IMG/VR virus record: IMGVR_UViG_3300035182_002585
Reading direction: 5' to 3' (one strand)
Length of the DNA stretch: 20,000 nucleotides
Source: an uncultured virus (IMG/VR IMGVR_UViG_3300035182_002585)
Lineage: Duplodnaviria > Heunggongvirae > Uroviricota > Caudoviricetes
A model generated the notes under the pieces. That model had not been told where the DNA came from and searched no databases. It saw nothing but the letters and a program-made list of their open reading frames with translations. Of the stretch, positions 1 through 20,000 are shown one piece after another. How positions within the stretch are numbered: the stretch's first letter is position 1; every line of letters begins with the position of its first letter. A program made the translations under genes and the position numbers.

Positions 1-30
1 GACGCGCGGAGACCCCTGGCCGTTCGACGA

Positions 31-246
31 TCAGTAGCCCCACAGGTGCCAGCCGTTGCGGCACTTGGTCCGTAGCGACTGCTTCTGCGGCAAGTCGTCG
101 TAGCTCCCCTTTCGGAGGCACTGGCGGTTGCCCCGCCGAGCCTCACGCGCAGAGAGCTGCTTCGCCCACTTGAGGGAGTGGTTCAGGTGGTAGTGGCGGA
201 CCTTGGACCAGCCCTGCTGGTCCTTGCGACGGTGGTTGCGGTGCAT
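31..246 (-). CDS. Small basic hypothetical protein (71 aa)
   Basis: ATG at 246 preceded by AAAGGA (SD-like); K/R/H/W-rich; co-oriented with neighbours; no recognised domain. Confidence 0.6.
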   Translation of the reverse strand: MHRNHRRKDQQGWSKVRHYHLNHSLKWAKQLSAREARRGNRQCLRKGSYDDLPQKQSLRTKCRNGWHLWGY

Positions 247-335
247 GTCTGTCCTTTCATTCCCGAGGGAATTCAGAACAGAGGCGCGTCCGCCTTTCCT
301 TTGGTCGCGTCCATGAGGGGGTACTGTACTCTAGA

Positions 336-578
336 TCACGGGGTGTCGCACTCCGTGACTCCGAACTCCTGCACCACGGCGTCGATCGCCTTCTGATAGG
401 CATCCACCCGGGCGACGGCCGCACCGAGAAGATACTGACTCTCCTCGTGTACGGAGTGAATCTGGATTGTAGCCCGCGCCGAGTCCCGGTAGCCCTTGAG
501 GACCCCCAAGAGCTTCTTTGGGTCTGGCTTGAGCGGCTGACCTCTGGTGGGCTCGATCTCCTTGTCGCTCCAGGCCAT
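336..578 (-). CDS. Hypothetical protein (80 aa)
   Basis: GAGGAG 7 nt upstream of ATG 578; GC3-rich codons; helical-looking sequence. Confidence 0.7.
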   Translation of the reverse strand: MAWSDKEIEPTRGQPLKPDPKKLLGVLKGYRDSARATIQIHSVHEESQYLLGAAVARVDAYQKAIDAVVQEFGVTECDTP

Positions 579-589
579 GTTCAGGCTCC

Positions 590-724
590 TCAGGGAAGGA
601 TTCTTGTCCCACGCACTGTATCCCCACGGTAATCAGCGGCAGCGAGGGCTCGGAAGGCGGCCTTGATGACCGGCGCGGACGCCCGAGGGTTGATCTCCAG
701 ATCGTCGTAGAGAGAAGCCGTCAT
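590..724 (-). pseudogene. Truncated J-domain (DnaJ-type) fragment
   Basis: Not in the ORF track. Manual translation MTASLYDDLEINPRASAPVIKAAFRALAAADYRGDTVRGTRILP* matches J-domain helices I-II (LYDxLxIxxxASxxxIKxAFRxLA) but has no HPD. CGGTGTA lies 9 nt upstream of ATG 724. Confidence 0.65.
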
Positions 725-747
725 GGTCTCTTGTACACCGGCAACGG

Positions 748-1227
748 CTACTCCTGGGGGAGGAGCGCCTTCAAGATCGGCGTGGGGTCGAGGATGTTCG
801 AGGGGTAGGGAGTGTCGCGCTCTTGCAGCTCACAGCAGTTGCGCGTCCCGTGCGTGTACAGCTCCAGGTGGAGCATGGACAGAGGACGGCCCTTGTCGTG
901 TCGAAGGACACGCTTCACGTGGCCGATGATGCCCCCCTCGGCCACGCGGTCCCCCACGAACACGAACTCCATGACCTCCCCGTAGAGGAAGACGCCCGAG
1001 GCGCCCTCGACGAGAACCGCACGGGTCGGGAGCCACCAATTGCAGCCGGCTTGAGGGCCGGTGAAGTCGACGATGGCGACGACCTCACCGGCCTCGATAG
1101 CGGTCACAGGGTGGCCCACCGGAGCATAGAGGTCGACCCCGAGGTGGACATCGTGCTTGCGCACAGCACCAAAGCAGCCGTGAGAGGGAGGAAGGGACGC
1201 GTAGAGGTTGGGCAGCGGCCAGCGCAT
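748..1227 (-). CDS. M23-family (LytM-like) peptidase-fold protein, degenerate active site
   Basis: FGAVR..HLGVDLYAPVGHPVTAIEAGEV, VGDRVAEGGIIG, MLHLELY and DPTPIL; HxxxD kept, HxH is MxH. Confidence 0.85.
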   Translation of the reverse strand: MRWPLPNLYASLPPSHGCFGAVRKHDVHLGVDLYAPVGHPVTAIEAGEVVAIVDFTGPQAGCNWWLPTRAVLVEGASGVFLYGEVMEFVFVGDRVAEGGIIGHVKRVLRHDKGRPLSMLHLELYTHGTRNCCELQERDTPYPSNILDPTPILKALLPQE

Positions 1228-1242
1228 GGTTTGACGGTAGGG

Positions 1243-1695
1243 CTACACCGACTGCGCTTTCAAGCGGAGCCGCTCGTAGCTCTTCCGCCTGGACTCGTTC
1301 GAGCTGTAGCAGCTCTCGCAGAGAGGGGTAGGCTCCGCGTCGACCGCATTCATCCCGCGAACGATGGTGGCCTCTTTCGTCGCCACGTTCGTGCAGGCGA
1401 AGTGCCGGCACGCGAGCACCGTCGGCACGGCCTCCAAGGCCGCAAGCCTCGCCTTGGCGCTGAGGATGGAATCCACGCACTCCTGCCTCATCTCGTCGCG
1501 CACGCGGTCCGGCAGCACCGTGACCTCTTCCCACCCGTAGCCGTAGGAGTCCCTCGTCTCGCCCGTGCACGTGTGGCGTGCCCACTCGCGGGCCATCTCC
1601 TTGAGTTCTTCCTCGTCGGCACGATACGAATCATGGACGAGGAGGTACTTGACCTCCTCGCCGGCACCACCACGGACCCAGAGCTTAACCCACAT
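1243..1695 (-). CDS. Hypothetical protein (150 aa) with C-terminal Cys cluster
   Basis: Start moved to ATG 1695 (MWVKLW), 9 nt downstream of CGGTGTA; CRHFAC...CESC is a putative Zn site. Confidence 0.7.
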   Translation of the reverse strand: MWVKLWVRGGAGEEVKYLLVHDSYRADEEELKEMAREWARHTCTGETRDSYGYGWEEVTVLPDRVRDEMRQECVDSILSAKARLAALEAVPTVLACRHFACTNVATKEATIVRGMNAVDAEPTPLCESCYSSNESRRKSYERLRLKAQSV

Positions 1696-1704
1696 GATCT
1701 CATC

Positions 1705-1738
1705 TACACCGTGGGGCCGGAGTCGATCCATCGGTGTA
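1705..1738. promoter_or_regulatory. Back-to-back CGGTGTA motifs (divergent gene pair)
   Basis: TACACCG at 1705-1711 and CGGTGTA at 1732-1738, each 9 nt from an ATG. Confidence 0.7.
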
Positions 1739-1747
1739 GAACGGGGC

Positions 1748-2290
1748 ATGGCGAACTACAGCCACATCCACCTGGCGGAGCCCACGACCCCCGAGGAGCT
1801 GGAGGAGCGCCTCAAGGAAGCGGTCCTGATGTGGTTCAACGGGCGGGCGCAAGTCATCACCGCTCCGTGGGAGCACCAGAACCCCACCTGGTTGGTCTAC
1901 ATCCCCGGAACGGCGCAGAGTGACGAGAAGAAGGCTCTGCACAGCATGCTCGCGCCGGGAGAGGACGTGGGCTTCCCCGTGGAGCTGGAGGGCGAGGGAC
2001 GCACGATCGCCTTACGTCACTCGCCCAACATGTGCGAGACCTGGATGCGAGGTTGCATCGAAGAGATGCTCTCGGAGGTCTACGGGGTGGGCGTCTTCTA
2101 CGACGCCACTGACAGGCTGGCCCCACCGGGCTCGCGTGAGTACCGAAGGGGCCGCCGCCTGTTCGACTACCTGTCGCGCAACTTCAAGCGGCCCCTGACG
2201 AAAGAGGACATCGCCTATCTGTCGCGCTACCGGACGGGGTGCCCGGCGGGGTTCTGGGGAGGGCCCGGCGGCGAGCCCACCCCCGGATGA
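1748..2290 (+). CDS. Hypothetical protein (180 aa)
   Basis: Start moved to ATG 1748 (MANYSH), 9 nt after CGGTGTA at 1732-1738; strongly GC3-biased frame. Confidence 0.75.
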   Translation: MANYSHIHLAEPTTPEELEERLKEAVLMWFNGRAQVITAPWEHQNPTWLVYIPGTAQSDEKKALHSMLAPGEDVGFPVELEGEGRTIALRHSPNMCETWMRGCIEEMLSEVYGVGVFYDATDRLAPPGSREYRRGRRLFDYLSRNFKRPLTKEDIAYLSRYRTGCPAGFWGGPGGEPTPG

Positions 2291-2438
2291 GAGCCCTTAG
2301 AGCACCGTCTCTTAGCGGCGTGTGTACCAGGGGAATCCCCGGAAGGGTCATCGGAAACCCTGGCGCCATGTTCGAGAGACCGCCGAAGACCTCGTTGGTC
2401 TTCTGGAAGACAGCGCACTCGGCCGGGTCGTACTTCAT
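2184..2438 (-). pseudogene. N-terminal fragment of a NADAR (YbiA/DUF1768)-like protein
   Basis: MKYDPAECAVFQKTNEVFGGLSNMAPGFPM resembles the NADAR N-terminus (FGGLSNM.xxFP). The expected TSEAxYQAxxF segment is absent and the frame runs into the convergent gene after ~2320. Confidence 0.55.
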
Positions 2439-2447
2439 GGGGGCCGT

Positions 2448-3122
2448 CTACACCGCGCCCTGGTTGACGTACGCGCGCAGGGCCGGGAGGACCTTGTGGT
2501 TCTTCCACTGGTTGAACATCGCGTAGCCCTTGGCCGTCGAGAACTTCGCGCTGATTCCCGGCAACATGCGGAACGCATCCACGTCCGCGATCCCGTCGGC
2601 CGCGAGCTTGAAGTAGGCGGGCAGGTCGGGGTGGATGTCGGTGAGGAAGGCCGTCACGCGGTCGATCTGATCGGCCGTCATCGGCGCATCGAGGTTCGCG
2701 CTCGGATCCTCGACCTTGACCGCCTCGACGCTCTGCTTCGCGTGGTATTTGGCTCGACGCGAGGTCTTCTGCTTCGCGTTCTCCATGTGGAAGCGCAGCG
2801 CCGTCATCACGAAGTACGTCGCCGACTGGAGGTTGTGCCCGCCCTTGATGTTGGGCTCCGTGAGGAACGAGAGCTGGAAGTCGCTCAGCGTGTCCCGAGC
2901 CACTTCGAGGCTCAGACCCCCCGCCTGGAGCATCTTCATCGCTTGCGCTCCGAACACGTCGCCGTAGCCCTTCGGGAGCTTGCTAGTGAGGCGAGGGCTC
3001 GACGTATCGAACTCGGTGGCCGGGACCCCGTTGATGTCCGGCATGCCCGTGATGCCCGCGCGGAGGAACTCCACGTAGACGATGAGGCCGAAAACCGATG
3101 CGATGGGGTCGATGTTGTTCAT
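2448..3122 (-). CDS. Hypothetical protein, possibly a divergent sigma70/ECF-like factor
   Basis: ARDTLSDFQLSFL (region 2.2-like), SATYFVMTALRFHMENAKQKTSRR (2.3/2.4-like), IDRVTAFLTDIHPDLPAYFKLAADGIADVDAFRML (region 4-like). The CDS is solid; the function is tentative. Confidence 0.5.
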   Translation of the reverse strand: MNNIDPIASVFGLIVYVEFLRAGITGMPDINGVPATEFDTSSPRLTSKLPKGYGDVFGAQAMKMLQAGGLSLEVARDTLSDFQLSFLTEPNIKGGHNLQSATYFVMTALRFHMENAKQKTSRRAKYHAKQSVEAVKVEDPSANLDAPMTADQIDRVTAFLTDIHPDLPAYFKLAADGIADVDAFRMLPGISAKFSTAKGYAMFNQWKNHKVLPALRAYVNQGAV

Positions 3123-3166
3123 GTCCCCACTACAATGCGGAGTAGGGGGCGATCCATCGGCGAAGC

Positions 3167-3922
3167 TCAGAACGTGTCGACGGACTCGTCCACCAGGCTC
3201 GCGAAGATGCGCTCGTAGAGGTTCGGCACGTCCTGACGCACCAGGTCGTAGAACCGCCCCTCACAGTCGGACGAGCAGACGACCGCGAAGCCCTCCCTCT
3301 CGTCCACAACGTAGCGGACGGTTTTCCAGGGGGAATCCTTGAACCGCTCCGGCAGCTTCTCCCCCACCTCGTGCGTGTAGAGGCTGCCGTGCCGCTTGAA
3401 GCAGACGATGCAGAACTCTTTCTCCGGCATCACGGGCGGCGTACGGGCGGCGATCTCCACCCGGATGCGCAGCAACTCCTCGCGGAAGTAGGCGCAGTCC
3501 GAGCAGTAGTCGTTCGCCCGGACCCCATGACTGCACGGGCCATAGTGCTCCGGGTTCAGGTTGCGGGGCGCGTCCGGGGGCCCGTAGTCCTTGCCGTTGG
3601 GCGCCGGGTCGAGCACGAAGGGCTTTTTGGCCCGGCTGTTGGGGCTCCACCCCGCCTTGAGAGCGGCCTCGATGGCGTTGCGTACGTCCTTCGGAGAGAA
3701 GGCCGCCTGGTGGGTGCGGGCGTTCTCCGGGTCGCGCTCGTGCTCGTCCAGCCAGTTCTTCGAGAAGAACTGCGTCGTGAGCATCGCCCCACTCGGGGAG
3801 AGCACAACGAGGTTCACGCTCTTGGGGCTCCACCCCTGGTATCTGTGGGGGGAGTGCCACCGCGCCTTCCACTGGTAGGCGATGTCTTCGACCGTGATGT
3901 TGCGAGCACCGCTGAGGGCCAT
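3167..3922 (-). CDS. Hypothetical two-domain protein; C-terminal half Cys-rich
   Basis: ATG 3922 is 9 nt after CGGTGTA; N-half RNITVEDIAYQWK...SPKDVRNAIEAALKAGWSP; C-half CSH..CSDC, CIVC, CSSDC. Confidence 0.75.
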   Translation of the reverse strand: MALSGARNITVEDIAYQWKARWHSPHRYQGWSPKSVNLVVLSPSGAMLTTQFFSKNWLDEHERDPENARTHQAAFSPKDVRNAIEAALKAGWSPNSRAKKPFVLDPAPNGKDYGPPDAPRNLNPEHYGPCSHGVRANDYCSDCAYFREELLRIRVEIAARTPPVMPEKEFCIVCFKRHGSLYTHEVGEKLPERFKDSPWKTVRYVVDEREGFAVVCSSDCEGRFYDLVRQDVPNLYERIFASLVDESVDTF

Positions 3923-3931
3923 ACAGAGGGA

Positions 3932-3950
3932 TACACCGCCCGCTGGTGTA
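3932..3950. promoter_or_regulatory. Back-to-back YGGTGTA motifs (divergent gene pair)
   Basis: TACACCG at 3932-3938 (9 nt to ATG 3922) and TGGTGTA at 3944-3950 (10 nt to ATG 3961). Confidence 0.7.
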
Positions 3951-3960
3951 CTAGCGCCAC

Positions 3961-4266
3961 ATGGCTTGGGAATCCGGCCTCGTCGAGAGGCTCAAGAAGG
4001 GCGAGACCGTGCAGTTTCGACCGCACGGGAACTCCATGGTGCCGATCATCAAGAGCGGCCAGCTCGTGACCGTGGCCCCCCTTCAAGTCTTCGGCGACGA
4101 GGCGGGCCGAGAGGTCGACGGCGTGCAGAGATGCGTCCAGAAGGGAGACGCAGTGTTCTGGATGGCGCGGCGGAGAGCATCTTCCACCTCGTCCGCGCCC
4201 ATGCGAGTCCCCGCCGTGTTCAGCCGGCGGAACATGTTCATCACGTTCGCGAGCGACCATTGGTAG
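3961..4266 (+). pseudogene. Peptidase S24/S26-like protein, apparently truncated after ~4158
   Basis: LKKGETVQFRPHGNSMVPIIKSGQLVTVAP...KGDAVF (GxSM catalytic Ser motif). After codon 4156-4158 the frame is the antisense of the DUF262 C-terminus and the second catalytic segment is missing. Confidence 0.6.
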
Positions 4267-4740
4267 GGCAGCCCGACCGTCGCGACGACGCGGTAGATGA
4301 GGTCATCCGCCAGACGGCCGGCGTGGTCCGCCCCGTCGGAAGCCTCGATCCAGCGCAGGATGTCCATGTCTTCGTCGGACCTCATCGTCGGACCTCATCG
4401 TCGGACCGTAGACGAGGTGCAGCGGGAGGACCGTCTTGCTCAGGGGCACGTCGACGACGAACTTGCCCGCAGCGAAGTCGTAGGCGAAGCGCTTCGAGGT
4501 GAAGGCTTGGTGCAGGCTGACGAGACGCTGCTGACCATCGATGACGAGGAAGCCTCGCTTCTTGTTCGCGTCGGAGAGGGGGACGCCCCCCACGGTCTTG
4601 ACCTCGGGGAGGATGTCGTAGCTCTCCCACAGAAGCAGCGAGCCCACGTAGTAGCCGCACCACAGCGAATCGAGCAGATGCAGGACTTGCCCGTCGGTCC
4701 ACAACGTGCCCGCGCCGATCTGCTCCACGAGCTGCCGCAC
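4083..4740 (-). pseudogene. DUF262 (GmrS/ParB-like) protein disrupted by a 13-bp tandem duplication
   Basis: Frame 4740: WTDGQVLHLLDSLWCGYYVGSLLLW...LVIDGQQRLVSL. Frame 4385: MFRRLNTAGTRM (FxxxN motif). Removing one 13-nt unit at 4372-4397 fuses the two frames. Confidence 0.8.
4372..4407. repeat. Tandem repeat TCGTCGGACCTCA x2.8
   Basis: Units at 4372-4384, 4385-4397 and a partial unit at 4398-4407. Confidence 0.95.
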
Positions 4741-4932
4741 GGTCCCCGCCGCCCCCTCCTACCGAGGAGGAGCTGGCTCGACTGCCCGAGCACAGCGGGT
4801 CTCGTCGCCAAGTGCCGGGCGAGGCGCTCGTCGTCGTACTGCTTGTCCCGCGCCATTCGAGGGCGGCGGCTTCTTCGAACGCACGGAACTACGACCCATG
4901 TTCCCTCTACACGGCGGCGACGGGCCGATCCA

Positions 4933-6288
4933 TCACAGCCTCGGGAACTTGTCCAACGCGGTCGGCCCGTGCGACTTGATGACCACCGGGACCCCGAGGC
5001 GCTCCGCTACCTTGGTGTCCATGTTGGTCGAGGGGGTCTGCCACATAATGGGCTTGGCCGTGAACAGGGCCTTCGTGATACGCTCCTGCCGGTCGAGGTC
5101 GACCTTGGGGTCATGGCGGATGCGAGTCGCCCGGTTCAGCTCCCCATCGAAGAGGTTCGGGTCGATGTTGTCATCCAGACGGTAGCCCGTGCAGACGTTC
5201 AGGTCCCCTGCCACGTGGGACAGGCGGTCGAGGCAGGTCAGCGCAAGGCCGTCGACGGGCCCGAGCACATCGAGGGCGTACCGCGCGGCCACGAGGTCGA
5301 GGGCGCCGCTCCGGAAGTTCTGCTGCCACTCCCCGAAGGTGTTGTGGTCGTGCGAGGAACACGCGCCGTAGTGGCGCTCGTCCTCAGTGACGAACGGACC
5401 GGCTCCGTGGCGGGTCGCGTAGGCCCGTAGGACGGCGAGCTTGGTGACCTCCACCGGCTCCGCCTGGAGGGCCTCCAGGGCGTTCTTGAAGGTCGTGTGA
5501 GCCCACGTGGTGTGGGGGTGGAACCCGTAGTCCTCGTCGAGGAGCACGCCTTGGGAGCCCTCTCCAATGATGGTGGCGCCGGCTTCCGTAGCCGTGTGGA
5601 GAACGAGCCCGTCGGGGTCGATGTGGATGCGGGTAGCACACTGGACGAAGCGCTCCACGCAGTCTTCGACGGAGCTTTCGCTCTCCAGGATGTCCCGTTC
5701 CCGCTCGAACGTGGACGACGGAGAGGTGACCTTGAGAAGGGCCCGCATGGCGGACGTGGCCAAGAGCATCCGCTCCCGGACAGCTTCGAGCTTCTCCCTC
5801 AGGGTGCGACGCACGAGGAGGTCCGACGCACGGAGGGCCAGGTCCGGATAGCTCAGCGCGTCCTGGACGGTCTCGCCGATCCCCATACCGCAGCTCCCGT
5901 GACGGTTCTGGCCACGAGCCAGCTCCCGAAGTCGGTTGGCCGCGATGTGGAAGGGCGTGGTGAGAAGAGCGCTTTCTTCGACGTTGATCAGCGAGAGGGG
6001 GTTGTTGACCCCGAGAGTGTGCAGGTGCCTCGCCTCGCTGACCAGCGAGATGGGGTTGAAGAGCATGTGCCGGGTGAGCAACGTCCGCGCTCCGGCCAGC
6101 GTCCCGCTCCCGAACTGAGAGAACGTGTGGTGTTTACCATCAGGCGTTACGACCGAGTGTGCAGCCTGTGCGCCCCCACTGAACCGGAAGACGAGCTTCG
6201 CGTCATATTTTCGCGTCAAAAAATCGGTGGTGGAACCTTTACCCTCATCACCGTACCCCAGACCAACGACGATTAGTGCACGTCCCAT
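4933..6288 (-). CDS. Adenylosuccinate synthetase (PurA)-superfamily protein, divergent
   Basis: GLGYGDEGKG, RFSGGAQAAHS, GMGIGET, EGSQGVLLD..GFHPHTT, RAYATRHGAGPFVTE, LTCLD and SHGP align to PurA motifs; the GATTGR loop is replaced. Confidence 0.92.
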   Translation of the reverse strand: MGRALIVVGLGYGDEGKGSTTDFLTRKYDAKLVFRFSGGAQAAHSVVTPDGKHHTFSQFGSGTLAGARTLLTRHMLFNPISLVSEARHLHTLGVNNPLSLINVEESALLTTPFHIAANRLRELARGQNRHGSCGMGIGETVQDALSYPDLALRASDLLVRRTLREKLEAVRERMLLATSAMRALLKVTSPSSTFERERDILESESSVEDCVERFVQCATRIHIDPDGLVLHTATEAGATIIGEGSQGVLLDEDYGFHPHTTWAHTTFKNALEALQAEPVEVTKLAVLRAYATRHGAGPFVTEDERHYGACSSHDHNTFGEWQQNFRSGALDLVAARYALDVLGPVDGLALTCLDRLSHVAGDLNVCTGYRLDDNIDPNLFDGELNRATRIRHDPKVDLDRQERITKALFTAKPIMWQTPSTNMDTKVAERLGVPVVIKSHGPTALDKFPRL

Positions 6289-6326
6289 GGTTCTTACCCT
6301 AGTCTCCTTATCAAGTAGGGTCTGGT

Positions 6327-6971
6327 ATGACCGCAGGTGTCTGCCCGCAGTGCAAAGTCAACGTTGTCGTCCGCACCAAGAAGTTCGGGACACTCCCACG
6401 ATGCGATGAATGCCTCGAAAAGAACAAGAGGGGTCGCTACGACCGCCGCAACGCCAAGGTCAGAGCCGGTCGGTCAGTGCACCACGCTGCCAACGGTGAG
6501 AGGTACCCTGACAAGTCAACATTGATGGAAGTCGTCTGTGCCTTCTGTGGTGACCCCTTCCAGAGATCCAGTAAGGTGCGGGGTCGAGCAGTATGCCCCA
6601 CTTGCCAACCTAAGGCAGACGAAGAACGTAGAGAGAAAAACAGGAAAAAGGTCCAAGCACTATACTGGCGAGACCCGACAGAGGCCAAACACAAGAGGAT
6701 GCGGAGGACTCTGACTCAGATGGGTTTGAACCCCGACTGGTACGAGAAACAGCCGAAACTATGTGGTATCTGTGGTACAGACGACCCTGGTGAAAAGGGT
6801 TGGCATATCGATCACGACCACACGTGCTGCCCCCCTGGTGTTCGGCAAGGGTGTAGTAACTGTGTGCGAGGACTGCTTTGCAGTAATTGCAACACAGGTC
6901 TAGGACACTTCAAAGACGATCCAGTTAGACTCCGAGCAGCTATCGCTTGGGTACAGCGGTCTCGGGCGTGA
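6327..6971 (+). CDS. Endonuclease VII-type (His-Me/HNH) free-standing homing endonuclease with N-terminal Zn fingers
   Basis: CGICG...HIDHDH...VRGLLCSNCNTGLGHFKDDPVRLRAAI; CxxC pairs in the N-half; visibly lower GC than flanks; opposite strand to the cluster. Confidence 0.9.
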   Translation: MTAGVCPQCKVNVVVRTKKFGTLPRCDECLEKNKRGRYDRRNAKVRAGRSVHHAANGERYPDKSTLMEVVCAFCGDPFQRSSKVRGRAVCPTCQPKADEERREKNRKKVQALYWRDPTEAKHKRMRRTLTQMGLNPDWYEKQPKLCGICGTDDPGEKGWHIDHDHTCCPPGVRQGCSNCVRGLLCSNCNTGLGHFKDDPVRLRAAIAWVQRSRA

Positions 6972-7194
6972 ACTCGACGGTGATGACCCAACGACCGCGC
7001 TTCTTCCCCGTGTCGGGAAGGATGTCGTTCGGGTAAACCCTGCACTCATCGTGTCGTTCGACGCGTTGCTCAGTCGGGAGGCTCCGCTCCTGTGCTTGCT
7101 CTTCCCACGAACGCTTGTCGAAGCAGAAGCACTCACAGTCACCAGAAGCGCAGTAGCCGTCGAGCACGGTGACCTTCTTGACGGTCTCTACCAT
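6940..7194 (-). CDS. Small Cys-containing hypothetical protein (84 aa)
   Basis: ATG 2 nt after the Nudix stop; CASGDCECFC; 3' end overlaps the EndoVII 3' end by 32 nt. Confidence 0.6.
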   Translation of the reverse strand: MVETVKKVTVLDGYCASGDCECFCFDKRSWEEQAQERSLPTEQRVERHDECRVYPNDILPDTGKKRGRWVITVEFTPETAVPKR

Positions 7195-7196
7195 GT

Positions 7197-7703
7197 TCAG
7201 TGTCCCGGCCCGAAGAAGAACCAGCGGGCCGCCTCCGAGTGCGTCGCGAAAGCGAGGTTGATGGGGTCTTCGGGCGAGAGGATGACAATCTCCGAGACTT
7301 CTTCGTTGGGCACGAAGTCGTCAGGAGGCTCGACGGGTTGCGTGACGCCGAAGATGAGCACGCTCGTCCGGGCGGAATTCACCTTCACGTCGTGAAGGGA
7401 GAGCGTCGCTGGACTGACGACGATGCCCGTTTCTTCGAGCAGCTCCCGCGCCCCCGCTTCTTGCCACGATTCCCCCATCTCCATATAGCCTCCGGGAAGG
7501 GCAAGCTGGCCCTTCCCGGGTTCGGTGGCGCGCCGGATCGTCAGCAGGTGTGTCTCCCCGTCAGGGCGAAGAACGGCGACGAGCAGGGCGACGACGGGGA
7601 TGGGGTTGCGGTACGTGACCTGGTGGCACGCGCCGCACCTACGGGGCCAAGCCAGGTGTGTGTGCTTGGCCCCGCAGAACGAGCAGTGATCGTGGAGTCT
7701 CAT
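7197..7703 (-). CDS. Nudix hydrolase with N-terminal Zn ribbon (ADP-ribose pyrophosphatase-like)
   Basis: CSFCG...CGACH..YRNP; intact Nudix box GYMEMGESWQEAGARELLEETGI. Start is ATG 7703 or GTG 7712 (9 nt after TGGTGTA). Confidence 0.92.
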   Translation of the reverse strand: MRLHDHCSFCGAKHTHLAWPRRCGACHQVTYRNPIPVVALLVAVLRPDGETHLLTIRRATEPGKGQLALPGGYMEMGESWQEAGARELLEETGIVVSPATLSLHDVKVNSARTSVLIFGVTQPVEPPDDFVPNEEVSEIVILSPEDPINLAFATHSEAARWFFFGPGH

Positions 7704-7763
7704 CGAAGGCACACCCCGTTGTACACCAGGAAGCATTTCTCGATGTATAACGGGCCTGGGGGT

Positions 7764-9509
7764 TCAGAGACGCTCGACGCTGGACGTGGCGGCGACGGCC
7801 ACCGGAGCCGAACCCGCGACGCGCGAGTGGACGACCGACTTCGCCAGCGGGTCGAGGACGCGACTGAGATGGTTGATTGCATCGGCCGAGGCGCCGATCG
7901 AGCCGAGCCCCTCGCGCAGCCCCGAGCCCATCGTACCCTCGACGAGCCCGACGATGCTGCTGACCGTCTCGCAGATGTGGTCCGCGTGGGCGAGCATGAT
8001 GACATGCTCGGTGCCGAGGAGCGAGACCCACTGCTCGCGGACCCACGGGTCACGGCCGTTGTTCGCGTTGGTGGGGAGCAGGAAGAACACGTGGTACTTC
8101 TCCTGCGCTTCCTTCACGAGGGTCGCCGTGGACACGTCGGCCTCGGCGCCGTCGTCGAAAACGTTCTGCGCTTCCTTGCGCGTGGTCACGTCGTACGGGC
8201 CTTCGTCGCCGATGATGAAGCAGTTACTCGAAGCATAGCCCCACGCAACATAGTTGTGTGTCGTCGTCTGCATCGAGACGACTTCCTGCGGGGGCAGAGA
8301 CTCGATCTTCGCGACGCGATCTCCAGTGCGACTCATCGTAGGAGGGCGTCCCTCCTCACCGTGTTCGTACTTTGCCCACTTCGAGGACAGGATGAGGTCG
8401 AGGAGCTGCTTACGCCGCGTGATCGGCAGCGCGAGGATCTTCACGTACGTCTGGAGACCACCGAGCATGAAGTAGCTGTCCGTCCGATAGTTGAAGTCGA
8501 ACCCAAGCCGCGTCAGCGTCTCTTCGATCCTTTTACAGACTTCCGGGTTGTGGTCTCTGTCCTGCGAAATACCATTCACAGACCCCTCGCCGTCGTAAAT
8601 GCCCGCAAGCCAAGCGGCATCTTCACGAAGCTCAGGCGACAAGGGCTCGATCGGGTCGATGACATGGGAGAGGAGCGCCCCCTTGCCGTATCGATTCGTA
8701 ACCTCGGTGAAGATGTCAACATCCTCCTCGTTGCCCTTCCCGTGGTGACCCGAGAGCCACTGGTGATCTTCAGTACATCGCAGTACACGTCCCGACTCCA
8801 TAGTGACTTGTACGACGTTCTCGGCATGGCGCCTCTGCACCGCTTGCACGGTTGTCACCACGAGAGAACGCCGCCCATTGAGGCGCTCCCAACCCATCAC
8901 CTTGTCACCGGGTACCACCTCTCCGATGGGTTTGAAGGTCTGATCCGCCATCCAGATGGGAGCGTCTGGAGTGTTGCAGTAGCCCTTCTTCTGGCGCTTC
9001 TCGAAGCAGTCGATGCTCGTGTGGCGCGCGGCGAAGTAGAGCGCGAGCTGATAGCTCTCGCGCGGCGGACGCTGCCCACCGCCGCCGCCCTCGATGAAGA
9101 CGCGCGTGAGGTCGTCGTCCATCTCGACGCCGGACTCGAACTGGCCGACCTGGAGCGCCACGCGATCCGAGTGGTAGTCGCCGACCGCACCGAAGAGGAT
9201 CTGCGGATCCGCGACGACGCCCTTGTTGAGCATCCCCATGAGGTTCGGGAGCTGCTTCTGAAGGTCGACGGGGATGCCGCCCATCGAGCCCGTCACGTCG
9301 AAGAAGAAGGCGATGGCGACCGAGTTCGGGTGCGCGGCCGAGTCGCGGCTCTCGCGCGTGACGCCCTTCGGGCTCATCTTGTCGTGCGCCTTGGCGGCCA
9401 CCTTGCCGGTCTTCACCGCGTGGTCGTAGGCGAACGTCGGGGTGTGGGTCGCCTGCTTCGCAGCCTGGCGATCCTTGTAGAAGTCGTCGTTCCAGTAAGA
9501 GCCACCCAT
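7764..9509 (-). CDS. vWA (MIDAS) domain protein containing an intein (581 aa precursor, ~329 aa spliced)
   Basis: AAGGAGGT 5 nt before ATG 9509 (MGGSYWN); FFFDVTGSMG MIDAS motif, GAVGD, GQFES, EGGGGGQ..ESY; KKGY|intein|CFIIGDE. Confidence 0.9.
   Translation of the reverse strand: MGGSYWNDDFYKDRQAAKQATHTPTFAYDHAVKTGKVAAKAHDKMSPKGVTRESRDSAAHPNSVAIAFFFDVTGSMGGIPVDLQKQLPNLMGMLNKGVVADPQILFGAVGDYHSDRVALQVGQFESGVEMDDDLTRVFIEGGGGGQRPPRESYQLALYFAARHTSIDCFEKRQKKGYCNTPDAPIWMADQTFKPIGEVVPGDKVMGWERLNGRRSLVVTTVQAVQRRHAENVVQVTMESGRVLRCTEDHQWLSGHHGKGNEEDVDIFTEVTNRYGKGALLSHVIDPIEPLSPELREDAAWLAGIYDGEGSVNGISQDRDHNPEVCKRIEETLTRLGFDFNYRTDSYFMLGGLQTYVKILALPITRRKQLLDLILSSKWAKYEHGEEGRPPTMSRTGDRVAKIESLPPQEVVSMQTTTHNYVAWGYASSNCFIIGDEGPYDVTTRKEAQNVFDDGAEADVSTATLVKEAQEKYHVFFLLPTNANNGRDPWVREQWVSLLGTEHVIMLAHADHICETVSSIVGLVEGTMGSGLREGLGSIGASADAINHLSRVLDPLAKSVVHSRVAGSAPVAVAATSSVERL
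8223..8978 (-). mobile_element. Intein (252 aa) with LAGLIDADG-type segment
   Basis: Block A CNTPDAPIWMADQTFKPIGEVVPGDKV; block B RCTEDHQWL; WLAGIYDGEGSV; block F/G VVSMQTTTHNYVAWGYASSN followed by Cys+1. Confidence 0.92.
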
Positions 9510-9538
9510 GGGGGACCTCCTTGTCTCTCGTTGCTCCG

Positions 9539-10492
9539 TCAGGTTCTCGGCGGCATGTCGAGAACCCTGTACTTGCGCTCGACGCCCATTCGGCGAAGAA
9601 CCGCCTCCAGTTCGTCGTGCAGAGCCCACGCGTCCGTAGGCCGTCCCGCCTTGTCGTAGACGAGGAACTTCGAGACGAACTCCCGGAACGGGGTCGGGAC
9701 CGTCGAAGGCATCTCGTTCGTCGGGACATCACCCCCGAGCACGGCGACGATGCACTTGCCGACCATGTAGAGGTCGGTCGCCGCAGAGACGGGTTTCTTC
9801 TCCAGGATCTCCGGCGCGTAGAAGACACGGTAGGCGGGCGAGATGGCCTTGACCCGATCTCCGGTCGGGACCGCGTAGCACCAGTCGATGAACTTCGCGC
9901 CATGGCCACGAGGGTCAACCATCACGTGCGGTGGGAGCACCGCCCCATGAACGAAGCCCTTGACGTGAACGAAGCCGATCCCGGCCAGCATGCGGAAGGC
10001 CATCCAGAGCACGTCGAGGTAGTCGAGCCCCTTCGAGTGCGCCTGGCGCACTTCGTCGAGCCCTCGGTACTCCTTGAGGTACGGCAGCACCGTCGCGCGC
10101 CGAGGGCCCGTTGCTGCATCCTGCATCAGGAACGCGTCGAAGAGGCGCGGCAGGTAGCGGTAGAACTTCTCGTCCCCCTGCTCCGGCGGGTAGAGCGTGT
10201 CGAGCACGCGCGCTTCGTTCTCCACAAGGTCATTGTCCTGCGCAGACCGTGCGATCTTGAGCACACCGTCGATGTCCGGGGCGACGTAATGGAAGAGGTC
10301 ACACACGTCCCCTTGCGCGAACCGGTCACCGAGCGTGAAGGCACGCTTCCTCGCGTCCGGCAGCGGCGGCTTGGGCGGCTTGGGCGGCGGCGCAGGGGGG
10401 CCGAACGGGTCTTCCAGGAGGACGGACCAGGCTTCGGGGGCCTCGGGCTCCACAACCGCAGGGTCGGGGAGGATGGGGTTTTTCTTGGGCAT
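9539..10492 (-). CDS. Ser/Thr protein kinase-fold protein (pseudokinase-like) with Pro-rich N-terminus
   Basis: VLKIAR (beta3 Lys), ENEARVL (alphaC Glu), VHGAVLPPHV (catalytic loop without Asp/Asn), IDWCYA (DFG equivalent), YAPE, TDLYMVG, RPT. Confidence 0.88.
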   Translation of the reverse strand: MPKKNPILPDPAVVEPEAPEAWSVLLEDPFGPPAPPPKPPKPPLPDARKRAFTLGDRFAQGDVCDLFHYVAPDIDGVLKIARSAQDNDLVENEARVLDTLYPPEQGDEKFYRYLPRLFDAFLMQDAATGPRRATVLPYLKEYRGLDEVRQAHSKGLDYLDVLWMAFRMLAGIGFVHVKGFVHGAVLPPHVMVDPRGHGAKFIDWCYAVPTGDRVKAISPAYRVFYAPEILEKKPVSAATDLYMVGKCIVAVLGGDVPTNEMPSTVPTPFREFVSKFLVYDKAGRPTDAWALHDELEAVLRRMGVERKYRVLDMPPRT

Positions 10493-10495
10493 GGC

Positions 10496-11311
10496 TCAGA
10501 TCTCGAAGGGCTCGAAGATGAAGTCGCGTTTGATTGCGGCGTCGTAGCGGCGCTTGTCGAATCGGTAGATGGCCGCAGCCGGACCAGGCTTGCTGTTGTT
10601 GGTCTCAACCCCACACTGGACGAGGAAGCCCTTCACGCGCTTGTAGAAGTTGCGGCGGTCGATCTCGCGCATGAGGATCGCCTCGTAGAAGCGTTGAAGC
10701 TGCACGAGAGTGAACTTCGGAGGCAGGAGCTTGAAGGCGATGGGCGTGTAGCGGATTTTCGCCTGGAGCCTCGTGAGAGCCGTCCGAAGGATGTCCGCGT
10801 GGTCGAAGGCGAGCGTCCCCCACGAACCGGTCGGATCCCCGATGAGAGTTGGGTCGTTCCCGTCCCCGTGAACGAAGACCTCGTGACTCGACCGACCTCG
10901 GACCCCCTCCGACCCGATGAAGTTGAACCACCCCACATCAGCCGCATCCGACCCCGCCGTCGCCGTGTGGTCCTTGGTGCGGACCAGCGCGTAGTACGCG
11001 ACGGACACGACACGCCCCCTCGGGTCCCGCCCGGGAGTGGCGAACGTGTAGAGCTGTTCGAGATACTCGATCTCAACGGCCGTCTCTTCTTGCAGCTCAC
11101 GCTGCGCAGCGGCCTCCAGAGACTCGCCCTGGTCGCCGTTGTCCGAGACGTGCACGAAGCCTCCGGGGAGCGCCCAACGTCCCTTGAAGGGGTCGTCAGC
11201 CCTGCGTACGAGAAGCACCTGCAACTCCGGCTTGGAATCGCGCTGGTTGATCCCGAAGACCACGCAGTCGACCGTCAAGGACGGGCGCGGATATTCGTAG
11301 GTGTGCGGCAT
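10496..11311 (-). CDS. nrtR: NrtR-family regulator (Nudix + winged HTH)
   Basis: YPRPSLTVDCVVFG, WALPGGF, RELQEET, LEQLYTF..PGRDPRGRVVSVAY, LAFDH, LLPPKFTLVQLQRFYEAIL..IDRRNF, IYRF. Start ATG 11311. Confidence 0.92.
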   Translation of the reverse strand: MPHTYEYPRPSLTVDCVVFGINQRDSKPELQVLLVRRADDPFKGRWALPGGFVHVSDNGDQGESLEAAAQRELQEETAVEIEYLEQLYTFATPGRDPRGRVVSVAYYALVRTKDHTATAGSDAADVGWFNFIGSEGVRGRSSHEVFVHGDGNDPTLIGDPTGSWGTLAFDHADILRTALTRLQAKIRYTPIAFKLLPPKFTLVQLQRFYEAILMREIDRRNFYKRVKGFLVQCGVETNNSKPGPAAAIYRFDKRRYDAAIKRDFIFEPFEI

Positions 11312-11361
11312 CAGTGTCTCTGTACACCGTTCTAAGCCCCGCATCAGTGTAAGTCAACACC
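11308..11361. promoter_or_regulatory. Two operator-like boxes GCATCAGTGT-N6-ACACC at the nrtR start
   Basis: Copies at 11308-11328 and 11341-11361 (33-bp period), each with a GTGT-N6-ACAC dyad. Confidence 0.5.
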
Positions 11362-11379
11362 ATTCGTCCGCAGCGGAAG

Positions 11380-11652
11380 CTAGGGCCAGATCTCGGGCTT
11401 TTCGTCCGTGTAGGGGACGGGTCCCGGCATGAGCTGCCGGGTGTCGAGAGGCCGCCCCTTCTCGTCCACCTGGACCCACCGCGACGTGATGGGGGTGTCC
11501 CCGCTCCCAACGGCGAAGAACTCCTGCCATCGCCCGCCCACAACGCGTCGGTGCACCTCGAAGTTCGACCCGAGCCAGCGAGCGAGCCATCGCTCCAGCC
11601 GGCTGAACGTAGGGCGCCCATCAGGGAGCGCGGTGCGGTACGCGAACGACAC
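11380..11652 (-). CDS. Hypothetical protein (90 aa, Trp-rich)
   Basis: GTG 11652 is 9 nt after CGGTGTA; GC3-rich frame. Confidence 0.65.
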   Translation of the reverse strand: MSFAYRTALPDGRPTFSRLERWLARWLGSNFEVHRRVVGGRWQEFFAVGSGDTPITSRWVQVDEKGRPLDTRQLMPGPVPYTDEKPEIWP

Positions 11653-11669
11653 GCCCTCTACTACACCGG

Positions 11670-12500
11670 TCAGGTCCCCTTACGAGGGGACACCCACGCA
11701 CGCCACCGGTGCAGCGGTCGCTCGACGTACCCCGAAGGTGCGTACTCGATCTGGTCGATGTACTTCGTGTAGGGCTTCATCAACGGGAGGCGCGCAAGGC
11801 GGCCGAAGTTCCCGCTCTTGTCCCCGGTCTCGTTGATGGCTTCCTCCGCACCCTCCGGGTAGGGCCGAAGATCGAGGCGCTCTTCGACTTTCTTCCCCTC
11901 CCCCCGCCAGTGCCAGTTTCGGTAGGTGGCGACGAAGCGGAGGTGATCGATGTAGGGCTCGAAGAGCACGATGCGGCCCCGCTCGGGGTAGCCGAACTCG
12001 TACATGTACGGGCAGACGACGAGCAGGTCGGGGACCCCACACGCACCAACACCCGCCGTCATCCGGTAGGTGGGCTCACCCTCTGCGGTCGCTACGTTCC
12101 AGCTCTTGACTTCGATCCCGAAGGCAGGGCGTGTCTTGGGCTCGCAGAACACGATGTCCGGGAACCGGCTAGGCTGCCGCACGAACGCGTGCCGGGTGAA
12201 GGACCCCTCGGGGTCGAGGTGCTTGCGCTTGCTGCGGAGTAGCTCCTCGACCGCCATCTCGATGAGGCAGTCCGGGGAGTTTTCCACGATCTCACGCTCA
12301 TTCCGCAGCATGTCGCGGAGAGCATCGAAGTGTTGCGGGAGCATCTTCAGCACATCCTTCACACGCCTCCACATCGCCAAGTACGGCCAGTCTTCCGCCG
12401 GCTCCTCCCGTGTGAAAGTGGCGAAGGTCGTTACGGTACCGTCCTCTTGCGGCAGGTCGTCGAGGTCAGAGAGGGAGAAGGGGGTCTCGAAGTCAGTCAC
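11670..12500 (-). CDS. PD-(D/E)xK nuclease, type II restriction endonuclease-like
   Basis: FVRQPSRFPDIVF...FGIEVKSW...EGEP, DLLVVCP, YRNWHW, GNFGRLAR. Start moved to GTG 12500, 11 nt after CGGTGTA. Confidence 0.75.
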   Translation of the reverse strand: MTDFETPFSLSDLDDLPQEDGTVTTFATFTREEPAEDWPYLAMWRRVKDVLKMLPQHFDALRDMLRNEREIVENSPDCLIEMAVEELLRSKRKHLDPEGSFTRHAFVRQPSRFPDIVFCEPKTRPAFGIEVKSWNVATAEGEPTYRMTAGVGACGVPDLLVVCPYMYEFGYPERGRIVLFEPYIDHLRFVATYRNWHWRGEGKKVEERLDLRPYPEGAEEAINETGDKSGNFGRLARLPLMKPYTKYIDQIEYAPSGYVERPLHRWRAWVSPRKGT

Positions 12501-12511
12501 GTGTGGGCGCG

Positions 12512-12527
12512 TACACCGACCGGTGTA
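12512..12527. promoter_or_regulatory. Back-to-back CGGTGTA motifs (divergent gene pair)
   Basis: TACACCG-AC-CGGTGTA; 11 nt to GTG 12500 and 10 nt to ATG 12538. Confidence 0.7.
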
Positions 12528-12537
12528 GAAACCGAGC

Positions 12538-12888
12538 ATGACCTTCGACGCCACCCTCCGCCTCCTCAACGAACAAGCTGCCGTCGTCTACCCGGGTTCG
12601 ACCTTCCGCTCCCCTCTTCGGATCTTCAAGGACGGGACCGTTCAGATCGCGATGCTTCGCGACGCCGGAGACAAGAGCGGCGAGGTGCTCTATGCGCACG
12701 GTGATGGGCCCGACTCGAACACGGCGGTGGAGAAGCTCCTCGTGGCGTTCGTCGCGATGCTCGACAAGCGCACGGACGAGATGGACAAGAAGCTCCAGGA
12801 GACGATGCGAAGCCTTGGCGCTAGCATCGCCCTCACGCGCGGCGTGTCGACCGCCATCAAGGGGGCGGCGGTCGACGCCCTGACCTAG
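12538..12888 (+). CDS. Hypothetical protein (116 aa)
   Basis: ATG 10 nt after CGGTGTA (12521-12527); GC3-rich; coiled-coil-like C-half. Confidence 0.75.
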   Translation: MTFDATLRLLNEQAAVVYPGSTFRSPLRIFKDGTVQIAMLRDAGDKSGEVLYAHGDGPDSNTAVEKLLVAFVAMLDKRTDEMDKKLQETMRSLGASIALTRGVSTAIKGAAVDALT

Positions 12889-13183
12889 AGGCCGACACCT
12901 GAGGCGCGGGCTCGTCGTCATCCTCGATGGGCCCGCTGTCTTCGTCCTCGTCATCTCCCTTCGCCTTCGCCTCTGCGATCGCGGTGTAGGCGCGGTGGAG
13001 CTTCGCGTGCAGGTCCCAGTCTGCACACTGCGGGCCGCTGACGGACCACGGGAACCACTGGAAGCGGGCCTCTTCGAGGAGGTCCTGGATGAAGCAGACC
13101 TCGGCCGACGTGTCGAGGAATTCGTCCAGCTCGGCGCCTTTCAGCTCGTCACCCACACGACGGTCCGCGATCTGCCTCCACAC
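12857..13183 (-). CDS. Hypothetical protein with acidic tail, possibly a 5'-truncated fragment
   Basis: Coding-like frame (EFLDTSAEVCFIQDLLEEARFQWFPWSVSGPQ) but an in-frame TAG at 13199-13201 and no clear initiation signal. Confidence 0.5.
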   Translation of the reverse strand: MWRQIADRRVGDELKGAELDEFLDTSAEVCFIQDLLEEARFQWFPWSVSGPQCADWDLHAKLHRAYTAIAEAKAKGDDEDEDSGPIEDDDEPAPQVSASRSGRRPPPP

Positions 13184-13364
13184 GGTGTCGAGCCCGTGCT
13201 ACGGAGAGGCTCTCGAAATCCGCGAGGGTCCGCGCCTGCTTCCAGGTGATCTGCTCTGTGAAGACGTAGCCTACAGGGAGGGGGACGTCCCCGTTGCGGA
13301 CTTCGACTGTGGCCTCACGCGGCCCCCGACCGGCGATCCAATGAACGTTTACGAGAGGCTTCAA
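13149..13364 (-). CDS. Hypothetical protein (71 aa)
   Basis: TTG start overlaps the upstream TGA (TTGA, 13364-13361). Confidence 0.45.
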   Translation of the reverse strand: MKPLVNVHWIAGRGPREATVEVRNGDVPLPVGYVFTEQITWKQARTLADFESLSVARARHRVEADRGPSCG

Positions 13365-13555
13365 CCGAGAACCCTCTGTATGGTCCCCACGGCCGCTTTG
13401 ATCTCAGGCTTCTCCGACATCTGAGCGACGGGCAGGATGAGACGCGAAGCGCGTCGAAGGTCTAGAAGGTCACGGAGAGCGGCACAGATCTTCGTGGTGT
13501 CGTTCCCCGTGCCCTCGTACGCGATGATGTGACTCTCAACCTGCTCGTCGGTCAT
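13361..13555 (-). CDS. Hypothetical protein (64 aa)
   Basis: ATG 13555 (MTDEQVE) is 4 nt after the stop of 13560..14249. Confidence 0.6.
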   Translation of the reverse strand: MTDEQVESHIIAYEGTGNDTTKICAALRDLLDLRRASRLILPVAQMSEKPEIKAAVGTIQRVLG

Positions 13556-13559
13556 GGGC

Positions 13560-14249
13560 CTAGCTATGGTTGGCGATGCGCAGGAACTCGGCTTCTGCCG
13601 TCTCCAGCATGAGCTTCTGCGCGAGCATCGTGTCTTCGTCCGGCACGGCAGCGGCCGGGTGTGCGCACAGGGTCTTGATGATGCGCCCGTTGCCCAGGTC
13701 GATCTCCTGTACGTTGCGCGAGCGCCCCCGGTTGATCCGGTAGCGACGCCTGCGCCCGTCCTGGCTGAGCACGTCGAGGTGGAAGCGGCCTGCCCGAGAC
13801 AGCTCTTCCAACTGCTCGGCCGTGAGGTGCTCGTGGAGCAGCCTCGTCGCACGCTCGCGAGCCCGGGCCCTCTCAGCCTCGGCCTCGATGGCCCTCTTGC
13901 GATAGCTCTCGTCCCCTGCCACCGGCTGCACGCGCTGGTAGCCAGGAACGACGTTGATCGCCGACCCGTTCGTCAGCGTGTAGGAGACGTTCCACGCAGT
14001 CCAGATCTGGTTGCCCGTGACGCTGGTATCGTTCGTCACGATGTTGATCAGCCCAGTCGAGGTTCCCGTCAACGTGGTGACGTAGTTCTCGTTCCAGACC
14101 TGCCAGACCGTGGCGTTGATCGTCGCCACGGAGTTGGCGCCCGTGATGGACATGCCCACGAGGTTCGAGAGCTGATCCACCCCCGTGCTGGCGGGGGGCT
14201 GAACGACTCGGACCTGCGGCTGCGGTATCGCGAGGGCTGCACTAGGCAT
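13560..14249 (-). CDS. Hypothetical protein: Thr/Asn-rich N-half, coiled linker, globular C-domain with LCAHP
   Basis: AAGGAG SD before ATG 14249; ATRLLHEHLTAEQ..F..RYRINRGRSRNVQEID..LCAHP..VPDEDTMLAQKLMLE..FLRIAN. Confidence 0.85.
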   Translation of the reverse strand: MPSAALAIPQPQVRVVQPPASTGVDQLSNLVGMSITGANSVATINATVWQVWNENYVTTLTGTSTGLINIVTNDTSVTGNQIWTAWNVSYTLTNGSAINVVPGYQRVQPVAGDESYRKRAIEAEAERARARERATRLLHEHLTAEQLEELSRAGRFHLDVLSQDGRRRRYRINRGRSRNVQEIDLGNGRIIKTLCAHPAAAVPDEDTMLAQKLMLETAEAEFLRIANHS

Positions 14250-14793
14250 TTACATCTTCTCCTTGTGCGGACACACACCCCCATTAAGGTGTGCACCGAG
14301 GTTGCACGAGTGACATGCGACCCGAAACTTGGCTGGCCAGCCTTGGCGCATCGCCAGTTCAGCCGTTCGGCACCCACTTTCGCCCCGTTCTTTCGTCCCA
14401 CCCCCTCGATATGATCGAGACCGAGAAGCAGTAGGATGCTCTCACCGTAGCAGTAACACTTAGGGGGTCACCGCTGTAGTGTCGAAGCGCTTCTACGACG
14501 ATCTCTTTGCGGCGACGATTTGTGTTCTCTCGCTTAACTTTGAGAAAGTGCTCGCGATTAAGTCTCTGCCAATCAGACCCGTCGGTTGGCTTGAAGGGTC
14601 CTTTGAGCCCCTCCCGGCGCAGACGCATGTACTCGCAACCGTTCTTCTCACGCCACTCCCGGTTGAGTTCCTTGACGCGATCAGGGTGCTCTGCACGCCA
14701 CTGCTTCGCCCGAGCATTGTCTTCTTCACGGTGGGCTTCGTGGTGAGCGCGACACGCGGCTCGGCGTCTCTCTCGGGCGGCAGTAGTTGTCAT
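14250..14793 (-). pseudogene. HNH homing-endonuclease-like gene with two frameshifts
   Basis: Adding one base in each 5-nt run (14463-14467 and 14401-14405) yields ..HYSGDPPKCYCYGESILLLLGLDHIEGGGTKER..QGWPAKFRVACHSCNLGAHLNGGVCPHKEKM*, with the stop abutting the next ATG; lower GC than flanks. Confidence 0.8.
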
Positions 14794-14808
14794 CAACCAC
14801 TGCCGCCC
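14775..14808 (-). promoter_or_regulatory. 15-bp RNA hairpin with the HNH start codon in its loop
   Basis: Minus strand GGGCGGCAGTGGTTG-ATGA-CAACTACTGCCGCCC: 14 Watson-Crick pairs plus one G-U. Confidence 0.75.
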
Positions 14809-14814
14809 ACAAGT

Positions 14815-15135
14815 TTATTGTCCCCCCGCCATTTGTGGCACGAGGATCAAGCGCCCGGCGGCCGGGTCGAAGTCCTTCATCTGGTCGCCCTGCTCGCCCT
14901 GCTTCCCCTTCACGTGAAAAGCCATGTAGCCCTTCTTGCGAAGGGAATCGAAGACGGCCTTCGCGGCCTCGACCTCGGCCGGCTTCTCCGGATCCCAGAT
15001 GTGCTTCGTGTCGCCGTTCTGGCCGAGAACGGCCATCGCGAACTTGTGGGCGGGAACGTCCTTGAACGCCAGGTCCTCGGAGCTTTCGAGCCCCGGGGCC
15101 GACCCCTTCACCGTCTCGATGCCAGTCGTCTCCAT
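14815..15135 (-). CDS. Small protein (106 aa) ending in AGGQ
   Basis: AAAGGA 9 nt before ATG 15135 (METTG); core MAVLGQNGDTKHIWDP..EVEAAKAVFDSLRKKGYMAF..FDPAAGRLILVPQMAGGQ. Confidence 0.8.
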   Translation of the reverse strand: METTGIETVKGSAPGLESSEDLAFKDVPAHKFAMAVLGQNGDTKHIWDPEKPAEVEAAKAVFDSLRKKGYMAFHVKGKQGEQGDQMKDFDPAAGRLILVPQMAGGQ

Positions 15136-15183
15136 CCGATCCGATCCTTTCGTGGGGTGCAGCACGGCCCCACGTCCTGGATG

Positions 15184-15201
15184 TACACCGGAAGCGGTGT
15201 A
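15184..15201. promoter_or_regulatory. Back-to-back CGGTGTA motifs (divergent gene pair)
   Basis: TACACCG-GAAG-CGGTGTA; 9 nt to ATG 15211. The minus-strand copy precedes the SD-led gene at 15135. Confidence 0.7.
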
Positions 15202-15210
15202 CCAGGAGAC

Positions 15211-15483
15211 ATGGCTGCGAGAGCACCCCTCACGCTGAACGGAAACACGCTGACGATCAGCTTCGACGGTGGGAGGGTGGCCCACCTGACAGTCGGCAAC
15301 CGGGAGGCGACCACGCTCCGCCAAGCATCTGACGAGAGGCTCACCGCGAGAGGTAGAGCCGTGGTCGGAGAATCAATCACAGAGGCGGAGCTGGACGAGC
15401 TACTGACCGTGGAAACGAAGCCCGTCGAGGCCCCGAGCCTGTGGGAACGTCTCGCGAACGCTACGAAGGACGGAAGTAGCTGA
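15211..15483 (+). CDS. Hypothetical protein (90 aa)
   Basis: ATG 15211 (MAARAP) is 9 nt after CGGTGTA; this is the 3' part of track ORF 14479..15483. Confidence 0.65.
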   Translation: MAARAPLTLNGNTLTISFDGGRVAHLTVGNREATTLRQASDERLTARGRAVVGESITEAELDELLTVETKPVEAPSLWERLANATKDGSS

Positions 15484-15904
15484 GCTTGTAAGGGTAGAGG
15501 GCGACTCGACGGTCGAGCGGCTGGAGGAACAAGCGCACCTGCCCGGGGAGGGGCCCGGGCTCGATTGCGTGCAGGTTCCACTCCCGATGGGACGCGTCTC
15601 GAAGCTGGAGCCCGAGGGGAAGAGTGTCTAGCGCCATCAGTGCCGTGACCACGTGCTGCCCGTCCCGGATCTCCATGCGCACGGGTGAGATCTCGATGCC
15701 CACCGGCGTGTAGATCTTGAATGTATCCCCGTTGGACAGGAGGGACGCCTCCCCTCGGAGGGTCACCGTGAAGGCCACCTTCCGAACGACTCCTGCTGTG
15801 GCGCTGGCGCTGGCCTCAAGGTGGGCTTCTACGGACACGGGGTTGGGTGCGGACCCCGTTTCGAAGCCGCCTGACCCGAAGCCGCCTGACCCGAAGCCGC
15901 TCAT
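15461..15904 (-). CDS. Hypothetical protein (147 aa) with N-terminal GFGSG repeats
   Basis: ATG 15904 overlaps the upstream TGA (ATGA); begins MSGFGSGGFGSGGFE. Confidence 0.65.
   Translation of the reverse strand: MSGFGSGGFGSGGFETGSAPNPVSVEAHLEASASATAGVVRKVAFTVTLRGEASLLSNGDTFKIYTPVGIEISPVRMEIRDGQHVVTALMALDTLPLGLQLRDASHREWNLHAIEPGPLPGQVRLFLQPLDRRVALYPYKLSYFRPS
15862..15900. repeat. 15-bp tandem repeat CGAAGCCGCCTGACC x2.6
   Basis: Units at 15862-15876, 15877-15891 and a partial unit at 15892-15900; in frame (GSGGF). Confidence 0.9.
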
Positions 15905-16137
15905 AGCTTTCGCCCCTCTTCCAAAGCCTTGGTGCACCTAGCGCAACCGCACAGCGCCCACGTCAACACGAAGTACCCCCGTGCGTACGTGCTACAGCCT
16001 GCACACTGGAACCCCAACCGAAGCTCGCGGCCCCCATTCGCAACCGCACGCACGAGTTGCCAGTCGAAGCTACCGCAGGAGCACGGCGCCTCGTGGGCAT
16101 ACATCGGGCGAAGTCCGTCTGGAGGGCCATCGGGCAT
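15901..16137 (-). CDS. Small Cys-rich Zn-ribbon-like protein (78 aa)
   Basis: TGATG overlap with the fibre gene; CSCGS, CAGC, CGCARC. Confidence 0.65.
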   Translation of the reverse strand: MPDGPPDGLRPMYAHEAPCSCGSFDWQLVRAVANGGRELRLGFQCAGCSTYARGYFVLTWALCGCARCTKALEEGRKL

Positions 16138-17642
16138 CACGCAACCCGTTCGAGGTTGAACGAACCGTAGTCACACCCCCACGTGTAGATGCCGTAGATA
16201 CCCGAGTCCATGGCGGCGTTGAGGAAGACGATATCCCCTGCCGTCAGAGAAAGGATACCCACCAGAGAGAAGGGTCCGTGGTTGTTGGCGTCCGTGTTGA
16301 GGGTCCCTGTGCTCAGCGCGTTCAGCTCGTTGATGACGACGCTCACGCGATACGTCGAAGGGTAGTTCGACGCCGAAGTCAGGTGGCCCGTAGCGGTGAC
16401 GCGGTAGGTCCCCGTAGTGACGATCGTGAAGATGCCCGTCGCAGCGTCGACTGTGATCCCACTCGTAGGCGTGGACACGTCGTACGTATCCAGAGCGTGA
16501 GGGCTGGTCGCATAGGCGGGAGTGGCGTTGCTGAACACGAGCGTGCCGTACGTGGGGGTGAGGGGAGGAGTACCCGCAGAGATGCTAGTGACGAGCCCCT
16601 TCGCATCCACCGTGACGTTCGCGTTCGTGTAGGTTCCGGCTGCCACTCCGTTGTTCGTGAGCTTGCTCGACGGGATGGATGCGGCTGCGATCTTGGTCCC
16701 GCTGATGTTCGCGGTGGCTGACACGCTCACATCCGTGATGGCGTTGGCCGCCATCTTCAACGCGGTGACGGAGGCATCCGCCATTTTGAGGGTCGTGACA
16801 GCGTTGTCCGCCATCTTGAGTGTCGTGACAGCGTTGTCCGCCATCTTGAGTGTCGTCATGGCCCCGTCGGCCACTTTGACGGTGGTGATGGACGCGTCTG
16901 CGAGTTGCGTGGTCGTGATGGTGCTGGGAGCCATCTTCGTGGCCGTCACCGCCCCATCAGCGATCTGTGTCGCTGTGATGGTGCTGGGAGCCATCTTCGT
17001 GCCCGTTACCGTCCCATCGGCGATCTGTGTCGCTGTGATGGTGCTGGCCGCCATCTTAGTGGCCGTCACCGCCCCATCGGCGAGCTTGGCGGTTGTAATG
17101 GACCCATTCGGAATCGGCGGCACCGTAGGGTCAACGGGGTCCCACACCTTCGTGGTACCGTTGAAGGCGAGGGTCTGACCATTCGTCGGCAGACCGTCCA
17201 CCGGGAGCCGCGATGCACGACGCAGGATGACCTCGACGCCCTTCCACCCCTTGGTAGTGTCGGGCCGCCCCGTCGGCCGGTAGGTCCCGTACCGTACGCC
17301 CCCGTCCAAGGGTGATGTCGTGTCCCCCGACGAGTCGTACCCAGGAAGGATGTCTCCCGAGTCCTCCGGGACGATGAAGTCGAGAGCCGCGAGCAGGGCG
17401 TTGTCGGACACCCGGCGCAGTTGTACGGGGTAGCACCCCGACATGTCCGGCGTGAACGTCGCCGTCGCACCGGGAGCCCCCAGGTTCCCGGTGGTCACAG
17501 CAGAACCACTCGGCGCATCCGTGAGGATGTACTGACCCGTGGTGCTACCGTCGTTCGAGACGGTCACCACCGAGCCGATCACCCCGATCCTCGACTCGCC
17601 CGCGGGCGCTGCGACGGCGTTTTGCGTGAGAATGAGCTTCAT
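16137..17642 (-). CDS. Fibre/spike-like virion protein: Ig/PKD-like N-domain, decapeptide-repeat shaft, C1q/BclA-C-like tip
   Basis: TDAPSGSAV..ATFTPDMSGCYPVQL; 12 decapeptide repeats; AAGTYTNANVTVDAKGLVTS; TGIFTIVTTGTYRVTA..ILSLTAGDIVFL..SFNLERVA. Confidence 0.8.
   Translation of the reverse strand: MKLILTQNAVAAPAGESRIGVIGSVVTVSNDGSTTGQYILTDAPSGSAVTTGNLGAPGATATFTPDMSGCYPVQLRRVSDNALLAALDFIVPEDSGDILPGYDSSGDTTSPLDGGVRYGTYRPTGRPDTTKGWKGVEVILRRASRLPVDGLPTNGQTLAFNGTTKVWDPVDPTVPPIPNGSITTAKLADGAVTATKMAASTITATQIADGTVTGTKMAPSTITATQIADGAVTATKMAPSTITTTQLADASITTVKVADGAMTTLKMADNAVTTLKMADNAVTTLKMADASVTALKMAANAITDVSVSATANISGTKIAAASIPSSKLTNNGVAAGTYTNANVTVDAKGLVTSISAGTPPLTPTYGTLVFSNATPAYATSPHALDTYDVSTPTSGITVDAATGIFTIVTTGTYRVTATGHLTSASNYPSTYRVSVVINELNALSTGTLNTDANNHGPFSLVGILSLTAGDIVFLNAAMDSGIYGIYTWGCDYGSFNLERVA
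16740..17099 (-). repeat. 12 x 30-bp coding repeats, consensus (I/V)TxxK(M/L/I)ADxA
   Basis: ITTAKLADGA VTATKMAAST ITATQIADGT ... VTTLKMADNA ... VTALKMAANA; near-identical 30- and 60-bp DNA copies. Confidence 0.92.
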
Positions 17643-17720
17643 GGCTACATGAAGCCAGGTATCGAGAGTTTAGAGCCTGGAGCGTGGGAACCTCTTGTGC
17701 TCCCGCCTACACGGAAGCCT

Positions 17721-18854
17721 ATGGAAGACCTCTTTCGCCGCGTCGCGACCCGCTACAGCATGGCCCTACGGGTGGCAGAGAGGTTCGCCGCGAAGCGGCC
17801 CATGAAGCCCGAGAAGCTCCAAGAGTTGATGGTGAAGCTCCGGAAAGGCGCCGGCACCAGCAACAAGATGGAGGTCCTCGACCAGGTGTTCGGCACCCTC
17901 GGGGGTTGGGTCTGGGAGGACATGCTCTATCTGAGCCCGAAGGCGTACAACGACGAGAACCGGTCCTACTACTCCAACGCACACCCCGGGAACGTCAAGG
18001 CAACGTGGGACGAGGCCAAGGCCCGTGAAGTCGTCCACCTCCCCCACAACGACCAGCTCAGCGCCTCCGACAAGTACAAGTCGTTCTACATGAACGTGGG
18101 GGAGATCGAGCCCAGCAAGCACAACCCGGGGCAGACCGGCTTCTACTACCAGGAGTGGCGTGTTTCCGAGGGTACGCGCGTTCGGGCCCCGAACGGGGCC
18201 TTCTTCGAGACGGACAAGTCCCTCCAGGGGTTCCTCAACGAGTACCCCTCCAATCTGTGGAGCTTCAAGAAGGAACGCTTCACGGACTGGCTCAAGAAGA
18301 GCACCCCGTTCTTTGACCAGATCAACGCGAGGCTCGGTCTGGAGTCCTACGAAGAGGAGCGGGCGAAGGCCCGCACACCGCCTCGAACGCGTGAAAACAC
18401 GGGAACCTGCCCCTGCTGCTGGGGGAACTTCAAGCTGACCCCGCACACGAAGCACGGCAAGGACAAGTCCCTTCCTGGCATGATCCTCCACGGGTACAAG
18501 CGGCCGGGCACCGGCTACATCCACGGCAACTGCTTCGGCCAGGACTGGCCGCCCTTCGAGCTGAGCCCCGAGGGAACCATCGCTTGGGCCAAGGTGGTGG
18601 AAGGCTGGAAGGAACGTGCCGAGGAAGCCCTCAAACGCCTGGAGAGGCGCGAGGATACGGTCCTCGTGTTCGGGATGGGCCGGACCTACGAGAAGGACAA
18701 GATGACACCCCACGAGTGGGGGCGGAAGTACGACGAGCGGATCGCGGATCAGAAGTCGACGATCAAGCAGATGACCCAAGACCTCGAACGCCTGCACCAC
18801 GCAATCTCGACGTGGAAGCAGAAGCCCCTGCCCGAGGCCACGCCCACCGTCTAG
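17721..18854 (+). CDS. Hypothetical phage protein (377 aa) with Cys/His module and coiled-coil C-terminus
   Basis: Probable start ATG 17721; RRVATRY..RVAERF; TGTCPCCW..MILHGYKRPGTGYIHGNCFG..PFELS; very high GC3. Confidence 0.8.
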   Translation: MEDLFRRVATRYSMALRVAERFAAKRPMKPEKLQELMVKLRKGAGTSNKMEVLDQVFGTLGGWVWEDMLYLSPKAYNDENRSYYSNAHPGNVKATWDEAKAREVVHLPHNDQLSASDKYKSFYMNVGEIEPSKHNPGQTGFYYQEWRVSEGTRVRAPNGAFFETDKSLQGFLNEYPSNLWSFKKERFTDWLKKSTPFFDQINARLGLESYEEERAKARTPPRTRENTGTCPCCWGNFKLTPHTKHGKDKSLPGMILHGYKRPGTGYIHGNCFGQDWPPFELSPEGTIAWAKVVEGWKERAEEALKRLERREDTVLVFGMGRTYEKDKMTPHEWGRKYDERIADQKSTIKQMTQDLERLHHAISTWKQKPLPEATPTV

Positions 18855-19171
18855 TCGATGCTGTACGGGGACACGCCGTCCGCGATGCCCGCAAGCACCT
18901 GTGCGTGGCACAGGAGGCGCCCCTGGAAGCCCTCCTTGGGCCGGCACCAGCAGCCTAGGACCTTCCCCGTCAGCTCCGCCTGCACGAGCGCTACGAGGCC
19001 CGGCTGCGCGAGGAGCCACGTCTCGTAGCGAGCGATGGCCTCGGCACGAGACGCGACCCGAAACTTGGCCGCTGTCCCGGCCTTATGGCTGTAGGGGTTC
19101 CCGTAGATCGACGGTCGGCCGACGTACACGTCGTGAGGCTCAGATTTGTGGACTACGCGGGTCCCCGCCAT
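18851..19171 (-). CDS. DUF4326 family protein
   Basis: VVH..HDVYVGRPSIYGNPY..SRAEAIARYETWL..ELTGKVLGCWC.P..CHAQVL. Confidence 0.88.
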   Translation of the reverse strand: MAGTRVVHKSEPHDVYVGRPSIYGNPYSHKAGTAAKFRVASRAEAIARYETWLLAQPGLVALVQAELTGKVLGCWCRPKEGFQGRLLCHAQVLAGIADGVSPYSID

Positions 19172-19175
19172 TAGG

Positions 19176-19433
19176 TCATGCTTCGTACGGGGTCGAGAGA
19201 TGGATCCCGTGGTTGCAGAAGATGCCGATCTTCTCGAACATCTCTTCGTTGGGGAGGTCCCCGTCGACCTGGATCTCGTAGCTGATCCGCATCCCCTCGC
19301 CGTCCTCTGCGACGTTGATCTCCACGTCGAGACGGGCGGGGTCGATCTCCAGGAACTCCGCCAGCCCCGTGCGAAACAGGTCGGCCTCCTCAGCGCGTTC
19401 CTCGTCGCTCATACCCAGGTAGACGAAGCCCAT
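19176..19433 (-). CDS. Acidic hypothetical protein (85 aa)
   Basis: D/E-rich, GC3-biased frame; stop is 4 nt before the DUF4326 ATG. Confidence 0.7.
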   Translation of the reverse strand: MGFVYLGMSDEERAEEADLFRTGLAEFLEIDPARLDVEINVAEDGEGMRISYEIQVDGDLPNEEMFEKIGIFCNHGIHLSTPYEA

Positions 19434-19441
19434 ACCTCCGT

Positions 19442-19660
19442 CTATCGCATAAGTGCGAATTCAGTGACCTTTTCGACCAACTTCTCCGTGGGTTCGAGCC
19501 CGTTTAGTAGGAGAACCCGGGTGGGCCCGAAGGCGTGCAGAAGACGGTAGGCCACGTGAAGGAACTGCACACGGTAGTGTGTGAGGTCGGCGACCGTGTG
19601 GTACTTCTCGTTGAGGCCCTTGCCGGCCTTGGCGAGGCGCTCCCGAAAGTTCGACCCACC
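19442..19660 (-). pseudogene. Orphan C-terminal fragment resembling a nucleoside-monophosphate (dTMP-type) kinase tail
   Basis: Start-less frame NFRERLAKAGKGLNEKYHTVADLTHYRVQFLHVAYRLLHAFGPTRVLLLNGLEPTEKLVEKVTEFALMR* (TAG at 19442-19444); the family resemblance is weak. Confidence 0.4.
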
Positions 19661-19664
19661 TCGT

Positions 19665-20000
19665 GTCGGGGCGGTCGGACGCGGCCACGATCACGACGGA
19701 ATCGGTGCCGAGGTCCGCTACGGAGATGATCTGCTCTTCGACACCCGCCTCGCGAACGAGGTCGATACCACAGAACCCCGCGTTGAAGATGCCGAGAGTG
19801 ACGAGCTGCGGGATGGCGCGCGCCTTGACGACCCGCGCCGTCACGTTCTTGTGCTCCGACGTGCAGTGGTAGGTGCGATCGTCGCCGACCTTGATCCCCA
19901 ACTTCTGCACGGAAGTGAAAGCCGCCCCGAAGAGGCGACCCTTGGGGAGAGCCAGGACCGAAGGACCGTTCGCGTAGAACGTGGGCGGTCGGATGGGTAG
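19665..20000 (-). pseudogene. ATP phosphoribosyltransferase (HisG)-like domain, open at the window edge and truncated at ~19665
   Basis: VLALPKGRLF..VVKARAIPQLVTLGIFNAGFCGIDLVRE..VADLGTDSVVIVAA matches the HisG N-terminal half; no ATKYP-like segment follows in any frame I read. Confidence 0.7.

Follow-up and report, generated by a model that had tools for sequence, protein, structure and literature searches.

A conserved module of pseudokinase, vWA protein, and PurA paralog in bacteria and large phages suggests nucleotide tagging of a protein

Gene organization of the locus

The analyzed DNA is a stretch of 20,000 nt from an uncultured virus of the Caudoviricetes, here called the window. Six minus-strand ORFs and a plus-strand gene for endonuclease VII (EndoVII) were found at positions 4933..11361, as an initial annotation had described, and the spacings given there are correct, i.e. 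3 nt between nrtR and the kinase gene (stop at 10496, start at 10492), 29 nt between the kinase and vWA genes (stop at 9539, start at 9509), and 2 nt between a Nudix gene and a small ORF (stop at 7197, start at 7194). From nrtR to the purA-like gene, the Pfam matches are NUDIX plus NrtR_WHD, Pkinase, Hint/intein, NUDIX, none, Endonuclease_7, and Adenylsucc_synt. An Rfam search of the window gave no match, and the PADLOC 2.0 profiles gave only generic kinase and Nudix matches, with none for the vWA or PurA-like protein.

The six genes had been proposed to form one system. They are real genes of a conserved module, but its core consists of only three, encoding a pseudokinase (9539..10492, minus strand), a protein of vWA fold (7764..9509, minus strand), and a paralog of adenylosuccinate synthetase, PurA (4933..6288, minus strand). 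The small ORF, the EndoVII gene, and an intein lie outside this core, the NrtR regulator is a common accessory, and the second Nudix protein is a rare one.

The intein is a mobile passenger of 252 aa inside the vWA gene (8223-8978, minus strand), running from Cys1 to Asn with a Cys at +1. Mycobacteriophage Cane17 has a similar intein at the same vWA site, and a related population (run X4) has none, its contig joining position 8220 to 8979 with 2 letters between. The free-standing EndoVII gene (6327..6971, plus strand) is also a mobile insertion. Its GC3 is 0.58, compared with 0.75-0.94 for the module genes, and in run X4 it is absent, the contig joining 6195 to 6961 with 108 letters between. 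Among the changes listed, the X4 population shows 40 substitutions in the four genes, and 36 of the 39 that were scored, leaving out one change upstream of 11311, are at third codon positions (15/16, 11/11, 4/5, and 6/7).

The standalone Nudix hydrolase (7197..7736, minus strand), which has an N-terminal Cys4 ribbon, had been suggested to remove a nucleotide adduct. It cannot be an obligatory eraser because it occurs in just 13 of 281 loci, several of which are redundant. The small ORF of 84 aa (6940..7194, minus strand) has no domain match and no homolog in the 281 surveyed loci; it is partly covered in run X4, adjoining the purA-like gene.

Co-occurrence and distribution of the core genes

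A neighborhood survey had been named as one test of the proposed system, and the co-occurrence found is far beyond chance. Of the 109 vWA-seeded loci that have 2.5 kb or more of downstream sequence, 107 carry the PurA paralog no farther than 5 kb from the vWA gene (135/159 overall). Conversely, every PurA-seeded locus that has 3.5 kb or more of upstream sequence, whether bacterial (70/70) or viral (21/21), contains the vWA gene, the overall values being 77/80 and 22/24. The counts are drawn from the 80 top-scoring loci of each scan, with a bias towards Actinomycetota and near-duplicates. The initial annotation had allowed for similar neighborhoods in bacteria, and the order nrtR-kinase-vWA-purA-like of the window is repeated in 59 of 70 bacterial loci.

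The module is widespread in bacteria and large phages, and it is unstudied. The paralog has hundreds of chromosomal copies and is common in large phages, the vWA partner falls into 2,447 clusters when grouped at 50% identity, and the triad is present in cluster C mycobacteriophages. Annotations of roughly 200 cultured mycobacteriophages, and of many Actinomycetota, wrongly call the paralog PurA or PurZ. One complete 70-kb virus has the paralog beside a truncated kinase but without a vWA gene, which looks like decay, and one vWA phage, 75% complete and with an in-frame TAG in the match, has no PurA paralog.

The identity matrices of the vWA and PurA-like proteins correlate with r = 0.92, which is explained by shared ancestry. 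Covariation between the proteins in 195 pairs (Meff 109) yielded only scattered pairs of variable columns, and a complex prediction for the PurA paralog and vWA protein of one orthologous locus (L001; vWA residues 2-311, with GDP and Mg) gave no verdict, counting neither for nor against an interaction (score 0.02, mark 0.32). A vWA-PurA fusion of 776 aa (P0278) was given no weight, being a single record with a linker that looks out of frame.

Residues of the PurA paralog

The paralog has the PurA fold (TM 0.80 to 1cg3) and shares with PurA (PF00709, TIGR00184) the P-loop and the residues for GTP binding and phosphoryl transfer. Among 102 rows, Asp14 (100, 2 gapped), Lys17 (100), His44 (101), Gln246 (102), Thr261 (100), and Asp354 (102) are retained; they align with D13, K16, H41, Q224, T239, and D333 of PurA, the last of which specifies GTP. 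In contrast, the aspartate pocket is replaced: V273 by His (102/102), T300 by Trp (96/102), and T301 by Gln (101/102), while R303 is deleted. Further differences are R305 to Phe (91/102), N38 to Gln (101/102), and T129 to Cys (101/102), K331 is likewise replaced, and the cross-dimer Arg143, which contacts the IMP phosphate, is lost (His in 65, Tyr in 12, and others of 102).

The paralog is a second copy tied to the vWA gene, with a canonical purA elsewhere in 5/5 tested genomes. The five canonical PurAs keep TTGR and Val273, whereas the paralog family has Trp-Gln-Gly-gap and His. In an 18-sequence FastTree, they are set off from the paralog family by a long branch; the tree was not used to deduce the origin of the family because it is unrooted and small. 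The paralog scores below every PurA cut-off (TIGR00184, 159.6 versus 395.55; NF002223, 185.8 versus 402).

The pseudokinase and the N-terminal glycine of the vWA protein

That the kinase is altered at a catalytic position and the PurA-like protein at substrate positions had been noted for the window, and both changes are family-wide. In the kinase, HRD has become HGA, with Ala184 in place of the catalytic Asp of active Hanks-type kinases in 82 of 84 rows. Lys79 (81), Glu93 (82), His189 (83), and Asp203 (79) are retained, His189 being at the position of the catalytic-loop Asn, and further invariant residues are present. The relatives have an N-terminal J-domain-like segment, in place of which the window copy has a Pro-rich stretch. 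The pseudokinase gene is dispensable in some lineages: searches of 9 genomes chosen for having none nearby failed to detect it in 8, and one has a remnant. Two alphaproteobacterial copies also lack the metal-binding Asp.

The vWA protein belongs to phrog_2971, of unknown function. Apart from the intein it has no Pfam match, vWA families were matched in 0/69 members, and its profile gave no match against PDB sequences (best E 0.078). The predicted structure of the intein-free L001 orthologue (pLDDT 94.9) points to a vWA fold, as its top 50 structural matches are all of vWA type, the best being the integrin beta I domain (Z 15.6, rmsd 3.0, 193 aligned). The MIDAS-like motif is DxTGS instead of DxSxS, with Asp in 98/98, as is the later GDE Asp (98/98); metal binding is putative.

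The protein begins with an arm (residues 1 to about 60) whose N-terminal consensus across the family is Met-Gly-x-x-x-Trp/Tyr. In the window, this start region (9492..9522, minus strand) comprises a Shine-Dalgarno sequence (9516-9522), the start codon, and the codons for a Met-Gly-x-x-x-Trp N-terminus, that of Gly2 being at 9504-9506. Of 157 loci that could be scored, 156 have Gly directly after the initiation codon, and it is found in 232 of 236 unique rows, the remaining four being gapped. Among cluster representatives, it occurs in 139/150, compared with 11/120 for residue 2 of the PurA paralog. Position 1 is at times GTG or TTG with a Shine-Dalgarno sequence, and therefore the Met of the motif is a start and not internal. 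The motif is kept in distant copies from Vibrio, Rhizobium, Agrobacterium, and Acetobacter, and Gly2 persists in the genomes that yielded no kinase gene. Two exceptions have residues ahead of the Gly, six extra in one (L267) and Val-Lys in the other (P0239).

Several phages have mini-genes just upstream of the vWA gene, encoding a similar N-terminal peptide with a low-complexity tail. Starts of this type were found in 3/241 cases near vWA genes versus 14/20,049 elsewhere (Fisher p 0.001), in a test devised after one case had been seen and with two of the three hits being close relatives; further cases came from a targeted look at 10 loci. Six longer vWA matches revealed no N-terminal fusion, which is weak evidence. 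The Gly motif and the mini-genes for that peptide are newly described here. The arm is well ordered in the predicted structure of the vWA protein alone (pLDDT 86 for residues 1-10) and contains conserved Arg residues. The Gly could be structural, and the arm could be a docking or allosteric peptide.

The NrtR regulator and operator-like sites

The nrtR ORF is open from 11344, the start adopted initially, yet homologs place the start probably at 11311 (10496..11311, minus strand). The product has the Nudix and winged-helix architecture of the family (PF00293, PF21906), matches NF050029 with an E value of 6e-43, below the family cut-off, and its Nudix Glu residues are retained in 70-71 of 73 rows. 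The regulator and control by ADP-ribose had been viewed as integral parts of the system, but nrtR is an accessory gene, present in 65 of 70 bacterial PurA-seeded loci versus 13 of 85 vWA-seeded loci; the examined stretch of Cane17 has no nrtR.

Two GTGT-N6-ACAC palindromes (11347..11360 and 11314..11327) were found by pattern search, the first overlapping a -35-like hexamer and the second just upstream of the likely start. They are two of the three such palindromes in the window, both no more than 50 bp away from the nrtR start, while 0.195 are expected per mononucleotide-shuffled window. A promoter at the first palindrome is a by-eye reading; a sigma-70 scan did not list it and found 1 site versus 0.6 expected. 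Seven relatives (L001, L003, L010, L094, L113, L119, and L142) have paired GTGT-N7-ACAC sites, whereas most actinobacterial loci have no operator-like site by that rule. The core NrtR operator consensus is GT-N7-AC, one base longer in its spacer, and release of DNA binding by ADP-ribose was shown for two other members (PMC2330246). The regulons of that study share with the module the Nudix-wHTH regulator, paired upstream GT..AC palindromes, and, in one phage clade, a co-located NAMPT gene, whereas the main text mentions neither purA nor adenylosuccinate.

Proposed mechanism and alternative explanations

The module suggests a new protein-nucleotide tagging, not AMP synthesis, and it may represent a GTP-driven nucleotide-to-protein ligase system. 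The retained residues argue strongly that the paralog would bind GTP-Mg and a 6-oxopurine nucleotide (candidates are IMP, dIMP, or a 5′-extended inosine nucleotide) and phosphorylate O6 as PurA does. The attacking amine would then be, in this model, not free aspartate but the alpha-amine of vWA Gly2, bared by removal of the initiator Met, and the product would be an N6-linked adenine-nucleotide-protein adduct. Trp, Gln, His, and Phe in place of the carboxylate-binding Thr, Thr, Val, and Arg would suit the uncharged Gly-x-x-x-Trp peptide. Judged from the sequences, we give joining of the inosine nucleotide C6 to this glycine a little short of an even chance. An adduct on a small molecule or on the vWA protein had been considered in the initial annotation, and the latter guess gains specific support because the N-terminal Gly is invariant.

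Further steps are more speculative. The adduct might switch MIDAS-dependent binding of the vWA protein or covalently remove inosine-type nucleotides, and the J-domain pseudokinase might be a non-catalytic scaffold or nucleotide sensor. NrtR, where present, would repress the operon via the operator-like sites, and ADP-ribose may release it, tying the module to NAD-cleavage stress. Tentatively, a purine enzyme may have become a protein modifier that places inosine-type nucleotides via C6 onto the N-terminal Gly of a dedicated vWA carrier and, in some phages, onto mini-gene decoy peptides. In NAD/ADP-ribose conflict, this new post-translational modification would take up deaminated-adenine signals covalently, as a sink, or form a covalent switch responding to them, in soil bacteria and large phages including all C1 mycobacteriophages.

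A doubtful, though serious, alternative is that a small amine other than aspartate (ammonia, glycine, or a polyamine) is used by the paralog, whose product would be a free, modified purine nucleotide, while the vWA arm only docks or activates, perhaps replacing the subunit that supplies Arg143. PurA accepts hydroxylamine, the aspartate pocket is filled by bulky residues, and genes of NAD/ADP-ribose metabolism recur nearby (of 121 loci, 9 have NAMPT and 4 have NADAR). In addition, the cross-dimer Arg required in PurA (PMC11571797) is lost, while Arg residues are conserved in the vWA arm. However, the neighborhood clusters contain no conserved amine-supplying or downstream enzyme, and this explanation alone does not account for Gly as the first residue. 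It is unlikely that the Gly motif is instead a target or ligand of the pseudokinase, or purely structural, with the paralog acting elsewhere: folds of the SelO/NiRAN type carry out NMPylation, and Lys, Glu, the loop His, mostly the metal Asp, and other invariant residues are kept, but Gly2 stays where the kinase was not found, and the metal Asp is lost as well in the two alphaproteobacterial copies.

We regard a PurZ-like pathway feeding a modified base into phage DNA as very improbable. The occurrence in large phages, the RefSeq and PHROG label '2-aminooxy adenylosuccinate synthetase', and the loss of R303, which removes a 2′-OH contact as in PurZ (PMC8342488), are in its favor. Yet Asp13 is kept in 100/100 rows with a residue, in contrast to Ser in 147/147 phage PurZ (PMC12884076), the NF038379 score is 29.6 versus a cut-off of 300, no recurrent DatZ, MazZ, DUTase, or polymerase (DpoZ) cluster lies within 5-6 kb, and the many chromosomal copies do not fit. 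Least probable of all is a divergent but ordinary adenylosuccinate synthetase for auxiliary AMP synthesis. The fold and catalytic Asp and His would allow it, and host PurB could complete the pathway, but the replaced loop is conserved even in PurZ (PMC8342488), all PurA cut-offs are missed, the genomes have a canonical purA, and the vWA partner is near-obligate. The initial annotation had likewise doubted AMP synthesis, in part for lack of a purB gene. We dropped that argument, although purB is absent from 5/5 related phages too, because in PurZ phages host enzymes perform the later steps (PMC8342488).

Relation to known systems

Our literature search, which covered subscription journals little, listed no paper in which this set of genes is described, in line with the initial annotation; Fig. 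S8 of PMC12884076 may show the PurA-paralog clade. To our knowledge, the products of PurA-fold enzymes are limited to adenylosuccinate and the Z-base precursor, and none of these enzymes modifies a protein. PurZ/PurZ0 of 2-aminoadenine synthesis, also phage-borne PurA paralogs with a changed substrate, are a precedent for a re-purposed fold. They change the nucleotide and keep aspartate, whereas the family studied here has retained Asp13 but no longer has the aspartate site, and the neighbors differ.

The TerY-P triad comprises a vWA protein, a PP2C phosphatase, and a Ser/Thr kinase. The likeness drawn initially holds for the vWA gene adjoining a kinase-fold gene, but it is loose because no PP2C gene was found in the window and no recurrent PP2C cluster among the neighborhood representatives examined; moreover, the kinase here lacks the catalytic Asp, and the constant partner is the PurA paralog. 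NiRAN, a pseudokinase fold, NMPylates the N-terminus of nsp9, and Mom of phage Mu forms N6-glycinamide adenine. In the former, as in our model, the nucleotide is accepted by a free alpha-amine of a protein, and the latter shares with it a purine-C6-glycinamide linkage, while enzymes and chemistry are unrelated in both cases.

The paralog family is a third, large branch of the PurA fold. If the N-terminal Gly model is true, it would add a protein modification of a new kind, together with a ligase for peptides and nucleotides that might be useful in biotechnology, and even if it fails, false calls of 'auxiliary purine synthesis' or 'Z-genome' are removed from many phage annotations. The 'PurA-like adenylosuccinate synthetase' of cluster C1 mycobacteriophages (Bxz1 gp250 and kin) belongs to the same family, with about 40% identity and kinase and vWA genes just upstream; in the accessible text of PMC2771037 and PMC9476963, these genes appear as annotations only, with function and operon undescribed. 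Bxz1/M. smegmatis or Streptomyces would allow direct tests of the module.

Conservation of the module core

The seven ORFs of the initial annotation, with their spacings and domains, were all confirmed in the window sequence. The vWA assignment of the spliced protein (7764..9509, minus strand) was upheld through structure, which was required because the Pfam vWA families matched none of the 69 members searched. The predicted fold of L001, an intein-free orthologue (pLDDT 94.9), matches integrin beta I domains (Z 15.6) and also other vWA domains. Two passengers lie within the gene group, i.e. the intein of the vWA gene (residues 178-429, positions 8223-8978), which has the same insertion site as an intein in mycobacteriophage Cane17, and the EndoVII gene, which has a low GC3. 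Each of them is missing from a contig of run X4, which contains a related population. Of the run X4 substitutions listed, 36/39 scored are at third codon positions across the four main genes, which are therefore under purifying selection.

To survey the neighborhoods, the PurA paralog (4933..6288, minus strand) was used as a seed, yielding 24 viral loci and 586 confirmed bacterial stretches, of which the best 80, mainly from Actinomycetota and some from Chloroflexota, were used. Among these viral and best 80 bacterial loci, respectively, vWA is present in 22 and 77, the kinase in 17 and 68, and NrtR in 7 and 68. When at least 3.5 kb upstream is available, the vWA values are 21/21 and 70/70, and 59 of these 70 bacterial loci have the gene order of the window, nrtR-kinase-vWA-purA-like. 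In the opposite direction, a search seeded with the vWA alignment gave 496/519 confirmed viral and 527/598 confirmed metagenome stretches, and the best 80 of each were used. Of the 159 new loci in this selection, 135 contain the PurA paralog, as do 107 of the 109 that have at least 2.5 kb downstream. With 3 kb on both sides, 85 vWA-seeded loci of the same selection contain the kinase in 74 cases, NrtR in 13, and the small ORF (84 aa; 6940..7194, minus strand) in none. Across named phages, the paralog and vWA are distributed alike, with 201 and 200 records, respectively, for Mycobacterium, 10 and 10 for Rhizobium, and 6 and 6 for Vibrio. The triad is also found on plasmids of Rhodococcus, Agrobacterium, and Acetobacter, in two of the three next to a Nudix/NrtR-type gene.

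Thus, the genes co-occur elsewhere in both search directions, the module core is kinase, vWA, and PurA paralog, and the vWA-PurA pairing is nearly obligate. Of the six-gene system proposed initially, this triad stands, but the small ORF does not recur in the surveyed loci, and a standalone Nudix is present in only 13/281 loci. Two exceptions were found. The complete 70-kb virus L017 has the paralog and a truncated kinase but no vWA, and L253 is a 75% complete record in which vWA has an in-frame TAG and the paralog was not found.

A recorded contig of 620,031 bases also carries the window's PurA-like protein; this, together with the tail-fibre-like and EndoVII genes of the window, makes a very large phage the most likely source. 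The tail-fibre-like protein (16137-17642, minus strand) is built with repeated 15-residue units. A stand-alone GmrSD N-terminal (DUF262-type) domain (4303-4740, minus strand) lies just downstream of the paralog, and a weak HisG (ATP phosphoribosyltransferase) match (19461-19910, minus strand; E 3e-4, below the cut-off) is unusual in a phage-like element. In one phage a Ro/TROVE-like gene, recognized by eye (L007:2481-4106), and in another a polynucleotide kinase (L105:4978-5499) precede the triad by a few genes, a possible RNA-repair context that is not recurrent.

The PurA paralog

The predicted structure (pLDDT 93.9) shows the PurA fold (TM 0.80). The family was compared with E. coli PurA, the numbering of which is used here, and with five canonical PurAs of the same genomes; canonical purA is additionally present in 5/5 bacterial genomes examined. 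D13, K16, H41, Q224, T239, and D333 are kept. The initially noted alteration of substrate positions is family-wide: V273 is replaced by His (102/102), T300 by Trp (96/102), T301 by Gln (101/102), R305 by Phe (91/102), N38 by Gln, and T129 by Cys, R143 is also replaced, and R303 is deleted. In PurA, the Thr/Thr/Arg lost here bind the aspartate carboxylates, and D333 specifies GTP. By this pattern, O6 phosphorylation is probably retained, aspartate is probably not the amine used, and the surroundings of the nucleotide 5′ and 2′ positions have changed.

In PurA, R303 touches aspartate and the IMP 2′-OH (PMC8342488). In H. pylori PurA, IMP is contacted by the equivalents of D13, N38, T129, T239, V273, R303, and the partner's R143 (PMC11571797; mapping to E. 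coli numbers by us). An assignment as PurZ was rejected. PurZ has Ser instead of Asp13 in 147/147 phage proteins (PMC12884076) and conserves the aspartate loop tip (PMC8342488), whereas the paralog keeps Asp13 and has a replaced loop. Nevertheless, RefSeq (L105, NC_054716.1) and PHROG 1211 give the family a PurZ-like label, "2-aminooxy adenylosuccinate synthetase". One paralog (P0280) has its own LAGLIDADG intein beside the T239-equivalent motif, and P0278 is the lone record of a vWA-PurA fusion (776 aa), with a linker resembling a frameshift.

The module is real, widespread, and undescribed, and is built on what is functionally a third branch of the PurA fold. A search of mainly open-access literature found no description of the gene set; an earlier comparative-genomics mention is conceivable. 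PurA is not mentioned in the main texts of PMC9503650, PMC7824862, and PMC2330246. The available text of bioRxiv 2025.10.22.683976 treats the PurA/PurZ split only, and that of PMC5050341 and bioRxiv 2025.01.02.630785 covers C1 inteins and does not name vWA. C1 kinase and PurA-like genes appear as annotations in PMC2771037 and PMC9476963.

The vWA N-terminus and a candidate reaction

The vWA protein starts with Met-Gly-x-x-x-Trp/Tyr/Phe, with variable residues 3-5. Gly2 is present in 96/98 alignment rows, 156/157 independently scored loci (2/159 not scorable), 232/236 unique rows (the other four gapped), and 139/150 representatives of 50% clusters. The remaining 11 representatives are seven N-terminal fragments, three with the motif behind a longer called start, and one deviant. 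For comparison, the PurA paralog has Gly2 in 11/120. Some loci have GTG or TTG with a Shine-Dalgarno motif at position 1, which is therefore the true start; the survey pattern itself required Gly and was used for start codons alone. Vibrio and Rhizobium phages, the paralogs of which are 32-35% identical, retain the motif, as do genomes in which no kinase was found. The annotated start of Cane17 vWA is 12 codons upstream of the motif, and L178 has tandem vWA genes (3926 and 5001) that share it.

In the PurA reaction, aspartate attacks via its alpha-amine. An N-terminal Gly would offer the same group minus both carboxylates, and, because this matches the loss of the carboxylate-binding Thr/Thr/Arg, we tentatively favor that the paralog transfers a purine nucleotide onto vWA Gly2. 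The main rival, held somewhat less likely, is a small-amine product, with the vWA arm as an activator.

Bearing on the role of the arm, the vWA gene of several phages is immediately preceded by an ORF of 27-94 aa, with a vWA-like Met-Gly start followed by low-complexity sequence. A systematic scan found such mini-ORFs at 3/241 nearby starts (L003:6040, L010:6535, L226:4918), compared with 14/20,049 elsewhere (p 0.001). A targeted look at ten loci added L005:8648 (also L195), L197:4661 (also L116), L113:4794, L115:349 (also L023), and L196:4780. Therefore, the N-terminal peptide is a portable unit, which is easier to reconcile with a substrate or a leader for recognition than with an arm of purely structural function. 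The mini-ORFs are possibly extra substrates or decoys.

Kinase, NrtR, and the NAD/ADP-ribose context

The catalytic alteration of the kinase (9539..10492, minus strand) described initially is family-wide, with Ala for the catalytic Asp in 82/84 rows. Lys, Glu, and His are kept, as is the metal Asp in most rows; two alphaproteobacterial copies lack the latter too. Kinase relatives have a J-domain-like N-terminus, matched below Pfam's cut-off.

The region ahead of nrtR (10496..11311, minus strand) lies between two GTGT-N6-ACAC palindromes. Pairs with an N7 spacer occur at seven related loci, in agreement with the NrtR core site GT-N7-AC (PMC2330246). ADP-ribose frees NrtR from DNA in two members tested (PMC2330246). 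Among 121 loci, NAMPT is present at nine (one clade) and NADAR at four. The proposal of an ADP-ribose-responsive module stands in part: there is a real NAD/ADP-ribose link, but it is accessory, with NrtR at 13/85 of the selected vWA-seeded loci. A third GTGT-N6-ACAC site at 898, inside an M23 peptidase gene (748-1227, minus strand), is probably due to chance. The window also has a DUF4326 gene (18851-19171, minus strand), a family linked to ADP-ribose-processing domains in jumbo phages (PMC7824862).
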